A stretch of DNA of 64,000 bases from Rhodoferax sp. (GTDB taxonomy: Bacteria; Pseudomonadota; Gammaproteobacteria; Burkholderiales; Burkholderiaceae_C). The stretch spans positions 726-64,725 of the forward strand of contig NZ_JAABQC010000002.1 of assembly GCF_011391645.1 (NCBI RefSeq), given 5' to 3'. Made by a program: the position numbers and the translations under genes. This document shows positions 1 through 64,000 of this stretch, piece by piece. The notes beneath the pieces were generated by a model. The model had not been told where the DNA came from. It saw nothing but the letters and a program-made list of their open reading frames with translations, and ran no database searches. The first letter of the stretch is position 1; every line of letters starts with the position of its first letter.

Positions 1-492
1 GCAGGCAATCAGGCCCACACCGCCGGCTGCCGCGTGAAACAGCACAAAGTCACCCGGCTGCAAGCCACCCTGGGGTTGGGTTTTTTTGAGCAAATATTGT
101 GCTGTGAGGCCCTTGAGCATCATGGCCGCGCCGGTCTCAAAGCTGATGGCGTCGGGCAGCTTGCAGACGCATTTGGCCGGCATCACGCGCAGTTCACAGT
201 AGCTGCCCGGGGGTTGGCTGGCATAAGCCGCGCGGTCGCCTACTTTGAGATGCGTGACACCCTCGCCCACCGCATCCACCACACCGGCGGCTTCCATGCC
301 CAATTGCTGCGGCAGCGTCATGGGGTAGAGTCCGCTGCGCTGGTAGATATCAATAAAGTTGAGTCCCACCGCATGGTGGCGGATGCGGATCTCGCCGGGA
401 CCGGGCTCACCCACGGTCACGGTCACCAATTTGAGTTCTTCCGGGCCGCCATGCTGGTCGATCCGAATGGCGCGCGAGTTGGCAGATGTCAT
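1..492 (-). CDS. qor: NADPH:quinone oxidoreductase (zeta-crystallin/MDR family), 5' part; runs off the window start
   Basis: Not in the ORF track. My translation of the minus strand from the ATG at 492 gives MTSANSRAIRIDQHGGPEELKLVTVTVGEPGPGEIRIRHHAVGLNFIDIYQRSGLYP, a typical Qor N-terminus. Confidence 0.85.
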   Translation of the reverse strand, partial: MTSANSRAIRIDQHGGPEELKLVTVTVGEPGPGEIRIRHHAVGLNFIDIYQRSGLYPMTLPQQLGMEAAGVVDAVGEGVTHLKVGDRAAYASQPPGSYCELRVMPAKCVCKLPDAISFETGAAMMLKGLTAQYLLKKTQPQGGLQPGDFVLFHAAAGGVGLIAC

Positions 493-601
493 TGTTTGAA
501 TTCCTGAAAAGTTGGTTTAAGAAGATATTGCCACGATTAGGCCGCAAAAGCTGTCACAAGGGCATCAGGCATTACCCCAAGCCTTGTTACAGTCCTTGCT
601 C

Positions 602-1507
602 ATGCATGCCAAACTTAGCCCCAGCACCATCGTGTTGCTGACCCTGCCGCCCATCTTTTGGGCTGGCAATGCCGTGGTGGGGCGCCTGGTCGCCCCGCTG
701 GCCTCGCCCATGACGCTTAACCTGCTGCGCTGGACCATTGCTTTTGCCCTGTTATTGCCGCTGGCTGCGCCGGTGCTGCGCCGGGGCAGCGCGCTGTGGC
801 CCAGCTGGCGGCGCTTTGCGGTGCTGGGCTTGCTGAGCATTGGCGGCTACAACGCGCTGCTCTATCTGTCTCTCAACACGTCCACCCCGATCAACGTGAC
901 CCTGGTGGGTGCCAGCACGCCGGTCTGGACGCTGCTGATAGGACGCATGTTTTTTGGCATCCGGATCTCGGGCAAACAATGGCTGGGCGCCTTGTTGTCG
1001 ATCAGCGGCGTGTTGCTGGTGTTGAGCCGGGGGCAACTGGACGTGCTGTTGCAGGTGCGGCTGGTTCCGGGTGACGTCTACATCCTGCTGGCGTCTGCCG
1101 CCTGGGCTTACTACAGCTGGATGTTGGCCCGCCCGACCACCGAGCCGGCCGGGATCAAACGCGACTGGTCTGCCTTTCTGCTGGCGCAAATTGCCTTTGG
1201 TCTGATCTGGTCAGCCTTGTTCACGAGCGCGGAATGGTCGATGGGCCTGGGACGCCTGGAGCTGAGTTGGGGCCTTGCGTTGGCCTTGCTGTTTATTGCC
1301 ATCGGCCCTGCCCTGCTGGCTTACCGAGCCTATGGTGCCGGGGTGGCGCGCGCGGGGCCGTCGGTGGCAGGTTTTTTTGTCAACCTGACACCGCTGTTCA
1401 CCGCCGTGCTGTCAAGTATTTTTCTGGGGGAGATGCCGCATCTATTCCACGCGCTGGCGTTTGTGCTGATTGTGGGCGGGATTTGGGTGTCGGCGTCGCG
1501 ACGCTGA
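602..1507 (+). CDS. DMT/EamA family transporter
   Basis: About 10 hydrophobic segments in two repeats, with FWAGNAVVGR and FVNLTPLF motifs. Start chosen at ATG 602 within ORF 584..1507. Confidence 0.85.
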   Translation: MHAKLSPSTIVLLTLPPIFWAGNAVVGRLVAPLASPMTLNLLRWTIAFALLLPLAAPVLRRGSALWPSWRRFAVLGLLSIGGYNALLYLSLNTSTPINVTLVGASTPVWTLLIGRMFFGIRISGKQWLGALLSISGVLLVLSRGQLDVLLQVRLVPGDVYILLASAAWAYYSWMLARPTTEPAGIKRDWSAFLLAQIAFGLIWSALFTSAEWSMGLGRLELSWGLALALLFIAIGPALLAYRAYGAGVARAGPSVAGFFVNLTPLFTAVLSSIFLGEMPHLFHALAFVLIVGGIWVSASRR

Positions 1508-1523
1508 TGAAGCGGAAACCGAT

Positions 1524-2645
1524 TCAGGCCGCCCCGATATTGGGCACCAAGCTGCCCACATCATGGCCGCCTTTGAGCGCCGCGGTGAAGGCCAGCATGC
1601 GGTCAATGGGCAGCCTTGCCCTGGGGATGATAGCCGGGTCCACCTGAACCTCGTTGGCACCGGTTTCCAGCACACGGGCCACATCAGCCAGGCTGTTCAT
1701 GGCCATCCAGGGGCAATGGGCGCAGCTCTTGCAGGTGGCGCTGTTGCCCGAGGTGGGGGCCTCCAGAAACAACTTGCCAGGGTTCAGGGTGCGCAGCTTG
1801 TGCATCATGCCGTTGTCGGTGGCCACAATAAAGGTTGTTGCCTCCATCTCGTGGGCGGCCTTCAGAATGCCTGACGTTGACCCCACCGCGTCCGCCAAGG
1901 CAATCACATCAGCCGGCGACTCGGGGTGCACCAGCACCTTGGCACCCGGGTGCTGCTGCATCAGGCCTTGCAGTTCAATCGCCTTGAATTCATTGTGAAC
2001 GATGCAGGAGCCGTTCCACATCAGCATGTCGGCACCGGTTTCACGCTGGATATAGCCACCCAGATGGCGGTCAGGTGCCCACAAGATCTTGTGGCCCTTG
2101 CCTTTGAGTGCCCGCACAATGTCGAGCGCGCAGCTGGACGTGACCAGCCAGTCCGAGCGCGCCTTGACCGCCGCGCTGGTGTTGGCATACACCACCACGG
2201 TGCGCTCGGGATGGGCATCGCAAAAAGCGCTGAACTCATCTGCCGGGCAACCCAGGTCGAGCGAGCAGGTCGCCGCCAGGTCGGGCATCAGAATGCGCTT
2301 TTCGGGCGACAGAATCTTGGCTGTTTCGCCCATGAAGCGCACGCCCGAGACCACCAGCGTCTGGGCCGAATGGTCGCGGCCAAAACGCGCCATCTCCAGC
2401 GAGTCGCTGACCAGCCCACCGGTCTCCTCGGCCAGGTCCTGCAGGTCAGGGTGCACGTAATAGTGCGACACCATCACCGCGTTTTTTTCCTTGAGCAGGC
2501 GGCGGATTTTGTCTTTCAGGGCTGCACGCTCAGCCTGGCTGGGCTCCACGGGAACCCGCGCCCATGCATGTTTGGTGGCGCAAACCGAGCCGCCGGCATC
2601 GGCGAGCGGCTGCTCATAGTCAACTTCTTTCACGGCCATGTTCAT
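1524..2645 (-). CDS. nadA: Quinolinate synthase A
   Basis: SHYY, DSL, CSLDLGC, YANTS, CIVH and CAHCPWM motifs, including the three Fe-S cysteines. Confidence 0.95.
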
Positions 2646-2667
2646 GCTGTCTCCCGGATCTCAATAA

Positions 2668-3546
2668 TCAAGCTGTTTCGGTCGCAAAGCGCATCGAAAA
2701 ATCAACCGCCTTGATGTCTTTGGTCAAGGTGCCAATCGAGATGCGGTCCACCCCGGTGGACGCGATGGCGCGCACCGACGACAGGTTGACCCCGCCCGAG
2801 ACCTCCAGAATGGCACGGCCAGCGTTGAGTTGCACCGCCTCCTGCAACTGGGACAAACCCATGTTGTCAAGCAGCACCATGTCAGCGCCGGCATCCAGAG
2901 CCTCACTCAGCTGCGCCAGGGTTTCGATCTCGATTTCGATAAAACGGGCCTGCGGCGCCACCAGTGCGGCTTTGTGCAACACAGCGGTCACGCCACCAGC
3001 GGCGGCAATGTGGTTTTCCTTGATCAGCACCGCGTCATACAGGCCCAGCCGATGGTTGAGCCCGCCGCCGATGAGGACGGCGTACTTCTGCGCCAGACGC
3101 AGCCCGGGCAGTGTCTTTCGGGTGTCGACAATGCGGGCCTGGCCGCCTGGCACATCGCAGATGGCCTGCACGTAGTCGCTGGTTTTGGTGGCGACGGCGC
3201 TGAGCAATTGCAAAAAATTGAGGGCGGTGCGCTCGGCTGTCAGCAGGGCCCTGGCTTGGCCATGAATCTCCAGGACAACCTGGTCGGCATGACAGCGATG
3301 GCCCTCGGGGACAAGCCAGGCGATGTCAACTTCAGGGTCCATCTGGCGCAGGGCGGCCTCGGCCCAGGGCTGACCGCAGATCACCGCGCTCTCACGCGCC
3401 ACCACGCGGGCTCGGGCACGCAATTTCGGATCCACCAGGCCAGCCGTCAGGTCGCCGGCGCCCACGTCTTCCAGAAACGCTCTGGCGACATCGGCAGTTG
3501 CCAGTTCAGCCACGAAGGCGGGCGAAAAATCAGAATAAGCAGTCAT
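2668..3546 (-). CDS. nadC: Nicotinate-nucleotide diphosphorylase (carboxylating)
   Basis: ERTALNFLQ, DTRKTLPGLR, HRLGLYD and LLDN motifs. Confidence 0.95.
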   Translation of the reverse strand: MTAYSDFSPAFVAELATADVARAFLEDVGAGDLTAGLVDPKLRARARVVARESAVICGQPWAEAALRQMDPEVDIAWLVPEGHRCHADQVVLEIHGQARALLTAERTALNFLQLLSAVATKTSDYVQAICDVPGGQARIVDTRKTLPGLRLAQKYAVLIGGGLNHRLGLYDAVLIKENHIAAAGGVTAVLHKAALVAPQARFIEIEIETLAQLSEALDAGADMVLLDNMGLSQLQEAVQLNAGRAILEVSGGVNLSSVRAIASTGVDRISIGTLTKDIKAVDFSMRFATETA

Positions 3547-3576
3547 ATTAAAGTGTCCCGGTTCGAACTCTCAATT

Positions 3577-4605
3577 TCAGGAGGTGCCGTCGAGCTGCTC
3601 GACGGTCGGCTCCCGGCCCATCAGGTCGGCCACCGCCTGCTGCGGCGTCAGCAGACCATCGAGCAAGGCCACCACGGCCTGGGCGATCGGCATGTCCACA
3701 CCCAGATGTGCGGCGCGCTGCACCACGGTGCGGGCGCTGTAAACACCCTCTGCCACATGCCCCAGCCCGGCCGTGACCTGCACCAGTGACTGGCCCTGCG
3801 CCAGCGCCAGCCCGACCTGCCGGTTGCGCGACAAATCGCCGGTGGCGGTGAGCACCAAGTCACCCAAACCGCTCAAGCCCATGAAGGTGGTGGCTTGGGC
3901 GCCCAGTGCCAGCCCAAGGCGGGTCATCTCGGCCAGACCGCGGGTGATCAGGGCGGCGCGGGCGTTGAGCCCCAGCCCCAGCCCGTCACACAGGCCGGTG
4001 GCAATGGCCAACACGTTTTTAACGGCGCCACCCACTTCAACGCCCACGATGTCATCGTTGGCATAGACCCGCAGCGTTGGGCTGTGAAAGGCGTCCACCA
4101 ACGCCTGGCGCACCGATTCGTGCGCGCTGGCTGCCACCAGGGCAGTGGGTTGGCTCCGCGCGACTTCCAGCGCAAAGCTTGGGCCACTGAGCACACCGGC
4201 TTTCAGGTGAGGCGCGACCTGGGCCTGGATTTCATGGGCGAGCAAACCAATTGCGCCGGCAATGGGCGCTTCAAAACCCTTGCAGACCCAGGCCACCGGC
4301 GCCGGGCAGGACGCCAGCACCCTAAGCATAGGCCGCAAGGCTGCCATCGGCGTGGCCACCACCACCAGGTCGGCGCAGGCCGTCAGGGCGTCCAGTTCTG
4401 CCAGGGGGGCAGCACTGAAAGCCAGCGCGCGCGGCAAAGGCGCCCCCGGCAGATAACGCTGGTTTTCGTGCTGCGCCTGCAACAGGCTGACTTGAGCAAT
4501 GTCACGCGCCCACAATGTGACCGCATGCGAACCGGCTTGGCAAGCGGCGCTTGCCGCAAGTGCAGTTCCCCAGGCGCCGGCCCCTAAAACAATGATTTTC
4601 ATCAC
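3577..4605 (-). CDS. gpsA: NAD(P)H-dependent glycerol-3-phosphate dehydrogenase
   Basis: [22 protein letters not shown] and [15 protein letters not shown] motifs. Confidence 0.95.
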
Positions 4606-4652
4606 GGTTCAAGCGGTACCTGAGGAAGCATGCACACGCCGGCTACTCAAAA

Positions 4653-5111
4653 CTATTGCGCCAGTGCGGGCTCGGCTTGCGCGGCCTGCGCGCTTTGTTG
4701 CTGCTCGTACATGGCCTGGAAGTTGATTTCAGACAGATGCACAGGCGGAAAGCCGCCGCGCTGGATCAAGTCAGCCACGTTGCCGCGCAGGTAGGGGTAA
4801 ACAATTTGCGGACAGGCAATGCCCATGATCGGGCCCATTTGCTCTTGTGGCAGGTTGCGGATCTCAAAAATACCCGCTTGCGTGGCTTCGACCAAAAACA
4901 CGGTCTTGTCCTTGATTTTGGTTTGCACGGTGGCGGTCACCATCACTTCGAACACACCATCAGCCACAGGGGAAGCATTGACACCCAATTGAATATCAAC
5001 CGTGGGCTGCTCCTGTTCCAGCAAAATCGCCGGCGAGTTGGGCTGCTCCAGAGAAGCCTCTTTGAGGTAGACACGTTGAATTTGGAAAATAGGATCTTGG
5101 GTTTCTGCCAT
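4653..5111 (-). CDS. secB: Protein export chaperone SecB
   Basis: [16 protein letters not shown] and [10 protein letters not shown] motifs. Confidence 0.95.
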
Positions 5112-5141
5112 GGGGATCTTTCAGTTAAAAAAATAAATACA

Positions 5142-5405
5142 TCAGGCGGCTTGCAACAGCGGCATCAAGCCACCCTTTGCATCCAGCGCCACCAGATCGT
5201 CACAACCGCCGACATGGGTGCTGCCGATAAAAATTTGCGGCACCGTGCGACGCCCGGTGCTGGCCATCATCTGGTCACGCTCAGCGGGGAGCTGGTCGAT
5301 TCGGATTTCTTCAATCTGCTCAACGCCACGGGCCTTGAGCAGCTGCTTGGCGCGAATGCAATACGGGCAGACGGCGGTGGTGTACATCTTGACGGCTTGC
5401 ATCAT
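5142..5405 (-). CDS. grxC: Glutaredoxin 3
   Basis: CPYC active site, TVPQIFIG and GGCDDL. Confidence 0.95.
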   Translation of the reverse strand: MMQAVKMYTTAVCPYCIRAKQLLKARGVEQIEEIRIDQLPAERDQMMASTGRRTVPQIFIGSTHVGGCDDLVALDAKGGLMPLLQAA

Positions 5406-5417
5406 GGGCTCCGGGGT

Positions 5418-5825
5418 TCAGGCTTTTTCCACCGGCAAGTTGGCCGAGCGCCAGGCACCCAGGCCGCCCGCCAGCGACTGCACATTTTCGTAGCCCAACT
5501 TTTTGGCCAGTGCCAGGGCCCGACTGCTGCGCGCTCCGGACTGGCACACCAGAATCACCGGCAAAGCCTTGTTTTTGACCGTGGTCGGCAATTTGGCTTC
5601 CAATTGGCCCACGGGAATATTTTTGGCACCAATCGCATGGCCAGCGGCAAATTCGTTGGGTTCGCAAATATCAATCAACACGGCCTTTTCGCGGTTGATC
5701 AATTGCACCGCGCCATCCGGCGTGAGCGCGCCCTGACCGGCGCCCTTGATCATCGGCATCATCAGCATGGTGGCCGCCGACAGGGCAACAGCAATCAACA
5801 TCCAGTTATCAAGAATAAATTTCAC
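5418..5825 (-). CDS. Rhodanese-like domain protein (YibN-like)
   Basis: N-terminal TM helix, GHAIGAKNIP and CQSGARS; conserved position before grxC-secB-gpsA. Confidence 0.85.
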   Translation of the reverse strand: MKFILDNWMLIAVALSAATMLMMPMIKGAGQGALTPDGAVQLINREKAVLIDICEPNEFAAGHAIGAKNIPVGQLEAKLPTTVKNKALPVILVCQSGARSSRALALAKKLGYENVQSLAGGLGAWRSANLPVEKA

Positions 5826-5920
5826 GGGTAATTTCCTAGTTAAGGGACGAGTATCAAGCCGCGCATTTTAGAATGCCGCAGGCACAATACCCCGACGCCC
5901 GCGTTTATTCCTTTTTTTAC

Positions 5921-6664
5921 ATGCACAACCTCGTTTTGATTCGCCACGGCGAATCGATCTGGGACCCGGACAACCGTTTTACCGGTTGGACCGACGTGGA
6001 CCTGACCCTCTTGGGCCTGGAACAGGCCAAAAGCGCCGGCCGGCTGCTCAAGGCCGAAGGCTATGGGTTTGACATTGCTTACACCAGCGTGCTCAAGCGT
6101 GCCACCCGAACTCTGTGGCATGTGCTCGATGAGTTGGACAGCACCTGGCTGCCGGTCGTCAACAGCTGGCGTCTGAACGAGCGCCACTTCGGCGCACTGC
6201 AGGGGCTCAACAAGGCGGCTGTGGCCAGACAACATGGCGATGCTCAAGTGCTGACCTGGCAGCACAGCTACAACACGCCAGCGCCGGCGCTGGAGCCCAC
6301 CGACCCGCGCTGCGAGCGCGCTGATGCGCGTTATGCCAAGCTTGCCGCCGGGCAGGTTCCACTCACTGAGTGCCTGAAAGATACGGTGGCGCGTGTGCTG
6401 CCGTTTTGGCATGAGGCTCTGGCTCCGGCCATCAAACTCGGCAAGCGCGTGGTGGTGGTGGCGCACGGCGACTCGCTCCGTGCGCTGGTCAAATACCTCG
6501 ACAAAGCTCCGGATGACGGCATCGCGGGTCTGAATATCACCAGTGGAATTCCCCTGGTTTATGAGCTTGACCAAGAGCTTTGGCCGATTCGCCATTATTA
6601 TCTGGGCGGTGCGCAGACTGCGACCGGGGCTGGCGCCACCATGGCGGCGCAGGAAAAGCATTAA
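5921..6664 (+). CDS. gpmA: 2,3-bisphosphoglycerate-dependent phosphoglycerate mutase homologue with substituted active-site residues
   Basis: [30 protein letters not shown] and [10 protein letters not shown] motifs; usual position divergent from rhodanese and upstream of the S41 peptidase. See finding on substitutions. Confidence 0.85.
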
Positions 6665-6749
6665 ATTATTGCGGCATCAGGGGAACACTGTGCCGGGCGC
6701 ACCGCTCGAAGCAGCTTCTACTTAACCGTTCACAGGGTCTGGAAACACA

Positions 6750-8222
6750 ATGGGTCATAAATTAAAAGTTGCTGGCTGGATCTCGGTCGGCGTGGTTGCC
6801 GGCGCGTTGACCACCGTGTCCTTGCAAACAGTGGCGCGGGGGGCGCTGGCGCCGCTGCCGCTTGAAGAACTGCAACAACTGGCGGCCGTTTTTGGCATGG
6901 TCAAGACCAATTACGTCGAGCCGGTGGACGAAAAAAAGCTGATCACCGATGCCATTGCCGGCATGGTGGCGGGGCTGGACCCGCACTCGGTCTACCTGGA
7001 CCAGAAAGCACTGAAAGACTTCAATGAAGGCACCACCGGCAAGTTTGTCGGTGTGGGTATTGAAATATCGCAGGAAGACGGACTCATCAAGGTGGTCTCC
7101 CCGATCGAAGACTCTCCGGCTGATCGTGCCGGACTCAAGCCCAACGACCTGATCGTCAAGATTGACGACACGCCGGTGAAAGGCATGACGCTCAATGAGG
7201 GCGTCAAACGCATGCGCGGTGAGCCCAACACCAAGGTTGTGTTGAGCGTCTTCCGCAAGGATGAAAGCCGCACCTTTCCGGTGACCATCACGCGCGAAGA
7301 AATCAAGACCCAAAGCGTCAAGGCCAAGCTGATCGAGCCCGGCTACGCCTGGGTGCGCATCAGCCAGTTCCAGGAACGCACAGTGGCTGATTTTGCACGC
7401 AAGGTGGAAGATATTTACAAGCAGGAGCCTCAACTCAAGGGCCTGGTGCTTGATTTGCGCAATGACCCCGGTGGCTACCTGGATGCGGCGGTCGCCATTT
7501 CGGCGGCATTTCTGCCCGAAAACGTGACCGTCGTGTCGGCCAACGGCCAGCTCGCGGACAGCAAATTCATCTACAAGGCCTCCCCCCGCTATTACCAGCG
7601 GCGCGGTGGCCCGGATCCCCTGAAGCGGCTGGAGGAAGCCACTCGGGGCGCCTTGAAGACTGTCCCCCTGGTGGTATTGGTCAACGAGGGCTCGGCCTCG
7701 GCCAGCGAGATTGTGGCAGGCGCCCTGCAGGACCACCAGCGCGCCAAGTTGCTGGGCAACCAGACCTTTGGCAAAGGCTCGGTGCAGACCGCGGTCTGCC
7801 TGGATTCGTCCTTCCGCATGGACAACTGCCCCACCGCCGCCCTCAAGCTCACCACCAGCCGCTACTACACACCGAGCGGCAAGTCGATTCAGGCCAGAGG
7901 CATCGTGCCCGACGTGATGGTGGACGAGTCAGCGGACGGCAACCTGTTTGCCGCGCTTCGCACACGCGAGGCCGACCTGGAAAAACACCTGGGCAGCGGC
8001 CAGGGCGCTGAAATCAAGGACACCGAACGTGACAAAGCGCGTGAAGAAGCCCGCATCAAACTGGAAGAAGAAATGAAAAAGCCGGCGTCTGAGCGCCGTT
8101 TGCCAGAATTGGGCTCGGCCAAGGACTTCCCCTTGAACCAGGCATTGAACCAACTCAAGGGCCTGCCAGTGGTGGTCAGCAAAACCCTGGTCGAGCGTCA
8201 GGAAGAGAAAAAAGAAAACTAG
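6750..8222 (+). CDS. ctpA: S41 family carboxy-terminal processing protease
   Basis: PDZ domain (GVGIEI), LDLRNDPGG, SASASEIV (catalytic Ser) and TFGKGSVQ (catalytic Lys). Confidence 0.9.
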   Translation: MGHKLKVAGWISVGVVAGALTTVSLQTVARGALAPLPLEELQQLAAVFGMVKTNYVEPVDEKKLITDAIAGMVAGLDPHSVYLDQKALKDFNEGTTGKFVGVGIEISQEDGLIKVVSPIEDSPADRAGLKPNDLIVKIDDTPVKGMTLNEGVKRMRGEPNTKVVLSVFRKDESRTFPVTITREEIKTQSVKAKLIEPGYAWVRISQFQERTVADFARKVEDIYKQEPQLKGLVLDLRNDPGGYLDAAVAISAAFLPENVTVVSANGQLADSKFIYKASPRYYQRRGGPDPLKRLEEATRGALKTVPLVVLVNEGSASASEIVAGALQDHQRAKLLGNQTFGKGSVQTAVCLDSSFRMDNCPTAALKLTTSRYYTPSGKSIQARGIVPDVMVDESADGNLFAALRTREADLEKHLGSGQGAEIKDTERDKAREEARIKLEEEMKKPASERRLPELGSAKDFPLNQALNQLKGLPVVVSKTLVERQEEKKEN

Positions 8223-8230
8223 AGCCTTTC

Positions 8231-9001
8231 ATGACCGATGATGAACTGCTGCGCTATTCACGCCATATTCTGCTCAACGAAATTGGTGTAGAAGGCCAGC
8301 AACGCATCCTGGCGGCGCGCGTGCTCATCATTGGTGCTGGCGGCCTGGGCTCACCAGTCGCGCTGTACCTGGCGTCGGCCGGGGTCGGCCACATCACCGT
8401 GGTCGATCACGACACGGTAGACATCACCAATTTGCAGCGCCAAGTGGCACACACGGTGGAGCGTGTCGGCAGCCCCAAGGTGCAGTCCATACAGACCGCC
8501 ATCGCCCAGATCAACCCGCAAGTTCAGGTCACCGCCATCCAGCAACGCGCCGATGCCGAGCTGCTGAATCCACTGGTGGCGCAAGCCGATGTGGTGCTGG
8601 ACTGTTGCGACAACTTCGCCACCCGGCACGCGATCAATGCGGCTTGTGTGGCGCACCAAAAGCCGCTGGTTTCAGGTGCCGCGATCCGTTTTGACGGCCA
8701 GATCAGCGTCTATGACGCGCGCGACGCCTCGTCGCCCTGCTACGCCTGTGTTTTTCCGCCCGAGGCCACCTTTGAAGAAACACGCTGTGCCACCATGGGT
8801 GTGTTTGCGCCGCTGGTGGGCATCATTGGCACTTTGCAGGCGGCCGAGGCGCTCAAGCTGATCACCGGCGCCGGCCGACCCCTGATCGGCCGCCTGTTGA
8901 TGCTGGACGGCCGCGCCATGGAATTTACCGAGATTCGCATCGGCCGCCATGTGGCCTGCCCGGTGTGCGGCAACGCTGCGCCGGCATCGGCCAAGCCTTG
9001 A
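8231..9001 (+). CDS. HesA/MoeB/ThiF family adenylyltransferase
   Basis: RYSRH, GAGGLG, NLQRQ, CYAC and CPVC zinc motifs. Confidence 0.9.
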   Translation: MTDDELLRYSRHILLNEIGVEGQQRILAARVLIIGAGGLGSPVALYLASAGVGHITVVDHDTVDITNLQRQVAHTVERVGSPKVQSIQTAIAQINPQVQVTAIQQRADAELLNPLVAQADVVLDCCDNFATRHAINAACVAHQKPLVSGAAIRFDGQISVYDARDASSPCYACVFPPEATFEETRCATMGVFAPLVGIIGTLQAAEALKLITGAGRPLIGRLLMLDGRAMEFTEIRIGRHVACPVCGNAAPASAKP

Positions 9002-9005
9002 GCCT

Positions 9006-9491
9006 TCAGCGCGCGGGCTGACACGGGCCGTGGCGCTCGCGAAAATCGCGCGGAAGCTCGGCTGCCGGATCAGCGAACAGCCCCAGCCTGGCTGAGCGTG
9101 CAGACATTTCCTGCACCGCGTAAGGCCCCTTGCTGTTGCGCCAGCGGCTCGACCAGGCATGGCCAGCGCTGACCAGAGCTGCACCGACATCACGCTCACC
9201 CACGCGCAGACGGGCCAGGTCGCGACCATAGGTGTCCTGAAAATTCGACTTGACCTGAACCGGCTTGCCGACCACCAGTTGTTGCAATGCAGCGCGCGCC
9301 GCCTCACCGCCGGCCTGACAAAGCTCAGGGGCATCCAGACCCAGCAAGCGGACTTTGATTGGTGCAGCACCCTCCACAGGCTTGATCCACAGCGTGTCAC
9401 CATCCGACACACGGGTCACCAGCCCCAGCCAGACTTTGGCCTGGGCCATGGCGGGCAACAGCAAACAGCAGCAAAGGAATCGGCGCCACAT
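9006..9491 (-). CDS. Thermonuclease (SNase-like) family protein with signal peptide
   Basis: Signal peptide ending AQA; VSDGDTL, VRLLGLDAPE and DTYGRDLA motifs. Confidence 0.85.
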   Translation of the reverse strand: MWRRFLCCCLLLPAMAQAKVWLGLVTRVSDGDTLWIKPVEGAAPIKVRLLGLDAPELCQAGGEAARAALQQLVVGKPVQVKSNFQDTYGRDLARLRVGERDVGAALVSAGHAWSSRWRNSKGPYAVQEMSARSARLGLFADPAAELPRDFRERHGPCQPAR

Positions 9492-9499
9492 AAATAACT

Positions 9500-10327
9500 T
9501 CAGGCGCTGACGATCCAGCCTTCCAGCGGATCGAGGTCGGGCGGCAAACCATACAGCGCCGCGCCAGCGTCATGCCGCACCTGCGCCCAGGCTGCCTGCA
9601 TCAGGCAGAGCACGGCGTCCAGCGCATCTCCGCGCGCATCGTCTGCCAGCGCGTCACGCTGCGCATGGGTCAGCTTGAGGCGCAAACCCAGCCGGGTGCG
9701 GCCCTGCTCCAGTGCAGTGATCAGGTCTTTGCGGGCAATCAGTCGCTCGGGAGTCTGACGCGCCTTGTCATCGGCCTTGTAGCTGCGACCACCCAAGATT
9801 TCGCGCGCCAGCATGCCGGGGTAGCCCTCGATCGCGATTTTCTGCGGCTCGCCCTGATGCAAGCCTGGCAGTGTGGCACCGGCCCGCAGCAGCAACGGCA
9901 CGCCGGCATGCAACATGAACGCAACCGGGGGATTGACCCATTTCATGCTCGGACTGGAGCCGGCGGGTAAATCGGTGGCGCGGTGGGCAAACTTGCCGCC
10001 CACCGGTCGTGCGTTGCAAAAAGCGGCAAATGCCTGGCGAATCTGGTCCCGGCTCAACGCGGTGTAATGTGACATGCAGGCGGCCCAGTCGGTCGGCCAG
10101 CCCAGAGTTTGCACCAGTTCGCGTGGCAAACCGAAGGGCAAATCAAAAACCCCGAGCCAGGCTTGCGGCCGCTCAAGCCACTCCGAGAACGCCAACAAAG
10201 TGGCAAATCGCTCTATTTTGGCGAGTTGGACGCGACCGTGATGCAATTCACCCAGGGCGACGGCGATGGTTTTTTTTGGCGTGGGTGCGCAGGAAAAATC
10301 ACAGCCCAGCAGCACGCTGGCCGGCAC
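9500..10327 (-). CDS. DUF429-like protein (predicted nuclease, RNase H-like fold)
   Basis: GCDFSCAP, FDLPFGLPRE, IEGYPG and DALDAVLC patterns. Confidence 0.7.
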   Translation of the reverse strand: MPASVLLGCDFSCAPTPKKTIAVALGELHHGRVQLAKIERFATLLAFSEWLERPQAWLGVFDLPFGLPRELVQTLGWPTDWAACMSHYTALSRDQIRQAFAAFCNARPVGGKFAHRATDLPAGSSPSMKWVNPPVAFMLHAGVPLLLRAGATLPGLHQGEPQKIAIEGYPGMLAREILGGRSYKADDKARQTPERLIARKDLITALEQGRTRLGLRLKLTHAQRDALADDARGDALDAVLCLMQAAWAQVRHDAGAALYGLPPDLDPLEGWIVSA

Positions 10328-10330
10328 CGT

Positions 10331-10753
10331 TCAGGCGCGGCCAATGATGGAGGCAGTGGCCATCAGTTCCTCAAGCAAGGCCAGGGACACCTTGCCTGAA
10401 ACAGAGTAGGGATCCAGCTCTGGCCTTTCTGCATACTTGAGCAAAATGGACGCATTGATGCGGGTCATGTTGACCTCGCCCATGGTCCAGCCGGCAAAGC
10501 GCCGCTCGGAAATTTCTTCGTAGTGCAGCAGCACCACGTCCTTATGACGTTTGTCGCGCTGGATATGGCCGTACAGTTCACTGATTGCCATTCGGCCGCC
10601 TTCAATGGCTTGCAAAAAGATGCCGCCGCCGTAGCACAGCACGCCGGTGACCCCCGTGCTTGGGTTGTGATTGCGGGACTGCTGCAGAATCGACTCAATG
10701 GCTTCGGGCTGGGTCTCAACCGCGCGGCTGGCGTAAAGTAAACGGACCAACAT
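10331..10753 (-). CDS. Stand-alone BLUF blue-light sensor protein
   Basis: LLYASR (Tyr), NP, GVTGVL, FLQAIEG (Gln), RDKRH and RRFAGWTM (Trp/Met) motifs. Confidence 0.9.
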   Translation of the reverse strand: MLVRLLYASRAVETQPEAIESILQQSRNHNPSTGVTGVLCYGGGIFLQAIEGGRMAISELYGHIQRDKRHKDVVLLHYEEISERRFAGWTMGEVNMTRINASILLKYAERPELDPYSVSGKVSLALLEELMATASIIGRA

Positions 10754-10755
10754 GA

Positions 10756-11466
10756 TTAACCTTTCTGGGGAATGAGGGACAAAAATTCGCGACGCAAATT
10801 GGCGTCTTTCAGGAAGCTGCCGCGCATGACCGAGTTAATCATCTTGCTGTCCACGTCTTTGACTCCGCGCCAGCCCATACAAAAGTGACTGGCTTCCATG
10901 ACGATGGCGAGGCCATCAGGCTGGGTTTTTTGCTGGATCAGGTCGGCCAGTTGCACCACCGCCTCTTCCTGGATTTGTGGACGTCCCATGACCCATTCGG
11001 CCAGCCGTGCGTATTTGGACAGGCCGATCACATTGGTGTGCTCATTGGGCAGCACACCAATCCAGATCTTGCCCATGATCGGGCAGAAGTGGTGGCTGCA
11101 GGCGCTGCGAACGGTGATCGGGCCGACAATCATCAGCTCATTGAGGTGCTCGGCGTTCGGGAACTCGGTAATGGGTGGCGCCTTGACATAACGGCCCTGA
11201 AACACCTCCTTGAGGTACATCTTGGCTACTCGGCGTGCCGTGTCGTCGGTGTTGTGGTCGTGCTCGGTGTCGATCACCAGGCTACCCAGCACGCCCTTCA
11301 TTTTGGCTTCGACTTCGTCGAGGAGCAATTCAAGTTCGCCGGGCTCAATGAAGTCGGCAATGTTGTCATTGGCATGAAAACGCTTGCGTGCAGCCTGAAT
11401 GCGTTCGCGGATTTTGACTGAGACCGGTGTGCCTTCTTCGCAGGGGGCTGAATTCATGTTTGTCAT
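10756..11466 (-). CDS. folE: GTP cyclohydrolase I
   Basis: DTARRVAKMY, SACSHHFCP, GLSKYARL, RPQIQE, HFCMGWRGV; start chosen at ATG 11466. Confidence 0.95.
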   Translation of the reverse strand: MTNMNSAPCEEGTPVSVKIRERIQAARKRFHANDNIADFIEPGELELLLDEVEAKMKGVLGSLVIDTEHDHNTDDTARRVAKMYLKEVFQGRYVKAPPITEFPNAEHLNELMIVGPITVRSACSHHFCPIMGKIWIGVLPNEHTNVIGLSKYARLAEWVMGRPQIQEEAVVQLADLIQQKTQPDGLAIVMEASHFCMGWRGVKDVDSKMINSVMRGSFLKDANLRREFLSLIPQKG

Positions 11467-11561
11467 GGCTGGTGGTTGAATATCGACGAATATTAGCAGT
11501 CTTTTCGCAACAAGGTTTTCCAACCAAAAGACCTCACCCCTTTGTACATATAGCTATTTAT

Positions 11562-12785
11562 TCAATAGCGTTTTCCATGTATGAACAACAAGGTGCGCAT
11601 GATGGCATAGGCCACCTGATCCAGCAGGCGCTGCACCAGCGGCCGGTTGGCGTAGTCCTCGGGGGCGACCCGCGTGCCTTCCACCTGCATGGCGTGTTCC
11701 AGGCGCGCCTGCAGCCTCTGCGCAAAAGCCGCGTCATCGATCACCACATTGGCCTCGCGTGCCAGCAACAGGCTCAGGGGATCCAGGTTGGATGACCCCA
11801 CCGTGGCCCAATGACCATCAATCACAGCGACCTTGGCGTGCAAAAAACTCACCCGGTATTCAATGATTTCAACTCCGGCAGCGAGTAACTTGCCGTAAAC
11901 CACGCGCGCCGCATGGTACTGCATGAAGTATTCGTAGCGCCCTTGCAGCAGCAGGCGCACCCGCACGCCGCGCTGGGCCGCGTGGATCAAACCCTGGCGA
12001 ATTTTTCGCCCGGGTAAAAAATAAGCATTGGCAATGATGATGTCTTGTTTTGCCTCGCCAATGGCCTGCCGATACGCGCGCTCGATACGAGTTCTGTGGC
12101 GCAGGTTGTCGCGCAGCACCAAATCAGCCTTTGTCATCGCCGCTATGCTCGCCTTGTTGCCAACGCCGGGGCTCAAGTCCGCTTTGATCGGGGCATCGGG
12201 ATCAGATTTGTTCGCCTCCTGAAGGGCTTGCCAGCCCGCAGCCAGATCCCCCTGGCGCACGATACGCGTGGCTTGCAGGCGCCACCAGAACTGCACCAGG
12301 GCGGCGTGTGCCGACTCAACCAGCGGACCGCTCACGCGTACCGCAAAGTCAAATCGGGGCAAATCAAGGCGCCCGTAATTGGGGTCAAAAAAGTCATCCA
12401 GCACATTGATGCCGCCGCAAAAAGCGACACGGCCATCCACGACACACAGTTTGCGATGCAAGCGGCGCCAGCGCTTGGGAAACAGAATGCCGACACCTCC
12501 GAGTGGGGAAAAAATCCGCCACGCCACGCCTGCCGCCAAAAAACGATCGATCCATTCCCTGCTCAGGCTCGCAGTGCCGGCGCCGTCCACCACCAGATAC
12601 ACCTTGACTCCGCGTTGTGCGGCGCGCTCCAGTGCTCGCGCCACCTCCAAACCAGAGGCTTCCACGCTGAAAATATAGGTTTCCAGACGGACTTCATGCG
12701 CACTGCCGTCTATGGCCTGCACCAGTGACGGAAAGAATTCCTGCGACCCTTGCAACAAATCCACCTGATGACCGGGTGTAAACAT
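11562..12785 (-). CDS. clsB: Cardiolipin synthase B
   Basis: Two HKD motifs (HRKLCVVD, HAKVAVID); follows an EEP/YbhP-like gene. Confidence 0.85.
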   Translation of the reverse strand: MFTPGHQVDLLQGSQEFFPSLVQAIDGSAHEVRLETYIFSVEASGLEVARALERAAQRGVKVYLVVDGAGTASLSREWIDRFLAAGVAWRIFSPLGGVGILFPKRWRRLHRKLCVVDGRVAFCGGINVLDDFFDPNYGRLDLPRFDFAVRVSGPLVESAHAALVQFWWRLQATRIVRQGDLAAGWQALQEANKSDPDAPIKADLSPGVGNKASIAAMTKADLVLRDNLRHRTRIERAYRQAIGEAKQDIIIANAYFLPGRKIRQGLIHAAQRGVRVRLLLQGRYEYFMQYHAARVVYGKLLAAGVEIIEYRVSFLHAKVAVIDGHWATVGSSNLDPLSLLLAREANVVIDDAAFAQRLQARLEHAMQVEGTRVAPEDYANRPLVQRLLDQVAYAIMRTLLFIHGKRY

Positions 12786-12793
12786 GCCGGGAA

Positions 12794-13528
12794 TCAGGAA
12801 ACTGACAGGGAAAATTCAGCGATCAGCGGCAAATGGTCGGACATGCGCGACCAAATGCGCCCGCGCGGCACCATCAAGCCCATCGGCGTGAGCCCACGGG
12901 CAAAAACATAGTCCAGCTGCGCCAGGGGCAGTCGTGACGGAAAGGTCGGCTGACGCACATCCCAGGCATGCAGGTTTGCCTGCGCCAGCGCCATCTGCAC
13001 GGTCTTGCCCCAATCGTTGAAGTCGCCTGCCACCAGCAGCGGCGCCGAGGCTGGTATTTCACGCTCGATAAAGCGCTTCAACTGTTCCACCTGACGCACC
13101 CGACTGGCCTTGACCAACCCCAGATGCACCACCAGAACGTGCACCATTTTCCCGTGCACTTCAAGCATGACATGCAAAAAGCCGCGCTGCTCCAGACGAT
13201 GATCTGACATATCCTCATGCTGGTGGGCCAGCACCGGCCAGCGTGACAGAAGAGCGTTGCCATGCTCGCCGTGGCGCGTGACGGCATTGGTGCGGTACAC
13301 CGCCTCGTAGCCCTGGGGCGCCAAAAAATCGGCTTGCGCCAACTCAGGCCAAGACGGAAAACGTTTGGCCTCAAGCCGGTTGCTGTGCCGCACCTCCTGC
13401 AGGCACACCACATCGGCATCGAGCGACTCCACCGCCAGGCCCAGATTGTGGATTTCCAGACGCCGCGCCGGCCCCAGGCCTTGCACCCCCTTGTGAATGT
13501 TGTAAGTGGCAACACGGATGATGTTCAT
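12794..13528 (-). CDS. Endonuclease/exonuclease/phosphatase family protein (YbhP-like)
   Basis: TYNIHKG, LQEV, GNALLS, GDFNDW and SDHLP motifs; ATG 13528 overlaps the nudB stop. Confidence 0.9.
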   Translation of the reverse strand: MNIIRVATYNIHKGVQGLGPARRLEIHNLGLAVESLDADVVCLQEVRHSNRLEAKRFPSWPELAQADFLAPQGYEAVYRTNAVTRHGEHGNALLSRWPVLAHQHEDMSDHRLEQRGFLHVMLEVHGKMVHVLVVHLGLVKASRVRQVEQLKRFIEREIPASAPLLVAGDFNDWGKTVQMALAQANLHAWDVRQPTFPSRLPLAQLDYVFARGLTPMGLMVPRGRIWSRMSDHLPLIAEFSLSVS

Positions 13529-14013
13529 GGCTGATTTTGCCGCTGAAAGAACCTTGGCAGCAGCAGGCAAGCTTCGGCGTTGGACGGTGAAAAACAGGCC
13601 TCTGCCGCCAATGGGTAGGGCAGCCACTGGTAGGCCGTGTGCTCCTGCGGACTCAGGCGCACCGGGGTTCCTGTCGGGACCTGCAAGCCAAACAGATGTT
13701 CGGTGTTGTGCATCACGCCAGGCGCATAGCGATGAAGCCAGCGCGGATAGATCTCGTACACATTCTCGAGTTGCCAGTCATGAAGTTGACCCGCCAGGGC
13801 CGAACCAGGCGCGCAGTCAATGCCGGTTTCTTCCATTACCTCGCGCCAGGCGGTTTGCTCAAATGACTCGTCCAGGCTGTCTTTACTGCCGGTGACCGAT
13901 TGCCAGAATTCATCCGCATCGGCGCGCCTGATCAACAGCACCTCCAGTGCCGGGGTGTGAATGACGACCAGCACCGACTGCGGAATTTTGAAAGGGTGAA
14001 TAGGTGCAGGCAC
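13525..14013 (-). CDS. nudB: Dihydroneopterin triphosphate diphosphatase
   Basis: FKIPQSVLVVIH, WQSVTGS, Nudix box AWREVMEETG, RYAPGVMHNTEH; GTG start at 14013 inferred. Confidence 0.85.
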   Translation of the reverse strand: MPAPIHPFKIPQSVLVVIHTPALEVLLIRRADADEFWQSVTGSKDSLDESFEQTAWREVMEETGIDCAPGSALAGQLHDWQLENVYEIYPRWLHRYAPGVMHNTEHLFGLQVPTGTPVRLSPQEHTAYQWLPYPLAAEACFSPSNAEACLLLPRFFQRQNQP

Positions 14014-14030
14014 GGAAAAACAAGGGTTCC

Positions 14031-14066
14031 AATGAAAAAGGGCGCCGACCTGGCGCCCTTTCATTT
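14031..14066 (-). terminator. Rho-independent terminator after aspS (possibly bidirectional)
   Basis: Hairpin AAAGGGCGCC-GACCT-GGCGCCCTTT, followed by a T-run on the minus strand. Confidence 0.7.
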
Positions 14067-14090
14067 TGCATCAAACCAGCATCAGCAGGC

Positions 14091-15893
14091 TCAGGCCGGT
14101 TTTACGGCTTCCGGGGTGCGCAGACGGATGTGCAGTTCGCGCAACTGCTTTTCGTCCACCGGGCTCGGCGCTTGCGTCAGCAGGCACTGGGCGCGCTGGG
14201 TTTTGGGGAAGGCGATCACGTCACGGATCGACTCGGCGCCGGTCATCAGGGTCACGATGCGGTCAAGGCCAAAGGCCAAGCCGCCATGCGGCGGGGCACC
14301 GTATTGCAGCGCGTCGAGCAGGAAGCCAAACTTTTGCTGCGCCTCTTCGGGCGAAATTTTGAGCGCATCGAACACCTTTTTCTGCACTTCGGCACGGTGG
14401 ATACGGACTGAGCCGCCACCCATTTCCCAGCCGTTGAGCACCATGTCGTAGCCCTTGGAGATGCAATTTCCGGGGTCTGTGACCATCAGGTCCTCATGGC
14501 CGTCCTTGGGCGCGGTAAACGGATGATGCACGGCCATCCAGCGGTCAGACTCTTCGTCGTGCTCGAACATCGGGAAGTCCACCACCCACAGCGGCGCCCA
14601 GCGGTCCTCAAACAGGCCGTTTTTCTTGCCAAACGCGCTGTGGCCAATCTTGATGCGCAGCGCACCGATGGCGTCGTTGACAATTTTTTCCTTGTCAGCG
14701 CCAAAAAACAGCAGGTCGCCATTCTTGGCACCGGTGCGCTTCAGAATCTCAGCCAGCGCCGCGTCGTGCAGATTCTTGACCACCGGGCTTTGCAGGCCTT
14801 CGCGGCCTTTGGTCACGTCGTTGACCTTGATCCAGGCCAGGCCCTTGGCGCCGTAAATCTTGACGAATTCGCCATAGTTGTCAATTTCGCTGCGTGTGAT
14901 CTCGGCGCCGCCCGGCACGCACAGCGCGACCACACGGCCGCCCTTGGTGGTGGCAGGTGTGGAGAACACCTTGAAATCGACATCGGCCATGACGTCGGTG
15001 AGTTCGGTAAATTCAAGCTTGACGCGCAGGTCGGGCTTGTCGGACCCAAAACGGCGCGCCGCTTCCTGGTAGGTCATGACCGGGAACTCGCCCAGGTCCA
15101 CCCCGAGCGTGTTCTGGAACACGGTTTTGATCATGCCCTGAAAAATCTCGCGGATTTCTTCTTCGTCCATGAACGAGGTTTCAATATCGATCTGGGTGAA
15201 TTCTGGCTGGCGATCGGCGCGCAGGTCTTCGTCGCGAAAGCATTTGGTGATCTGGTAATAGCGGTCAAAACCGGCCACCATCAGCAATTGCTTGAACAAC
15301 TGCGGACTTTGCGGCAGCGCAAAAAAGTGGCCGTCATGGACACGGCTGGGCACCAAATAATCGCGCGCGCCCTCAGGCGTGCTCTTGGTCAGCATGGGGG
15401 TTTCAATGTCGACGAATCCGTTGGCATCGAGAAACTTGCGCACTTCCATCGTCACGCGGTAGCGCAGCATCAGGTTGTTTTGCATGTAGGGACGGCGCAG
15501 GTCGAGCACCCGGTGCGTCAGGCGCGTGGTCTCGCTCAGGTTTTCTTCGTCGAGTTGGAACGGCGGCGTGACCGAGGGATTGAGCACTTTAAGCTCGTGG
15601 CACAGCACTTCAATCTTGCCGCTCTTGAGGTTGCCATTGACGGTGCCCTCCGGGCGGGCCCGCACCAGTCCTTTGACCTGGATGCAAAACTCGTTGCGCA
15701 GGTTTTCAGCCACGCCAAACATCTCGGCACGGTCGGGGTCGCAGACCACCTGCACATAACCTTCGCGGTCGCGCACGTCAACAAAAATCACGCCGCCGTG
15801 GTCGCGTCGGCGGTTGACCCAACCGCACAGCGTCACGGTTTGCCCCATCAGGGCTTCAGTGACCAATCCACAATAATGAGTACGCATCGCCAT
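14091..15893 (-). CDS. aspS: Aspartate--tRNA ligase, likely non-discriminating (Asp/Asn)
   Basis: [33 protein letters not shown]; RRDHGG and GAPPHGG are typical of the non-discriminating type. Confidence 0.95.
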
Positions 15894-15945
15894 AAAACTG
15901 CTTTCTGTGACCACACTTTGAATAGGTGGCGGGGTTTTCAAAAAT

Positions 15946-16584
15946 TTATTTGGGTAAAACTTCTTGCGCTGCGGGAGCCACAGAACCCATCGAAATCACG
16001 TAGGTCAGCGCCTCGTCAACGCTCATCTTGAGCTCAATCACATCACTGCGCGGCAGCATCAAAAAGAAACCACTGGTCGGGTTGGGGGTGGTGGGAACAT
16101 AAACACTGACAAAGTCAGAGCCCAGGTGCTGCGCCACCTCGCCACCCGGCGCGCCGGTTTGAAACGCAATGGTCCAGGCGCCCGGACGCGGGTACTGCAC
16201 CAGCAGGGCTGTGCGAAAGGCGTTGCCATTGCTGGAGAACAGTGTGTCGGAAACTTTTTTGACACTGTTGTAAATGGTCTTGAAAACCGGAATATTGGTC
16301 TGCAACCGATGCCATTGCACCAGCCACCAGCGCCCCGCCACGTTCGATACCAGCGCTCCGGTAACCAACAGTCCACTAAAGACCAGGATCACTCCGAGAC
16401 CGGGAATATGCTTGAAGTACTCCAGCATCCCCGTCAGGGAGCCTGGCAGAACGGCCTGCAATACCGTCAAAAAGCCAACAAAGATGCCATCGAGCAATTC
16501 CATCAGCCACAACAAGACAGCGAACGTGATGGCTGTGGGCAACCATACCAACAGGCCCGTCAGCAGGTATTTTTTATACGGCAC
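15946..16584 (-). CDS. DUF502 domain membrane protein
   Basis: [21 protein letters not shown]; conserved position upstream of aspS. Confidence 0.85.
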
Positions 16585-16607
16585 AAGGTCTTTCGAGAAG
16601 ATTCAGC

Positions 16608-16934
16608 TCAACTGTGGCAAGCACAGCCGCCGCCGCAGGCGCTTGCCGCCGGGGCGGCAGTGTCAGTTTTGACGGCGGGTGCGGCAGTGGCACCCGCGTC
16701 GGGCACTGCCGTCGTGGCAGCCGCGGCTGCGGCCGCTGGTGCAACTGCGGCACCGCCCTTGAAGTCTGTGGCGTACCAGCCCGAACCCTTCAACTGGAAC
16801 CCTGCTGCCGTGAGCTGCTTGTCAAAGTTGGGTTTTCCGCAACTGGGGCATTCTGTGAGCACCGGGTCAGACATTTTTTGCAACACGTCCCGGGCAAACC
16901 CGCAGGCGTTGCATTTGTAAGCGTAAATGGGCAT
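16608..16934 (-). CDS. FmdB family zinc-ribbon protein
   Basis: MPIYAYKCNACG...CPSCG, FQLKGSGWYATDF. Confidence 0.9.
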   Translation of the reverse strand: MPIYAYKCNACGFARDVLQKMSDPVLTECPSCGKPNFDKQLTAAGFQLKGSGWYATDFKGGAAVAPAAAAAAATTAVPDAGATAAPAVKTDTAAPAASACGGGCACHS

Positions 16935-17016
16935 GGTGATAAAGCAGGAGTAAGAGTCGCAAAGCCTGTCATTATAAAGTGCACCTTTCAGTGCAACAGC
17001 AGTTTGGACCTGGCGC

Positions 17017-18585
17017 TTAAAAAAGTCGCACCCGCGCCAGGACCTGCATCACGATCAGACCCAGCAAAAAGCCGATGCCTCCATAGATGATGGCTTGCAA
17101 CAAACTGTTGGTGCGCTTTTGCTCGACCAGCAACGCCTTTAGATCCCGCGCGTGGTTTTTTGAGGATGACTGTTGTAAAAAGTCAAATAACAGGCGTGGC
17201 AACTCTGGCAGCATCTTGGCGTAGCGCGGCGCTTCATTGCGCAATTCTTTGATCAACTTGCTGGGACCAATCTGCTCCACCATCCAATTTTCAAGAAAGG
17301 GTTTGGCGGTGTGCCACAAGTCAAGATCCGGGTCGAGTTGGCGCCCCAGACCCTCAATGTTGAGGAGGGTCTTTTGCAGCAACACCAACTGCGGCTGAAT
17401 TTCCACCTGAAACCGGCGCGATGTCTGAAACAGCCGCATCAGGATCAGGCCCAGCGAAAGCTCCTTGAGCGGTCGATCAAAATACGGCTCACATACGGCA
17501 CGCACGGCAGCCTCAAGCTCATCGACCCTTGTGGCTGCCGGCACCCAACCGGATTCAATATGCAACTCGGCCACACGCTTGTAGTCACGGCGAAAAAATG
17601 CAATGAAGTTTTGCGCAAGATACTCTTTGTCACCCTCCGTCAAAGTGCCCACAATCCCGAAGTCGAGCGAAATAAAACGGCCAAAGGTGGCTGGATCAAG
17701 GCTTACCTGGATGTTGCCCGGGTGCATGTCGGCATGGAAAAAGCCGTCGCGAAAAACCTGGGTAAAAAAGATGTTGACACCATCGCGCGCCAACTTCGGG
17801 ATGTCCACTCCGGCCTCGCGCAGTCGCTCCACCTGGCTGATCGGCACACCCTTCATGCGCTCCATCACGATCACCTCGGGCATGCAATAGTCCCAGTACA
17901 TCTCAGGAATCAAGACCAGGTCAAGGTCCGCCATGTTGCGCCGCAACTGCGCGGCGCTTGAGGCCTCACGCACAAGATCGAGCTCATCGTGCAGGTATTT
18001 GTTAAATTCAGCCACCACCTCGCGTGGCTTGAGACGCTTGCCGTCATCCGACAGACTCTCGACCCAGCCCGCCATCATGCCCAACAGCGCAAGGTCTTTG
18101 TCGATCACCGACAACATGTCGGGGCGCAGCACTTTGACAGCCACTTCGCGTGCCTGGCCCTGTCTGTCCTTGAGCACCGCGAAATGGACCTGGGCAATGG
18201 AGGCACTGGCCACCGGCTGTCGATCGAAAGACACGAAAATATCATCGACCGATTTCTTGAAAGCCCGTTCGATGATGCCAATTGCCACCTCGCTTGAAAA
18301 CGGTGGCACGCGGTCTTGCAACAGCGCCAGCTCGTCGGCAATGTCAACCGGCAACAAATCACGCCGTGTCGACAGGACTTGACCAAATTTGACAAAGATC
18401 GGCCCAAGACTTTCCAGGGTCTGACGAATGCGTTGGCCCCGGGGCGCATCAAGCTTGCGGCCCAGCGTCAGGATGCGCGTCAAACGCAGCAACCAGGGCT
18501 TTTTGAAGCTGTTGAGTGCCAGTTCATCGAGGCCATTGCGCAACATCACCCAAAGGATGAAGGCACCTCGAAAAATATTGGTCAT
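17017..18585 (-). CDS. ubiB: Ubiquinone biosynthesis protein kinase-like UbiB
   Basis: [23 protein letters not shown] and [10 protein letters not shown] motifs. Confidence 0.95.
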
Positions 18586-19142
18586 TTAGCCGACTTGCCC
18601 GGGGCGAACGCTGCTGCTTTGGCCAAAAATTCACGCAAGTTGGTGCTCATGGCCTGGGCCATCTGGCTGAGCGTGTGCGCGGGCACATCGCCAATGATGC
18701 GTGCCAGGTCTTCTTGCATGTCCCAGCGCACGTGCTCGGTCAACCAGTTCACCTCGGCTGCCAATTGCACGTCTCCCTCGACGCGCACGGCTGGCTTGCC
18801 GCCTTTCAAAACCGCCTGCGCCAGGGCCAGCGGCGACTCGTCAGTCAGCGTCAACACCAGATCGGGCTTGGTCTCGGGGGCGGCCAAGTCCAGCAAGCCT
18901 GCCGGGGTGGCAATGAGCTTGAAGTAAAAAGTGCGCCACTGCACCAACATGATGCGGTCTTTTTGGCGCGCCAGACGCGCCATGGCCTCACTTTCTTGCA
19001 TCAACACATGGTTGAGCAGCAGCACAATGCGGCGCTGGGCCTCATTGACAGCCCAAGCCGGCGGTGCGAGTTTGGGAAGCGGGAGTTTTTCTACAAAACT
19101 CTCCAAAAAAGAAAATGGCGTCTGTGTGGTCATGGACGCCAT
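18582..19142 (-). CDS. ubiJ: Ubiquinone biosynthesis accessory factor (SCP2 domain)
   Basis: [15 protein letters not shown] and [13 protein letters not shown]; lies between Tim44 and ubiB. Confidence 0.75.
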
Positions 19143-19167
19143 TATTCCCTGAAATCAAACCCCCAGC

Positions 19168-20160
19168 TTACTGCAATGCCTGAACCCCTGCCACCAGCCA
19201 GCCACTGCGACCGCTTTTGGATTTGGTCATGTTCCAGACCTCCCGGAACGGGCTCGGACCGGATGAAGGTTCTTCGCGGATCATGCCGGTAAATTCAACG
19301 CTGGCCATGTATTCTTCACCCAGGTCTTCAATGCCGAGCAAATGCGCTTCGATCATCACCACCTCGGTCTGGTTGACAGGTCCGCCGGTGTGGGCCTCGC
19401 GTTCGGCCAGTTGCGCCTGGATTTCTTTGATCATGGTGTCCGTCATCATGACACGCAGCGCCGGGATATCGGACTTGTCCCAAGCCGCTTGCAGCGACAC
19501 AAAGTTGGCTTTTGCCGCCTTGAGGAAGCCCTCGGAATCAAAACCTTCAGGAATACCCCAGGTCTGCGAACCCGACAAACCGGAGCCGATCATCGAACCC
19601 GCTGCGGCAGGCGAAGCGCCACCCAGCGCGGTGCTGTCAAAAGCTGATGTGCTGCGTTCCCAGGGCCGCGCAGAAGCATCGTTGCCAACATTTTCCGGTC
19701 GGTAACTGACTGGTACCGAAGCCGGGCTGGCAGCTCCTGCCCCCTGAAATGCAAAGGGCGATGCAGAAGTCTGAGAACCCTGGTTTTTGCGCCGCTTGAA
19801 CCAGCTCACCGCGGCCATGATCACGATGGCCAGCAAGGCAAACATCAGCACCTGCCCCATGGCTTCACCCAGGCCCAGCGAACTGGCCAGCCAGGCCAGA
19901 CCCAGACCAGCCGCAAGTCCGCCCAGCATGGCACCCCAAGGCTTCTTGGGCGCCGCTGCAGCAGGGGCCGCCGCCGCGGGGGATTTTGTTGCGGTGGCTT
20001 GGTTGGGCGCGGCTGGCGCAGGAGCAGGAGCAGCTTGGCGTTGCGTCACGTTGCTGGACTGCTTGCCAAACGACGAGCCACCGCCAAAACGCTTGGCAGC
20101 TTCGGCGTGCCCGACCAACAACAACAGACTCATCGTCACCACTGAAAGCCATCGTTTCAT
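19168..20160 (-). CDS. Tim44-like domain protein
   Basis: Signal peptide, AKRFGGGSSFG, GGLAAGLGL, FVSLQAAWD and EVWNMTK; start ATG 20160 follows a GGAG RBS. Confidence 0.85.
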   Translation of the reverse strand: MKRWLSVVTMSLLLLVGHAEAAKRFGGGSSFGKQSSNVTQRQAAPAPAPAAPNQATATKSPAAAAPAAAAPKKPWGAMLGGLAAGLGLAWLASSLGLGEAMGQVLMFALLAIVIMAAVSWFKRRKNQGSQTSASPFAFQGAGAASPASVPVSYRPENVGNDASARPWERSTSAFDSTALGGASPAAAGSMIGSGLSGSQTWGIPEGFDSEGFLKAAKANFVSLQAAWDKSDIPALRVMMTDTMIKEIQAQLAEREAHTGGPVNQTEVVMIEAHLLGIEDLGEEYMASVEFTGMIREEPSSGPSPFREVWNMTKSKSGRSGWLVAGVQALQ

Positions 20161-20222
20161 ACCGTCTCCAAATCTAATTTGATGAACCAAAAATAATCAG
20201 GCGGCCACCAGGCTGACCCATC

Positions 20223-20954
20223 TCAACACTTGATACCAACGTGCAAGGCTACCAGACCGCCCGTCATGTTGTGGTAGTCGACATGGCCAAAGCCATTAGC
20301 CTTCATCAGGGATTTGAGCTCTTCCTGGCTGGGGTGCATGCGGATCGACTCAGCCAGATACTGGTAACTGGAGGCGTCGCCGGCCACCCAATCGCCGAGC
20401 TTGGGCAGCACCTTGAACGAATACCAGTCGTAGGCCTTTTCCAGCGGCTTGGCCACTTTGGAAAACTCCAGCACCAGCAACTTGCCGCCGGGCTGCAACA
20501 CCCGGTTCATCTCGGCCAGCGCCACGTCCTTGTGCGTCATATTGCGCAAGCCAAAGGCGACTGTGACCAGGTTGAAATGGTTGTCTGGAAACGGCAGTTT
20601 TTCTGCATCACACACCAGCGTGGGCAACACCACCCCGGCGTCCACCAGGCGGTTGCGTCCGGTGAGCAACATGGCCTCGTTGATGTCGGTATGCACCACC
20701 TGCCCGCTCTTGCCCACCTTGCCGGCAAAGGCCAGCGCCAGGTCGCCGGTGCCGCCCGCAATGTCAAGCACCTTGTCGCCCTCGCGCACGTTGGCGACGG
20801 TGACGGTGTAGGCCTTCCAGACGCGGTGCAAACCCATCGACATCAGGTCGTTCATGACGTCGTATTTTGGCGCAACAGAGTCAAAAACACCTTTGACGTG
20901 GGTGGCCTTCTCGGCCTCTTCAACGGTACGAAAACCGAAATGGGTGGAACTCAT
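20223..20954 (-). CDS. ubiE: Ubiquinone/menaquinone biosynthesis C-methyltransferase
   Basis: [28 protein letters not shown] and [10 protein letters not shown] motifs. Confidence 0.95.
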
Positions 20955-20985
20955 GATTGGATCGCAGTTTGGCTGAAAGAATATC

Positions 20986-21399
20986 TCAATGGCTGGCGCA
21001 GCTGCTGCCAGCTTTTTCTGGCATGGGTGCGTCGCGGTCCATGCCAGCCGCCGTCAGGCGTGCGTTGTAGTCGGCCCATAACTTGTCTTGCTGCGAACCC
21101 AGAAAGTACAGGTAGTCCCACGAATAAATGCCGGTGTCGTGCCCGTCTGAAAAGCTGGGTTGAACGGCGTAGTTGCCCACCGGCTCCAGACCGGTCAGCG
21201 TGACGTCACGCTTGCCAGTCTGCAGTGTTTCCTGCCCCGGCCCGTGGCCCGCCACCTCGGCCGACGGCGAATAAACGCGCATCAGTTCAAACGGAATGCG
21301 AAATTGCGCACCGTCCGAGAAACTGATTTCAAGAACGCGCGACTGACTGTGCACGGTGATGTCTTGTGGCGCTGGAGCGCCTGCCTGCAAACCTGCCAT
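20986..21399 (-). CDS. DUF971 / gamma-butyrobetaine hydroxylase-like N-terminal domain protein
   Basis: [22 protein letters not shown] and [12 protein letters not shown]; AGGAG RBS before ATG 21399. Confidence 0.85.
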
Positions 21400-21430
21400 G
21401 TGTGTCTCCTCTTTTAAATTGTCATCAAAC

Positions 21431-24400
21431 TCAAACCAGCACACGCTCAATGCCGCCGTCATTGGCCACCTTGACGTACTCGGGCATCCATTGTTCGCCC
21501 AGAATCTGCCGCGCCATCTCAACCACAATGTAATCGGCTTGCATCAGTCCGTTTTGCAGATCGTCGCCGAAGCGGCTCAAGCCCTGCAGGCAGGCCGGGC
21601 ATGAGGTCAACATCTTGATGTTGTCCTCGGCGCCAACTCCCGGAATCTGGCGCAACTGCGCCTCACCCTTGAGTATCTCTTCTTCCTTGCGAAAACGCAC
21701 CTGGGTTGAGATGTCGGGCCGGTTCAGGGCCAGCGTGCCAGATTCACCGCAGCAGCGCTCGGACTGGATCACATTGTCACCCAGCAAGGCTTTGACGGTC
21801 TTGATCGGCTCCTGCAGCTTCATCGGACTGTGGCACGGATCGTGGAACAAAAACGCCCCGGCGTTGGCCAGCGTGATACCTTTTTCAAGCAGGTATTCAT
21901 GGATGTCGATGATGCGGCAGCCAGGAAAAATCTTGTCAAACTCGTAGCCCTGCAACTGGTCATAACAGGTGCCACAACTCACCACCACTGTCTTGATGTC
22001 CAGGTAATTCAGTGTGTTGGCGACCCGGTGGAAAAGCACCCGGTTGTCGGTGATCATTTTCTCGGCCTTGTCGAACTGGCCGCCGCCACGCTGCGGATAA
22101 CCACAGCACAGGTAACCCGGCGGCAGCACCGTCTGCACCCCGGCGTGCCACAACATGGCTTGCGTGGCCAGTCCGACCTGGCTGAACAGGCGCTCGGAAC
22201 CACAACCGGGAAAATAAAACACCGCCTCGGTCTCGGCCGTGGTGGTTTTGGGGTTGCGGATGATCGGCACGTAGTCCTTGTCTTCAATATCGAGCAAGGC
22301 ACGCGCGGTCTTTTTGGGCAGGCCGCCGGGCAATTTTTTGTTGATGAAGTGAATCACCTGCTCCTTGATGGGCGCGGTGCCCAGCGTGGCCGGTGGTGCT
22401 TTGGTCTGCTTGCGGCCCATCACCTTCAACACATCGGCGGTCATGCGCTGCGCCTTGATGGCCACGTTGACCATCACCGAGCGCGCCAGTTTGATGGTCT
22501 CGGGGTTGGTGGCATTGAGCATGAACATGGCTGCAGCCCCGGCTGGCCTGAAGCTCTTCTTGCCCATTTTGCGCAGCAGATTGCGCATGTTCATCGAAAC
22601 GTCACCGAAATCTATATTGACCGGGCACGGTGACAGGCACTTGTGGCAGACCGTGCAGTGGTCGGCCACGTCTTCAAATTCCTGCCAGTGTTTGATGGAC
22701 ACACCCCGGCGCGTTTGCTCCTCGTACAGAAAGGCTTCCACCAGGAGCGAGGTGGCCAGAATTTTGTTGCGCGGGCTGTACAGCAAATTGGCGCGCGGCA
22801 CATGGGTGGCGCACACCGGCTTGCACTTGCCGCAGCGCAGGCAGTCTTTCACGCTGTCGGCAATGGCGCCGATGTCTGACTGCTGCATGATCAACGACTC
22901 GTGCCCCATCAGGCCAAAGCTGGGGGTGTAGGCGTTGGTCAAATCGGCATAAAGACCTGGCTGCGTCTGATTGTTGCGCAACAGCTTGCCCTTGTTAAAA
23001 CGCCCTTGCGGATCGACCCTGGCCTTGTAGTCGGTGAACGGCTGCAACTCGGCATCGCTCAAAAATTCGAGCTTGGTGATGCCAATGCCGTGTTCACCCG
23101 AGATCACGCCATCCAGGCTGCGGGCCAGCGCCATGATGCGTTTGACCGCGCCATGCGCGGCTTGCAGCATGGCATAGTCGTCGCTGTTGACGGGCAAGTT
23201 GGTGTGCACATTGCCGTCACCGGCATGCATGTGCAACGCCACCCAGACGCGACCCTTGAGCACCCGCTGGTGAATGGCGTTGCATTCTTTCAGGATGGCT
23301 TCAAAGGCAACGCCACCAAAAATTTGCTGCAGTGGCTGGCGAATCTGCGTCTTCCAGCTGGCACGCAGCGAATGGTCCTGCAGTTGGGCAAACAGCGGTT
23401 CGACATCGCGCAGCCAACCTGACCAAAGCGATTTCACCTCGTCAAGCAGCACCAGCGCCTGGGCCACGCGGTCTTCCAGCAGTTCGGCAGCGCTGATCTC
23501 ATTGGCGTCGTCCTGTCGGTCCACGGGGAGATGGCCTTGCCTGAAAAAATCTTGCAAGGCATCACACAGCGCCAGCTTGTTGCGCAGGCTCAGCTCGATG
23601 TTGATGCGCTCGATGCCGTCGGTGTACTCAGCCATGCGTGGCAGCGGGATCACCACGTCCTCGTTGATTTTGAAGGCGTTGGTATGTTTGCTGATGGCCG
23701 CCGTGCGCTTGCGATCAAGCCAGAATTTCTTGCGCGCTTCAGGGCTGATGGCAATAAAGCCCTCACCGCTGCGCGAGTTGGCGATGCGAACCACTTCGCT
23801 GGTGACGCGGGCCACCTCGTCGGCATCGTTGCCCGCAATATCGCCAAACAGTACCATTTTGGGCACGCCGCCACTGCTCAGGGCTGCGCCGCGTTTGCTC
23901 TTGGTAGCATATCCCACCGCCTTCAGGTAACGGTCATCCAGGTGCTCCAGCCCGGCCAGCAGCACGCCAGAGCGCTTTTGCTCGGCGAACATGAAGTCCT
24001 TGATCTCGACAATGCTCGGCACCGCGTCCCTGGCATTGCCAAAAAACTCCAGGCATACGGTGCGTGTGTGCTTGGGCATACGGTGCACCACCCAGCGCGC
24101 GCTGGTGATCAGGCCGTCACAGCCTTCTTTTTGAATGCCCGGCAGTCCGCTCAAAAACTTGTCGGTCACATCCTTGCCCAGGCCTTCCTTGCGAAAGCTT
24201 TTGCCGGGAATGTCCAGCTGTTCTTTGCGAATGGGTGTTTTGCCGTCAGCCTTGAAATACTGCAGCTCAAAGCTGGCCACCTCTGCATCATGGATCTTGC
24301 CCATGTTGTGATTGATGCGGGTCACTTCCAGCCATTCGGCCTGCGGTGTCACCATGCGCCAGCTGGCCAAATTGTCCAGCGAGGTGCCCCAAAGTACGGC

Positions 24401-25327
24401 TTTTTTTCCACCGGCATTCATGGCAATGTTGCCGCCAATACAGGATGCATCGGCCGAGGTGGGATCCACCGCGAACACAAACCCGGCGCGCTCGGCGGCA
24501 TGAGCCACGCGGCTGGTGACCACACCGGCTTCAGTCCAGACCGTGCCGACTTCATGGTCAAGGCCCGGCAGCACGCGCATTTCGACCTCGGTCATGGCTT
24601 CCAGCTTTTCGGTGTTGATGACCACACTCTTCCAAGTGAGCGGAATCGCGCCGCCGGTGTAACCCGTGCCGCCGCCGCGCGGGATGATGGTCAGGTCCAG
24701 TTCAATACATCCCTTCACCAGATTCGCCATCTCGGCCTCGGAGTCGGGCGTCAGCACCACAAACGGGTACTCCACGCGCCAGTCGGTGGCATCCGTCACA
24801 TGGCTGACGCGGCTCAGACCGTCAAATTTGATGTTGTCCTTGGCGGTCAGCCTGACCAGCACTTTTTGGGACTGGCGGCGCAGCGTGGCAGTTTCCACAA
24901 AATGGGCATCGAAGGCTTGCACGGCCCGACGCGCCACATCGAGCAATTGACCGACCAGCGCATCGCGCTCGGGATCGTCGGCGGGCGTGCGGCGCTTTTC
25001 TATTTCACCCAGACGGTGCTGCAGGGCTTGCACCAGCAGCACCCGGCGTTTCGGGTTGTCGAGCAGGTCGTCCTGCAAATACGGGTTGCGCTGCACCACC
25101 CAGATGTCACCCAGCACCTCGTACAACATGCGGGCTGATCGGCCCGTGCGGCGTTCATCGCGCAGTTTGTTGAGCCAGCCCCAGGCTGGTGCGCCGAGCA
25201 GTCGAATGACGATTTCGCGGTCAGAAAAAGAGGTGTAGTTGTAGGGGATTTCGCGGATGCGTTCGGGCTCATGCGGCGTCATGGCGCCAGCAGGCAATAG
25301 AGTCTTGAGCGGTGTGGGGGCGTTCAT
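21431..25327 (-). CDS. Large FAD-binding and 4Fe-4S oxidoreductase (DUF3683/DUF3400-type)
   Basis: [59 protein letters not shown] and CCG repeats. Confidence 0.85.
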
Positions 25328-25507
25328 CGGAAAAGTTTGTTAGCAGCCATGGCGGGCGATTGCGCACTGGCACAAAGGCACTTTCAAGCCGAGACGGCGA
25401 TGGTACCGCAGCGCTGCATTCCCCTTGCTGGGGACATGGAAACTGTTCAAAAGGCACCAAATTCATGCATCAACCGCTAAACAGGCATTGTTATTGCTTG
25501 GACTGCA

Positions 25508-27340
25508 ATGACCAACTCACTTATATCTATCGTGGCTATTTCCCCAATTCAAGATTACCTTCAAACCTTGATCGCCCGTTTCAGCGGGTTGAGCGAGGGT
25601 GAGGTGGCTGATTACATTCCCGAACTCAAGCTGGCAAACCCCGACTGGTTCGGGATTTGTATCGCCACGCAAGACGGTCATATCTACGAAGTGGGCGACA
25701 GCCAGCAGCACTTCACCATTCAATCAGTCTCCAAACCCCTGACTTACGGGCGGGCACTGGAGCAGCATGGCGAAGCAGCCGTGCTTAAAAAAATTGGCAT
25801 CGAACCTTCGGGCGATGCTTTTAATGCCATCAGCCTTCATCCGACAAGCGGCACACCGCTGAATCCCTTGATCAACGCAGGCGCCATTGCCGCTTGCAGC
25901 CTGATTCCCGGTGACAGCATGCAGGAAAAATCAGCCGTCATTCTGGAGACCTTTTCCCGCTACGCCGGCCGTGCGCTTGACATCGACCACACGGTCTATC
26001 AGTCAGAAAGCGACACCGGCCACCGCAACCGCGCCATCGGCTGGATGCTGCGCAACTTCTCCGTGATCGAATGCGACCCCACGGCAACGTTGGAAGCGTA
26101 TTTTCAGCAATGCGCCATACGTGTCACCTGCCGTGATCTGGCCATCATGGGCGCAACGCTTGCCAATGGGGGCCTCAACCCGATCACCGGCAAGCGGGCG
26201 ATCCCTGAAAAATATGTTGCCAATGTGCTTTCGGTGATGGCCACCTGCGGCATGTACGATGCTTCGGGAGAATGGCTTTACGACACCGGCATGCCAGCCA
26301 AGAGCGGTGTGGGCGGTGGCATCATGGCCGTGCTGCCGGGTCGACTGGGGATTGCCGTGTTTTCACCCAGGCTCGATCAGCAAGGCAACAGTGTTCGCGG
26401 ACTTGCCACGTGCCAGGCTTTGGCTGACGATCTGGAACTGCACATGTTTGGTGCATCGCAGCCGGCCATTCCCGCCATTCGCAGAGCCACCTCGCGCAAA
26501 TCCGTCAAGTCCAACCTGCGCCGCACCCAGGCGGCCAATGACTACCTCTTGCGTGTTGGTAAGAAGCTGCGCGTGTACCAACTGCATGGCGCACTGACTT
26601 TTGCCTCCATTGAGCCAGTTGCCCGAACCATGGCAGACGAATCTGCCCAGACTGAGGTTTTTATCGTGAACCTCAGACTGGTCCATCGCATTGACCGCGC
26701 CAGCGTGAATATTCTGGCTGAGCTGCGCAGAGATTTGATCGGTACTGGCAAGTTGTTGTTTTTTACCGAATCAGGAAACTTCTGGCAACCATTAATAGAC
26801 GCTGGCGTTGATCGGGAGGCCTTCTTTGCCGACGACGACTTTGCGTTGGAGTGTGGCGAGAACCATTTGCTTGGCGACCGCTTTCCGAACCTGGCCTGGG
26901 GCAGCGAGACCCCGTTGGAAAAATGCGACCTCTTGCTTGAGCTCAACCCGGATGAACTGGCCTTGATGGATCGGCTTTTGTTTTATCGAAATTATCTTAA
27001 AGGGCAAAACATCATCACCGCTGGCCAAGCCTCCAACGAACTGTTTGTTTTGACCAAGGGATCGGCCATGGTCAGCATGGCAACCCAGGACGGCATTGCC
27101 CGCTTTGACGCATTTTCTTCAGGTGCAGCCTTTGGCGAAGTCGCTTTTCTGGACCGGTCTCCGCGCTCGGCGAACGTGACCGCGCTTAGTCCGGTGACGT
27201 GCCGGATACTTACCCGCGAAGCGTTTGACCAGCTTGACACACTAGCGCCAGCCATCAAGATCCACTTGCTGAGCAACCTGGCAGGCAGGTTGACCACCAT
27301 GCTGCGCCATAACGGGCGGGAACTGGCATCTCTCAAGTAG
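25508..27340 (+). CDS. glsA: Glutaminase A fused to STAS and cNMP-binding domains
   Basis: FTIQSVSKP (SxxK), EPSG, NPLINAGAI, YFQQC, CGMYD, PAKSGVGGG; then a STAS-like segment; then FGEVAFLDRSPRSANV (phosphate-binding cassette). Confidence 0.9.
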   Translation: MTNSLISIVAISPIQDYLQTLIARFSGLSEGEVADYIPELKLANPDWFGICIATQDGHIYEVGDSQQHFTIQSVSKPLTYGRALEQHGEAAVLKKIGIEPSGDAFNAISLHPTSGTPLNPLINAGAIAACSLIPGDSMQEKSAVILETFSRYAGRALDIDHTVYQSESDTGHRNRAIGWMLRNFSVIECDPTATLEAYFQQCAIRVTCRDLAIMGATLANGGLNPITGKRAIPEKYVANVLSVMATCGMYDASGEWLYDTGMPAKSGVGGGIMAVLPGRLGIAVFSPRLDQQGNSVRGLATCQALADDLELHMFGASQPAIPAIRRATSRKSVKSNLRRTQAANDYLLRVGKKLRVYQLHGALTFASIEPVARTMADESAQTEVFIVNLRLVHRIDRASVNILAELRRDLIGTGKLLFFTESGNFWQPLIDAGVDREAFFADDDFALECGENHLLGDRFPNLAWGSETPLEKCDLLLELNPDELALMDRLLFYRNYLKGQNIITAGQASNELFVLTKGSAMVSMATQDGIARFDAFSSGAAFGEVAFLDRSPRSANVTALSPVTCRILTREAFDQLDTLAPAIKIHLLSNLAGRLTTMLRHNGRELASLK

Positions 27341-27415
27341 CCAGGTTCGTGTTCAAATACGTCCACTCTTTACAGTGTAAAAACTGTTTTTGTGTAGACC
27401 GAGGAGCACTTAAGC

Positions 27416-28786
27416 GTGGCAATTGCAACAATCAACCGCATCATTATTTTGTTTGATGGTGCATTTCGGTCCTTGGCGGTCGATGTGCCGATGGTGAAAG
27501 TGGAGCAACTGGCCATGCTGATCCAGACTGCCATGAGTGGGAAAAAGCGGGCTTTTCACACCACCAAGCATGTTTTGCATTTGAGCCGGGGGATGAAGCC
27601 GGAACAGGTGCTGGCTGCGCTGTTTCATGATGTGGTGTATTTCCAACTCGATGGCGGCTTGTCGGGACAGACCGCCACGCTGCTTGACGGCATCACACGA
27701 TCAGAAAATGACGCCCTGCTGCTTGGTGAAATCAAGCCCGAAGACAAAGCGGTTGCGCTGTGTGCCGATCTTTTTGGCTTCGTGCCAGGTCAAACCTTGC
27801 CACTGCAAAGGGGAATGAATGAGTTTCTCAGTGCGGCCTTGGCAGCCCGTCTTCTTCAGCACTATCTGAGCGATGCGCAACTGATCGCCGTATTTGCCTG
27901 TATCGAAATGACGATCCCTTTCCGGGCACCGGACGAGAGCGGACGGACAGCCGCCCAGTTGCTTGCACAGCGTGTGTTGGCCTTTTGCCACAAACCAGGG
28001 GGCTTTCCTTCACTTTCGGAACAGGACGCGGCACGATTTGTTCGGACGGTTGTCACGGATGCCGTCGTTTTTGCCAACCGGGATCTTTCCGGATTCACCG
28101 ACCCCAACCCTGGACGGTGCTTGTCAAACACGCTTTTGCTGATTGAGGAGTCAATGCCTCATTATGCGGCGCTGAGTTTCAGTTCGATTCAGGAGTACCG
28201 GGACGCCCTGCTGCGCATGGATGCCTTCTTGAGCAAGCTTAACCCGAAGCTTGTCTGCCAGAGTTACGACAACCTGCCAGATGCAAATACCCGGCTGGAA
28301 ATGGACGCCGCAGTGGCTAAGAACATCGCGTTTTCATGCGATTACCTAGCCGCCATACTGGCCTCGATGGCCGTCGTCGAGGCATTGGCACTGAGCACCG
28401 GGTCTGACTGCCCAATCGGCATGTTTCTCGGCGACAAGTCGCAGTCCTTGAACGAACCAGACCAGATCGAAGAACTTCTGCCGGTACCGCCTGCCGGGCA
28501 GCCGGTCAACGCCGAGTTGCTGCAACTTTTTGGAAATGACCACTTGCTGGATTCGATCAATGACCTGACGGCATCGCCTCTGACGGAATTCGTCTACCGG
28601 TTTCTGGGTCAACCCGGAACCCAGCGTGCGCTTGGGCAGGCCAAACAGATGTTTGACGGGCATTTGTCGGCGCGCGAATTCCTGAAGTCCCTGGATCGCA
28701 ACATGGTCCTCGCCATCGTTCATGCGTGTGCGCAAATTGCCGTGTCCCGGCGGGGCGCGCTCCTGGAACTCGAACAAAATCTATAG
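27416..28786 (+). CDS. Uncharacterised protein with an HD-like metal-binding motif
   Basis: GAGGAG RBS before a GTG start; RAFHTTKH...LAALFHDVVY...ANRDLSGF. The CDS is well supported; the function is inferred. Confidence 0.7.
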   Translation: MAIATINRIIILFDGAFRSLAVDVPMVKVEQLAMLIQTAMSGKKRAFHTTKHVLHLSRGMKPEQVLAALFHDVVYFQLDGGLSGQTATLLDGITRSENDALLLGEIKPEDKAVALCADLFGFVPGQTLPLQRGMNEFLSAALAARLLQHYLSDAQLIAVFACIEMTIPFRAPDESGRTAAQLLAQRVLAFCHKPGGFPSLSEQDAARFVRTVVTDAVVFANRDLSGFTDPNPGRCLSNTLLLIEESMPHYAALSFSSIQEYRDALLRMDAFLSKLNPKLVCQSYDNLPDANTRLEMDAAVAKNIAFSCDYLAAILASMAVVEALALSTGSDCPIGMFLGDKSQSLNEPDQIEELLPVPPAGQPVNAELLQLFGNDHLLDSINDLTASPLTEFVYRFLGQPGTQRALGQAKQMFDGHLSAREFLKSLDRNMVLAIVHACAQIAVSRRGALLELEQNL

Positions 28787-28845
28787 ATTAGTTCCGTCTT
28801 ATTTAATAGCGTATTTTGGGTGGGGCTGATCGCTAATTTGTAAGT

Positions 28846-28878
28846 TTATTTTGCAATAACGTAAAAATTGTATATAAA
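28846..28878 (+). promoter_or_regulatory. Putative sigma70 promoter with overlapping inverted repeat upstream of the FecR-domain gene
   Basis: TTGCAA (28851-56), 16 nt spacer, TATAAA (28873-78); TTATT-N4-AATAA overlaps the -35; AT-rich intergenic region; AAGGAG RBS downstream. Confidence 0.45.
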
Positions 28879-28904
28879 CGTGTTTTTTCAAGGAGTAACT
28901 CAAA

Positions 28905-29378
28905 ATGACACATAGCATTCGGCAATTTCTAACCGCCAGCGCGATTCTGATGCTGGCTTCGGCTGCAGCCCTGTCCCAAGCCCACGCCGAGGTCGTCGGA
29001 TCCGTCAAGACTGTCACCGGTGAAGCCTGGGTGATCACAGCCCAGCAGCGCGTCAAGGCACAGGTTGGCACTCCCGTGAATTTGGGCAGTCAGCTCAAGA
29101 CCGCCAAGGCATCCAGCATGGGCGTGACGTTCAAAGACAACACGCTGATGTCCTTCGGGCCCGACACCGAAATGACGGTTGACGAGTTTCTTTTTGCCCC
29201 GACCCAGGGGCAGCTCAAATTGGGCACCCGGTTGGACAAGGGCAGCCTGAATTACGTCTCCGGCCTGATCGCCAAGCTCAAGCCCGAAGCGGTTACTGTC
29301 AAGACACCCACCGGCACCATTGGTGTGCGTGGCACCCAGTTCCTGCTCAATGTGGATGAGCCTGCCAAAGTCAACTGA
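28905..29378 (+). CDS. Periplasmic FecR-domain protein (no anti-sigma N-terminus)
   Basis: Sec signal ending AHA; FKDNTLMSFGPDT and VKTPTGTIGVRGTQF motifs. Confidence 0.85.
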   Translation: MTHSIRQFLTASAILMLASAAALSQAHAEVVGSVKTVTGEAWVITAQQRVKAQVGTPVNLGSQLKTAKASSMGVTFKDNTLMSFGPDTEMTVDEFLFAPTQGQLKLGTRLDKGSLNYVSGLIAKLKPEAVTVKTPTGTIGVRGTQFLLNVDEPAKVN

Positions 29379-29414
29379 TCCATCAGAATAAGAGCAACAC
29401 TGACAGAGGCCCGC

Positions 29415-31370
29415 ATGACTACAAAAACGAAATTGACGGCATTGACGCTGGCCCTGCTGGGCTGCTGGGGCGCCCAGGCCCAGGCCATGCCAGAGGCACT
29501 GGTCAAAGCTGCCCGCCAGGCGGTTCTGACCAATCCTGAAGTGCAGGCGCGCTGGAACGGTTTCAAGGCCGCCGGGCAAGAACAGTCGACTGCGCGCGGT
29601 GGCTATTTTCCCCAGCTTGATTTGAGAGCATCGGTGGGCAGTGAAAACCGCACCACCCCCGCCACCGATTACGGCCGCTACGACATCAACGGCGCCCAGC
29701 TCACACTCAACCAGATGCTGTTTGACGGCCTGTTCACACCCAGCGAAGTCAAACGTCTGGGCTATGCCAAGCTCGTTCGTTACTATGAGCTGGCAGAAAT
29801 TTCCGAAACCGCCGCCCTGGAAGCGGTGCGCGCTTATGTTGACGTGGCGCGATTCCAGGAACAGGTGGAAGCCGCCACGCAAAACTATGCCGAGCACAAA
29901 CAATCTGCCCAGTTGGTTGAGGAGCGCAACAAGGGCGGCGTTGGACGTCGCGCCGACGTCGAGCAGGCCAGTGGTCGCCTGGCGCAGGCCGAATCCAGCT
30001 TGCTGGCCGAACTGACCAATCTGCACGACGCCAGCGCGCGCTACCTGCGTGTGGTCGGCGAAAAACCGCCCGGCAAGTTGCCAAGCCTGCCCGAATCACT
30101 CAGTCTGGGCCGCATGCCAGCCAATACCGAAGCACTGTTGCAGCAAGGTTTGTCGGGCAGCCCGACTCTGAATGCAGCGCTTGAAAACACACGCGCCTAC
30201 CAGCAAGCCATTGCCACCCGGCAAGCGGCTTTCATGCCGCGTGTTGATCTGCGTGGCTACGTCAGCCAGGACGAAAATCTCTCGGGGGATTTGGGCACGA
30301 CCGATGTCAAAGGGGTTGAACTGGTTCTCAACTACAACCTTTACCGTGGTGGCGCGGACAGCGCCAGGAAGCGCCAGGCAGAAGACCAGCGGGCCCAGGC
30401 ACGCGACCTGCAGGAGAAAGCCTGCCGCGACGTGCGCCAGACGCTGACCATCGCCTACAGTGACGTGCAAAACCTGAGCGAGCAACAGCGCTACCTGAAT
30501 CAATACCGCCTGGCAACTGAAAAATCGCGCGAAGCCTATCGCCAGCAGTTCGACATCGGTCAACGCACCCTGCTCGATGTGCTGGACAGTCAAAAAGAAT
30601 ACTACGAAGCCAGCCGCTCTTACATCAATGCCCGTCATGGCGAGGTGCTGGCGCAGGCGCGCACGCTGGCCGGCATGGGTCAACTGGTGGCGGCGATGGG
30701 TGTCCAGCGCCCCGATATGCCAAGCGCCGCCGATGCAGGACAGGACCGGGACCACACCGACCCGGCTGATTTATGCCCGCTGGACACCAGCGTGGTGGAC
30801 ACCGTGGATGCCATCAAGGCCAGATTTGTGACCAAGGGCCCAGGCTCCTACGTGGTGCTGATCCCGAGTCCGGACGGCAGTATCGGACGGGTGACGGTGC
30901 AGGGCAAGCAGGGCGAGCAGGTTCTGAACAAGGCCGGACAAGCCGTCTCTCTGGATGGCATCACCCCAGTGCCGATCGACGTGAGCGAGCAAAAAGTGAA
31001 GGCGGATTTTGGCTCGGCGATCGCTGCGCGTCCACCCGTGCCTGAACAGTTTGTGTTTTATTTCAAGTTGGGGAGCACGCAACTGACCAAAGAATCCCAG
31101 GCGCTGCTACCTAGCGTGCTGGAAAAAGTGCGCGCGCGCCAGACCCTGGACATTTGGTTGATCGGCCACACGGACACCACAGGCGACGCCAAACGCAACG
31201 ATGCGCTGGGACTCAAACGGGCGCAGGTGCTGGCCAGGAATTTTGAGAAACTCGGGATCAAGGACCTGAATGTGACTGTCGAGTCCTACGGCGAGCGAAG
31301 CCCCCTGGTGGCTACTCCTGACAACACGCCCGAACAGCGAAACCGCCGCGCCGAAGCAACTTTGCGCTAG
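29415..31370 (+). CDS. TolC-family outer membrane protein fused to a C-terminal OmpA-like peptidoglycan-binding domain
   Basis: TolC-like part: AVLTNPEV, GGYFPQLDL, QMLFDG, QFDIGQRTLLDVLD. OmpA part: IGHTDTTG, LGLKRA, SYGE, NRRAE. Confidence 0.85.
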   Translation: MTTKTKLTALTLALLGCWGAQAQAMPEALVKAARQAVLTNPEVQARWNGFKAAGQEQSTARGGYFPQLDLRASVGSENRTTPATDYGRYDINGAQLTLNQMLFDGLFTPSEVKRLGYAKLVRYYELAEISETAALEAVRAYVDVARFQEQVEAATQNYAEHKQSAQLVEERNKGGVGRRADVEQASGRLAQAESSLLAELTNLHDASARYLRVVGEKPPGKLPSLPESLSLGRMPANTEALLQQGLSGSPTLNAALENTRAYQQAIATRQAAFMPRVDLRGYVSQDENLSGDLGTTDVKGVELVLNYNLYRGGADSARKRQAEDQRAQARDLQEKACRDVRQTLTIAYSDVQNLSEQQRYLNQYRLATEKSREAYRQQFDIGQRTLLDVLDSQKEYYEASRSYINARHGEVLAQARTLAGMGQLVAAMGVQRPDMPSAADAGQDRDHTDPADLCPLDTSVVDTVDAIKARFVTKGPGSYVVLIPSPDGSIGRVTVQGKQGEQVLNKAGQAVSLDGITPVPIDVSEQKVKADFGSAIAARPPVPEQFVFYFKLGSTQLTKESQALLPSVLEKVRARQTLDIWLIGHTDTTGDAKRNDALGLKRAQVLARNFEKLGIKDLNVTVESYGERSPLVATPDNTPEQRNRRAEATLR

Positions 31371-31396
31371 GCTGGCTTCAGGCCTGCGGGCGGCGA

Positions 31397-33553
31397 CTAC
31401 TTCTCGGTCATCACGATCAGGTTGCCTGTCTGATTTTCTCGCAGCCGCTGCAGGTGCAATTTGACCAGCGGATCCATCGGCCGCTCCAGGGCCAGTTGCT
31501 CAAAGGCGGCGCGCGCCGCCAATGGGTCCTGAGTCAACAAGGCATAGGCTGCAGCATATTGCGGATCATCCGGCGACGCGCCCGGGATCTCCAAACCTTC
31601 GTGGATGGGTTGAAACACCATCAGCGGCTTCGACTTGCCTTTGAGCACCAGTTGACCCACAGGGCGGGTCACCACCCCGGTGCAGCCCGACAAGGTTGCC
31701 TCGGAGACACACACCCGCGTGCCCAGATGCTTGTTGACTGCTTCAAGGCGCGATGCGGTGTTGACCGGGTCTCCGAGCGCACGGTAATCAAAGATGGTTG
31801 AACCACCAAAATTACCGACAATGACTTCACCCGTGTGAATTCCGATGCGGGTATGGCCAAAAGGGATGCCTTTGGCTTGCAAGTCACCTGCATACTTGGT
31901 GGCAAAGCGCTGCATGGCCAACGCGCAGTTCAGCGCCCGCTGCCGGTGATCGGGCTGGTGCACTGGCGCCGAAAACATGATGGCCACCGCGTCGCCGACA
32001 ATCCGGTCCAGCGTGCCGTTGAATTGAAATGCAATGGCGATCATTTCATCCAGATAGGCATTCAGCAGCGCGACCGCGTCCGCTGGATCGATCTTTTCCA
32101 TCAGGCTGGTGAAACCCGCCAGATCGGTAAAGATAAAGCTGCATTCCTGACGTTTGCCGCCAAGTTCAAGTTCTGCCGGATGGTCCACGATGTAGGACAC
32201 CAGATTGGGAGACACATAACGTGAAAAGGCCTGTTTGACAAAGCGCTGGCTTCGTTCGCTGGAAAAATGGTGCATCAAACTTGACAACAGGAAGGCAGCA
32301 AAAATACCCAACGCGGGCGTGACCGGGTCCAGCAGCAACTGGTAATCGGTAAAGGCCACCCAGCCACCCCAGATAATGCCCGCAATCACCCCCAGCGTGA
32401 GTAACGCGGAGGCGACTGCTCCGGTCACCAGCCCCAGAATTGCCAGCGTCATGCTGCCGATGATGATGGTCAATGCCTCAATCGAATTGGCCCAGGCCGG
32501 CCGTTGCAGGAAACTGTCGGTCAGCACCTGCTCCATCATCTGAGCGTGCGCCTCGACCCCCGGCATGACGCCGCCCAGCGGGCTGAAGCGCAAGTCCATC
32601 AGCCCCTGCGCCGAGGTTCCGACCAGCATCAGATTGCCCTGCAACTCGGCATCGGGGATTTCTCCCGCCAAAATTCTCCAGGCCGCAATGGTGCGCTCCT
32701 TGACCGGCCTGGTGTAATACACCCACGATTCGCCTGCGGCGGTAGTGGGCACCGTGAATTGGCCGATCTTCACCTCTGTCATGCCAACGCCCGGGGTTTC
32801 GGAGGTGCGCACCATGTAGTTTTGCGCGCCCTGACCAACCCGCAACACCTCGGCCGCCAGCGAAGGCACCAGGGTGTCGCCCAGGCGCAGCAGCAACGGC
32901 ACACGGCGCACCACGCCGTCAGTGTCCGGAACAAAGGTCATGACACCATTGCCTGCAGCCGCTGCGCTCAGCAGGGGCAAGGACGGCACGGCACTGGCAA
33001 AAGCATGGGCAAAGGGCAGCGCCGGCTCGCCCATCATCACGTAACGGTACTTCTCGTCGGCCAGGGTCGCCCCCCTGGCTCCCTGGCGCTCCAGGGCATA
33101 ACCAAGCACCACGCCGCCGGGCTTCAGGGCAGCGGCAAGCAGCTCATCGTGATCAGGCAGGCTGGCAACGCTGCGCTGCGCTCTGGCAGGCAGGTTCCAA
33201 ATGCCCAGCATGGCTTTGGGCGAGGTGCGGTCCGGCTCGGCAAACAGCACGTCGAAGCCGACAGCCGCCACCTCGGCCTGGCGCAGTCGCTCCACCAGTT
33301 CGGCAATCCGGCTGCGCGGCCAGGGCCATTGGCCGATTCGGGTGAGGCTTTCCTCATCGATATCGATGATCCGCACCGGCGCCGGCTGGTAGACCCGCGG
33401 ACGCGCCTGCTGGTACTGGTCAAAGACCGAATTACGCAGGGTTTGCAATAGCGGCGGGTCGATCAACAGCAGCGCCGCGCCGATGAACACTGCCAGCGTT
33501 GGCACCAGCATGTTCAAGCTCAGGGTAAACCAGCGGCGCAGCTTTTTGATCAT
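31397..33553 (-). CDS. CHASE2-domain membrane-bound class III nucleotide cyclase
   Basis: TM; CHASE2 (IDIDEESL..GQWPWPR, GVEAHAQ); 3 TMs; cyclase domain (FTDLAGFT, GDAV, RIGIHTG, VNTASRLE). Confidence 0.9.
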   Translation of the reverse strand: MIKKLRRWFTLSLNMLVPTLAVFIGAALLLIDPPLLQTLRNSVFDQYQQARPRVYQPAPVRIIDIDEESLTRIGQWPWPRSRIAELVERLRQAEVAAVGFDVLFAEPDRTSPKAMLGIWNLPARAQRSVASLPDHDELLAAALKPGGVVLGYALERQGARGATLADEKYRYVMMGEPALPFAHAFASAVPSLPLLSAAAAGNGVMTFVPDTDGVVRRVPLLLRLGDTLVPSLAAEVLRVGQGAQNYMVRTSETPGVGMTEVKIGQFTVPTTAAGESWVYYTRPVKERTIAAWRILAGEIPDAELQGNLMLVGTSAQGLMDLRFSPLGGVMPGVEAHAQMMEQVLTDSFLQRPAWANSIEALTIIIGSMTLAILGLVTGAVASALLTLGVIAGIIWGGWVAFTDYQLLLDPVTPALGIFAAFLLSSLMHHFSSERSQRFVKQAFSRYVSPNLVSYIVDHPAELELGGKRQECSFIFTDLAGFTSLMEKIDPADAVALLNAYLDEMIAIAFQFNGTLDRIVGDAVAIMFSAPVHQPDHRQRALNCALAMQRFATKYAGDLQAKGIPFGHTRIGIHTGEVIVGNFGGSTIFDYRALGDPVNTASRLEAVNKHLGTRVCVSEATLSGCTGVVTRPVGQLVLKGKSKPLMVFQPIHEGLEIPGASPDDPQYAAAYALLTQDPLAARAAFEQLALERPMDPLVKLHLQRLRENQTGNLIVMTEK

Positions 33554-33581
33554 AAGAAAATACCCAGCCGCAGAGACTGGG
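33554..33581 (-). terminator. Probable terminator hairpin after the tRNA
   Basis: Minus strand CCCAGTC-TCTGC-GGCTGGG followed by TATTTTCTT. Confidence 0.5.
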
Positions 33582-33589
33582 GCAGATGG

Positions 33590-33668
33590 TGGTGGGCCCC
33601 CCGTGAGTCGAACACGGCACCAATGGATTATGAGTCCACTGCTCTAACCAAGCATGAGCTAGGGGCCC
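33590..33668 (-). tRNA. tRNA with CAT anticodon, most likely tRNA-Ile2 (lysidine-modified); often annotated tRNA-Met
   Basis: GGGCCCCTAGCTCATGCTTGGTTAGAGCAGTGGACTCATAATCCATTGGTGCCGTGTTCGACTCACGGGGGGCCCACCA folds as a cloverleaf. The G1-C72 pair excludes initiator tRNA; the sequence resembles the ileX type. Confidence 0.9.
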
Positions 33669-33692
33669 GATCGCGTGGTGGATTGTAAGGGG

Positions 33693-34697
33693 CTACTTAT
33701 GGTGGCTCAGCGCGTTGCTGACCAATTTGGAAGTGATGTCCACAATCTGGATCATGCGGTCGTAGGCCATGCGGGTCGGGCCGACCACACCCAGCGTGCC
33801 CACGATCTGGCCGTCCACCTCGTAGGGTGCGCTGACGATGGACAGGTCTTCAAACGGCACCACCTTGCTTTCACCACCAATAAAAATACGCACGCCCTCG
33901 GCCTGGCCGGTCACGTCGAGCAGGCGCATCAATTGCGCCTTTTGCTCAAACAGATCAAAGGCACGACGCAGATGGCTCATGTCATTGGAAAAATCACTGA
34001 CCGACAGCAGATTTCTTTCACCAGAAATGATCACCTCATCCTGCGCTTCTGTCATGGCCTCCGAGTTGGCTGCCACGGCGGCGTTCATCAGGCTGGCAAT
34101 CTCCGCGCGCAAGTTGTCGACCTCATTTTTCAGCCGCTCGCGCACCTGCTCTATGGCCAGACCGACGAAATGGGTGTTCAGATAGTTGGCCGCCTCGACC
34201 AGTTGGCCCTGGGCGTAGTCCACTTCAGTAAAGATGACCCGGTTTTGCACATCACCCTCCGGCGAGACAATGATCACCAGCAGACGCCGCTCGGACAACC
34301 TCAAAAACTCGATATGTCTGAACACCGAGGTACGCTTTGGAGCAATGACCACGCCCACAAACTGCGACAGGCTCGACAGCAGGTTAGCCGCGTTGGAGAT
34401 CACCTTTTGCGGTTGGTCGTGCGCCAGGCTCGGTGTGCCGATCTGGCCCCGCTGAACCGTGAGCATGGTGTCAACAAACAGGCGGTAGCCACGCGCCGTG
34501 GGAATGCGCCCGGCCGAGGTGTGGGGGCTGGCGATCAGACCCAGTTCCTCCAGATCCGACATCACGTTGCGGATGGTCGCCGGCGACAATTCCAGACCGG
34601 ATGCACGCGACAAGGTGCGCGAACCCACGGGCTGGCCGTCGGCAATGTAGCGTTCCACCAGCGCTTTGAGTAATAACTTGGCACGATCATCGAGCAT
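33693..34697 (-). CDS. hrcA: Heat-inducible transcription repressor
   Basis: [36 protein letters not shown] and GPTRMAY motifs. Confidence 0.95.
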
Positions 34698-34725
34698 GAT
34701 TTCATTTTAGTGATGTAATTTGCAA

Positions 34726-35628
34726 ATGAAGTCCAAATTCCATCATGTTGCCTTGATCGGCAAATACCAGACCACCTCGGCAAGCACCAGCGGCGCCAAC
34801 TCGCGCGCGGCCTTGTTGGCGGTGGCGCATTTCATGAATGACCAGGGCTGTGATGTTTCGCTTGAAAAAGATACCGCGCTCAACATGGGCCTTACCGACT
34901 TCCCAGCCTTGAGCGTGGCACAAATTGGCAGCCAATGTGATTTGGGACTGGTCGTCGGGGGGGATGGCACCATGCTCGGCATCGGCCGCCAAATGGCGCC
35001 TTACGGTGTGCCGCTGATCGGCATCAACCAGGGTCGACTGGGCTTTATCACCGATGTGCCTTATGGCAGCTTTGCCACTCATCTTGCGCAAATGTTGCGT
35101 GGCGCCTACGTCGAAGACCATCGCAGCCTGATCAACGCCCAGGTGCTGCGCGACGGCCATTGCGTTTACCAGGCCACGGCCATGAACGACGTGGTGGTCA
35201 ACCGGGGGGCAACTTCGGGCATGGTGGAACTGCGGGTGGAGGTGGACGGCCACTTTGTCGCCAACCAGCGCGCCGATGGCCTGATCATTGCCACGCCCAC
35301 CGGTTCCACCGCTTACGCGCTGTCCTCTGGCGGTCCGCTGATCCACCCTTCGATTCCAGGCTGGGTGATGGTGCCGATTGCGCCGCACACCTTGTCAAAC
35401 CGACCCATCGTGCTGGCCAACAGTGCCAAAATCGCCATCGAAATCGTTTCAGGCCGGGATGCCAGCGCCAGTTTTGACACGCAGTCGCTGGCCTCGCTGA
35501 TGCATGGCGACCGGATTGAGGTCACCCGCTCCAAGCACCATGTGCGCTTTTTGCATCCGCAGGGCTGGTCATACTTCGACACGCTGCGCGAAAAACTGCA
35601 TTGGAATGAAGGAGTGGCTGTCACGTGA
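34726..35628 (+). CDS. nadK: NAD kinase
   Basis: [16 protein letters not shown] and TPTGSTAY motifs. Confidence 0.95.
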
Positions 35629-37277
35629 GCCTGAAACGCATGGTGCTGCGGGACTTTGTCATCGTCAGCGAACTGGACCTTGAATTTGGCAATCAATTTA
35701 CCGTGTTGACGGGTGAAACCGGCGCCGGCAAGTCGATCCTGATTGATGCCCTGCAACTGGTCACCGGTGGCCGCGCCGACGTGAACCTGATCCGCGAAGG
35801 ATGCAGCCGCTGTGAAGCAAGCGCTGAATTTGACAGCACCCCCGGTGTCAGGCAGTGGCTGGAAGAGGCCGGGTTCGAGCCAGATGTCACTTTGTTGCTG
35901 CGCCGCACGCTCGATGCCCAGGGCAAAAGCCGTGGCTGGATCAACGGCAGCCCGGCCACCGCCAGTCAACTGCGCAACCTGGGCGAGCAACTGCTCGACA
36001 TCCACGGCCAGCATGCCTGGCAAAGTCTGACCCGCCCGGAGGCGGTGCGCTGTCTGCTTGACGCCTATGCCCAGGTTTCCAGCACCGCGGTCGCCGAAAA
36101 ATGGCAGCTGTGGCGCAGTGCGCAAAACCAACTGGCGCAGGCGCTGGCCTCACAGGATGTGCTGCTGCGCGAGCGCGAGCGCCTGACATGGCAAATTGGC
36201 GAGCTTGACAAGCTCGCCCCTGCGCCAGAAGAGTGGCCCGCGCTCAACACCGAGCACACCCGACTGGCCCATGCTCAGGCCCTGCTCGATGCCGCCCAGG
36301 CGGCTGCCCTGACCCTGGACGAAGACGATGGCAACGCGATTGAACGTTTGAGCCATGCCTGCCAACTGCTGCAGCAACAGGAACAGTTGGAGCCAGCTTT
36401 CAAAAATTTGACCGAGGTGCTGACCTCAAGCCTGGCGCAAGTGCAAGACACTGCACACGCGCTGCGCAGCTACTTGCGCAAGACCGAGCTGGACCCGGAG
36501 CGGCTCGCCGAGTTGGATGAGCGCATGGGTCTGTGGCTGTCGCTGGCACGGCGTTACAAGCGCAGTCCGCACGAATTGCCGGAGTTGCTCGCGAGTTGGC
36601 AACAGGAACTGGCGCAACTTGATGCCGCGGCCGATCGACAAGGGCTGGAAAACGCCGTCGCAGCGACTTGGCAGGCCTATGCGCATGAGGCCAAAATATT
36701 GACCCGGGCGCGCAACACGAGTGCGCCTGCACTGGCCCGCGCGATCACACTCGCCATGCAGGGCCTGGGCATGCAGGGCGGGCAATTTGAAGTGCGTTTG
36801 CTGCCCGCAGAACAGCCACTGCAAAGCGGGCTCGAAGAAGTGACGTTTTTGGTCGCGGGTCACGCGGGCAGCACACCACGGGCGGTCAACAAGGTGGCCT
36901 CCGGCGGCGAACTGTCGCGCATCGCGCTGGCCATCGCCGTCACCACCAGCCAGTTGGGTGCGGCCCAAACGCTGATTTTTGACGAGGTGGATGCCGGTGT
37001 GGGCGGCGCGGTGGCTGAAACCGTGGGTGCGCTCATGAAGCAGTTGGGCCAGGACCGCCAGGTGCTGGCTGTCACGCATTTGCCGCAAGTGGCGGCCTGC
37101 GCTGATCACCATCTGGTGGTGCGCAAACAACTTCAGGATGGCGTTACGCTGAGCTCTGTGAACGCGGTCGAAAATGAATCCCGCGTTGCCGAACTGGCCA
37201 GGATGCTCGGTGGCGAGCGCCTGCTGAGCAGCACGCTGTCGCATGCGCGTGAAATGCTGCAAGTCCAAACACCCTGA
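35625..37277 (+). CDS. recN: DNA repair protein RecN
   Basis: [29 protein letters not shown] and THLPQVAA motifs. Confidence 0.95.
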
Positions 37278-37283
37278 GACCAC

Positions 37284-38174
37284 ATGACAAAGCCACCCCT
37301 AAAAATGCACCTGGTATTGATCACTGGCATGTCGGGCTCGGGCAAGTCAGTGGCACTCAATGCGCTGGAAGACCTGGGTTTTTACTGCGTGGACAACCTG
37401 CCCCCCGAACTGCTGATGCCGCTGATCAAGCTGGAACGTTCTTACCATGCCAGCCAATTGGCGGTTGCCATGGATGTGCGCAGTGCCGGGTCCTTGCCGC
37501 TCGTTCCCAGCCAGCTGGCCCAGCTCAAGGCACAGGGTTTGCAGGTGGATTCCATTTTTCTGGATGCCAGCACCGAGACCCTGATGCGCCGCTTTTCCGA
37601 AACGCGCCGGCGTCACCCCTTGTCCAAAACCGACACCCCGGATCGCAGCCACGACCAGCACTGGGGACTGGCTGAAGCCATTGAACTTGAACGTGAACTG
37701 CTCAGCGAACTGCGTGCCGGCTCCCATGTGATCGACACCAGCATCATCAGACCGACACAGTTGCAGGGCTACGTCAAGTCCTTCATCAATGCCCCGGACG
37801 ATCAATTGACCCTGGTCTTTGAATCCTTTGCCTTTAAGCGCGGTGTTCCCAACGATGCCGATTTTGTTTTTGACGTGCGCATGCTGCCCAACCCGCACTA
37901 TGAACCAGGGCTGCGCGAACTCACCGGGTGCGACGCCCCGGTGGTTGAATTTCTGCAGCAGCAGGCCGATGTGAAGCGCATGCTGGACCATATCCATGCT
38001 TTTCTGGATCACTGGCTGGAGGCAATGGTGCGCAATCACCGCAGTTATGTGACCGTTGCCATCGGCTGCACTGGTGGCCAGCATCGCTCGGTCTATCTGG
38101 TGGAGCAGCTGAATGCACTTTTCGAGCGGCGCTGGAGCACGCTCAAGCGGCACCGTGAACTGGCGATGCGCTAA
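37284..38174 (+). CDS. rapZ: RNase adapter RapZ
   Basis: [33 protein letters not shown] and GCTGGQHRS motifs. Confidence 0.9.
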
Positions 38175-39214
38175 GCCTGTTGATGCTTGGTCAACAATTT
38201 TTTGATGGGTGCGGGCAAGCCGAGTTGCGCCAGTTGGGCGCCGTCAAACCACTGCCCCTCAAGCGGCAGCGCTTGCCGCCCTGGCAAGCCGAGCCATACC
38301 GGGTGCAAATACAAGTCCTTGTGGGTCAGCACATGCTTGAAAGGCGGCAGGTCCTGCAGCCCGGATTCGTTTTCAGGTCCGGCGACAGCCCTCAATGCCT
38401 CACGCTCCTCAAACAAGGGCATGCAATACAAGCCCGCCCAGACACCGGGAGTGGGCCGCTGACTCAGCCAGACCGAATCGTCAGCAGCGACCACCCATAA
38501 CAGCCAGATTGACTGGGCGCTGCGCTTGAGTTTGCGCGTTTTGTTGGGGAATTTTTCGGGCGAGCCCAAGTCGTTGGCAACACAGCGGGATGCCAACGGG
38601 CAGGCCACACAAGCCGGCTTTTTGGAGGTGCAAAGGGTCGCACCCAGGTCCATCATGCCCTGGGTGTAGCGCGCCATGTTGCCCAGAGTGGGGTGGCCAG
38701 GCAAAAGTTTTGTCGCCAAGTCCCACAGACGCCGCTCGTTCGCGGACTGGGCCAGATCATCCGCAAATCCCAGGTAGCGGGTCAGCACCCTTTTCACGTT
38801 GCCGTCCAGAATCGCCACCCGTTGGCCAAAGCACAGGGCAGCAATGGCTGCCGCGGTGGAGCGGCCGATGCCTGGCAAGGTTTGCAGTTGCTCAGCGGCT
38901 TCTGGAAAGCGGCCACCATGCAAACGCACCACATCCTGGGCGCAGCGGTGCAGATTGCGGGCGCGGCTGTAGTAACCCAGTCCCGCCCACAGATGCAGCA
39001 CATCATCCAGCGGTGCCTGCGCCAGCGCCTGCACATCGGGGAAACGTGCCAAAAAACGGCCAAAGTAGGCTTGCACTGTGATCACCTGCGTTTGTTGCAG
39101 CATGATCTCCGAAAGCCAGACACGGTATGGGTCGCGGGTGTTTTGCCATGGCAAATCATGCCGGCCCGATTGCGCTTGCCAGCGCACAACTTGCGTTGCC
39201 AAAAAACCATCCAT
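38171..39214 (-). CDS. mutY: A/G-specific adenine glycosylase
   Basis: [34 protein letters not shown] and the 4Fe-4S Cys cluster. Confidence 0.95.
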
Positions 39215-39238
39215 CAGAACAAACTCAATGGAGTCATG

Positions 39239-40054
39239 TCAGGTCTTCTGACAGGTGGCACAGTAAAACGTCGAACGCTGACCCTGCTTGATCTGGCGCA
39301 CCGGGCTGGCGCACACATGACATGGCATGCCGGCGCGTCCATAGACCATGGTCTGCAACTGGAAGTAGCCCGCCTGGCCACTGGCACTGGAAAAATCACG
39401 CAGCGTGCTGCCGCCCTGCTCCACCGCGCGGCTCAAAACATTCACAACCGCTTCGTGAAGTCGTGCCACCCTGGCGCGGCTCAGCCGAGCTGCCGACACG
39501 GTGGGGCGGATACCCGCCAGAAACAACGCCTCGGACGCATAGATATTGCCCACACCCACCACCGCCTCACCGGCCAGCAACACCGACTTGATGGCGGCCT
39601 TGCGGCCCTTGAGTTGCCGCTGAAACTGCGCCAGTTCAAAGGCGTCAGACAAGGGCTCCGGCCCCAAGTGCCCAAGCAGCTTTTGCGCCACCGGATCGGC
39701 CAGGCTGTCGGCATAAACCACCGCGCCAAAACGGCGTGGATCGTGCAGACGCAGCGTGCCGCGCGTGGTGACCAGTTCAAAATGATCATGTGTACCCATG
39801 GCGGGCAAGTCGGTGGCAAAGCGCAGGCTGCCGGACATCCCCAAATGCACCAGCAACACGCCAGGGTCAAGCTGAATCAGCAAATACTTGCCGCGTCGCC
39901 CGACCGACATCACAGATCGACCGACCAAAAGTTCAGGCGCGCATCCGAGCGGCCAACGCAGGGGTTTTCCAGACCGGGCAGCCAGCACGGTGGCATTTTC
40001 TATGGCGAGGGCAAAACTTCGCCGGGTGACTTCAACTTCGGGTAATTCAGGCAT
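39239..40054 (-). CDS. mutM: Formamidopyrimidine-DNA glycosylase
   Basis: [20 protein letters not shown] and the C-terminal zinc finger. Confidence 0.95.
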
Positions 40055-40074
40055 CGCATTTTTTTCTGACGGAC

Positions 40075-41829
40075 ATGAATTATTATGACCACATGCGTCA
40101 CATCTATCGTCTCTTGTCTGCTTTGCTCTTGGCTGGCTGGTTCAGCGCTCAGGCACAAACACCCGCTCCTCCCGAAACACCAGCCCAAAGCTCGGCGCTC
40201 GACAGCGCCCTTTTTTACCAAGTGTTGCTAGGTGAACTCAGCGCCCAAGCCCAGGAGCCCGCGGCGGCTTTTTCTTTGCTGCTCGATGCCGCACGCAAGA
40301 CCGGCGATGAGGCCCTTTTCATGCGGTCAGTGCAGGTCGCGATACGGGCCCGTTCGGGCGACTCTGCCCTGCAGGCGGCCAAGGCCTGGCGCGAGGCCAA
40401 GCCAATGTCGCAGGAAGCCAACCGCTTTGTGCTCCAGATACTGTTGAGCATGAATCGAGTGCCTGACACGCTGGAGCCTCTCAAACGCCTGCTGACGCTG
40501 ACGCCCCAACGGGAACTTGTGGACACGATCTGGGCCATTCCTACTCTCTTTGAACGTGTCAGCGAAAAGCAACTGGCTGCCTTGGTGGTGCAAAAAGCCT
40601 TGACACCCATGCTGAGCGACACTGCCTTGGGTGCCACGGCCTGGGCGACACTGGGCCGCATGTGGGTCAATGCCGGCGACCTGGTGGCAGCCCTGCGTGC
40701 TGCTGAAAAGGGGCAGACCTTCTCGGTGCACCAGGATCACCCGGCCTGGTTGGCGCTGAGCCTGATGCGGGCCGATGTGAGCCAGGCCGAAAGCCTGGTC
40801 AAGATTCACCTCGCGAACGCCGCCAGTACCGAATTTCGCATGGCTTACGTGCAAACGCTGCTGCTGGCCAAACGCAACGCCGAAGCCAGCGCTGAGCTGC
40901 GCAACATCAATCTTCAGCAACCCGACTATGCGCCGGCCTGGCTGCTAGAGGGTGTGGTGAATCTGCAAATGCAGCAATGGGACACAGCAGAAAGCCACTT
41001 TTTACACTACATTGAACTGATGAAAGCGCCAGCAGCGGCGCAAACAGACACACTGTCACCCCGTGGCCTGTCGCAGGCTTACCTGTCGCTGGCACAAATT
41101 GCAATGCAACGCAAAGACTTGCAGCAAGCGCAGGACTGGTTGCAACGCGTCGATCATCCCGACGACCTCTTGACGGCCCAACTCAGGCGTGCCAATTTGA
41201 TGGTCAGGCAAGGCAGGATGGAAGAAGCGCTGGCACTGATTCATGGTCTGCCAGAGCGTTCAGCCACGGATGCACGACTCAAGCGCGGGGCAGAAGTACA
41301 AATTCTGCGCGACCAAAAGCAGTTCGCCCGGGCCCGAAAACTGCTCGAAACAGCCTTGGCCGACAACCCGGAAGATACCGATGTGGTCTATGAGCTTGCT
41401 TTGCTGGCTGAAAAAATGGGCGATTTAGCGGAGATGGAACTGCTCCTGCGGCGCCAAATCGCACTCAAGCCGGATGATGCCCAAGCCTACAACGCCCTGG
41501 GTTATGCACTGGCTGACCGCAATTTGCGCTTGCCTGAGGCCCGTCAACTGATAGAAAAGGCCCTGGCGCTCGCCCCTGGCGATCCTTTTATTGTTGACAG
41601 CCTGGCCTGGGTGGCGTTTCGCATGGGACAGACCGAGGAAGCGCTGCGGTTGTTGCGCAGCGCCTACAGCCAAAAACCCGACACCGAAATCGCGGCCCAT
41701 CTGGGTGAAGTATTGTGGGTCACGGACCAACGCGAAGAGGCACTGAAATTCTGGCGTGAGGGTTTTCAGGCCAACCCTGACAACGACACCTTGAACGAGA
41801 CACTGCAACGTCTGCGTGTCAAGCTGTGA
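40075..41829 (+). CDS. Exported tetratricopeptide-repeat protein
   Basis: Signal peptide, [15 protein letters not shown] and [11 protein letters not shown]; conserved position before lolB-ispE. Confidence 0.85.
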
Positions 41830-42332
41830 TCATCCATCGCGCGGCATGGCTGCTCGGCCTGTTCATGCTATTTTCGATGACTGGTTGTGCCACGACCAGC
41901 CGAACCCAGGACGAGATAAGCGCTCAAGTCACAAGCTGGAGCGGCCGGCTGTCAGTGCGGGTGGATGCCACGCCATCACAGGGTTCCCAGTCGTTTTCGT
42001 CTTCATTTGAATTGCAAGGCAAACCCGAGCTGGGGCAATTGCGATTTTTCACGCCTCTGGGCAGCACCGCTGCGGCCATCATCTGGTCGCCCCTGCAGGC
42101 ACAACTGCAGACCGGTGGTGAAATCAGGTATTTCAACAATGTCGCTGAACTGATCGAGCAAGTACTTGGAACCGCCGTTCCGCTGTCAGCGCTGTTTGCA
42201 TGGTTGACCGGCGACCCTTCAGGCGTGGACGGTTGGAAAGTGGATCATTCACAGTTTGACTCTGGCAAAATTGTGGCGCAGCGCATCAACCCCGCCCCGC
42301 GCGCCGAAATCCGGGTCTTGCTCGAGCGGTGA
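41826..42332 (+). CDS. lolB: Lipoprotein insertase LolB
   Basis: Lipobox MTGC, WSGRLSV and TPLGSTAA; precedes ispE. Confidence 0.75.
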   Translation: MIIHRAAWLLGLFMLFSMTGCATTSRTQDEISAQVTSWSGRLSVRVDATPSQGSQSFSSSFELQGKPELGQLRFFTPLGSTAAAIIWSPLQAQLQTGGEIRYFNNVAELIEQVLGTAVPLSALFAWLTGDPSGVDGWKVDHSQFDSGKIVAQRINPAPRAEIRVLLER

Positions 42333-42373
42333 TCGCCCACAGCGGGTGCCTGATCTGAATCCACAGAATTTTC

Positions 42374-43207
42374 ATGAAATCCTTGTTTGATATTCCGGCA
42401 CCGGCCAAGCTCAACCTTTTTTTGCACATTGTTGGCCGCCGTGCCGACGGCTACCACTTGCTGGAATCGGTGTTCATGTTGATCGACTGGTGCGACACGC
42501 TGCACTTCGAGGCGGCTCCGAACGGACATATCAGCCGGGAAGACCTGACCACACCCCTGCCCGCCGATGACCTGATTGTTCGCGCCGCCCGCGCATTGCA
42601 ACTTGCCAGCGGCACACCCCAAGGCGTTCACATCGGCATTGCCAAACATATTCCAGAGCAGGCCGGACTGGGTGGGGGCTCCTCGGATGCCGCGTCTACC
42701 CTGTTGGCGCTCAACCGTTTGTGGGGGCTCAAGCTGAGCCTGGCACAGCTCAGCCAAATTGGTTTGCGATTGGGCGCCGATGTGCCCTTCTTCTTGAATG
42801 GCCACAACGCGTGGGTGAGCGGCATTGGCGAAAAAATGACCACCATCGCGCTGCCACAAGCCAGTTTTGTCGTGATCAAGCCCGGGGATGGCCTGAAAAC
42901 CGAGCGAATTTTTTCAGATTCACGCTTAAAAAGAGATACCAAATCCTCTACAATATTGGACTTCGCTGCAAACGCATTTGGCTTTGGTCAAAACGACTTG
43001 CAAGCTGTTGCTCAGCTGCTTTGCCCCCCTGTGACACAGGCACTTTCCTGGTGTGACGAACGTGGGCTCAAAGGCAGAATGACAGGCTCTGGAAGTGCTG
43101 TGTTTGCACGGATCACGGATGATCTCGAGATTGGTCAAGATGCCGGTTTTCTGATCCGACGATGCCGGAATTTGGCAGTTCATCCACTTCAGGATTGGGC
43201 TGCGTAG
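42374..43207 (+). CDS. ispE: 4-diphosphocytidyl-2-C-methyl-D-erythritol kinase
   Basis: PAKLNLFLHI, GLGGGSSDAA, LGADVPFF and MTGSGSAVF motifs. Confidence 0.95.
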   Translation: MKSLFDIPAPAKLNLFLHIVGRRADGYHLLESVFMLIDWCDTLHFEAAPNGHISREDLTTPLPADDLIVRAARALQLASGTPQGVHIGIAKHIPEQAGLGGGSSDAASTLLALNRLWGLKLSLAQLSQIGLRLGADVPFFLNGHNAWVSGIGEKMTTIALPQASFVVIKPGDGLKTERIFSDSRLKRDTKSSTILDFAANAFGFGQNDLQAVAQLLCPPVTQALSWCDERGLKGRMTGSGSAVFARITDDLEIGQDAGFLIRRCRNLAVHPLQDWAA

Positions 43208-43246
43208 AGAGTTTTCGGTTGGACATGTCTCATGTTCAACCCGTGT

Positions 43247-43323
43247 AGGGGAGTCGCCAAGCTGGTTAAGGCACTGGATTTTGATTCCAGCATGCGAAGG
43301 TTCGAATCCTTCCTCCCCTGCCA
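43247..43323 (+). tRNA. tRNA-Gln (TTG)
   Basis: AGGGGAG/CTCCCCT acceptor stem, CTGGA-TTTTGAT-TCCAG anticodon arm, TTCGAA T-loop, 3' GCCA; canonical ispE-tRNA-Gln-prs position. Confidence 0.95.
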
Positions 43324-43387
43324 AATTTTTTGCACATGTCCACCTGAGACATGAAACTGCCACCGCGATTCATAAGTTGGGATCTCA

Positions 43388-44365
43388 ATGCACGCCGAAC
43401 AAACCCCTGATTTCATGGTTTTTACAGGCAATGCCAATCCCGTGCTAGCCAATGACATTGCGCATTACCTCAACATTGGGCTGGGAAATGCCGAGGTTGG
43501 CCGGTTCTCCGATGGTGAAGTGACCGTTGAAATCAAACAAAATGTGCGCGCGCGCGACGTCTTTGTGGTGCAAAGCACCTGTGCGCCCACCAACGAAAAC
43601 CTGATGGAACTGCTGATCATGGTGGATGCGCTCAAGCGCGCCTCTGCTGAACGCATCAGCGCCGTGATTCCCTATTTCGGCTATGCGCGGCAAGACCGCC
43701 GCCCCAGGTCCAGCCGTGTGCCGATTTCGGCCAAGGTGGTGGCCAATATGCTGCAGGCCGTGGGCGTGGCCCGCGTTTTGACCATGGACTTGCATGCCGA
43801 CCAGATCCAGGGCTTTTTTGACATTCCGGTCGACAACATTTATGCCTCGCCAGTCCTGCTCGGTGACCTGCGCCAAAAGAATTACGATGACCTGATCGTG
43901 GTATCGCCCGATGTGGGTGGTGTGGTGCGTGCCAGAGCCCTGGCCAAGCAACTCAATTGCGACCTGGCCATCATCGACAAACGCCGCCCCAAGGCCAATG
44001 TCAGCGAAGTGATGCATGTGATCGGTGAAATCGAGGGGCGCAACTGCGTCGTCATGGACGACATGATCGACACTGCGGGCACTCTGGTCAAGGCTGCTGA
44101 GGTGCTGAAGGAGCGCGGCGCCAAAAAGGTGTATGCCTATTGCACACACCCCATTTTTTCGGGCCCGGCCATCGAGCGCATCACCACCGGTGTGGCACTC
44201 GATGAGGTGGTGGTCACCGATACCATTCCCCTGTCGGCTGCAGCCCTTGCCTGCCCCAAGATTCGGCAACTCAGTGTGGCGCCGCTCATTGGGGAGACCA
44301 TCCAGCGCATTGCCAAGGGCAAGTCAGTAATGAGTTTTTTTTCTGATCAGGAAAATCTTTTCTGA
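43388..44365 (+). CDS. prs: Ribose-phosphate pyrophosphokinase
   Basis: [34 protein letters not shown] and DDMIDTAGT motifs. Confidence 0.95.
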
Positions 44366-44418
44366 TCGGATTTCTAGTCGCCGGTGCCGCCGTCAAAGGT
44401 GCCCGGTTTTTTAAATCA

Positions 44419-44443
44419 GGGTACTGCTGGTCGCGGTGGGCCC
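44419..44443 (+). promoter_or_regulatory. Leader hairpin before the rplY RBS (candidate L25 autoregulatory element)
   Basis: GGGTACTGC-TGGTC-GCGGTGGGCCC stem-loop, 3 nt before AAGGAG. Confidence 0.4.
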
Positions 44444-44458
44444 TTCAAGGAGTTAGTT

Positions 44459-45121
44459 ATGAAATTTACCGCTTTTGAGCGTTCCAAGCAGGGCACGGGT
44501 GCGAGCCGCCGTCTCCGCATCGCCGGTCGCACGCCAGGCATCGTTTATGGTGGCACAACGCCCCCGCAAGTGATCGAGGTTGATCACAACGCCCTGTGGC
44601 ACGCGCTGAAAAAGGAAGCCTTCCACTCCAGCGTCCTGACCATGGAAATTGGCGATGCCAGCAACCCGGTGCTGCTGCGCGACGTGCAGGTCCACCCTTT
44701 CAAGCAGCTCATCCTGCACGTTGACTTTCAGCGCGTCGATGCCTCGACCAAGCTGCACATGAAGGTGCCATTGCACTTCTTCGGTGACGAAAATTCGCCT
44801 GCGATCAAGACCGAAGGCTGCATTGCCAACCACGTGATCAGCGAGATTGACGTGCTGTGTCTGCCAGCCGACCTACCCGAGTTCATCAAGGTGGACTTGA
44901 GCGGCCTGAAAAAGGGCTCGTCGCTGCACCTTGCTGAAATCACCCTGCCCAAGGGCGTGTCGGTGGTCAAGCATGGCAGCGACAAAAATCCGGTGGTCGT
45001 CTCGGTGGTGGTCGTTGCGGGCGCTGAACCTGTGGCAGCCGCAGAACCTGCTGCTGACGCGGTTGCCAAGCCAGCCGCCAAAGCCGCGGCCAAACCGTCA
45101 GAAAAAGCAAACAAAAAATAA
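44459..45121 (+). CDS. rplY: 50S ribosomal protein L25 / general stress protein Ctc
   Basis: [23 protein letters not shown] and HVDFQRV motifs; AAGGAG RBS. Confidence 0.95.
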
Positions 45122-45142
45122 GCCGTTCCGTGCTTAACCCAA

Positions 45143-45172
45143 AGGGCTCACCCGACGGTGGGCTCTTTTTTT
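45143..45172 (+). terminator. Rho-independent terminator after rplY
   Basis: AGGGCTCACC-CGAC-GGTGGGCTCT followed by TTTTTT. Confidence 0.75.
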
Positions 45173-45199
45173 GCCTGCAACTTGTTCAATAATGACATC

Positions 45200-45838
45200 A
45201 TGATCAGACTTTTTGTCGGACTGGGCAATCCGGGACCGGAGTACGAGCAGACCCGCCACAACGCCGGTCTTTGGTGGCTGGATGCGGCAGCGCGCGAACT
45301 CAAGGTCGCTCTTGCTCCCGACAAAAGTTTCCACGGTCTGGTTGCACGCACCAGCGTCAATGGCCAATCAGTCTGGCTGCTGGCGCCCCAGACCTTCATG
45401 AATCTAAGCGGCAAATCAGTGGCCGCGCTGGCCAACTTTTTCAAGATCGCACCGCAGGAGATTTTGGTGGCGCATGATGATCTTGACATTGCGCCCGGCG
45501 AGGTCAAGCTCAAGCTCGGTGGCAGTCACGCCGGCCACAACGGCCTGCGCGACATTCATGCCCAATTGGGCGCTGACCAATACTGGCGGCTGCGCTTGGG
45601 TATTGGCCACCCCGGCAGCAAGGCCGAGGTGCTGCACTGGGTGCTGAAAAAACCATCGCTTGACCACCGCATTGCCATTGACCAGGCGATTGATCGCACC
45701 CTCAAGGCGCTGCCTGATTTTTTATCCGGCAATATGGAACAGGCAACGCGCGTGGTGCACACCAGCAAACCACCCCGACCCAACAATCCCAGGCCAGTCA
45801 CCAACGCAGAAACGCCACCGGCAGACGGTGGCACGTGA
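45200..45838 (+). CDS. pth: Peptidyl-tRNA hydrolase
   Basis: VGLGNPG, TRHNAG, FMNLSG, HDDLD and GHNGLRD motifs. Confidence 0.95.
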
Positions 45839-45880
45839 TACGCTTCGCCATGCTTCCCTAAGGGAGCAAGGGGGGTTCTG

Positions 45881-46276
45881 ATGAGAAAATTTTGTCTGCC
45901 GGTCTTGTTCCTGATTGTTGGCGTCGCATTCACCTGGCGCGTTCAGGCGCAACCCATCTACCGTTGTGGGAACACCTACAGCCAACTCCCCTGCCCGGGC
46001 GCCTTGCCGATGGACCTGAGCGACGCGCGCCAACCAGAGCAAAAAACACAGACGCAAGCTGCTGCCTTAACCGATGCCAGACTTGCCAAAACCATGGAAC
46101 AAGACCGGTTGGCAGAAGAAAAACGTCTGCTGGCAGCCAATCAGGCGCCCCCTGAGCAACCCAAACGGGTTGACGCAAGCAAGGAACAAAAGACCAGTGG
46201 CGCTGAAATCGCAGAAAGCGGCAAGAAGAAGGTGCCGAAAAAGAAATCGAGGAAGAAGGGCAAAAAGCCCGCCTAA
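45881..46276 (+). CDS. Hypothetical exported protein (DUF4124-like N-terminus)
   Basis: Signal peptide ending VQA, IYRCGNTYSQLPCPG, then a coiled-coil and a Lys-rich tail. Confidence 0.65.
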   Translation: MRKFCLPVLFLIVGVAFTWRVQAQPIYRCGNTYSQLPCPGALPMDLSDARQPEQKTQTQAAALTDARLAKTMEQDRLAEEKRLLAANQAPPEQPKRVDASKEQKTSGAEIAESGKKKVPKKKSRKKGKKPA

Positions 46277-46282
46277 GTCAAC

Positions 46283-46552
46283 TCAGTTCGTTTGAACGGG
46301 CGCGCCTTGCGCTTGCAGACGGCGGAATTTTTGCCACAAAGTTTCTTTGTCTTCGACAAAATCCGGGTTGACCGGGATGCAATTGACCGGGCACAACTGC
46401 ACGCATTGCGGCTCGTCAAAGTGACCGACGCATTCGGTGCACTTTGCCGGGTCAATTTCATAGATTTCCTGACCCATGTAAATGGCATCATTGGGGCATT
46501 CGGGCTCGCAAACATCACAATTGATGCATTCATCGGTGATCCACAGGGCCAT
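46283..46552 (-). CDS. YfhL-family 2[4Fe-4S] ferredoxin
   Basis: CINCDVCEPECP and CTECVGHFDEPQCVQLCP motifs. Confidence 0.9.
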   Translation of the reverse strand: MALWITDECINCDVCEPECPNDAIYMGQEIYEIDPAKCTECVGHFDEPQCVQLCPVNCIPVNPDFVEDKETLWQKFRRLQAQGAPVQTN

Positions 46553-46600
46553 AAGCGCAGTCAGTCAAAGGTAACAAGGCCCTGATTTTAAAAGTCTGGC

Positions 46601-47056
46601 TTATTCCGTGTCGTCAGCATTGACTTGCTCAGCACCCTTGACGATCATCACCGGCACGCCGGCGGCGTGCAGCACTTCGTTGGAGACCGAACCCAACAGC
46701 GCGCTGCGCAGGGCGCTGGTTCCGCTGGCGCCCATCACCACCAGGTCGCAACTGTAGTTTTCCAGAATATCCACCAGGGTGTGCGCAGGGTCGCCCGAGG
46801 CCACCTCGACTTCGTAACTCAGGCTTGCGGCGTCAAGCAGCACCTTGGCGGCATTCAGGGTGTTGGCCCCGGCCGCGGCGCTGACCTGCTCGATCACCTG
46901 GGGGTCATGTGCCACCATCAACTCGTACAAAGTGGCAGGCTCCTGCACATTGGCCAGCACCACGCTGGTCTGCAGGCCATCGCCAGCCATGCGAATGACA
47001 AAACGCACGGCTTCGAGGGCCAGTGCCGAACCATCAAAAGGCAAAAGAATCTTCAT
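46601..47056 (-). CDS. Universal stress protein
   Basis: ILLPFDGS, GDPAHTL and LVVMGASG...LLGSVSNEVL; start at ATG 47056. Confidence 0.9.
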   Translation of the reverse strand: MKILLPFDGSALALEAVRFVIRMAGDGLQTSVVLANVQEPATLYELMVAHDPQVIEQVSAAAGANTLNAAKVLLDAASLSYEVEVASGDPAHTLVDILENYSCDLVVMGASGTSALRSALLGSVSNEVLHAAGVPVMIVKGAEQVNADDTE

Positions 47057-47072
47057 TTTTTTCTCCAAAAAT

Positions 47073-47579
47073 TCAAACGTTGCGCCCCGCCAGGCTGCGC
47101 ACTTTTTCCAGCAGGCGCTGGTTGACCCCCGGCGATACAAATTTATCCACTTCACCGCCCAGCGTGGCAATCTCGCGAACAAAAGTACTGGAAATAAACT
47201 GGAACTTGTCGCCTGGGGTCAAAAATACGGTTTCCACATCGGGCATCAGGCTGCGGTTCATGCCAGCCAGCTGGAACTCGTAATCAAAATCGGTCACGGC
47301 GCGCAAGCCGCGCACCATCGCCCTGGCACCGCGCGTCACCACAAAGTCCCGCATCAAACCGTCAAAACTTTCCACTTTGACATTTGAAAAAGCCTTGACA
47401 GCCTCTTGCGCCATGGCCATGCGCTCCTCCAGTGAAAACATGGCCTTTTTGTGGTGGCCGACCGCCACCGCCACGATCACATGGCTGAACAACTGGGCCG
47501 CGCGTCGGATCACGTCTTCATGGCCCAGCGTGATCGGATCAAAGGTGCCGGGATATACCGCAATCAGATCATTGGCCAT
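47073..47579 (-). CDS. coaD: Pantetheine-phosphate adenylyltransferase
   Basis: YPGTFDPITLGH, RGLRAVTDFDYE and ISSTFVRE motifs. Confidence 0.95.
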   Translation of the reverse strand: MANDLIAVYPGTFDPITLGHEDVIRRAAQLFSHVIVAVAVGHHKKAMFSLEERMAMAQEAVKAFSNVKVESFDGLMRDFVVTRGARAMVRGLRAVTDFDYEFQLAGMNRSLMPDVETVFLTPGDKFQFISSTFVREIATLGGEVDKFVSPGVNQRLLEKVRSLAGRNV

Positions 47580-47615
47580 GGGAAATAGAGGGAGTGAGTT
47601 GACATCCGTTCATTA

Positions 47616-48263
47616 TCAACCCGCTGGCGCTGGCGTTGGATCAAGTCGCTTGAGCAGGTGCGCGTGCACCAAGCCCGCCTTGAGGTGGCGGTGCTCCTGC
47701 AAGCCCATGCCTTGCAATTCGGGCTCCGTCCAGCGCTTCGGGGCTTCAAGGTAAACAAAACCGGCAGCTGTCAGCGCGGGTGCAGCCGCCTGCACCGCCG
47801 ACGCAAACAGGTTCGAGTCAAACGGTGGATCCAGAAAAACAAGTTCCAGGCTGCCGGGTGCCGCATGGCGCAACGCCGCCACCCCGTCCCCGCGAACCAC
47901 CTGCACCGCAGTCGCCTTGAATTGCTCCTGCATCCGCTTGAGTTGCGCCACCAGTGCGCCATCCTGCTCGACCAGCAACACTTGTTCGGCGCCGCGTGAG
48001 GCGGCTTCAAAGCCCAGCGCCCCGGTGCCGGCAAACGCGTCCAGGCAGCGCCAGCCGCTCAGGTCTTGTCCCAGCCAGTTGAACAGGGTTTCTCGCACCC
48101 TGTCAGGCGTTGGGCGCAGACCGGGCTTGTCGGCCACCTGTAACTTGCTGCGTTTGAATTGACCGCCGATGATGCGAACTTCATGGCTTTGCACCGCCTT
48201 CGGGCGGCTCGGGCGCAAGCTTCGTGGCTGGTCTGGGGATGGAGGTCGCTTCATGCGCCTCAT
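47616..48263 (-). CDS. rsmD: 16S rRNA m2G966 methyltransferase
   Basis: RIIGG, LRPTPDRVRETLFNWL, DAFAGTGALG and DPPF motifs. Confidence 0.9.
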   Translation of the reverse strand: MRRMKRPPSPDQPRSLRPSRPKAVQSHEVRIIGGQFKRSKLQVADKPGLRPTPDRVRETLFNWLGQDLSGWRCLDAFAGTGALGFEAASRGAEQVLLVEQDGALVAQLKRMQEQFKATAVQVVRGDGVAALRHAAPGSLELVFLDPPFDSNLFASAVQAAAPALTAAGFVYLEAPKRWTEPELQGMGLQEHRHLKAGLVHAHLLKRLDPTPAPAG

Positions 48264-48282
48264 CTTACCTTCGGGGAGGGCC

Positions 48283-49653
48283 CTATCGTGCCGCGCCAGC
48301 GCCGCCCAGCACCACGGTCACCATCCGGTCGGGCTGCAGCTTGCGCTGGAATGCCGCCTTGATGTCAGCAACCGTGATTTTCTGCACACGCTGCGTCCAG
48401 TGGTCGAGGTAATCCAGGGGCAACCCGTTCCAGGCGATGTTGGTCACGTTGTCGAGCAGTTTGCGGTTGCTGTCCAAGCGCAGGGCAAAGCCCCCGATCA
48501 GATTGTCTTTGGCGCCCTGGAGCTCAGCCTCGGTCGGTCCGTCAGTCACAAAGCGGGCCAACACCTCGCGCGACACCTGCAGCGCCTGATCGGCCTGGTC
48601 GGGTCGGGTTTGCAGGCCGATGGCAAAGGCACCCGCATGCAGTCCGGGTGAAAAATAACTGTAGACACTGTAGCTCAAACCCCTCTTTTCACGAACTTCA
48701 TTGGTCAGGCGTGAGACAAAGCCACCGCCGCCCAAAATGTAATTGCCAACCAGCAGGGCGAAAAAATCCGGGTCGCTGCGCTTGTAGCCAGGCTGACCCA
48801 GCAGCACGTGTGCCTGGGCCGAATCAAAGGCGATGCGTTGCTCGCTGGCCCGGCTCAATGGCGCAACCTCAGCCACGGCAGGCAGCGCCGGGCAAGCCGC
48901 CGCTTTGGCATCGACGGGCAGCCGGGCCAGTAGCTGGGTGACCAAGGCATCGGCCTGGCTGCGATTGAGCGCGCCCACCAGTGTGACCTTGGCGCGACAC
49001 GGTTGAATCAACTGCCGGTGAAGGGCGGCCATGTGAACCACCTCAATGCGCTTCAAGCTGTCCTCCGTCATGTCGTACCCGTAAGGATGCGATCCAAACA
49101 CGGCCTGGTCAAAAGCGCGCTGGGCCAGCGTGGCCGGTCGGGTGTTGGCTTCCTTGAGTGCGGCAATCATGGTTTCCCGCTCGCGCTGCCAGATGTCTGC
49201 CGGAAACGCGGGCTCAGCCAATTGCCGCGCAGCCAGATGAATCGCCTTACCGAGCAAGTCGGGGTAGGTGAGCGAGCGCAACGCAAAGCTCATGCGGTCG
49301 CTGCTGGCCTGGGCACCAAAGTTGGCGCCAAGGTCGGCCCAGGCCTCGCCCAGCGCGTTTTCATCCAGCGCAGGCTCACCGCGTGACGGGCTGGCCAGCA
49401 CCCCCATGCCGCTCAGACTGGCGGTGACGCTGGCCAGGCCGGCCTGGTTGACCGGGTCACGGCGGCTGCCAGCGTCAAAGTCAAGCTGCACATCGAGCAT
49501 CGGGATGGCATGGCTTTGCACCAGAAAAACCTGGGCGCCGCTGGGCTGGACCCAGTGTTCGATGGCAATGGCTGCCATGGCGGCATGCCCGGTAACAAAA
49601 ACAGCGGCAACTGCCAAAAAAGCATTTTTGACTATTTTTTTCAGAGTGATCAT
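48283..49653 (-). CDS. M16 family peptidase, non-catalytic partner subunit
   Basis: LGGGGFVSRLTNEVREKRGLSYSVYS; no HxxEH motif. Confidence 0.85.
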   Translation of the reverse strand: MITLKKIVKNAFLAVAAVFVTGHAAMAAIAIEHWVQPSGAQVFLVQSHAIPMLDVQLDFDAGSRRDPVNQAGLASVTASLSGMGVLASPSRGEPALDENALGEAWADLGANFGAQASSDRMSFALRSLTYPDLLGKAIHLAARQLAEPAFPADIWQRERETMIAALKEANTRPATLAQRAFDQAVFGSHPYGYDMTEDSLKRIEVVHMAALHRQLIQPCRAKVTLVGALNRSQADALVTQLLARLPVDAKAAACPALPAVAEVAPLSRASEQRIAFDSAQAHVLLGQPGYKRSDPDFFALLVGNYILGGGGFVSRLTNEVREKRGLSYSVYSYFSPGLHAGAFAIGLQTRPDQADQALQVSREVLARFVTDGPTEAELQGAKDNLIGGFALRLDSNRKLLDNVTNIAWNGLPLDYLDHWTQRVQKITVADIKAAFQRKLQPDRMVTVVLGGAGAAR

Positions 49654-49674
49654 GGATGGAATTCGGTAACGGTT

Positions 49675-51114
49675 TCAGTGCCTGGCACCAGCCAGGGTGG
49701 TGCGCGGCTTGCGCTCCTTGTTCAGGGGCTGAGGCAGCAACTGGGCCACCGTCAACTGGTCGTCACCAAAGTATTTGCTGGCCACCGCCTTGACCTGGTC
49801 TGCAGTGACCGCGCGCAGGCGCTCGATCAGGCGTTCGTTGGCATCCAGCGGCTGGCCCTGGGCCCAACTGGTGCCCAACTCGCGCGCCTGGTTAAACACC
49901 GAGTCCAGCTTGTACACGGCACTGGCCACCCACTGCGTTTTGACCCGGGCAAGCTCGGCCTCGGAAATGCCCTCGTTGGCAATGCGCGCCACCTGTTCGC
50001 GCAGCGCTGCCTCGGCTTGCTGCGTTGTTTTGCCCTGTGCCGGCACTGCTGAGAGTGTGAACAACTGCGGGCCGCGGCCCCACAGACCGTTGTCAGCGCC
50101 CGCGCTGTCGGCCACCCGGTCAGGCCCCTGGGTCAGGGCGCGCTCAAGCCGGGCGCCGCTGTAGCCATCAAGCACGGCGGACAGCACGGTCAGTGCCAGT
50201 GCGTCGGCTTCATCCTGACCCCCTTCGAACGACTGGAACGACGGCACCTTGAATGCCAGGGTCACCATGGCCTGTTCGGCTGGCGCTTTGAAGGCGATAC
50301 GTTTAAGGCCAGATTGGGCCGGCTCGACGCGCGGTTTGCGCTCGGGCAGTGCCCGGCTCGGCAGGCGGCCATAGTATTTTTCAGCCAGGCGGCGCACCTC
50401 GGCAACATCCACGTCACCGGCCACCACCACCGCGGCGTTGGCCGGCACATACCAGCGCTGGTAGAAGTCGCGCGCATCATCCGGCTTGAGCGCCTCGAGG
50501 TCGCTCATCCAGCCAACAATTGGTCGGCGATACGGCGACGCCACAAAAACAGTCGCATTCAAGGCTTCGTACATCAGTGCCCGCGGGTTGTCCTCGGTGC
50601 GCATGCGGCGCTCTTCCTTGACCACTTCAAGCTCTCTTTTGAACTCTTCGTCGGGCCACTGGTTATTGGCAAAGCGGTCAGCTTCAAGTTGCATCACATC
50701 TTCCAGCCGGGTTGAGGGAATTTGCTGGTAATAGCCGGTGTAGTCGTAGCTGGTAAAAGCGTTGTCGCGTCCGCCCAAAGCCGCCACACGGCGCGAAAAC
50801 TCGCCAGCGGGCACCGTCGGCGTTCCCTTGAACAGCATGTGCTCCAGCACGTGCGCCACGCCCGAGCTGCCATCGACCTCGTCCATCGAGCCCACACGCA
50901 GCCACAGCATGTGCACGGCCGTGGGCGCACGCCGGTCGGGTTTGACAATCAGGGTCATGCCGTTGGCCAGCGTGAACTGCTGCGCCAGGAGCGGAGCTGA
51001 CTCAGGCGCGCTGGTCACTTGTGCATTGGCGGCGGTGAGCGTCAGGCAGATCAGGGAGGCAACGCTCATTCGGGTGATACCCGCAGGTAAAAAAGAAGGT
51101 GCTTTGTGTTTCAT
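49675..51114 (-). CDS. M16 family zinc peptidase, catalytic subunit
   Basis: HVLEHMLFKGT (HxxEH), NAFTSYDYT and EERRMR; signal peptide. Start at 51114 is approximate. Confidence 0.9.
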   Translation of the reverse strand: MKHKAPSFLPAGITRMSVASLICLTLTAANAQVTSAPESAPLLAQQFTLANGMTLIVKPDRRAPTAVHMLWLRVGSMDEVDGSSGVAHVLEHMLFKGTPTVPAGEFSRRVAALGGRDNAFTSYDYTGYYQQIPSTRLEDVMQLEADRFANNQWPDEEFKRELEVVKEERRMRTEDNPRALMYEALNATVFVASPYRRPIVGWMSDLEALKPDDARDFYQRWYVPANAAVVVAGDVDVAEVRRLAEKYYGRLPSRALPERKPRVEPAQSGLKRIAFKAPAEQAMVTLAFKVPSFQSFEGGQDEADALALTVLSAVLDGYSGARLERALTQGPDRVADSAGADNGLWGRGPQLFTLSAVPAQGKTTQQAEAALREQVARIANEGISEAELARVKTQWVASAVYKLDSVFNQARELGTSWAQGQPLDANERLIERLRAVTADQVKAVASKYFGDDQLTVAQLLPQPLNKERKPRTTLAGARH

Positions 51115-51143
51115 AGAATGCAGTGATACCACGAACCCACAAA

Positions 51144-52295
51144 ATGTTCAGTTTTTTCAGAAAAAAGCCCCCTCCTCCCGCCCAGCCCGTCGTCGGCGCA
51201 GCGCCTGAAACGCTGGCCACGTCCGCCCCGATGCCGGCGCCCGTGCCAGCTGAAATCGTGCTGCCGTTTGCCGCGCCCGAGCCATCGGCCCCTGCGCTGG
51301 GACAAGCCCTGGCCACAACCCCGGCGCCGGCACCGGCGCGCACCACCTGGATTGACAAACTCAAGACCGGTTTGCGCAAAACCGGTGCCAGCATTGCCAC
51401 AGTCTTTACCGGCACGCAAATCGACGACGCCTTGTATGAAGACCTGGAAACCGCCCTGCTGATGGCCGACACCGGGGTCAAGGCCACCGAGCATTTGCTG
51501 CAGGACCTGAAACGCCGCGTCAAGGAGAGCAAGACCACCGACCCGGCTGCCGTCAAAGGCTTGCTGGTAGAGGCTCTCACGAGCCTGCTGTCGCCGCTGC
51601 AAAAGCCGCTGGTGATTGGCCGCTTCAAACCCACGGTGATTATGGTCACGGGCGTCAATGGCGCCGGCAAAACCACATCCATTGGCAAACTCACCCGGCA
51701 TCTGGTTACCGCCAACGCCAGTGTGCTGCTGGCCGCCGCCGACACTTTTCGAGCGGCTGCGCGTGAGCAACTGGGGGTATGGGCCGACCGCACCGCCGTT
51801 GACATCATCAGCCAGGACGGCGGCGACCCGGCCGCGGTGGCTTTTGATGCCATCAGCGCGGGCAAGGCCCGCGGTCGCGATGTGGTGCTGGTGGACACCG
51901 CCGGACGCCTGCCCACCCAGTTGCACCTGATGGAAGAGCTGAAAAAAATCAAACGCGTGATCCAGAAAGCGGGACCTGCCCAGGACAATCAGGGCCAAAA
52001 TTCGGCTCCTGATAACCAAGCTGCAGCGCTCCTCGCCACGCCCCCGCATGAAGTGCTGCTGGTGATTGACGGCAACACGGGCCAAAACGCCCTGACACAG
52101 GTCAAGGCATTTGATGACGTGCTGGGCCTGACCGGCTTGATCGTGACCAAACTCGACGGTACCGCCAAGGGTGGCGTGCTGGCAGCCATCGCACGCGAGC
52201 GGCCGGTGCCCGTGTATTTCATTGGCGTGGGCGAAAAACTCGAAGACCTGGAAACTTTCAACGCACGCGAATTTGCCCAGGCACTGCTGGCCTAG
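51144..52295 (+). CDS. ftsY: Signal recognition particle receptor
   Basis: GVNGAGKTT, DTFRAAA, DTAGR and TKLDGTAKGG motifs. Confidence 0.95.
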   Translation: MFSFFRKKPPPPAQPVVGAAPETLATSAPMPAPVPAEIVLPFAAPEPSAPALGQALATTPAPAPARTTWIDKLKTGLRKTGASIATVFTGTQIDDALYEDLETALLMADTGVKATEHLLQDLKRRVKESKTTDPAAVKGLLVEALTSLLSPLQKPLVIGRFKPTVIMVTGVNGAGKTTSIGKLTRHLVTANASVLLAAADTFRAAAREQLGVWADRTAVDIISQDGGDPAAVAFDAISAGKARGRDVVLVDTAGRLPTQLHLMEELKKIKRVIQKAGPAQDNQGQNSAPDNQAAALLATPPHEVLLVIDGNTGQNALTQVKAFDDVLGLTGLIVTKLDGTAKGGVLAAIARERPVPVYFIGVGEKLEDLETFNAREFAQALLA

Positions 52296-52344
52296 CCCTT
52301 GGCGGTCCGGTTATTTTTTTGCACCAACCTACACCCTCACCCTG

Positions 52345-53025
52345 ATGACTGAACTGCTGCCCCATATCCAGATTGACACCACCCCCAACCCTGGCGCCGC
52401 CGTGATCTGGCTGCATGGCCTGGGGGCTGACGGCAACGACTTTGCCGGACTGGTGCCCGAGCTTGACCTTTCGGGCTGCCCCGGCATCCGCTTTATCTTT
52501 CCGCACGCACCCAGCATGCCTGTCACCATCAATGGCGGCTACGTCATGCCCGCCTGGTATGACATTCGCGGCGCTGACCTCACCAGTCGCCAGGATGAGC
52601 CGGGAATTCGCGTGTCAGAAAAGGCGATCACAGCACTGCTTGAGCGTGAAATCGCACGCGGCATTCCTGCCAAAAACATTGTGCTTGCGGGTTTTTCACA
52701 AGGCAGTGCCATGGCCTTGCACACCGGGCTGCGCTTTCCCGCGCCACTGGCAGGGATCATGGCCTTGTCTGGCTACCTGCCGCTGGCGGACCGTTTTCCC
52801 GCCGAGCGATCCCATGCCAATGCCGACACGCCCATCTTCATGGCGCACGGCAGCCAGGACCCGGTGGTGGTGCCGGCGCGCGGCGAGGCCAGCCGCGACC
52901 TGCTGAAAGCTTCGGGTTACAACGTGGCTTGGCACATTTACCCCATGCCACACAGCGTGCATCCGCGCGAAGTGGCTGATATTTCCGTCTTTTTGACCCG
53001 GGTGCTGGCGCCTAAAGTGGCCTGA
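52345..53025 (+). CDS. Carboxylesterase / phospholipase (alpha/beta hydrolase, YpfH/EstB-like)
   Basis: WLHGLGADG, AWYDI, GFSQG (Ser), DPVV (Asp) and HSV (His). Confidence 0.9.
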   Translation: MTELLPHIQIDTTPNPGAAVIWLHGLGADGNDFAGLVPELDLSGCPGIRFIFPHAPSMPVTINGGYVMPAWYDIRGADLTSRQDEPGIRVSEKAITALLEREIARGIPAKNIVLAGFSQGSAMALHTGLRFPAPLAGIMALSGYLPLADRFPAERSHANADTPIFMAHGSQDPVVVPARGEASRDLLKASGYNVAWHIYPMPHSVHPREVADISVFLTRVLAPKVA

Positions 53026-53154
53026 AAGCAACCCCCCACAGCCTGGTTTTGGCAGGTTGCGCAACTTTGACTTGAAAAACGTGAAAATAGCGCATGCTTC
53101 CCTGATGAGCGTGTGTTCCATCAGCAACGATCAACTTAACCCTCTGACAACTTT

Positions 53155-54369
53155 ATGGCAACCGAAAAAAAATCCATCAAGGAATTTGTTTATGAGTGGG
53201 AGGGTAAAGACCGCAATGGCAAACAGGTGCGGGGCGAAACCCGTGCGGGTGGTGAAAACCAGGTGCGGGCTGGTTTGCGTCGCCAGGGTGTCACACCCAT
53301 CAAGATTAAAAAGAGGCGCATGGGTTCAACCAAATCCATCAAGCCCAAAGACATGGCCATTTTTACGCGCCAACTCGCCACCATGATGAAAGCCGGCGTG
53401 CCGCTGTTGCAGGCGTTTGACATTGTTGGCCGCGGCAACCCCAACCCGAGCGTGACCCGCCTGCTCAATGACATTCGCAATGACGTCGAGACCGGCACCT
53501 CGCTGAGCATGGCATTTCGCAAGTACCCGCTGTACTTTGACAACCTGTACTGCAACTTGGTCGAGGCCGGTGAAGCCGCCGGTATCCTGGACCAATTGCT
53601 GGATCGGCTGGCGGTGTACATGGAAAAAACCGAGGCCATGAAATCCAAGATCAAATCAGCCCTGATGTACCCCATCTCGGTGCTGGTGGTGGCCTTTGTG
53701 GTCACCGCGGTGATCATGATTTTTGTGGTGCCTGCGTTCAAGGAAGTGTTTTCCAATTTTGGTGCCGACCTGCCGGCGCCAACCCTGGCAGTGATCGCCA
53801 TCAGTGAGATTTTTGTGCAGTACTGGTGGCTGATTTTTGGTGGCCTCGGCGGCGGTGTGTATTTCTTTATGCAAGCCTGGCGGCGCAACAGAAAGATGCA
53901 GCTTGTGATGGATCGCATCATGCTGAAACTGCCGATTTTTGGAACCCTGGTCGAAAAGTCGTGCATTGCCCGCTGGACGCGCACCCTGTCGACCATGTTT
54001 GCTGCCGGCGTGCCACTGGTGGAAGCGCTGGACTCGGTGGGGGGGGCTTCAGGCAACTCGGTGTTTGAAGTGGCCACGGTCAAGATTCAGCAGGAGGTCT
54101 CCACCGGCACCGCCCTCACCGCAGCCATGACCAACGTCAACCTGTTCCCCTCCATGGTGCTGCAGATGTGCGCCATTGGCGAAGAATCCGGCTCCATCGA
54201 CCATATGCTGGGCAAGGCGGCCGACTTTTATGAGTCGGAGGTGGACGACATGGTGGCGGGTATCTCGAGCCTGATGGAGCCCATCATCATCGTGATTCTG
54301 GGCACCGTCATTGGCGGCATCGTGGTGGCCATGTACCTGCCCATTTTCAAACTCGGACAGGTGGTCTGA
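53155..54369 (+). CDS. pilC: Type IV pilus inner-membrane platform protein
   Basis: FTRQLATMMKAGVPL, AGEAAG, KSALMYP and MYLPIFKLG motifs. Confidence 0.9.
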   Translation: MATEKKSIKEFVYEWEGKDRNGKQVRGETRAGGENQVRAGLRRQGVTPIKIKKRRMGSTKSIKPKDMAIFTRQLATMMKAGVPLLQAFDIVGRGNPNPSVTRLLNDIRNDVETGTSLSMAFRKYPLYFDNLYCNLVEAGEAAGILDQLLDRLAVYMEKTEAMKSKIKSALMYPISVLVVAFVVTAVIMIFVVPAFKEVFSNFGADLPAPTLAVIAISEIFVQYWWLIFGGLGGGVYFFMQAWRRNRKMQLVMDRIMLKLPIFGTLVEKSCIARWTRTLSTMFAAGVPLVEALDSVGGASGNSVFEVATVKIQQEVSTGTALTAAMTNVNLFPSMVLQMCAIGEESGSIDHMLGKAADFYESEVDDMVAGISSLMEPIIIVILGTVIGGIVVAMYLPIFKLGQVV

Positions 54370-55211
54370 TGAGTGGATCCCCCGCAGTGGATGCCGGCTT
54401 GCTGGGCATTCTGGGTTTGTTGATCGGCAGCTTTCTCAACGTGGTCATTTACCGTTTGCCAGTCATCCTCGAGGCCCAATGGAAGGCCGAATGCGCCGAG
54501 TTGCAAGGTCACACCGAGCCCGTGTCTGAACGGTTCAATTTGCTGGTTCCGCGCTCGCGCTGTCAAAGTTGCGGGCACCAGCTCAGCTGGCATGAAAACA
54601 TTCCCGTGCTGAGCTACCTGATGCTGCGCGGTCGATGTGGCCATTGCCAGGCCTGCATCAGCCCGCGTTATCCCCTGGTTGAGCTGGTCACGGGGCTTTT
54701 GTTTTTGTGGTGTGGCTGGCATTTTGGGGCCAACGCAACCGGTCTGGCGTGGAGTTTCTTCAGCGCCACCCTGCTGGCATTGACCCTGATTGACTGGGAC
54801 ACCACCCTGTTGCCCGACGACATGACGCTGCCGCTGTTGTGGGCGGGCCTGATGGCGGCCGCCCTGCATCTGACCCCGATCGGACTCAACGACGCCTTCT
54901 GGGGCGCAGTGGCGGGCTATCTGTCGCTCTGGCTGGTGTACTGGGGCTTCAAACTGGCGACGGGCAAAGAGGGCATGGGCTACGGCGACTTCAAGCTCTT
55001 CGCAGCCCTGGGTGCCTGGTTTGGCTGGCAAGGGCTCATTCCCATGATTTTGATGGCGTCCGTGATTGGTGCCGTGGTGGGTATCGGCATGAAATTCGCA
55101 AAAAACCTGCGGGAGGGCGGTTATGTGCCATTTGGTCCATTTTTGTCTGCTGCCGGCCTGACCGCGATGGTGGCTGGCCCCGACGCCATTCTCAAGATCG
55201 TCGGGTTATAG
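54369..55211 (+). CDS. pilD: Prepilin peptidase / N-methyltransferase
   Basis: GSFLNVVIYRLP, two CxxC motifs, IDWDTTLLPD, GMGYGDFKL and PFGPFL. Confidence 0.95.
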   Translation: MSGSPAVDAGLLGILGLLIGSFLNVVIYRLPVILEAQWKAECAELQGHTEPVSERFNLLVPRSRCQSCGHQLSWHENIPVLSYLMLRGRCGHCQACISPRYPLVELVTGLLFLWCGWHFGANATGLAWSFFSATLLALTLIDWDTTLLPDDMTLPLLWAGLMAAALHLTPIGLNDAFWGAVAGYLSLWLVYWGFKLATGKEGMGYGDFKLFAALGAWFGWQGLIPMILMASVIGAVVGIGMKFAKNLREGGYVPFGPFLSAAGLTAMVAGPDAILKIVGL

Positions 55212-55214
55212 AAC

Positions 55215-55841
55215 GTGCAAACGTCGTTCCATGTCGGGCTAACGGGCGGCATTGGCAGCGGAAAAAGTACCGTGGCGGCCCTTTTGGCCCAACACGGCGC
55301 GACGGTCATTGATGCCGACGCCATCGCTCGGCAACTCACGGCATCGGGTGGCGCGGCCATTGCCGCCATTGCCCAACAATTTGGCGCTGACTTCATCACC
55401 GCTGACGGGGCCATGAACCGCGACCGGATGCGCGCCCTGGCCTTTGCCGACAGCCATGCCAAGCAGCAACTGGAGGCCATCATCCACCCGCTGGTGGGCG
55501 CAGAAACCAGGCGCCGGGCGCAAGTCGCACAGGCAGCCGGTCATGCCTGCGTGGTCTTTGATGTGCCCTTGCTGGTGGAGTCAGTCAGCTGGCGCCAGAA
55601 AGTGGACCATGTGCTGGTGGTGGACTGCCTGGTGGAAACACAAATTTTGCGGGTGATGGCGCGCAATGCAATGTTGCGTGCGACGGTCGAATCCATCGTT
55701 GCCCAACAAAGCAGTCGTCAACGCCGATTGAAGGCGGCCGACAGTGTGATCTTCAACGACACCTTGTCGCTGGAGGGTTTGGGGCTGGAGGTTGCTGCCC
55801 TCGCACCGCGCTTGCGGCTATCATTGGACTTTAGCTCTTGA
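55215..55841 (+). CDS. coaE: Dephospho-CoA kinase
   Basis: GLTGGIGSGKS, DADAIA, LEAIIHP and DVPLLVE motifs. Confidence 0.95.
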   Translation: MQTSFHVGLTGGIGSGKSTVAALLAQHGATVIDADAIARQLTASGGAAIAAIAQQFGADFITADGAMNRDRMRALAFADSHAKQQLEAIIHPLVGAETRRRAQVAQAAGHACVVFDVPLLVESVSWRQKVDHVLVVDCLVETQILRVMARNAMLRATVESIVAQQSSRQRRLKAADSVIFNDTLSLEGLGLEVAALAPRLRLSLDFSS

Positions 55842-55857
55842 CCCACCGAACCTAAGC

Positions 55858-56613
55858 GTGATCCTCTACGAATACCCCTTGCAAGAACGCATTCGCACCT
55901 ATTTGCGACTGGAGCACCTGTTCATCCGCCTGCAGCAGTTACTGCCAAGGGTCGATGCCATGGACCACCATTTTGCGCTGGCAACCTTGTTCGAAATCCT
56001 GGAAGTGACCAGCCGGGCCGACCTCAAATCGGATTTGCTCAAGGACCTGGACAAGCAAAAGCACGCACTTGATGTCTACCGTGGCAACCCGGCCATTGCC
56101 GAATCGGTTCTGGATGAGGTCATCGGCAGGCTTGACCGGAGTTTCGAAGCCCTGAACAACCTGCCTGGCAAGGCAGGTCAGAGTTTGACCGAAAACGATT
56201 GGCTGATGGGCATCCGAAGCCGCATTGTCATACCGGGGGGCACCTGCAGTTTTGACTTGCCCTCCTACCATGCCTGGCAGCACAAGCCCAGCGACATCCG
56301 GCAAGCCCAATTAAGTCAATGGGCCTTGTCCCTGGCGCCGCTGGTCGAGGCGGTGCAATTGCTGCTCAAACTGTTGCGTGACTCTGGCGCGCCGCAAAAG
56401 GTGGTTGCCAACGGTGGCCAATTTCAGCAAAGCCTGCCGCAAGGACGCACCTTTTTGCTGCTGCGTCTGGCACTCGATGAAGCCCTTGAAATGGTGCCGG
56501 AAATCAGCGGCAACCGGCTGATGGTGTCAGTGCGGTTGATGCATCAAAGTGACGACAACCGCCTTCAGTCCGTCACTGAAGACGTGAACTTTGAACTGGC
56601 TTTGTGTGCATGA
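55858..56613 (+). CDS. zapD: Cell division protein ZapD
   Basis: VILYEYPLQERIRTYLRLE, IPGGTCSFDLP and PEISGNR; lies between coaE and yacG. Confidence 0.9.
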   Translation: MILYEYPLQERIRTYLRLEHLFIRLQQLLPRVDAMDHHFALATLFEILEVTSRADLKSDLLKDLDKQKHALDVYRGNPAIAESVLDEVIGRLDRSFEALNNLPGKAGQSLTENDWLMGIRSRIVIPGGTCSFDLPSYHAWQHKPSDIRQAQLSQWALSLAPLVEAVQLLLKLLRDSGAPQKVVANGGQFQQSLPQGRTFLLLRLALDEALEMVPEISGNRLMVSVRLMHQSDDNRLQSVTEDVNFELALCA

Positions 56614-56616
56614 GCC

Positions 56617-56814
56617 ATGCCTGACAGCAAGACGACCTTTCCCACAAAAATCGTGATCTGTCCCGGTTGTGGCGGTGCCAGTGTCTATTCGGCCAGCAAC
56701 CCTTATCGCCCGTTTTGCAGTGACCGCTGCAAACAGATTGACCTGGGCGCCTGGGCCAGCGAGCAGTTTGCCGTGCCTGCCGTGGCACCCCCGAAAGATT
56801 TTTTGCCCGACTGA
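56617..56814 (+). CDS. yacG: DNA gyrase inhibitor YacG
   Basis: CPGC...RPFCSDRCKQIDLGAWA. Confidence 0.9.
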   Translation: MPDSKTTFPTKIVICPGCGGASVYSASNPYRPFCSDRCKQIDLGAWASEQFAVPAVAPPKDFLPD

Positions 56815-56823
56815 AGCCAGGCT

Positions 56824-57291
56824 CTAAGCGCCGCGCTCCTCAGCCAGCCACTGCAGCACCGGCACGGTGCCGGGCAGCACCGGGCTCACCGACACCGGCA
56901 AACGCTGCCAGGCAAACGACTGGGCCTCGCGCATTTGCAGTTCACCCGTCCAATGCCACACCTTGCAAAAATGCAGGCGCACCAGCGCGTGCGGGTAGTC
57001 CACCAACTCCTGCCGCCAAGGCTCGATCTGGTCAACGTGAATACCCAGCTCTTCGTGCAACTCGCGTTGCAGCGCCTGTTGCACCGACTCACCCGGTTCA
57101 AACTTGCCCCCAGGAAACTCCCAGTAACCGGCATAGACTTTTCCCGCCGGGCGGGAGGTCAATAAAAAATCACCCCCTGGTTGGATCAACACCCCAACGG
57201 CCACATCCACCATGGCCCGGTCTGCGCCACCGGTGCGCGGCTCGGCCGCATCCGCCACCAGGGGTGTTGCCGGGTCGCGTGATGAGGTCAT
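56824..57291 (-). CDS. NUDIX hydrolase, MutT-like
   Basis: RPAGKVYAGYWEFPGGKFEPGE and RELHEELG; ATG overlaps the upstream stop. Confidence 0.85.
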   Translation of the reverse strand: MTSSRDPATPLVADAAEPRTGGADRAMVDVAVGVLIQPGGDFLLTSRPAGKVYAGYWEFPGGKFEPGESVQQALQRELHEELGIHVDQIEPWRQELVDYPHALVRLHFCKVWHWTGELQMREAQSFAWQRLPVSVSPVLPGTVPVLQWLAEERGA

Positions 57292-58166
57292 GCGCCCAAC
57301 GCGTGCTGGCCGGCGTAGTCGCGGGCAAACTGGTAGGCCACGCGGCCACTGCGCGAGCCCCGCTCCAGCGCCCATACCAGCGACTGCCCGCGCGCGGCCT
57401 CAATCGCAGGCGCAGGCACACCAAACGAGGCCAGCCACTGGGCCACGATGGTCAGGTATTCGTCCTGCGAAAACGGGTAAAAGCTCACCCACAGGCCAAA
57501 GCGCTCGGACAACGATATCTTTTCTTCCACGCCCTCGCCCGGATGCACCTCGCCGTCATCGGTGTGGGTGTAGGTGAGGTTTTCTCTCATGTATTCGGGC
57601 AGCAAATGGCGCCGGTTGCTGGTGGCATAAATCAGCACATTGGCGGTGGTCGCAGCCACCGAGCCGTCCAGAATCGACTTGAGCGCCTTGTAGCCGGACT
57701 CACCTTCGTCAAAGCTCAGGTCATCACAAAAGACGATGAATTTGTACGGTTGTTCAGACACCAGATCAACAATATCAGGCAGGTCGATCAGATCGGCCTT
57801 GTCCACCTCGATCAGGCGCAGGCCCCGGGCGGCAAATTCGTTGAGACAGGCGCGGATCAGGGACGACTTGCCAGTGCCGCGGGCGCCGGTCAGCAGCACA
57901 TTGTTGGCCGGCTGACCATTGACAAATTGCAGGGTGTTGCGCCGGATTTTTTCTTTTTGCGGCTCAATTTCTTTCAGGTCGGTCAGGGCCATGGCGCCTA
58001 CATGGCGCACTGGCTCCAGCGTGGCCCGGCCAGAGCTGCGTTTGCGGTAGCGAAACGCGCTGGAAGCCGTCCAGTCGGGCTGACCGGGCGCCTGCGGCAG
58101 CACGGCCTCAATGCGGCTGATCAGTTGCTCGGCGCGCTGCAACAAGTGCTCAAAACCGGGGTTCAT
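57288..58166 (-). CDS. DUF815-type AAA+ ATPase
   Basis: [31 protein letters not shown] and [12 protein letters not shown] motifs. Confidence 0.9.
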
Positions 58167-59392
58167 GAACGGTAATCAGCGTTGATCGAGACATAGTCGT
58201 GGCTCAAGTCACAGGTCCACACGGTATCTACCGCCTCACCCCGGCCCAATGCAACCTGCACCGTGATCTCGGCCTGCTTCATGACACGCTGACCGTCTTC
58301 CTCGCGGTAGTCCGGATTGCGCCCGCCCTTGACCGCCACCAGCACGTCGTCCAGATACAGATCAATGCCGGTCTGATCCAGGTCGGCAATGCCCGCATAA
58401 CCCACCGCAGCCAGAATCCGGCCCAGATTGGGGTCACTCGCGAAAAACGCGGTCTTGACCAGGGGCGAGTGGGCAATGGCGTACGCCACCTGGCGGCACT
58501 CGGCCTGTGTCCTGCCGCCTTCAACCCTGATGGTGATGAACTTGGTGGCACCTTCGCCATCGCGCACTATGGCTTGCGCCAGATTGCGGGCCACGCCAAG
58601 CATGGCGGCCCTGAGCACCTGGCCAGCCGCGCTGTCCAGCGACGTGATCGGCGCATGCGCTGCCTGGTTGGTGGCAATGACCACAAACGAGTCATTGGTC
58701 GAGGTGTCGCCATCCACCGTGACGCGGTTGAACGAGCCCTCGGCCAGTTCCAGCGCCAGTTGCTGCATCAGGCCCGGACTCACACAGGCATCAGTGGCCA
58801 TGAAGCCCAGCATGGTGGCCATGTTGGGGCGGATCATGCCGGCCCCCTTGCTGATACCGGTGATGCTGACCGGCACGCCGTCAAGCATCACCTGCCCGCC
58901 AAACGCTTTGGGCACGGTGTCGGTGGTCATGATGGCTTCGCTGGCACGCAACCAGTTGTCGGCTTTGGCGTCGGCAATCGCGGCGTCCAGACCGGCTTCG
59001 ATGCGCTCCACCGGCAGGGTCTCCATGATCACTCCCGTGGAAAATGGCAGCACTTGCTGCTCTGACAATCCCAGCCGACTGGCCAGCGCCTGGCAGGTGC
59101 TGGTCGCGCGGGCGCGGCCGTCCGCACCGGTGCCGGCATTGGCGTTGCCAGTGTTGATCAGCATGGCGCGAATGCCCTGGCTGGAGGCAAGGTGCTCCCG
59201 GCAAATTTGCACTGGCGCGGCGCAAAAGCGGTTTTGCGTGAAGACACCGGCCACTGACGCGCCCTCGTCAATCAGCACCACCGTGAGGTCTTTGCGATTG
59301 GCCTTGCGAATTCCTGCTTCAGTGACGCCGATGCGCACGCCGGCAATAGGAAACAACTCAGCAGGGTTGGGAGCAGACAGGTGAACGGCCAT
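58163..59392 (-). CDS. argJ: Bifunctional ornithine acetyltransferase / N-acetylglutamate synthase
   Basis: [40 protein letters not shown] and DGEGATK motifs. Confidence 0.95.
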
Positions 59393-59478
59393 GGGGTGCT
59401 TTCAGGGAACAATGAACGGGTACAAATTTTGATCGAAAAAAATCGGGCACGGAGCCCGATTTTGCTACTTCAGAAGAA

Positions 59479-62223
59479 TCAGGCCAGCTTGCCGTGGCAA
59501 TGCTTGTACTTCTTGCCACTGCCGCAGGGGCAGGGCTCGTTGCGGCCCACGCGGGGCACTTCCAGCGGCATCGTGGTTTCATCGATCTTGATTTCCACTC
59601 CCCCGGTCTCGGTGGGCGCGCTGTAGGTGACGTTGCTGATGCGTTCGGCGCGGTTTTCCAGTTCGGCGGCGGCCGCTGCGGCCTCCTCGTTGGATTGGAT
59701 GCGCACCGTCATCAGGATTTTGGTGACGTCGTTTTTGACGGCATCGAGCATCTGGCCAAAAAGCTCAAAGGCTTCACGCTTGTATTCCTGCTTGGGCTGC
59801 TTCTGTGCGTAGCCGCGCAGGTGGATGCCCTGGCGCAGGTAGTCGAGCGAACTCAGGTGGTCGCGCCAGTTGCTGTCGATGCTTTGCAACAGCACCATGC
59901 GCTCAAACTGGGTAAAGTTCTCATTGCCCACCAAGGCGACCTTGGCTTCAAACACGGCGTTGGCATGGGCGCGCACGGTGTCAAGAATGTCGTGGTCGGT
60001 GATGGCGCTGGCGGCGCTAACCTGGTGCTGCAGCGGCAAAGTCATCTGCCATTCATCCGACAACACCCGCTCCAGCGCCGGCAGTTCCCACTGCTCTTCC
60101 ACCGACTCGACCGGCACGTACTGGCGCACGACGTCTTCAAAGCAACCCTCGCGCAACGACTGGATCTGCGCCGACAGGTCGGTCGCGTCCAGAATCTCGT
60201 TGCGCTGCTGGTAAATCACCTTGCGCTGGTCGTTGGCCACGTCGTCGTATTCGAGCAGTTGCTTGCGCATGTCAAAGTTGCGCGCCTCCACCTTGCGCTG
60301 GGCGCTCTCAATGCTGCGCGTCACCATGCCCGCCTCAATGGCTTCGCCCTCAGGCATCTTGAGCTTGTCCATGATCGCCTTGACCCGCTCACCGGCAAAG
60401 ATGCGCATCAGCGCGTCATCCAGGCTCAGGTAAAAGCGCGACGAGCCCGGGTCGCCCTGGCGGCCCGAGCGCCCGCGCAACTGGTTGTCAATACGGCGCG
60501 ATTCATGGCGCTCGGTGGCGATAATGCGCAAGCCGCCCAGCGCCGTCACCTGGGCGTGGTCCTTGGCCCACTGGGCGTTCAGGGCATCAAGCTTCTGCTG
60601 CTTCTGCGCGGCATCGAGCGACTCGTCAGCCTCGATCTCCCCGATGGTTTTGCTGATGTTGCCACCCAGCACAATGTCGGTGCCGCGGCCCGCCATGTTG
60701 GTGGCAATGGTGATCATCTTGGCGCGGCCCGCCTGCGCCACGATGTCGGCCTCACGGGCGTGCTGCTTGGCGTTGAGCACCTGGTGCGGTAGCTTGGCTT
60801 TTTCCAGCAGATCGGCAATCAGCTCGGAATTTTCGATCGAGGTGGTGCCCACCAGCACCGGCTGGCCGCGCTCGTAACACTCGCGAATGTCCTGAATGGC
60901 GGCATCGTATTTTTCTTTGGTGGTCTTGTAGACCCGGTCAAGCTGGTCGTCACGGCGGCTCGGCTTGTTGGGCGGCATGACCACCGTTTCCAGACCATAA
61001 ATCTCCTGGAATTCATAGGCTTCGGTGTCGGCGGTGCCGGTCATGCCGGCCAGCTTGCCGTACAACCGGAAGTAGTTCTGAAAGGTGATCGACGCCATGG
61101 TCTGGTTTTCGGGCTGGATCGCCACGCCTTCCTTGGCTTCCACCGCCTGGTGCAGGCCCTCGCTCCAGCGCCGCCCGCTCATCAGGCGCCCGGTAAACTC
61201 GTCCACAATCACCACCTCGCCGGCCTGCACCACGTAATGCTGGTCGCGCAGGTACAAGTGGTTGGCACGCAGCGCGGCGTATAAATGGTGCATCAGCGTG
61301 ATGTTGGCCGGGTCGTACAGGCTGGCGCCCTCAGAAAGCAGGCCCATCTCAAACAAAATCCGTTCAGCGTTTTCATGGCCACGCTCAGTCATGAACACCT
61401 GACGGGTTTTTTCGTCGATGGTGAAGTCACCCTCCTTGATGATGCCCTCGCCGGTCCGCGGATCGGCCTCGCCCTGCTGCTGCTCCAGCTGTGGCACGAT
61501 GCGATTGATTGCCGCATACCTGTCAGTCTGGTCTTCGGCCTGACCGCTGATGATGAGCGGGGTGCGCGCCTCGTCGATCAGAATCGAGTCCACCTCGTCA
61601 ACGATGGCGTAGTTCAGGCCGCGCTGCACCCGATCGCCGGCCTCATAGACCATGTTGTCGCGCAGGTAGTCAAAACCATACTCGTTGTTGGTGCCGTAGG
61701 TGATGTCGGAGCGGTAGGCCGCCTGTTTTTCCTCGCGCGACATATTGGGCAGGTTGATGCCCACCGACAAGCCCAAAAAGTTGTACAGCTTGCCCATCCA
61801 CTGGGCGTCACGATTGGCCAGGTAGTCATTGACCGTCACCACATGCACGCCATTGCCGGTCAGGGCATTGAGATAAACGGGCAAAGTGGCGGTCAGGGTT
61901 TTACCCTCACCGGTGCCCATTTCTGAAATCTTGCCGTTGTGCAGTGACATGCCGCCGAGCAGTTGCACGTCAAACGGGCGCATTTTCATGACCCGCTTGG
62001 ATCCCTCACGCACCACCGCAAAAGCTTCCGGCAGCAACGCATCGAGCGTTTCACCCTTGGCCAACCGGTCCTTGAAAACCTCGGTTTTGGCGCGCAAGTC
62101 GGCATCAGGGAGCTTCTCAAGGCCGGCTTCCAGGGCATTGATTTTGACTACCGTGTTGCGGTATTTTTTGATCAGGCGGTCGTTGCGACTGCCGAAAATT
62201 TTGGTGAGAAACGTGATGGGCAT
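59479..62223 (-). CDS. secA: Preprotein translocase subunit SecA
   Basis: [41 protein letters not shown] and the C-terminal SEC-C motif; true start is probably ATG 62223. Confidence 0.95.
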
Positions 62224-62492
62224 GAATACAGGGCGTGCAGCCTGACCCACCTGGGTCAAACATGCGGCGCTATCCTTTTTTACGAACTGACTTGAATGGG
62301 GAACAGCGCAACGAAAATCAAAATGTCGCCAAACACTGTTCAAAATGATGATTTTACCCGCGCCGCGAGCAGGCTCGCCAACCGCGTGATGGAGCGGCCA
62401 ACGGGCGGGCGGGCACCGGGCAAACGCCCGCCCCATAATTTGACTGGCGGTGCATCCGTGATAATCGCGCGCATCTGCCATCTCCCCATCAA

Positions 62493-62813
62493 ATGAACCG
62501 ACGCCAGCCCTCAGTCACTTTGCTGCAAGCCAGCCAGAGCAACGCCAGTCTGGCAAAACTGATGGAGCTGAGCCGTGCCTCCAGGGCGCGCCTTGACGCC
62601 ATCACCGAGTTGATTCCGGAGACGCTCCGCGCCCAAGTGACCGCAGGTCCCTTGAACGAAGGCGCTTGGTGCCTGTTGCTCAGCAACACCACCACCGCCG
62701 CCAAATTGCGCCAACTGCTTCCCGCTTTTGAGGCGCATCTGCGGGTGCACGGCCTTGAGGTCAAAAGCATCCGGCTCAAAGTCAGCGGTGCCAGTGGCTC
62801 GGGCCGGTATTGA
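62493..62813 (+). CDS. DciA / DUF721-like protein
   Basis: Short ORF divergent from secA; AAKLRQLLP motif and strand-helix pattern. Confidence 0.6.
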
Positions 62814-62839
62814 CGCAGGCTTCCTGTCGCCCGAACCAA

Positions 62840-63955
62840 CTAAAGCAAGGCACCGCGCGCTGCGATCGGCCAGATCGCCTCCACGCGGTCGCCCCGGATG
62901 CACACCAGTTCGTCATACAGGTTGACCGTGGGGTCGCAATGCCCGGGCACCAGCATCAGTGCGTCACCAAGCGCCAACGGCGAATTCGCTGGCAGCTCCA
63001 GCACACCATGCTCGTCGGCAGCTTTCAAGTACTTGAGTTCCGGACGCTGCCAAACCGCGGGCATGCCTGAATCAACACTGGAGGCCTTCAGTCCCGCATC
63101 CAGGACCGCGCGGGTTGGCTGCGTGCGACTCAACACGGCGCTGCGCACAAACAGCGCATGCTCGAAGCGCACGTCCTGTGGTCCCAACTGGTTGTCGTCA
63201 TAGTCGCGGTCCATGAAGATGTAAGAACCCGCCTGGATTTCGTTGAAGACACCCGAGTCGCGCTCCAGCAGAAAGGTACCGGTACCCGCGCCGGTGATGC
63301 GCTCCACCTGCAGGCCATCGGCCTCAATCAGCGCGCGGCTGAGCGTGGCGGCATCACAAGCCTGGGCAATCGCCTGCGCCCGCTCCAGCGGTGTGCGCTG
63401 GTGCTGCGCTGCGCCGTGGTAGCACTGCAGCCCGGCAAAGCGCAACGGCGGGTGGTCTGCGATCAGGCGCGCCAGGCGGGCGGCGGCTGTGCCGGGCGCC
63501 ACGCCACAGCGGCGCCCGCCCACCTCCACCTCGACATAGACATCGATGGCCACGCCCTGGCTGCGCGCCACCTCGGCCAGCGCCAGCACCTGCAGCGGGT
63601 CGTCCACCAGCACGCCCATGCGCGCGCGCCGGGCCAGCTCCGCCAGGTGCAGCAGCTTGGTCGTGCCCACCAGTTGATTGGTCAGCAGCACATCGTCAAT
63701 GCCGGCATCGACAAACACGGCGGCTTCACTGACTTTTTGACAGCAAATGCCAATGGCGCCCAGCGCAATCTGGCGGCGCGCAATCTCGGGGCATTTGTGG
63801 CTTTTGGCATGGGCGCGCAGTCGCACCGGGTGGCCCCTGAGCGCGTCTGCCATGCGCTGCAGGTTGCGTTCAAAAGCGTCCAGGTCGAGCACCAGCGCGG
63901 GGGTGTCAATGGCGCTGACAGGATCGCCCACTTGGGCAGCTTGCCAGGGCGCCAT
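62840..63955 (-). CDS. DSD1-family fold-type III PLP enzyme (D-threonine aldolase / D-serine dehydratase-like)
   Basis: DTPALVLD, RAHAKSHK (PLP Lys), CCQK, QAGSYIFMD, DAGLK and PGHCDPTVN motifs. Confidence 0.85.
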   Translation of the reverse strand: MAPWQAAQVGDPVSAIDTPALVLDLDAFERNLQRMADALRGHPVRLRAHAKSHKCPEIARRQIALGAIGICCQKVSEAAVFVDAGIDDVLLTNQLVGTTKLLHLAELARRARMGVLVDDPLQVLALAEVARSQGVAIDVYVEVEVGGRRCGVAPGTAAARLARLIADHPPLRFAGLQCYHGAAQHQRTPLERAQAIAQACDAATLSRALIEADGLQVERITGAGTGTFLLERDSGVFNEIQAGSYIFMDRDYDDNQLGPQDVRFEHALFVRSAVLSRTQPTRAVLDAGLKASSVDSGMPAVWQRPELKYLKAADEHGVLELPANSPLALGDALMLVPGHCDPTVNLYDELVCIRGDRVEAIWPIAARGALL

Positions 63956-64000
63956 CAGACGCAGCGCCCGCCGTCGACTTCAATACACACGCCGTTGATA
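63955..64000 (-). CDS. 3' end of a probable SDR-family oxidoreductase (partial)
   Basis: Minus strand reads INGVCIEVDGGRCV-stop, a typical SDR C-terminus; the TGA overlaps the next ATG (TGATG). Confidence 0.6.
   Translation of the reverse strand, partial: INGVCIEVDGGRCV

What the first reader, a model, noticed from the sequence alone, without database searches (positions are those of the whole stretch)
25508..27340. Glutaminase with appended STAS and intact cNMP-binding domains
Seen: the complete glutaminase catalytic set (QSVSK, NAGAI, E..GHRN, YFQQC, GMYD) is followed by a STAS-like domain and a C-terminal cNMP domain with a canonical cassette (FGEVAFLDRSPRSA). The STAS segment reads DRAS where DSSG/DTSG is usual, so the canonical phospho-Ser is absent. 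Known: this architecture occurs in some bacteria, but I know of no demonstrated cNMP regulation. Inference: an allosteric enzyme linking a second messenger to the Gln/Glu balance, ammonia release or acid resistance.
Basis: partly seen in the sequence, partly recalled or inferred. Interest (0 to 1): 0.65.

Follow-up and report, generated by a model that had tools for sequence, protein, structure and literature searches.

The report
Glutaminase with cyclic-nucleotide sensor tail
This gene encodes the genome's only detected glutaminase, fused to a STAS domain and an intact cyclic-nucleotide-binding domain; the fusion is common in bacteria but has never been tested, and it probably lets a second messenger switch glutamine breakdown directly.

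Summary
ORF 25508..27340 (+) encodes 610 aa: a complete glutaminase A core, a STAS domain, and a canonical cNMP-binding (CNB) domain.

Across 78 homologues (43-84% identity, several phyla) all catalytic residues are invariant. The phosphate-binding cassette is also essentially invariant (Gly543, Arg553 and Ala555 in 78/78; Glu544 in 75/78; Ser554 in 74/78). This argues for real cyclic-nucleotide binding.

The STAS domain is the SulP/SLC26 transporter type, not the phospho-switch type. The canonical Ser position is Ala398 and varies across the family.

STAS plus CNB form one cassette. It is also found on a SulP transporter in the same genome (29% identity over 265 aa).

The glutaminase+STAS part matches the solved Micrococcus luteus glutaminase Mglu.

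Class III nucleotide cyclases lie within 10 kb of this gene in 12 of 48 genomes, against 1.8 expected. They come in several unrelated arrangements. Here the neighbour is a CHASE2 receptor cyclase 4 kb downstream.

Best reading: a cNMP-gated allosteric glutaminase. The ligand identity and the sign of regulation are unknown.

The architecture is very common (more than 560 matching stretches in species-representative genomes) and is annotated simply as 'glutaminase A'. I found no experimental study of it. Interest is moderate: a new variant of known kinds, and directly testable.

The parts
25508..27340 (+). Complete ORF, 610 aa: glutaminase - STAS - cNMP-binding fusion. It is the only glutaminase gene detected in the 2.74-Mb, 93%-complete assembly.
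25598..26449 (+). Glutaminase catalytic domain (residues 31-314). Ser73-x-x-Lys76, Asn123, Glu167, Asn174, Tyr250, Ser266 and Val268 are invariant in 78 homologues; Tyr198 is conserved in 77 of 78.
   Evidence: Pfam E 4e-120. TIGR03814 scores 360 bits against a 255-bit cut-off. Alignment to YbaS and Mglu. Conservation. Foldseek rmsd about 1.6 A to human GLS and E. coli YbaS.
26477..26872 (+). STAS domain (residues about 324-455), SulP/SLC26 transporter type. It has no conserved phospho-Ser (DRAS 396-399). It ends in a conserved helix, D444-x-A446-x-E-x-x-E451-x-x-L-L.
26948..27334 (+). Cyclic-nucleotide-binding domain (residues about 481-609): alpha-A helix, eight-stranded barrel, alpha-B helix and a long CRP-like alpha-C helix.
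   Evidence: Pfam 55.9 bits. Profile against PKA/PKG/CRP/MloK1/SthK, E 1e-20 to 1e-63. Model pLDDT 92.7. Foldseek top hits are CRP-family cAMP receptors, 141 columns at 2.3-2.6 A.
27131..27172 (+). Phosphate-binding cassette FGEVAFLDRSPRSA (residues 542-555). It aligns residue for residue with FGELALMYNTPRAA of PKA RII-beta.
   Evidence: alignment. Gly543 78/78, Glu544 75/78, Arg553 78/78, Ser554 74/78, Ala555 78/78.
31397..33553 (-). CHASE2 receptor-type class III nucleotide cyclase, the candidate source of the ligand. It is the stronger of only two PF00211 hits in the genome.
   Evidence: The orthologous cyclase lies beside the glutaminase in L002, L017, L072, L073, L074 and L076.
28905..31370 (+). 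FecR-domain protein (28905..29378) and a TolC-like outer-membrane protein fused to an OmpA domain (29415..31370). These two genes travel with the CHASE2 cyclase.
   Evidence: They co-occur with the cyclase in L002, L017, L072, L073, L074 and L076.
27416..28786 (+). 456-aa protein of an undescribed family with an invariant H...H...HD...D pattern, 75 nt downstream of the glutaminase. It is a possible phosphohydrolase. Its membership in the circuit is speculative.
   Evidence: No Pfam, NCBIfam or PDB match. More than 900 homologues with no Pfam domain. Invariant H48, H52, H71, D72 and D110.

Best explanation
The gene encodes a cytoplasmic, catalytically competent glutaminase A (glutamine + water gives glutamate + ammonium). 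A C-terminal two-domain cassette controls its activity allosterically.

Proposed mechanism:
1. A CRP-like cyclic-nucleotide-binding domain captures a 3',5'-cyclic nucleotide through its canonical Gly-Glu...Arg-Ser-Ala cassette. The ligand is most probably cAMP; cGMP or another cNMP is not excluded.
2. Binding repositions the B and C helices.
3. The change passes through the conserved D-x-A-x-E-x-x-E helix into a transporter-type STAS domain.
4. The STAS domain packs against the catalytic domain, as it does in Micrococcus luteus Mglu.

By analogy with other CNB-gated enzymes, the ligand-free tail probably holds the enzyme in a less active state and the nucleotide relieves this.

In this organism the likely source of the messenger is the CHASE2 envelope-sensing class III cyclase 4 kb downstream.

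Shown here: domain identities, residue conservation, fold, cassette homology and cyclase linkage.
Inferred: ligand binding, ligand identity, direction of regulation, and the physiological trigger.
For: 1. The catalytic machinery is intact and invariant in 78 homologues. It is the only glutaminase in the genome.

2. The CNB domain is canonical.
- Pfam 55.9 bits.
- The cassette aligns position for position with PKA RII-beta.
- Gly543, Arg553 and Ala555 are 78/78 and Glu544 is 75/78 at 43-84% overall identity across Burkholderiales, Verrucomicrobiota, Cyanobacteria, Chloroflexota and others.
- The structural glycines G506, G518 and G539 are invariant.

3. Models are confident: pLDDT 89.5 with pTM 0.85 for the full length, and 92.7 for the tail. 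The tail's best structural matches are cAMP-bound CRP, GlxR and Clr, including the C-helix.

4. Glutaminase+STAS aligns over 412-461 columns with Mglu (3IF5, 3IH8, 3AGD).

5. STAS+CNB is one homologous unit shared with a SulP-STAS-cNMP transporter of the same genome: 29% identity over 265 aa, E 6e-18, with the linker helix conserved.

6. A class III cyclase lies within about 10 kb in 12 of 48 loci, against 1.76 expected from each genome's cyclase count. P(>=6 independent cases) = 0.007. The arrangements are unrelated to one another:
- A CHASE2 cyclase 75 nt upstream on the same strand in the isolate Parasulfuritortus cantonensis.
- A GAF-cyclase 43 nt downstream on the same strand.
- A cyclase-STAND gene divergently adjacent.
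- One family genome whose only cyclase lies 7 kb away.
Against: - There is no biochemical evidence for binding or regulation, and no publication was found.
- Most loci (about 75%) have no cyclase within 10 kb.
- Genome-level co-occurrence with cyclases (48/48) is uninformative, because 55 of 61 genomes of this family have a cyclase anyway.
- The neighbouring cyclase has Arg/Arg at the two base-selecting positions, so its product, and hence the ligand, cannot be predicted.
- The Arg-Ser-Ala cassette does not discriminate cAMP from cGMP.
- I could not inspect model coordinates, so inter-domain contacts are unverified. The STAS orientation differs from Mglu (rmsd about 11 A over both domains).
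- CNB-fold domains in some proteins (FNR, CooA, CprK, PrfA) bind other ligands.
Confidence: 0.66

Rival explanations
1. The C-terminal domain has the CNB fold but does not sense a cyclic nucleotide. It would bind another small molecule, or serve only as a CRP-like dimerisation module that sets the enzyme's quaternary structure.
For: Some CRP/FNR-fold domains bind non-nucleotide ligands (established knowledge). The best fold matches include the CRP dimerisation C-helix. Most loci lack a nearby cyclase.
Against: The residues that contact the ribose-phosphate are essentially invariant across phyla (Gly543, Arg553 and Ala555 in 78/78; Glu544 in 75/78). Non-nucleotide CNB-fold sensors typically lose these residues. 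Cyclase genes are enriched about 7-fold nearby.
Confidence: 0.12
2. The nucleotide binds, but the output is not catalytic rate. The STAS-CNB tail would instead recruit the enzyme to a partner or a site, for example a SulP/SLC26-type transporter or an ammonium/glutamate transporter, or it would control filament or tetramer assembly.
For: STAS domains often act through protein-protein contacts. The same cassette sits on a SulP transporter in this genome. Mammalian glutaminase is controlled through oligomerisation (established knowledge).
Against: No conserved partner gene was seen across the 80 loci. The fusion to the catalytic domain is maintained with a short, conserved junction, which favours intramolecular control.
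Confidence: 0.12
3. The STAS domain is the main regulatory element. It would act by phosphorylation-dependent partner switching (SpoIIAA/RsbV type) or by binding GTP/GDP (Rv1739c type), and the CNB domain would be secondary.
For: STAS is present in all homologues. The two-domain Mglu-type enzymes have STAS without CNB. Rv1739c STAS is among the profile hits.
Against: The phospho-Ser position is Ala398 here and is Ser in only 21 of 78 homologues. No anti-sigma kinase or PP2C phosphatase gene lies in the neighbourhood. The closest solved STAS relatives are transporter STAS domains, not SpoIIAA.
Confidence: 0.06

Closest known systems
Micrococcus luteus K-3 salt-tolerant glutaminase Mglu (PDB 3IF5, 3IH8, 3IHA, 3AGD)
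   Same: It is the best sequence match in the PDB (E 5e-89 over residues 13-323). The structural alignment extends over 412-461 columns, covering the catalytic domain plus the STAS-like C-terminal domain. The Mglu C-domain is also hit by the STAS-segment profile.
   Different: Mglu ends after the STAS-like domain (456 aa) and has no CNB domain. The NCBIfam model for the two-domain type (NF002134) scores 446 bits here, below its 557-bit cut-off. The relative domain orientation differs from the model (rmsd about 11 A).
Single-domain glutaminases: E. coli YbaS/GlsA1 (1U60), B. subtilis YbgJ (1MKI), and the human GLS/GAC catalytic domain
   Same: Same fold (rmsd about 1.6 A, TM 0.91-0.94 to the target) and the same catalytic residues. 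TIGR03814 'glutaminase A' scores above its cut-off.
   Different: The bacterial enzymes have no regulatory tail. The human enzymes are controlled by phosphate and oligomerisation through unrelated N- and C-terminal extensions.
Mycobacterial cAMP-gated protein lysine acetyltransferase (Mt-Pat / MSMEG_5458; PDB 4AVA, 4ORF)
   Same: It is a bacterial enzyme whose activity is switched directly by a fused CNB domain. It appears among sequence and fold matches of the tail. It is the best functional analogy.
   Different: The catalytic domain is unrelated (GNAT). Its CNB domain is N-terminal and there is no STAS domain. That its regulation is by relief of autoinhibition comes from my own knowledge and was not tested here.
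SulP/SLC26 anion transporters with cytoplasmic STAS tails (BicA STAS 6KI2, V. cholerae 3MGL, Rv1739c 2KLN), and the SulP-STAS-cNMP protein of this genome (G000 contig 21; L104:1017-3212)
   Same: These are the closest solved relatives of the STAS segment. The STAS-linker-CNB cassette is homologous as a whole to the tail of the genome's own SulP protein.
   Different: The cassette is attached to a membrane transporter instead of a soluble hydrolase. I know of no functional study of the CNB-bearing SulP proteins either.
CRP/GlxR/Clr cAMP receptor proteins
   Same: They are the best fold matches of the CNB domain, including the long C-helix. They share the same Arg-Ser-Ala cassette type.
   Different: There is no helix-turn-helix domain here. 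The output is an enzyme, not DNA binding.
Sinorhizobium meliloti NsrA - CyaK/CyaD1/CyaD2 - Clr pathway (PMC7529298)
   Same: An outer-membrane-associated receptor protein and cognate inner-membrane adenylate cyclases transduce an external signal (PMC7529298, abstract). Here, similarly, a FecR protein and an outer-membrane TolC/OmpA protein accompany a CHASE2 cyclase.
   Different: The effector there is a transcription factor (Clr), whereas here it is proposed to be a metabolic enzyme. That the rhizobial cyclases carry CHASE2 domains is from my memory and was not checked. NsrA is a different outer-membrane protein.

Membership tests
Glutaminase (Pfam PF04960; NCBIfam TIGR03814 glutaminase A) | Profile score above the curated cut-off | tested here: met
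   PF04960 scores 400.6 bits against 27. TIGR03814 scores 360.4 bits against 255.4.
Glutaminase (Pfam PF04960; NCBIfam TIGR03814 glutaminase A) | Ser-x-x-Lys nucleophile pair plus the Asn/Glu/Asn/Tyr/Tyr substrate-binding set | tested here: met
   S73, K76, N123, E167, N174, Y198 and Y250 align with the YbaS and Mglu residues. All are invariant in 78 homologues except Y198, which is 77/78.
Glutaminase (Pfam PF04960; NCBIfam TIGR03814 glutaminase A) | Beta-lactamase-like glutaminase fold | tested here: met
   Foldseek to human GLS and YbaS: rmsd 1.5-1.8 A over about 305 columns, target TM 0.91-0.94.
Glutaminase (Pfam PF04960; NCBIfam TIGR03814 glutaminase A) | Glutamine-hydrolysing activity | not testable with these tools
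   Needs an enzyme assay.
STAS domain (Pfam PF01740) | Profile match | tested here: met
   The query alone is below the cut-off (18.2 against 22.6 bits). However, 37 of 41 homologues match (best E 8e-11), and the family profile hits solved STAS domains at E 8e-8 to 1e-3.
STAS domain (Pfam PF01740) | Alternating beta-alpha STAS fold | tested here: met
   The model has strands 354-363, 384-395 and 416-420 alternating with helices 341-353, 365-378, 397-412, 423-431 and 443-455. The region co-aligns with the Mglu C-domain.
SpoIIAA/RsbV-type phospho-switch STAS (anti-sigma-factor antagonists) | Conserved phosphorylatable Ser/Thr in the D-S-S-G loop | tested here: not met
   The position is Ala398 (alignment to IDASG). 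The column is V31/S21/A15/C5 of 78.
SpoIIAA/RsbV-type phospho-switch STAS (anti-sigma-factor antagonists) | Cognate kinase or phosphatase genes nearby | tested here: not met
   None is among the annotated neighbours from 17 to 35 kb of the window.
Cyclic-nucleotide-binding domain (Pfam PF00027) | Profile score above the curated cut-off | tested here: met
   55.9 bits against 27.5. All 41 of 41 homologues match.
Cyclic-nucleotide-binding domain (Pfam PF00027) | Phosphate-binding cassette: Gly-Glu for the ribose 2'-OH and Arg-[Ser/Thr/Ala]-Ala for the phosphate | tested here: met
   FGEVAFLDRSPRSA aligns with the PKA RII-beta cassette. Conservation is 74-78 of 78.
Cyclic-nucleotide-binding domain (Pfam PF00027) | Eight-stranded beta-barrel flanked by A, B and C helices | tested here: met
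   Secondary structure of the model. Foldseek to CRP, GlxR and PKA CNB domains at 1.7-3 A.
Cyclic-nucleotide-binding domain (Pfam PF00027) | Measured binding of cAMP or cGMP | not testable with these tools
   Needs ITC, DSF or equilibrium dialysis.
Mglu-type two-domain glutaminase (NCBIfam NF002134) | Equivalog score above the cut-off; architecture ends after STAS | tested here: not met
   445.9 bits against a 557-bit cut-off, covering residues 12-421 only. The protein continues for 190 more residues.

The most novel reading that the evidence does not exclude
The 8-kb block 25508..33553 would be a self-contained second-messenger pathway that controls central nitrogen metabolism post-translationally. 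Its parts would be:
- an envelope sensor (FecR protein, TolC/OmpA outer-membrane protein and the CHASE2 domain);
- a class III cyclase with an unusual Arg/Arg base-selecting pair, whose product may not be plain cAMP or cGMP;
- an undescribed HD-like hydrolase that removes the messenger;
- the cell's only detected glutaminase as the direct enzymatic effector.

The same STAS-CNB cassette on a SulP transporter would couple anion uptake to the same signal.
Probability: 0.2. Interest if true: 0.7.

Novelty: new variant of a known kind. Interest (0 to 1): 0.45.

Why it matters
Direct control of a metabolic enzyme by a fused cyclic-nucleotide sensor has been shown for only a few bacterial proteins, such as the mycobacterial cAMP-gated acetyltransferase.

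A cNMP-gated glutaminase would connect envelope or environmental sensing to the glutamine/glutamate/ammonium node without transcription. It occurs in hundreds of species of soil and freshwater Burkholderiales and Verrucomicrobiota. In many bacteria cyclases and CNB proteins are numerous but their targets are unknown, so this would give cAMP/cGMP signalling a concrete metabolic output there.

It would also define STAS-CNB as a portable regulatory cassette shared with SLC26/SulP transporters.

The hypothesis is cheap to test with one recombinant protein.

Tried and rejected
- **Literature.** Searches for glutaminase combined with STAS, cNMP, cyclic-nucleotide-binding, CHASE2 or CNB found nothing relevant.
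- **Genome-level co-occurrence.** All 48 genomes tested have a class III cyclase. I rejected this as evidence because 55 of 61 genomes of the same family also have one.
- **Synteny with the window's own neighbours.** The DUF3683 oxidase, UbiE and HrcA genes are shared only with two close Rhodoferax MAGs, so they carry no functional information.
- **Leader RNA or riboswitch.** No Rfam match in 25200..29000 at E <= 1.
- **Promoter and terminator scans.** No more sites than in shuffled sequence, and nothing usable.
- **456-aa neighbour.** PDB, NCBIfam and Pfam searches found nothing.
- **Foldseek on the tail model.** It returned only CNB hits in the top 50, so it could not confirm STAS on its own. 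A STAS-only profile solved this.
- **Phospho-switch STAS reading.** Rejected on residue conservation.
- **Acid-resistance role.** No gad-type context; left as unsupported.
- **cAMP versus cGMP from the cassette sequence.** Arg-Ser-Ala is not decisive.
Full report
**1. Observation**

The window holds an uninterrupted ORF at 25508..27340 (+) of 610 aa. Only nine open codons lie upstream of the ATG.
- QSVSK 72-76
- NAGAI 123-127
- ESDTGHRN 167-174
- YFQQC 198-202
- GMYD 248-251
- DRAS 396-399
- FGEVAFLDRSPRSA 542-555

Pfam gives Glutaminase (31-314, E 4e-120), cNMP_binding (494-576, 55.9 bits against a 27.5-bit cut-off) and a sub-threshold STAS (354-411, 18.2 against 22.6 bits). NCBIfam TIGR03814 'glutaminase A' scores above its cut-off.

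**2. The catalytic domain**

The best solved relatives are the Micrococcus luteus salt-tolerant glutaminase Mglu (E 5e-89), E. coli YbaS and human GLS.

I aligned 78 full-length homologues taken from species-representative genomes, at 43-84% identity. The Ser-x-x-Lys pair and the Asn/Glu/Asn/Tyr/Tyr substrate-binding residues are invariant; the one exception is Tyr198, which is conserved in 77 of 78.

The AlphaFold model is confident (pLDDT 89.5, pTM 0.85). It superposes on human GLS and YbaS at about 1.6 A. A Pfam glutaminase search of the whole 2.74-Mb assembly (93% complete) finds this gene only.

**3. The STAS domain**

The query alone is marginal, but the family-level evidence is clear:
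- 37 of 41 homologues match Pfam STAS, best E 8e-11.
- A profile of just this segment finds solved STAS domains. First come those of SulP/SLC26 transporters (BicA 6KI2 at 8e-8, V. cholerae 3MGL at 1e-7, Rv1739c 2KLN). SpoIIAA and the C-domain of Mglu follow.
- The whole-protein fold search aligns 412-461 columns with Mglu, that is, the catalytic domain plus STAS.

Aligned to the 'IDASG' loop of a STAS domain from the same genome, the canonical Ser corresponds to Ala398. That column is Val/Ser/Ala/Cys across the family.

No anti-sigma kinase or phosphatase gene is nearby. The domain is therefore a transporter-type STAS, not a phospho-switch STAS.

**4. The cNMP-binding domain**

- The cassette aligns residue for residue with FGELALMYNTPRAA of PKA RII-beta.
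- Across the 78 homologues, Gly543, Arg553 and Ala555 are invariant, Glu544 is 75/78 and Ser554 is 74/78.
- The structural glycines of the barrel are invariant too.
- A separate model of residues 320-610 has pLDDT 92.7. Its best structural matches are cAMP receptor proteins (M. tuberculosis CRP, GlxR, Clr, T. thermophilus CAP) over 141 columns at 1.7-2.6 A, including the long C-helix.

The ligand-contact residues are conserved as strictly as the active site, across several phyla. This is the strongest argument that the domain really binds a cyclic nucleotide.

The Arg-Ser-Ala type is shared with CRP and MloK1 (my own knowledge). It does not settle cAMP against cGMP.

**5. STAS and CNB form one cassette**

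A search of 61 genomes of the same family showed that residues about 324-602 also match the C-termini of 740-910-aa proteins. One of these is in the window's own genome. That protein is Sulfate_transp + STAS + cNMP_binding. It aligns with the glutaminase tail continuously over 265 residues (29% identity, E 6e-18).

The alignment runs through the linker helix, where D-x-D-x-A-x-E-x-x-E-x-x-L-L is conserved in both proteins. D444, A446 and E451 of this helix are invariant among the glutaminases. I take this helix to be the relay element between the two domains. That is inference.

**6. Distribution**

The architecture is very common:
- More than 7,900 similar-length proteins match at E <= 1e-3, and the top 120 all carry Glutaminase + cNMP_binding. 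Sources name them only 'glutaminase' or 'glutaminase A'.
- At least 567 stretches in species-representative genomes encode a relative. The 80 retained loci come mainly from Burkholderiales and Verrucomicrobiota, with some Cyanobacteria, Chloroflexota and others.

Within the window's own family it is patchy. The three-domain form occurs in this genome and two of 60 other genera. About eleven others have a plain glutaminase of about 310 aa. The nearest relatives are Rhodoferax MAGs at 80-84% identity.

**7. Link to nucleotide cyclases**

In the window, 4 kb downstream, lie three genes:
- a FecR-domain protein;
- a TolC-like protein fused to OmpA;
- a CHASE2 class III cyclase. It is the stronger of only two PF00211 hits in the genome.

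The same trio lies beside the glutaminase orthologue in two Rhodoferax MAGs. It also does so in Thiobacillaceae, Accumulibacter, Dechloromonas and Parasulfuritortus, where the glutaminases are only 43-44% identical.

An iterated HMM search of all 80 loci found a cyclase within 10 kb in further, unrelated arrangements:
- a CHASE2 cyclase in two further loci, one of them from Verrucomicrobiota (Pedosphaera);
- a GAF-cyclase starting 43 nt after the glutaminase stop on the same strand;
- a cyclase-STAND ATPase gene divergently adjacent.

In the isolate Parasulfuritortus cantonensis LSR1 the CHASE2 cyclase ends 75 nt before the glutaminase start, on the same strand.

Using the cyclase count and size of each of 48 genomes, 1.76 loci would be expected to have a cyclase that close. 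Twelve do. Even if these are collapsed to six independent events, P = 0.007. One further family genome has its single cyclase 7 kb from its three-domain glutaminase.

The linkage is real but holds for a minority of loci. Genome-wide co-occurrence (48/48) is not informative, because 90% of family genomes have a cyclase anyway.

**8. Mechanism**

Best explanation (confidence 0.66): a cNMP-gated allosteric glutaminase.

- Shown: intact catalysis residues, a canonical and conserved CNB, a transporter-type STAS, cassette homology and cyclase linkage.
- Inferred: nucleotide binding repositions the CNB helices. The conserved linker helix and STAS pass this on to the catalytic domain. The nucleotide activates, by analogy with PKA, Epac and the mycobacterial cAMP-gated acetyltransferase. 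The local CHASE2 cyclase supplies the ligand.

My rough odds:
- Ligand: cAMP about 50%, cGMP about 25%, other about 25%.
- Direction: activation rather than inhibition, about 60%.

The neighbouring cyclase has Arg at both base-selecting positions (GTLDRIVGD and FDYRALGDPVN). Its product therefore cannot be read from sequence.

**9. Rivals**

- A non-nucleotide or purely structural CNB-fold domain (0.12). The invariant cassette argues against it.
- Nucleotide-controlled localisation or assembly rather than catalytic rate (0.12).
- STAS-centred regulation by phosphorylation or GTP (0.06). The variable Ser column and the missing kinase genes argue against it.

**10. Comparison with known systems and novelty**

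- The first two domains are Mglu-like, but the protein fails the NF002134 equivalog cut-off and carries 190 extra residues.
- The best functional analogy is the CNB-gated mycobacterial acetyltransferase, which appears among the sequence and fold hits.
- The upstream sensing module resembles the S. meliloti pathway in logic. There, an outer-membrane-associated receptor works with inner-membrane adenylate cyclases (PMC7529298).

I found no experimental work on a cNMP-regulated glutaminase in eight literature searches. The held library lacks most subscription journals, so this is absence of evidence only.

The architecture is common and already visible in databases, and this scan has flagged it many times. 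I therefore rate it a new variant of known kinds with moderate interest (0.45). It is not surprising to a specialist in domain architectures, but it is a clean, cheap and untested hypothesis about second-messenger control of nitrogen metabolism.

Noticed in passing
window 31397..33553 (-); also L072, L073, L076: The CHASE2 class III cyclase has Arg at both base-selecting positions (GTLDRIVGD and FDYRALGDPVN) instead of Lys/Asp-Thr or Glu/Cys-Gly. The metal-binding Asp residues and the Asn/Arg transition-state residues are intact. Both Arg positions were seen in the CHASE2 cyclases of L073 and L076; in L072 only the first (GTLDRIVGD) was matched.
   Followed up: partly
window 27416..28786 (+): A 456-aa protein lies 75 nt downstream of the glutaminase. 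It has no Pfam, NCBIfam or PDB match. It has more than 900 homologues, all 'hypothetical', with invariant H48, H52, H71-D72 and D110, an HD-like metal-site pattern. It co-occurs with the glutaminase in the Rhodoferax-like clade: L002 and L017, plus matching contig lengths among the hits. It is a possible cNMP phosphodiesterase, but this is untested.
   Followed up: partly
window 28905..31370 (+): A small FecR-domain protein is followed by a TolC-family outer-membrane protein (TIGR01844, above its cut-off) fused to a C-terminal OmpA/Pal peptidoglycan-binding domain. No efflux pump partner genes are nearby. Both genes travel with the CHASE2 cyclase in distant Betaproteobacteria.
   Followed up: partly
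G000 contig 21, 38016..40211 (L104:1017-3212): The same genome encodes a SulP-family transporter with a C-terminal STAS + cNMP-binding cassette homologous to the glutaminase tail. Similar 740-910-aa proteins occur in 8 of the 60 other family genomes sampled.
   Followed up: partly
L017:10001-11562 and L016:10001-11810: In one Rhodoferax MAG the orthologous glutaminase lacks residues about 376-459 (most of STAS) and changes frame. In another betaproteobacterial MAG it changes frame near residue 480. These are either pseudogenes or assembly errors.
   Followed up: no
window 21431..25327 (-): A 1,298-aa fusion protein (DUF3683 + FAD-linked oxidase + 4Fe-4S + CCG + DUF3400) is divergently transcribed 180 nt upstream of the glutaminase. 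It is 95% identical in the two Rhodoferax MAGs, but it is not linked to the glutaminase elsewhere.
   Followed up: no
L078:10001-10327: In a Pedosphaera MAG a second CNB-like segment (30% identical to residues 498-606) lies in the same frame just upstream of the glutaminase gene. It may be an N-terminal extra CNB domain or a separate small gene.
   Followed up: no

What the first reader, a model, noticed from the sequence alone, without database searches (positions are those of the whole stretch)
27416..28786. 456-aa unknown protein with an HD-type metal site: candidate cNMP phosphodiesterase
Seen: RAFHTTKH, then LAALFHDVVY, and a distal ANRDLSGF Asp, which gives the H...HD...D spacing of HD phosphohydrolases. 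It lacks the class I PDE signature after HD. From memory (unverified), it resembles the N-terminal region of uncharacterised cyanobacterial proteins that carry a C-terminal cNMP-binding domain. If true, that would tie the family to cNMP signalling independently of this locus. It lies 75 bp downstream of glsA on the same strand, with a strong RBS.
Basis: partly seen in the sequence, partly recalled or inferred. Interest (0 to 1): 0.65.

Follow-up and report, generated by a model that had tools for sequence, protein, structure and literature searches.

The report
Candidate new bacterial cyclic-nucleotide phosphodiesterase family
This unnamed 456-residue protein belongs to a large unannotated bacterial family that is predicted to fold like the catalytic domain of eukaryotic cAMP/cGMP phosphodiesterases and that often sits beside cyclic-nucleotide cyclase and receptor genes, so it is probably an undescribed bacterial enzyme that switches cyclic-nucleotide signals off.

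Summary
ORF 27416-28786 (+) encodes 456 aa with RAFH48TTKH52, LAALFH71D72VVY and ANRD223LSGF. It starts 75 bp after glsA, behind a GAGGAG RBS. These residues are invariant or nearly so across 106 relatives of 30-53% identity.

No Pfam, NCBIfam, PADLOC, PHROG or PDB sequence model matches the protein. The family has about 840 clusters at 50% identity and occurs in 432 species genomes. Every member checked is named 'hypothetical'.

Two AlphaFold models (pLDDT 87 and 91) find only class I cyclic-nucleotide PDE catalytic domains as credible PDB neighbours. For the second model all top 50 hits are such domains, with Foldseek probability 0.95-1.00, E from 2.8e-3 and TM up to 0.49.

In the proteobacterial clade the gene is tied to cNMP genes. 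Of 80 loci, 17 have a CHASE2 class III cyclase as direct neighbour (10 with operon-like gaps), and 17 have a cNMP-binding gene as direct neighbour. At least four gene orders occur.

The family fails the class I sequence tests: PF00233, PROSITE PS00126 (0/260) and hhalign against PDE4D. No cNMP-domain fusions were found. Distant members sit among housekeeping genes.

Best reading: a new PDE-like HD-superfamily cNMP phosphodiesterase (confidence about 0.5).

The parts
27401..27406 (+). Ribosome-binding site GAGGAG, 9 nt upstream of the GTG start
   Evidence: Read directly from the sequence
27416..28786 (+). CDS of 456 aa: PDE-like HD-superfamily protein, member of an unannotated family
   Evidence: ORF. 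At least 929 homologues and 840 clusters at 50% identity. No Pfam, NCBIfam or PDB sequence hit. AF2 pLDDT 87.3, pTM 0.86. Foldseek neighbours are class I PDEs.
27548..27571 (+). Motif R45-x2-H48-x3-H52 (RAFHTTKH). Proposed counterpart of the class I PDE YHNxxH (general-acid His plus first metal His).
   Evidence: R45 and H48 are 106/106, H52 is 105/106. R..H...H occurs in 258/260 members. The equivalence to PDE4D H160/H164 is inferred.
27611..27640 (+). Motif LAALFH71D72VVY75: the HD dyad, followed by Tyr instead of the class I PDE His
   Evidence: H71 and D72 are 106/106, Y75 is 103/106. PS00126 is not matched.
27650..27652 (+). Invariant D79
   Evidence: 106/106
27818..27823 (+). N135-E136 at the start of helix 134-147. 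Candidate second-shell or second-metal ligand (compare E230 of PDE4D).
   Evidence: N135 is 104/106, E136 is 106/106. Helix position. The role is inferred.
28073..28096 (+). Motif ANRD223LSGF: the distal Asp of the H...HD...D pattern
   Evidence: N221 is 104/106, D223 is 105/106, F227 is 106/106
28148..28150 (+). Invariant E245
   Evidence: 106/106
25508..27340 (+). Upstream gene: glutaminase A fused to STAS and a C-terminal cNMP-binding domain. No terminator-like site was found between it and the PDE-like gene.
   Evidence: Pfam Glutaminase 4e-120, cNMP_binding 4e-15, STAS weak. NCBIfam glutaminase. Terminator scan.
28905..29378 (+). FecR-domain protein, part of the conserved FecR / OmpA / CHASE2-cyclase module
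   Evidence: Pfam FecR 1.7e-11. Syntenic in about half of the related loci.
29415..31370 (+). Outer-membrane OEP (TolC-like) plus OmpA-domain protein
   Evidence: Pfam OEP 2e-46, OmpA 4e-15
31397..33553 (-). CHASE2 sensor fused to a class III nucleotidyl cyclase: the likely source of the cNMP
   Evidence: Pfam CHASE2 3e-61, Guanylate_cyc 1e-18. A cyclase lies within 8 kb of the family gene in 36/80 loci and is the direct neighbour in 17.

Best explanation
The gene encodes a cytoplasmic metal-dependent 3',5'-cyclic-nucleotide phosphodiesterase. It belongs to a new, very divergent bacterial family of the HD/PDEase superfamily whose fold resembles the eukaryotic class I PDE catalytic domain.

Proposed mechanism, all inferred by analogy with class I PDEs:
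- H52, H71, D72 and D223 hold a first metal ion.
- D72, with N135/E136 acting through waters, holds a second metal ion.
- A metal-bridged hydroxide attacks the cyclic phosphate.
- H48 protonates the leaving O3'.

In this locus the enzyme would remove the cNMP made by the neighbouring envelope-sensing CHASE2 cyclase, which works with its FecR and OEP/OmpA partners. That would reset cNMP receptors such as the cNMP-binding domain of the upstream glutaminase.

Shown here: the invariant residues, the fold resemblance and the conserved synteny. Inferred: the substrate, the metals and the catalytic roles.
For: 1. Conserved residues. R-x2-H-x3-H...HD...E...D are invariant or nearly so in 106 diverse members. 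Their order parallels H160, H164, H200-D201, E230 and D318 of PDE4D. Local strings are also similar: YHTxxHV against YHNNIHA, and LAALFHDV against LAAIFASAIHDV. This compares the sequences directly.

2. Fold. The model of the window protein (pLDDT 87.3) has class I PDE domains as its only PDB hits with Foldseek probability above 0.3 (PDE6C, RhoPDE and PDE10A, probability up to 0.85). A replicate model of a member that is 35% identical (pLDDT 91.1, pTM 0.90) gives class I PDEs for all top 50 hits (PDE4, 5, 9, 10, 7, 1, 8 and RhoPDE). Those hits have probability 0.95-1.00, E from 2.8e-3 to 9e-2, about 340-370 aligned columns covering whole PDE domains, and target TM up to 0.49. The viral library gave only noise.

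3. Synteny. Among 42 loci with at least 5 kb on both sides, 22 hold a class III cyclase, 16 hold a cNMP-binding gene, and 26 hold either. The cyclase is the direct neighbour in 17 of 80 loci, and 10 of those are co-directional with gaps of 7-43 bp. A cNMP-binding gene is the direct neighbour in 17 of 80 loci. At least four different gene orders keep the pairing. On the family tree the link holds in 44 proteobacterial rows and is absent in 11.

4. Own genome. It has 2 class III cyclases and about 13 cNMP-binding ORFs, but no CpdA equivalog (21.9 bits against a cut-off of 225) and no PDEase_I.

5. Literature. CHASE2 adenylate cyclases of Campylobacterota lie in clusters with a cAMP phosphodiesterase, a FecR-domain protein and a TPR protein (PMC9239204). 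A PDE slot in such clusters is therefore precedented.
Against: - No sequence method links the family to PDEs or even clearly to HD. PF00233 and PF01966 do not match: HD matches only 2 of 106 members, at E 0.13. hhalign against PDE4D gives probability 0.6%. PS00126 matches 0 of 260 members.
- No Foldseek hit reaches E <= 1e-3, TM is below 0.5 and rmsd is 8-10 A.
- Clustering of the conserved residues in 3D could not be checked.
- Synteny is confined to the proteobacterial clade. Bacteroidota, Chloroflexota, Planctomycetota and other distant members sit among housekeeping genes.
- There is no strict co-occurrence. The family is present in 3 of 151 genera of the bacterial family, whereas CHASE2 cyclases are present in 75 of 151. 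Two genomes with the family lack a close CHASE2 cyclase.
- Class III cyclases occur in 92% of those genomes anyway, so genome-level co-occurrence says nothing.
- Sister CHASE2 clusters carry a GAF-HD-GYP or a REC-GAF protein next to the cyclase. The neighbouring slot may therefore be for an output enzyme rather than a cNMP terminator.
Confidence: 0.5

Rival explanations
1. The protein is an HD-superfamily hydrolase for a different nucleotide, such as c-di-GMP or another cyclic dinucleotide, 2',3'-cNMP, (p)ppGpp or NTP/dNTP. It would act as an output or side branch of the CHASE2-cyclase pathway, not as the enzyme that removes the cyclase's product.
For: Sister CHASE2-cyclase clusters that lack this family carry a dCache-GAF-HD-GYP protein (L101) or a REC-GAF protein (L099) beside the cyclase. 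Earlier notes of this scan describe the same pairing in other phyla (these are leads only). The family lacks the class I PDE signature. Distant members have no cNMP context.
Against: The protein has no GAF, cNMP-binding or other sensor domain by which cNMP could control it. HD-GYP motifs are absent. Solved HD-GYP, PgpH, SAMHD1 and YfbR-type structures do not appear among the top Foldseek hits, whereas class I cNMP PDEs fill the list.
Confidence: 0.25
2. The protein is a non-catalytic PDE-like protein: a metal- or nucleotide-binding regulator or scaffold that senses cNMP or modulates the cyclase, i.e. a pseudo-enzyme.
For: The canonical His after HD is replaced by Tyr, and the extra His ligands of many HD enzymes are missing. 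About 200 C-terminal residues are of unknown role. Operon-like coupling to the cyclase in 10 loci would also suit a regulatory partner.
Against: Near-complete invariance of H48, H52, H71, D72, D79, E136, D223 and E245 over 30% identity is the pattern of a catalytic metal site. Pseudo-enzymes usually lose such residues.
Confidence: 0.13
3. The function is unrelated to cyclic nucleotides, for example a housekeeping phosphohydrolase. The cyclase synteny in Betaproteobacteria would then be hitch-hiking of one mobile cluster, and the PDE resemblance would be generic all-alpha HD-fold similarity.
For: The family is patchy (3 of 151 genera), so horizontal transfer of a block is plausible. Distant members lie beside Obg/NadD, MreBCD/PBP2 and S1/Cmk genes. 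Foldseek E-values are not formally significant.
Against: The pairing survives at least four rearrangements and two kinds of partner, cyclase or cNMP-binding protein. Some loci have no cyclase yet still have a cNMP-binding neighbour (L021, L022, L014, L025). No other functional theme recurs among the neighbours.
Confidence: 0.12

Closest known systems
Class I cyclic-nucleotide phosphodiesterase catalytic domain (Pfam PF00233; e.g. PDE4D, PDE5A, PDE9A, PDE10A, Salpingoeca RhoPDE)
   Same: All-alpha domain of more than 300 residues. It is the only credible structural neighbour of two family models. The conserved H-x3-H, HD, E and D residues come in the same order. Local strings are similar: YH(T/N)xxH(V/A) and LAA(L/I)F..HDV.
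   Different: No PF00233 match. The PROSITE signature HD[LIVMFY]xHx[AG]xx[NQ] is absent (Tyr replaces the His). The H-to-HD spacing is 19 rather than 36 residues. A beta-hairpin is inserted at residues 94-103, and there is an extra C-terminal helical region of about 120 residues. TM is below 0.5. The family is bacterial, whereas class I PDEs are generally described as eukaryotic (my own knowledge; my literature searches, turned up no paper describing a bacterial class I family).
Generic HD phosphohydrolase domain (Pfam PF01966; Aravind and Koonin HD superfamily)
   Same: H...HD...D pattern with invariant residues; helical fold.
   Different: PF01966 matches only 2 of 106 members, at E 0.13. 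The additional His motifs of many HD enzymes are absent. The family is much larger than a typical HD domain.
CpdA/Rv0805-type class III cAMP phosphodiesterases (metallophosphoesterase fold)
   Same: The proposed cellular role, degrading bacterial cAMP/cGMP. The host genome lacks a CpdA equivalog, so the role appears vacant.
   Different: Unrelated fold and motifs. No NCBIfam or Pfam match of that kind.
CHASE2 adenylate cyclase / cAMP phosphodiesterase / FecR-domain protein / TPR protein cluster of Campylobacterota (PMC9239204), and the GAF-HD-GYP proteins next to CHASE2 cyclases
   Same: The same module (FecR-domain protein, envelope partner, CHASE2 cyclase) with a phosphodiesterase-type gene alongside.
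   Different: Here the accompanying enzyme is an unannotated PDE-like family without a GAF or other sensor domain. I could not determine the type of the Campylobacterota PDE.

Membership tests
Class I cNMP phosphodiesterase (PF00233 / PROSITE PS00126) | Match to the PDEase_I profile | tested here: not met
   No Pfam hit for the protein or for 106 members even at E <= 10. The PF00233 genome scan at E <= 1 found nothing. hhalign of the family profile against PDE4D gave probability 0.6%.
Class I cNMP phosphodiesterase (PF00233 / PROSITE PS00126) | Signature H-D-[LIVMFY]-x-H-x-[AG]-x2-[NQ]-x-[LIVMFY] | tested here: not met
   0 of 260 full-length members match. The PDE4D control matches. The family has HDVVY.Q.D.
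Class I cNMP phosphodiesterase (PF00233 / PROSITE PS00126) | Catalytic residues H-x3-H ... HD ... E ... D (PDE4D H160, H164, H200, D201, E230, D318) | tested here: met
   H48-x3-H52, H71-D72, E136 and D223 occur in that order and are invariant or at least 99% conserved. One-to-one equivalence is inferred, not superposed.
Class I cNMP phosphodiesterase (PF00233 / PROSITE PS00126) | Catalytic-domain fold (about 16 helices in three subdomains) | tested here: inconclusive
   Class I PDEs are the only credible Foldseek neighbours. Probability is up to 0.85 for the window model and 0.95-1.00 for all top 50 hits of the replicate model. Against that, E >= 2.8e-3, TM <= 0.49 and rmsd is 8-10 A.
Class I cNMP phosphodiesterase (PF00233 / PROSITE PS00126) | Purine-recognising invariant Gln and hydrophobic clamp; hydrolysis of 3',5'-cNMP | not testable with these tools
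HD phosphohydrolase superfamily (PF01966) | Conserved H...HD...D metal-binding pattern | tested here: met
   H48/H52, H71-D72 and D223
HD phosphohydrolase superfamily (PF01966) | Match to an HD-type profile | tested here: not met
   PF01966 matches only 2 of 106 members, at E 0.13. There is no NCBIfam hit.
HD-GYP c-di-GMP phosphodiesterase (PF13487) | HHExxDGxGYP motif and HD_5 profile | tested here: not met
   No HD_5 hit. The motif is absent from the sequence.
Class III cAMP phosphodiesterase CpdA (NF008359, metallophosphoesterase) | Profile match and metallophosphoesterase motifs | tested here: not met
   No NCBIfam or Pfam hit for the protein. The best CpdA-like score anywhere in the genome is 21.9 bits against a cut-off of 225.

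The most novel reading that the evidence does not exclude
This family is a prokaryotic branch of the class I PDE lineage and a fourth kind of bacterial cNMP phosphodiesterase, beside class II, class III/CpdA and the HD-GYP-type enzymes. Its members are dedicated terminators of CHASE2-cyclase signalling. Because the linked cyclases carry Arg instead of the ATP-specifying Lys (GTLDR[IF]VGD in 28 of 33), the pair may even make and destroy a cyclic nucleotide other than cAMP.
Probability: 0.35. Interest if true: 0.8.

Novelty: new variant of a known kind. Interest (0 to 1): 0.68.

Why it matters
Bacteria of this group are rich in class III cyclases: 92% of sampled genomes of the bacterial family have at least one. 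This genome also has about 13 cNMP-binding proteins. Yet it lacks a recognisable cAMP phosphodiesterase.

A large family without a name could fill that gap. It comprises about 840 clusters at 50% identity, occurs in 432 species genomes, has no Pfam or NCBIfam model, and is named 'hypothetical' in every source name seen. That would add a new enzyme class to bacterial cyclic-nucleotide signalling.

Class I PDEs are major drug targets and are usually described as eukaryotic, so a bacterial relative would also bear on their origin.

The hypothesis is directly testable. Cultured carriers exist (Iodobacter fluviatilis, I. violaceini, I. arcticus, Janthinobacterium sp. B9-8, Rhodoferax lacus). In the Iodobacter-type loci the gene follows the cyclase by 12-13 bp.

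Tried and rejected
- Sequence searches of the PDB with the single protein and with two family profiles returned only noise.
- A Pfam scan of all 106 representatives at E <= 10 gave no consistent family. PADLOC and PHROGs gave nothing for the protein.
- hhalign of the family profile against the PDE4D catalytic domain gave no alignment of the motifs. This is a weak test, because the template is a single sequence.
- The viral structure library gave noise.
- Genome-level co-occurrence was uninformative. All 19 tested genomes that carry the family have class III cyclases, but so do 139 of 151 genomes of the bacterial family.
- Co-occurrence with the orthologous CHASE2 cyclase is not strict.
- I looked for an alternative conserved context in loci without a cNMP link. 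The neighbours were unrelated housekeeping genes: aldehyde dehydrogenase/MaoC, RpoD, PFK, PFOR, molybdopterin oxidoreductase, ScdA and HemN/PAS.
- Six look-ups of distant members mostly gave short contigs and no cNMP genes.
- I searched the own genome for a paralogue or a small HD protein with the same R.YH...H/FHD..Y motif and found none. My recollection that COG4339-type HD proteins share this motif therefore stays untested.
Full report
**1. The observation**

ORF 27416-28786 on the + strand has a GTG start and encodes 456 aa. It starts 75 bp after the stop of the upstream glutaminase gene. GAGGAG lies 9 nt upstream of the start. No terminator-like or promoter-like site lies in that gap, so co-transcription with glsA is plausible.

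Homologues begin at the same column and conserve the first 20 residues, which supports the GTG start.

**2. A real, large and unnamed family**

- A word-indexed search found 929 relatives, nearly all 446-470 aa. None had a precomputed Pfam domain, and every source name was 'hypothetical'.
- An exhaustive HMMER search of 1.84 billion cluster representatives gave 840 clusters at E <= 1e-3 and 370 at E <= 1e-30.
- 432 stretches matched in the collection that holds one genome for each of 185,579 bacterial and archaeal species. They are mainly Rhodoferax and other Burkholderiales, and Iodobacter. Deeper branches lie in Bacteroidota (Microscillaceae), Chloroflexota (Anaerolineales), Planctomycetota (Ca. 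Uabimicrobium) and Binatota.
- RefSeq and UniProt call the proteins of cultured carriers 'hypothetical' or 'uncharacterized'. These carriers are Iodobacter fluviatilis, I. violaceini, I. arcticus, Janthinobacterium sp. B9-8 and Rhodoferax lacus.
- Pfam, NCBIfam, PADLOC, PHROGs and PDB sequence searches all return nothing, with the single protein or with profiles.
- Within the bacterial family of the host genome the gene is patchy: it is present in 3 of 151 genera.

**3. Conserved residues**

Across 106 representatives of 30-53% identity:
- R45, H48, H71, D72, D79, F120, E136, F227, E245 and N303 are invariant.
- H52 and D223 are 105/106.
- N135 and N221 are 104/106.
- Y75 is 103/106.

R..H...H occurs in 258 of 260 full-length members. 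The strict combined motif is unique to this gene among 13,222 six-frame ORFs of the genome. This is the conservation pattern of a catalytic metal site.

The order H-x3-H, HD, E, D parallels H160, H164, H200-D201, E230 and D318 of PDE4D. The strings YHTxxHV and LAALFHDV resemble YHNNIHA and LAAIFASAIHDV in PDE4D. This equivalence is an inference.

**4. Structure**

The AlphaFold2 model of the window protein is confident (pLDDT 87.3, pTM 0.86). It is almost all-helical, with a small hairpin at residues 94-103.
- Against the PDB no hit reaches E <= 1e-3. However, the only hits with Foldseek probability above 0.3 are class I cyclic-nucleotide PDE catalytic domains: PDE6C, RhoPDE and many PDE10A entries, with probability up to 0.85 and about 330-360 aligned columns.
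- The viral library gave only noise, with probability <= 0.13.

As a replicate I modelled a Microscillaceae member that is 35% identical (pLDDT 91.1, pTM 0.90).
- All 50 top PDB hits are class I PDE catalytic domains: PDE4, 5, 9, 10, 7, 1, 8 and RhoPDE.
- Probability is 0.95-1.00, E runs from 2.8e-3 to 9e-2, and target TM reaches 0.49.
- The alignments span essentially whole PDE domains.
- Other HD enzymes do not appear among those hits.

The resemblance is therefore reproducible and specific to class I PDEs. It is also remote: TM is below 0.5 and rmsd is 8-10 A. I could not inspect coordinates, so the spatial clustering of the His and Asp residues remains untested.

**5. Sequence-level membership tests fail**

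- PF00233 and PF01966 do not match. HD matches only 2 of 106 members, at E 0.13.
- The PROSITE class I signature is absent in 260 of 260 members.
- hhalign of the family profile against PDE4D finds nothing.

The protein should not be filed as a class I PDE. It may nonetheless work like one.

**6. Genomic context**

In the window the gene lies between two cNMP-related elements:
- upstream, a glutaminase fused to STAS and a cNMP-binding domain;
- downstream, a FecR-domain protein, an OEP/OmpA outer-membrane protein and a convergent CHASE2 class III cyclase.

Across 80 related loci:
- A class III cyclase lies within 8 kb in 36 loci. It is the direct neighbour in 17, and 10 of those are co-directional with gaps of 7-43 bp.
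- A cNMP-binding-domain gene lies within 8 kb in 21 loci and is the direct neighbour in 17.
- Among 42 loci with at least 5 kb on both sides, 26 (62%) have one or the other.

The cNMP-binding partners are of three kinds: the glutaminase fusion, stand-alone proteins of 200-228 aa, and an ABC exporter fused to a cNMP-binding domain.

At least four different gene orders keep the pairing:
- the family gene followed by FecR, OmpA and a convergent cyclase;
- FecR, OmpA and the cyclase, with or without a cNMP-binding gene, placed divergently from the family gene;
- the cyclase directly followed by the family gene;
- the family gene directly followed by the cyclase.

On a maximum-likelihood tree the link holds for 44 rows of the proteobacterial clade and is absent in 11. 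The tree needs about 7-9 changes of state, mostly consistent with losses.

For scale, the host genome has only 2 class III cyclases and about 13 cNMP-binding ORFs, so chance adjacency is at the percent level. The genome has no CpdA equivalog and no PDEase_I.

The literature already places a cAMP phosphodiesterase in CHASE2-cyclase/FecR clusters of Campylobacterota (PMC9239204).

**7. Limits of the context argument**

- The five assessable loci of the deep Bacteroidota, Chloroflexota and Planctomycetota branch have no cNMP gene within 8 kb.
- The two distant metagenomic members with contigs long enough to judge lie among housekeeping genes: Obg/NadD/PBP2/MreBCD, and S1/Cmk. The other four look-ups gave contigs too short to judge.
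- Two genomes of the same bacterial family carry the gene without a close CHASE2 cyclase.
- Thirteen genomes, counting the window's own, have a close CHASE2 cyclase (44% identity or more). Apart from the window's genome, none of them carries this family.
- In two of those clusters the gene beside the cyclase encodes a dCache-GAF-HD-GYP or a REC-GAF protein. This keeps alive the rival that the slot is for an output hydrolase of another nucleotide.
- All 19 family-bearing genomes tested have class III cyclases, but so do 92% of genomes of the bacterial family. This only fails to refute.

**8. Interpretation**

The best-supported reading is a new PDE-like branch of the HD/PDEase superfamily that hydrolyses the cyclic nucleotide made by the neighbouring cyclase (confidence about 0.5).

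The rivals are:
- an HD hydrolase for another nucleotide messenger (0.25);
- a non-catalytic PDE-like regulator (0.13);
- an unrelated function with hitch-hiking synteny (0.12).

Members are single-domain, and ten longer members have no such domain.

**9. Novelty**

I found no paper, Pfam or NCBIfam model, or source annotation that describes the family. I rate it a new variant of a known kind: an HD/PDEase-type phosphodiesterase in a new, very divergent bacterial family. It deserves an enzymatic test.

Noticed in passing
window 31397-33553 (-), and the cyclases of loci L002-L072: The CHASE2 cyclases linked to this family carry Arg where class III adenylate cyclases have the ATP-specifying Lys. 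The motif is GTLDR[IF]VGD in 28 of 33, and the Asp of the second specificity position is kept in FDYRALGD. The nucleotide made by these cyclases may not be standard. That reading rests on my own knowledge of class III specificity residues.
   Followed up: partly
window 25508-27340 (+): A glutaminase A is fused to a STAS domain and a C-terminal cNMP-binding domain, which suggests a cNMP-gated glutaminase. The fusion recurs upstream of the family gene in a Rhodoferax subclade (L037-L039, L048, L051, L052). It also recurs at 41% identity in a sister CHASE2 cluster that has a GAF-HD-GYP protein instead of this family (L101).
   Followed up: partly
window 29415-31370 (+): The OmpA-domain partner of the FecR/CHASE2 module is here a 651-aa fusion of a TolC-like OEP domain with a C-terminal OmpA domain. 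In many other loci only an OmpA-type protein of about 200 aa matches, covering residues 475-651.
   Followed up: no
L009, L016, L021, L022, L024, L028, L029, L068, L069 (about 7290-7970, minus strand): A stand-alone cNMP-binding protein of 200-228 aa, with no HTH detected by Pfam in L016, lies divergently next to the family gene. It is usually between the family gene and the cyclase. In L021 and L022 it is present even without a nearby cyclase.
   Followed up: partly
L014:9553-11823 and L025:198-2441: An ABC exporter (ABC_membrane plus ABC_tran) fused to a C-terminal cNMP-binding domain lies directly beside the family gene.
   Followed up: no
L010, L015, L019, L023, L042 (upstream of the family gene): A pair of MacB/FtsX-type permeases lies upstream of the family gene. 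An ABC ATPase gene sits just upstream of the pair in L015, L023 and L042. In L019 and L023 a PhoD-like phosphatase lies between the permease pair and the family gene. In L010 the permease pair abuts the FecR/OmpA/cyclase cluster.
   Followed up: no
L101:4192-7197 and L099:10174-11715 (sister CHASE2 clusters without the family): A dCache-GAF-HD-GYP protein (1002 aa) and a REC-GAF protein (cut by the contig end) lie next to orthologous CHASE2 cyclases. This echoes the cyclase/HD-GYP pairing noted elsewhere in this scan.
   Followed up: partly
P0122, P0201, P0211, P0221, P0236, P0262; P0194: Several family members have N-terminal extensions of 120-200 residues with no Pfam match. These may be real domains or over-called starts. 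One member (P0194) has C-terminal RTX calcium-binding repeats.
   Followed up: no

What the first reader, a model, noticed from the sequence alone, without database searches (positions are those of the whole stretch)
31769..32008. Cyclase has Arg/Arg at both base-selecting positions: possibly a non-cAMP, non-cGMP product
Seen: the catalytic residues are intact (FTDLAGFT Asp, GDAV Asp, VNTASR Asn/Arg). The segments read LDRIVGDAV and FDYRALGDPVN. Known: adenylate cyclases usually read DK(F/Y)IGD and EYTVIGD, with Lys and Thr/Asp selecting adenine; guanylate cyclases use Glu and Cys/Ser. Aligned by eye, both positions here are Arg. Inference: two H-bond donors suit carbonyl-rich bases, so the product could be cUMP, cGMP or another nucleotide. 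That would make this an orthogonal signalling channel.
Basis: partly seen in the sequence, partly recalled or inferred. Interest (0 to 1): 0.8.

Follow-up and report, generated by a model that had tools for sequence, protein, structure and literature searches.

The report
Receptor cyclase with Arg/Arg base-selecting pair
This membrane sensor enzyme makes a cyclic-nucleotide signal, and its two base-choosing residues are both arginine, a pattern kept across a large, apparently unstudied bacterial clade; which nucleotide it makes is unknown, and the genomic evidence leans towards an ordinary one such as cAMP.

Summary
The gene at 31397-33553 (minus strand) encodes a CHASE2, transmembrane, class III cyclase. 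All catalytic residues are intact (D477, D521, N598, R602, K640). Sequence and structure alignment to CyaB, Cya2 and CyaC places Arg517 and Arg591 exactly at the Lys/Glu and Thr/Gly base-selecting positions.

This is not a one-off. In a 313-sequence tree, 145 Arg/Arg sequences form one clade of 150. That clade lies among Lys/Thr CHASE2 cyclases, and the same scaffold also has Glu/Ser (guanylate-like) and Ala/Ala branches. The Arg/Arg clade is tightly linked to FecR and OmpA envelope genes (75 and 66 of 92 loci). About a third of loci also carry cNMP-binding effectors, here a glutaminase-STAS-cNMP protein and a PDE-like protein.

The product cannot be settled by computation.
- For a new product: the pocket is remodelled, Arg sits at the Lys position in the cCMP cyclase EaPycC, and every Arg/Arg genome checked also has other cyclases.
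- Against an orthogonal channel: the effectors are generic, and the glutaminase effector keeps the same binding cassette in eight genomes that lack Arg/Arg cyclases.

My odds: cAMP about 0.4, cGMP about 0.15, pyrimidine or other about 0.25. I found no characterised member.

The parts
31397..33553 (-). CHASE2, transmembrane, class III nucleotide cyclase gene (718-aa ORF). The start may instead be Met15 at 33511, giving 704 aa as in the 99%-identical homologues.
   Evidence: ORF and translation. Pfam CHASE2 3.2e-61 and Guanylate_cyc 1.1e-18. Homologues of 704 to 718 aa. A terminator-like hairpin at 33563-33581 abuts the first ATG.
32444..33475 (-). Periplasmic CHASE2 sensor domain (residues 27-370), flanked by an N-terminal transmembrane helix (about residues 8-39).
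   Evidence: Pfam match and hydropathy scan.
32282..32485 (-). Transmembrane segments linking sensor and cyclase (about residues 357-424).
   Evidence: Hydropathy scan.
31619..32149 (-). Class III (IIIb-like) cyclase catalytic domain, residues 469-645.
   Evidence: Pfam. PDB sequence hits: Cya2 fusion 6FHT 8.7e-30, CyaB 3R5G 1.7e-29, Cya2 2W01 4.5e-25. Model pLDDT 91.5. Foldseek CyaB TM 0.87, rmsd 1.9 A.
32003..32005 (-). Arg517 codon (CGG): first base-selecting position (Lys in adenylate cyclases, Glu in guanylate cyclases), four residues before metal Asp521.
   Evidence: Arg in 42 of 42 Arg/Arg representatives against Lys in 96 of 96 Lys/Thr representatives.
31781..31783 (-). Arg591 codon (CGT): second base-selecting position (Thr or Asp in adenylate cyclases; Cys, Ser or Gly in guanylate cyclases), seven residues before Asn598.
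   Evidence: DYRALGD is present in all 121 sequences (the window protein and its 120 closest homologues).
32123..32125 (-). Asp477, metal-binding (FTDLAGFT).
   Evidence: Invariant in alignments A1 and A4.
31991..31993 (-). Asp521, metal-binding (IVGDAV).
   Evidence: Invariant.
31748..31762 (-). Asn598 to Arg602 (NTASR), the transition-state-stabilising pair.
   Evidence: Invariant. The quintet D/D/N/R/K is kept in 284 of 313 family members.
28905..29378 (+). Secreted FecR-domain protein (157 aa), the conserved partner of Arg/Arg cyclases.
   Evidence: Pfam FecR 1.7e-11. A FecR gene lies within 5 kb in 75 of 92 Arg/Arg loci against 2 of 31 Lys/Thr loci.
29415..31370 (+). Outer-membrane protein: TolC-like OEP fused to a linker and an OmpA domain (651 aa). 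It is convergent with the cyclase, 27 bp apart.
   Evidence: Pfam OEP 2.3e-46 and OmpA 4.1e-15. The OmpA-type module is present in 66 of 92 Arg/Arg loci, and the OEP fusion in 11.
27416..28786 (+). 456-aa protein with invariant H48, H52, H71-D72, N221 and D223. Its predicted fold weakly resembles class I cyclic-nucleotide phosphodiesterases, so it is a candidate signal breaker.
   Evidence: No Pfam or PDB sequence hit. Alignment A3. Model pLDDT 83.9. Foldseek top hits are almost all PDE catalytic domains, at E 0.02-0.5 and TM 0.3-0.45. It is adjacent in 10 of 92 Arg/Arg loci.
25508..27340 (+). Glutaminase-STAS-cNMP-binding protein (610 aa), a candidate reader of the cyclase product.
   Evidence: Pfam Glutaminase 4.4e-120 and cNMP_binding 4.4e-15. 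Canonical cassette FGEVAFLDRSPRSA. Within 5 kb of 12 of 92 Arg/Arg loci and 0 of 31 Lys/Thr loci, and directly downstream of the cyclase in L023, L033, L041, L084 and L093.

Best explanation
The gene encodes a catalytically competent, homodimeric class III (IIIb-like) receptor nucleotide cyclase. A periplasmic CHASE2 domain senses an envelope signal, probably relayed by the co-conserved secreted FecR-domain protein and an OmpA-anchored outer-membrane protein. The cytoplasmic domain cyclises an NTP to a 3',5'-cNMP. That messenger is read by ordinary cNMP-binding-domain effectors, here a glutaminase-STAS-cNMP enzyme, and possibly removed by the neighbouring PDE-like protein. The base pocket is a derived variant of the Lys/Thr adenylate-cyclase pocket, in which Thr became Arg591 and Lys became Arg517. 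My most likely reading is that it still makes a purine cNMP, cAMP first, perhaps with relaxed specificity: Arg517 would replace Lys at adenine N1, and Arg591 would stack on the base or bond N7. Shown here: domain architecture, intact catalytic residues, the register of the two Arg, clade monophyly and gene neighbourhood. Inferred: dimer, topology, signal relay and product.
For: Architecture and catalytic residues. The Arg/Arg clade lies among Lys/Thr CHASE2 cyclases, and a few Lys/Arg forms sit inside it, so Lys-to-Arg is a conservative step. The characterised S. meliloti-type CHASE2 cyclase next to a FecR gene is Lys/Ser and those enzymes make cAMP (PMC5498481 and PMC13001267), so the module type is a cAMP module elsewhere. 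Neighbouring readers are generic cNMP-binding proteins with canonical G-E...R-[ST]-A cassettes: glutaminase, SulP transporter, patatin, EAL, PilZ, Na/H exchanger, rhodanese. Orthologues of the glutaminase-STAS-cNMP effector (up to 65% identical, same cassette and C-helix) occur in 8 genomes whose best match to the Arg/Arg domain is at most 40% identical. From my own knowledge, not tested here: the mycobacterial cyclases Rv1900c (Asn/His) and Rv0386 (Gln/Asn) lack the Lys/Asp pair and still make mainly cAMP.
Against: Thr or Asp normally accepts a hydrogen bond from adenine N6, and Arg cannot do this. The pair is essentially invariant across the clade (145 Arg/Arg among its 150 members) and comes with other clade-specific changes next to the pocket: His593 to Leu, His or Val524 to Ala, Asn or Gly528 to Ser, Cys471. 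This looks like a change in function rather than drift. Arg at the same position (four before the second metal Asp) is a specificity residue of the cCMP cyclase EaPycC. All 12 Arg/Arg genomes checked also have at least one other class III cyclase, so the enzyme is not simply the cell's only adenylate cyclase. Gene adjacency does not prove that the neighbouring cNMP-binding proteins read this enzyme's product.
Confidence: 0.4

Rival explanations
1. New base specificity. The Arg/Arg pocket selects a carbonyl-rich or small base (UTP or CTP, or ITP or XTP), so the clade makes cUMP, cCMP or another non-canonical cNMP as a housekeeping envelope-stress messenger, unrelated to phage defence.
For: Two donor side chains fit O2 and O4 of uracil or N3 and O2 of cytosine. 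EaPycC, a cCMP cyclase, has specificity residue R142 four residues before metal D146, and R142A abolishes activity. The pair is invariant and the pocket is remodelled. The same scaffold already has Lys/Thr (adenylate) and Glu/Ser or Glu/Ala (guanylate-type) branches, so Arg/Arg is a third fixed state. Arg/Arg genomes always have other cyclases.
Against: The domain is no closer to Pycsar cyclase models than its Lys/Thr relative is (69.9 against 109.1 bits for PDLC00734). The effectors are generic cNMP-binding proteins with no Arg/Arg-specific change. The glutaminase effector is conserved with the same cassette in genomes without Arg/Arg cyclases. The weak fold matches of the neighbouring PDE-like protein are to purine cNMP phosphodiesterases. 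No biochemical data exist.
Confidence: 0.25
2. Guanylate cyclase by a different solution. Arg591, with or without Arg517, binds guanine O6 and N7, and the enzyme makes cGMP.
For: Bidentate binding of Arg to guanine O6 and N7 is common, for example Arg140 of PucTIR. The closest solved relative is the CHASE2-type guanylate cyclase Cya2. Some neighbouring cassettes read R-T-A.
Against: Arg at the Glu position would face the N1-H and N2-H donors of guanine in the canonical pose. The family already has canonical Glu/Ser and Glu/Ala members, which sit next to Crp-like proteins with R-T-A cassettes. Most cassettes next to Arg/Arg cyclases read R-S-A.
Confidence: 0.15
3. Promiscuous or weakly selective cyclase. 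Loss of the Lys/Thr pair relaxes selectivity, so the product mix follows cellular NTP pools.
For: Work cited (PMC4215837) examines how exchanging these residues changes substrate preference in a class III cyclase; I did not read its results. Position 517 tolerates Lys in a few clade members.
Against: Near-invariance of both Arg over three bacterial classes argues for a defined role.
Confidence: 0.1
4. Not a working cyclase. The domain is a regulatory pseudo-enzyme, or the Arg pair binds an anion such as bicarbonate rather than the base.
For: Class IIIb cyclases are known to respond to bicarbonate or CO2 (my own knowledge). Two adjacent guanidinium groups could hold an anion.
Against: All five catalytic residues are invariant. 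The domain is 75 to 80% identical across orders, as expected for an active enzyme.
Confidence: 0.05

Closest known systems
Pseudomonas aeruginosa CyaB (PDB 3R5G) and Spirulina CyaC (1WC0/1WC1), class IIIb adenylate cyclases
   Same: Same fold (TM 0.87, rmsd 1.9 A to CyaB) with 29 to 34% identity. Same metal Asp pair, Asn/Arg pair and homodimer-type domain.
   Different: They have Lys and Thr at the base-selecting positions, where this protein has Arg517 and Arg591. Their sensor domains also differ: MASE2 in CyaB (my own knowledge) against CHASE2 here.
Synechocystis Cya2 (PDB 2W01), a CHASE2-type guanylate cyclase
   Same: Among the best sequence and fold matches (4.5e-25; TM about 0.8). The parent protein has the same CHASE2, membrane, cyclase architecture (my own knowledge).
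   Different: Cya2 has Glu and Gly at the two positions and makes cGMP. Here both are Arg.
Sinorhizobium meliloti CyaD1, CyaD2 and CyaK (CHASE2 adenylate cyclases working with NsrA and Clr)
   Same: CHASE2 receptor cyclase with an adjacent FecR-domain gene, and an outer-membrane partner needed for signal perception.
   Different: The S. meliloti copy I could read (L186, probably CyaD2) is Lys/Ser and only about 39% identical. Its product is cAMP. Its partner NsrA is a beta-barrel, not an OmpA or TolC fusion.
Pycsar pyrimidine cyclases (EaPycC, BcPycC, PaPycC 6YII)
   Same: Class III fold. EaPycC has Arg four residues before the second metal Asp, the position of Arg517, as a CTP-specificity residue. 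PaPycC is hit at 5.3e-8.
   Different: This protein has no TIR or membrane suicide effector next to it and sits in no defence context. It is a membrane receptor with CHASE2. It scores lower against PycC models than a Lys/Thr relative does.

Membership tests
Class III nucleotidyl cyclase (PF00211) | Profile match above the curated cut-off | tested here: met
   67.9 bits against a cut-off of 21.9.
Class III nucleotidyl cyclase (PF00211) | Two metal-binding Asp residues, plus the transition-state Asn and Arg | tested here: met
   D477, D521, N598 and R602 are aligned to solved cyclases and invariant in A1 and A4.
Class III nucleotidyl cyclase (PF00211) | Cyclase catalytic fold | tested here: met
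   Model pLDDT 91.5. Foldseek: CyaB E 5e-17, TM 0.87, rmsd 1.9 A.
Class III nucleotidyl cyclase (PF00211) | Formation of a 3',5'-cNMP from an NTP | not testable with these tools
   Needs an enzyme assay.
Class IIIb adenylate cyclase | Lys four residues before the second metal Asp, and Thr seven residues before the Asn | tested here: not met
   Arg517 and Arg591.
Guanylate cyclase signature | Glu at the first position and Cys, Ser, Gly or Ala at the second | tested here: not met
   Arg/Arg here. Glu/Ser and Glu/Ala relatives exist on a separate branch.
CHASE2 receptor cyclase with FecR partner (S. meliloti CyaD type) | CHASE2 sensor between transmembrane helices, with a FecR-domain gene adjacent | tested here: met
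   FecR lies next to 75 of 92 Arg/Arg loci.
CHASE2 receptor cyclase with FecR partner (S. meliloti CyaD type) | Adenylate-type Lys/Ser or Lys/Thr pair and cAMP as product | tested here: not met
   L186 reads DKFIGD and NYSAVGD. The window reads DRIVGD and DYRALGD. The product was not testable.
Pycsar cyclase (PycC) | Operon with a cNMP-activated TIR or transmembrane suicide effector | tested here: not met
   The neighbours are FecR, OmpA/TolC, a PDE-like protein and a glutaminase. Effectors at other loci are metabolic or regulatory.
Pycsar cyclase (PycC) | Closer to PycC profiles than ordinary cyclases are | tested here: not met
   PDLC00734: 69.9 bits for this domain against 109.1 bits for a Lys/Thr relative.
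Pycsar cyclase (PycC) | Arg at the position four residues before the second metal Asp (as in EaPycC R142 and D146) | tested here: inconclusive
   Met by residue numbering taken from PMC11224242. I could not align the sequences directly.

The most novel reading that the evidence does not exclude
The Arg/Arg CHASE2 cyclases are a third specificity class of class III cyclases. They would make a messenger other than cAMP or cGMP, most plausibly cUMP or cCMP, in response to envelope signals. That would give hundreds of free-living Proteobacteria a housekeeping pyrimidine (or other non-canonical) cNMP pathway outside phage defence.
Probability: 0.22. Interest if true: 0.85.

Novelty: new variant of a known kind. 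Interest (0 to 1): 0.5.

Why it matters
Product prediction for class III cyclases rests on two residues, and annotation pipelines label this whole clade 'adenylate/guanylate cyclase'. The clade has a fixed third residue pair, is widespread, and sits in a conserved envelope-sensing module with identifiable readers and a candidate breaker. That makes it a clean test case. If the product is cAMP, the Lys/Thr rule needs a documented exception and a new binding mode. If it is another nucleotide, cyclic pyrimidine or other signalling would extend beyond phage defence. One LC-MS assay on a soluble domain decides which. Several cultured hosts carry the gene, including Hydrogenophaga defluvii, Aquaspirillum serpens, Rhodocyclus gracilis, Methylomicrobium lacus and Parasulfuritortus cantonensis.

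Tried and rejected
1. Reader co-variation. I aligned 66 cNMP-binding domains found next to Arg/Arg, Lys/Thr and Glu/Ser cyclases. No column separates the Arg/Arg neighbours. Cassettes read R-S-A or R-T-A in all groups, and only the four near-identical Glu/Ser neighbours are uniformly R-T-A. This is not informative for the product.

2. Phylogenetic profile. The Arg/Arg DNA motif occurs in 12 of 401 genomes of the order, and the full-length glutaminase-STAS-cNMP protein in 10 of 401. They overlap in only 2 genomes, one of which is the window's own. The effector is therefore not dedicated to Arg/Arg cyclases.

3. Looking for a genome in which the Arg/Arg enzyme is the only cyclase. None was found: 12 of 12 have at least two.

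4. Genomes that have the effector but no Arg/Arg cyclase carry 2 to 19 class III cyclases with many different pairs (Lys/Asp, Lys/Thr, Gln/Thr, Glu/Gly, Asp/Gly, Met/Thr), so no single producer can be assigned.

5. Literature. I found no paper in the held library on Arg/Arg cyclases or on a characterised member.

6. Pycsar membership: rejected.

7. Docking or a dimer model with NTP was not possible. The tools return no coordinates and accept only single native chains.

8. The 456-aa neighbour has no sequence-level family. Only a weak fold resemblance to PDEs was found.

9. An even sample of the class gave too few family members (12 of 300) for statistics.
Full report
**What is there**

The window carries a 718-aa ORF on the minus strand at 31397-33553.
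- Pfam finds a CHASE2 domain (residues 27-370, E 3.2e-61) and a class III cyclase domain (469-645, 67.9 bits against a cut-off of 21.9).
- Hydropathy shows one N-terminal helix and about three helices at residues 357-424. CHASE2 is therefore periplasmic and the cyclase cytoplasmic.
- A terminator-like hairpin of the upstream hrcA gene abuts the first ATG, and the 99%-identical homologues are 704 aa. The true start may be Met15 (33511). I number residues on the 718-aa ORF.

**Register**

HMMER alignments to solved cyclases are gap-free around both motifs.
- Arg517 (tldRivgd) lies on CyaB Lys, Cya2 Glu and CyaC Lys.
- Arg591 (fdyRalgdpvn) lies on CyaB Thr, Cya2 Gly and CyaC Thr.
- The metal residues Asp477 and Asp521, the transition-state pair Asn598 and Arg602, and Lys640 are present and invariant or nearly so in the family.
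- An AlphaFold2 model of residues 439-656 has pLDDT 91.5. It superposes on CyaB at rmsd 1.9 A with TM 0.87, then on Cya2, CyaC and the light-regulated cyclases.

**Is it a clade feature?**

Yes.
- The window protein and all 120 of its closest database homologues (75 to 99% identical in the domain; Rhodoferax, Comamonadaceae, Hydrogenophilaceae, Parasulfuritortus) have DYRALGD, and every one in which the first site could be read has R..GD.
- An exhaustive search of 50%-identity representatives gave 42 Arg/Arg and 96 Lys/Thr among the 149 aligned sequences (the query plus 148 of the 150 listed representatives).
- All 80 loci from species-representative genomes are Arg/Arg. They cover Beta- and Gammaproteobacteria and Syntrophaceae, and include cultured strains.
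- In a 313-sequence tree, the 145 Arg/Arg sequences form one clade of 150 (support 0.87). Three Lys/Arg, one Arg/Ser and one Lys/Gly sequence sit inside it.
- The same scaffold has a small Glu/Ser plus Glu/Ala branch and an Ala/Ala branch.
- Other residues also separate Arg/Arg from Lys/Thr: Cys471, Ala524 (His or Val), Ser528 (Asn or Gly), Val577, Leu593 (His), and loss of Arg587.
- R591 uses different Arg codons in different genomes, so selection acts on the protein.

The clade is sparse. It occurs in 12 of 401 genomes sampled across the order.

**Context**

In the window the cyclase is convergent with a TolC-like OEP-OmpA fusion (29415-31370). Upstream of that lie a secreted FecR-domain protein (28905-29378), a 456-aa unknown protein (27416-28786) and a glutaminase-STAS-cNMP-binding protein (25508-27340).

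Genes within 5 kb of the cyclase across loci:

| Neighbour | Arg/Arg loci (n=92) | Lys/Thr loci (n=31) |
|---|---|---|
| FecR | 75 | 2 |
| OmpA-type module | 66 | 1 |
| cNMP-binding protein | 33 | 7 |
| Glutaminase-STAS-cNMP | 12 | 0 |
| 456-aa protein | 10 | 0 |

Fisher p is 4e-14 for FecR and 4e-12 for OmpA. One caveat applies: the Lys/Thr loci come from shorter metagenome contigs.

Other readers next to Arg/Arg cyclases are varied:
- a SulP-STAS-cNMP transporter
- cNMP-patatin
- cNMP-EAL
- cNMP-PilZ
- a Na/H exchanger with a cNMP domain
- cNMP-rhodanese
- an MBL protein with two cNMP domains
- cNMP-SpoIIE partner-switching sets

The 456-aa protein has invariant H48, H52, H71-D72, N221 and D223. 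Its model (pLDDT 83.9) gives weak fold matches, almost all of them class I cyclic-nucleotide phosphodiesterases, at E 0.02-0.5 and TM 0.3-0.45. The locus therefore looks like a sense, make, read and break module.

**What does it make?**

This is not decidable here.

Arguments for a changed product:
- Arg cannot accept the adenine N6 hydrogen bond that Thr or Asp takes.
- The pair is fixed and the pocket is remodelled.
- The family already holds adenylate-type and guanylate-type signatures, so Arg/Arg is a third state.
- The cCMP cyclase EaPycC uses R142, four residues before metal D146, as a specificity residue.
- All 12 Arg/Arg genomes checked have further class III cyclases. The window's genome has a Lys/Asp cyclase-FHA protein.

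Arguments for an ordinary product:
- The clade descends from Lys/Thr enzymes. Lys-to-Arg is conservative and Lys/Arg forms exist.
- The readable S. meliloti CHASE2 cyclase next to a FecR gene is Lys/Ser, and that enzyme group makes cAMP. The module type is therefore a cAMP module elsewhere.
- Neighbouring cNMP-binding domains have canonical cassettes, and no column is specific to Arg/Arg neighbours.
- Orthologues of the glutaminase-STAS-cNMP effector, with the same cassette and C-helix, occur in eight genomes whose best match to the Arg/Arg domain is at most 40% identical.
- The domain is not closer to Pycsar cyclase profiles than a Lys/Thr relative is.

My odds are cAMP 0.4, cGMP 0.15, pyrimidine or other 0.25, promiscuous 0.1, inactive 0.05.

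**Comparison with what is known, and novelty**

The protein is a member of class III cyclases by profile, catalytic residues and fold. It fails the defining residue pair of both the IIIb adenylate and the guanylate signatures. It is not a Pycsar cyclase.

No paper in the held library describes an Arg/Arg cyclase. An earlier agent's note on another genome (e1-780133) also describes Arg/Arg CHASE2 cyclases as a large uncharacterised class. That is a lead, not independent evidence.

Non-canonical pairs are common in bacterial class III cyclases, which tempers the surprise.

**Verdict**

This is a real, conserved and apparently uncharacterised variant of a known enzyme kind. The claim of a new messenger is open and cheaply testable.

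Noticed in passing
window 27416-28786 (+): A 456-aa protein with no Pfam or PDB sequence match but invariant H48, H52, H71-D72, N221 and D223. Its AlphaFold2 model (pLDDT 83.9) gives weak Foldseek hits that are almost all class I cNMP phosphodiesterase catalytic domains (PDE9, PDE10, PDE2, rhodopsin-PDE; E 0.02-0.5, TM 0.3-0.45). It may be a remote bacterial PDE family. It lies next to Arg/Arg cyclases in 10 of 92 loci.
   Followed up: partly
L108, L109, L110, L113 (metagenome loci), cyclase at about 7500-9596 in L108: CHASE2 cyclases with a guanylate-type Glu/Ser pair (and Glu/Ala in L112). Each lies 1.4 to 2.4 kb downstream of a Crp-like cNMP-binding gene whose cassette reads R-T-A. These are candidate bacterial cGMP modules on the same scaffold.
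   Followed up: partly
L135, L138, L146: A small branch of CHASE2 cyclases with Ala/Ala at the two base-selecting positions and intact catalytic residues.
   Followed up: no
L023 14016-15800, and the cNMP-domain genes next to the cyclase in L033, L041, L039 and L032 (the first three scored as cNMP-SpoIIE): The cNMP-binding domains of the SpoIIE (PP2C) partner-switching phosphatases next to Arg/Arg cyclases lack the cassette Arg (they read ..TSAHV or ..VSAYV instead of ..RSA.V). They may not bind a cNMP in the usual way.
   Followed up: no
own genome contig C89 (L002 1492-2406, +): The only other class III cyclase in the window's 2.7-Mb genome is a 304-aa cyclase-FHA protein with an adenylate-type Lys/Asp pair. 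The genome has 20 cNMP-binding-domain matches (18 above the Pfam cut-off), which is many for two cyclases.
   Followed up: partly
window 33563-33581 (-): A terminator-like hairpin with a T-rich tail ends exactly at the first ATG of the cyclase ORF (33553). The closest homologues are annotated from Met15, so the start codon is uncertain.
   Followed up: partly
L025 1932-8800: In a related Rhodoferax-like metagenome contig, a block with filamentous-phage genes (Phage_CRI replication protein, Zot) and a resolvase sits between the NAD kinase gene and hrcA, just upstream of the cyclase locus. The window has no such block.
   Followed up: no
L186 (CP090106.1, 2201255-2213085): This S. meliloti Ak57 record is labelled pSymB but is 3.7 Mb long. 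Its CHASE2 cyclase next to FecR and cobU/cobW/cobN reads in two frames, so it has a frameshift or a sequencing error.
   Followed up: no
L063: An Arg/Arg cyclase 60% identical to the window's lies on a contig binned as Synechococcus sp. UW140. This is probably a binning contaminant from a proteobacterium.
   Followed up: no
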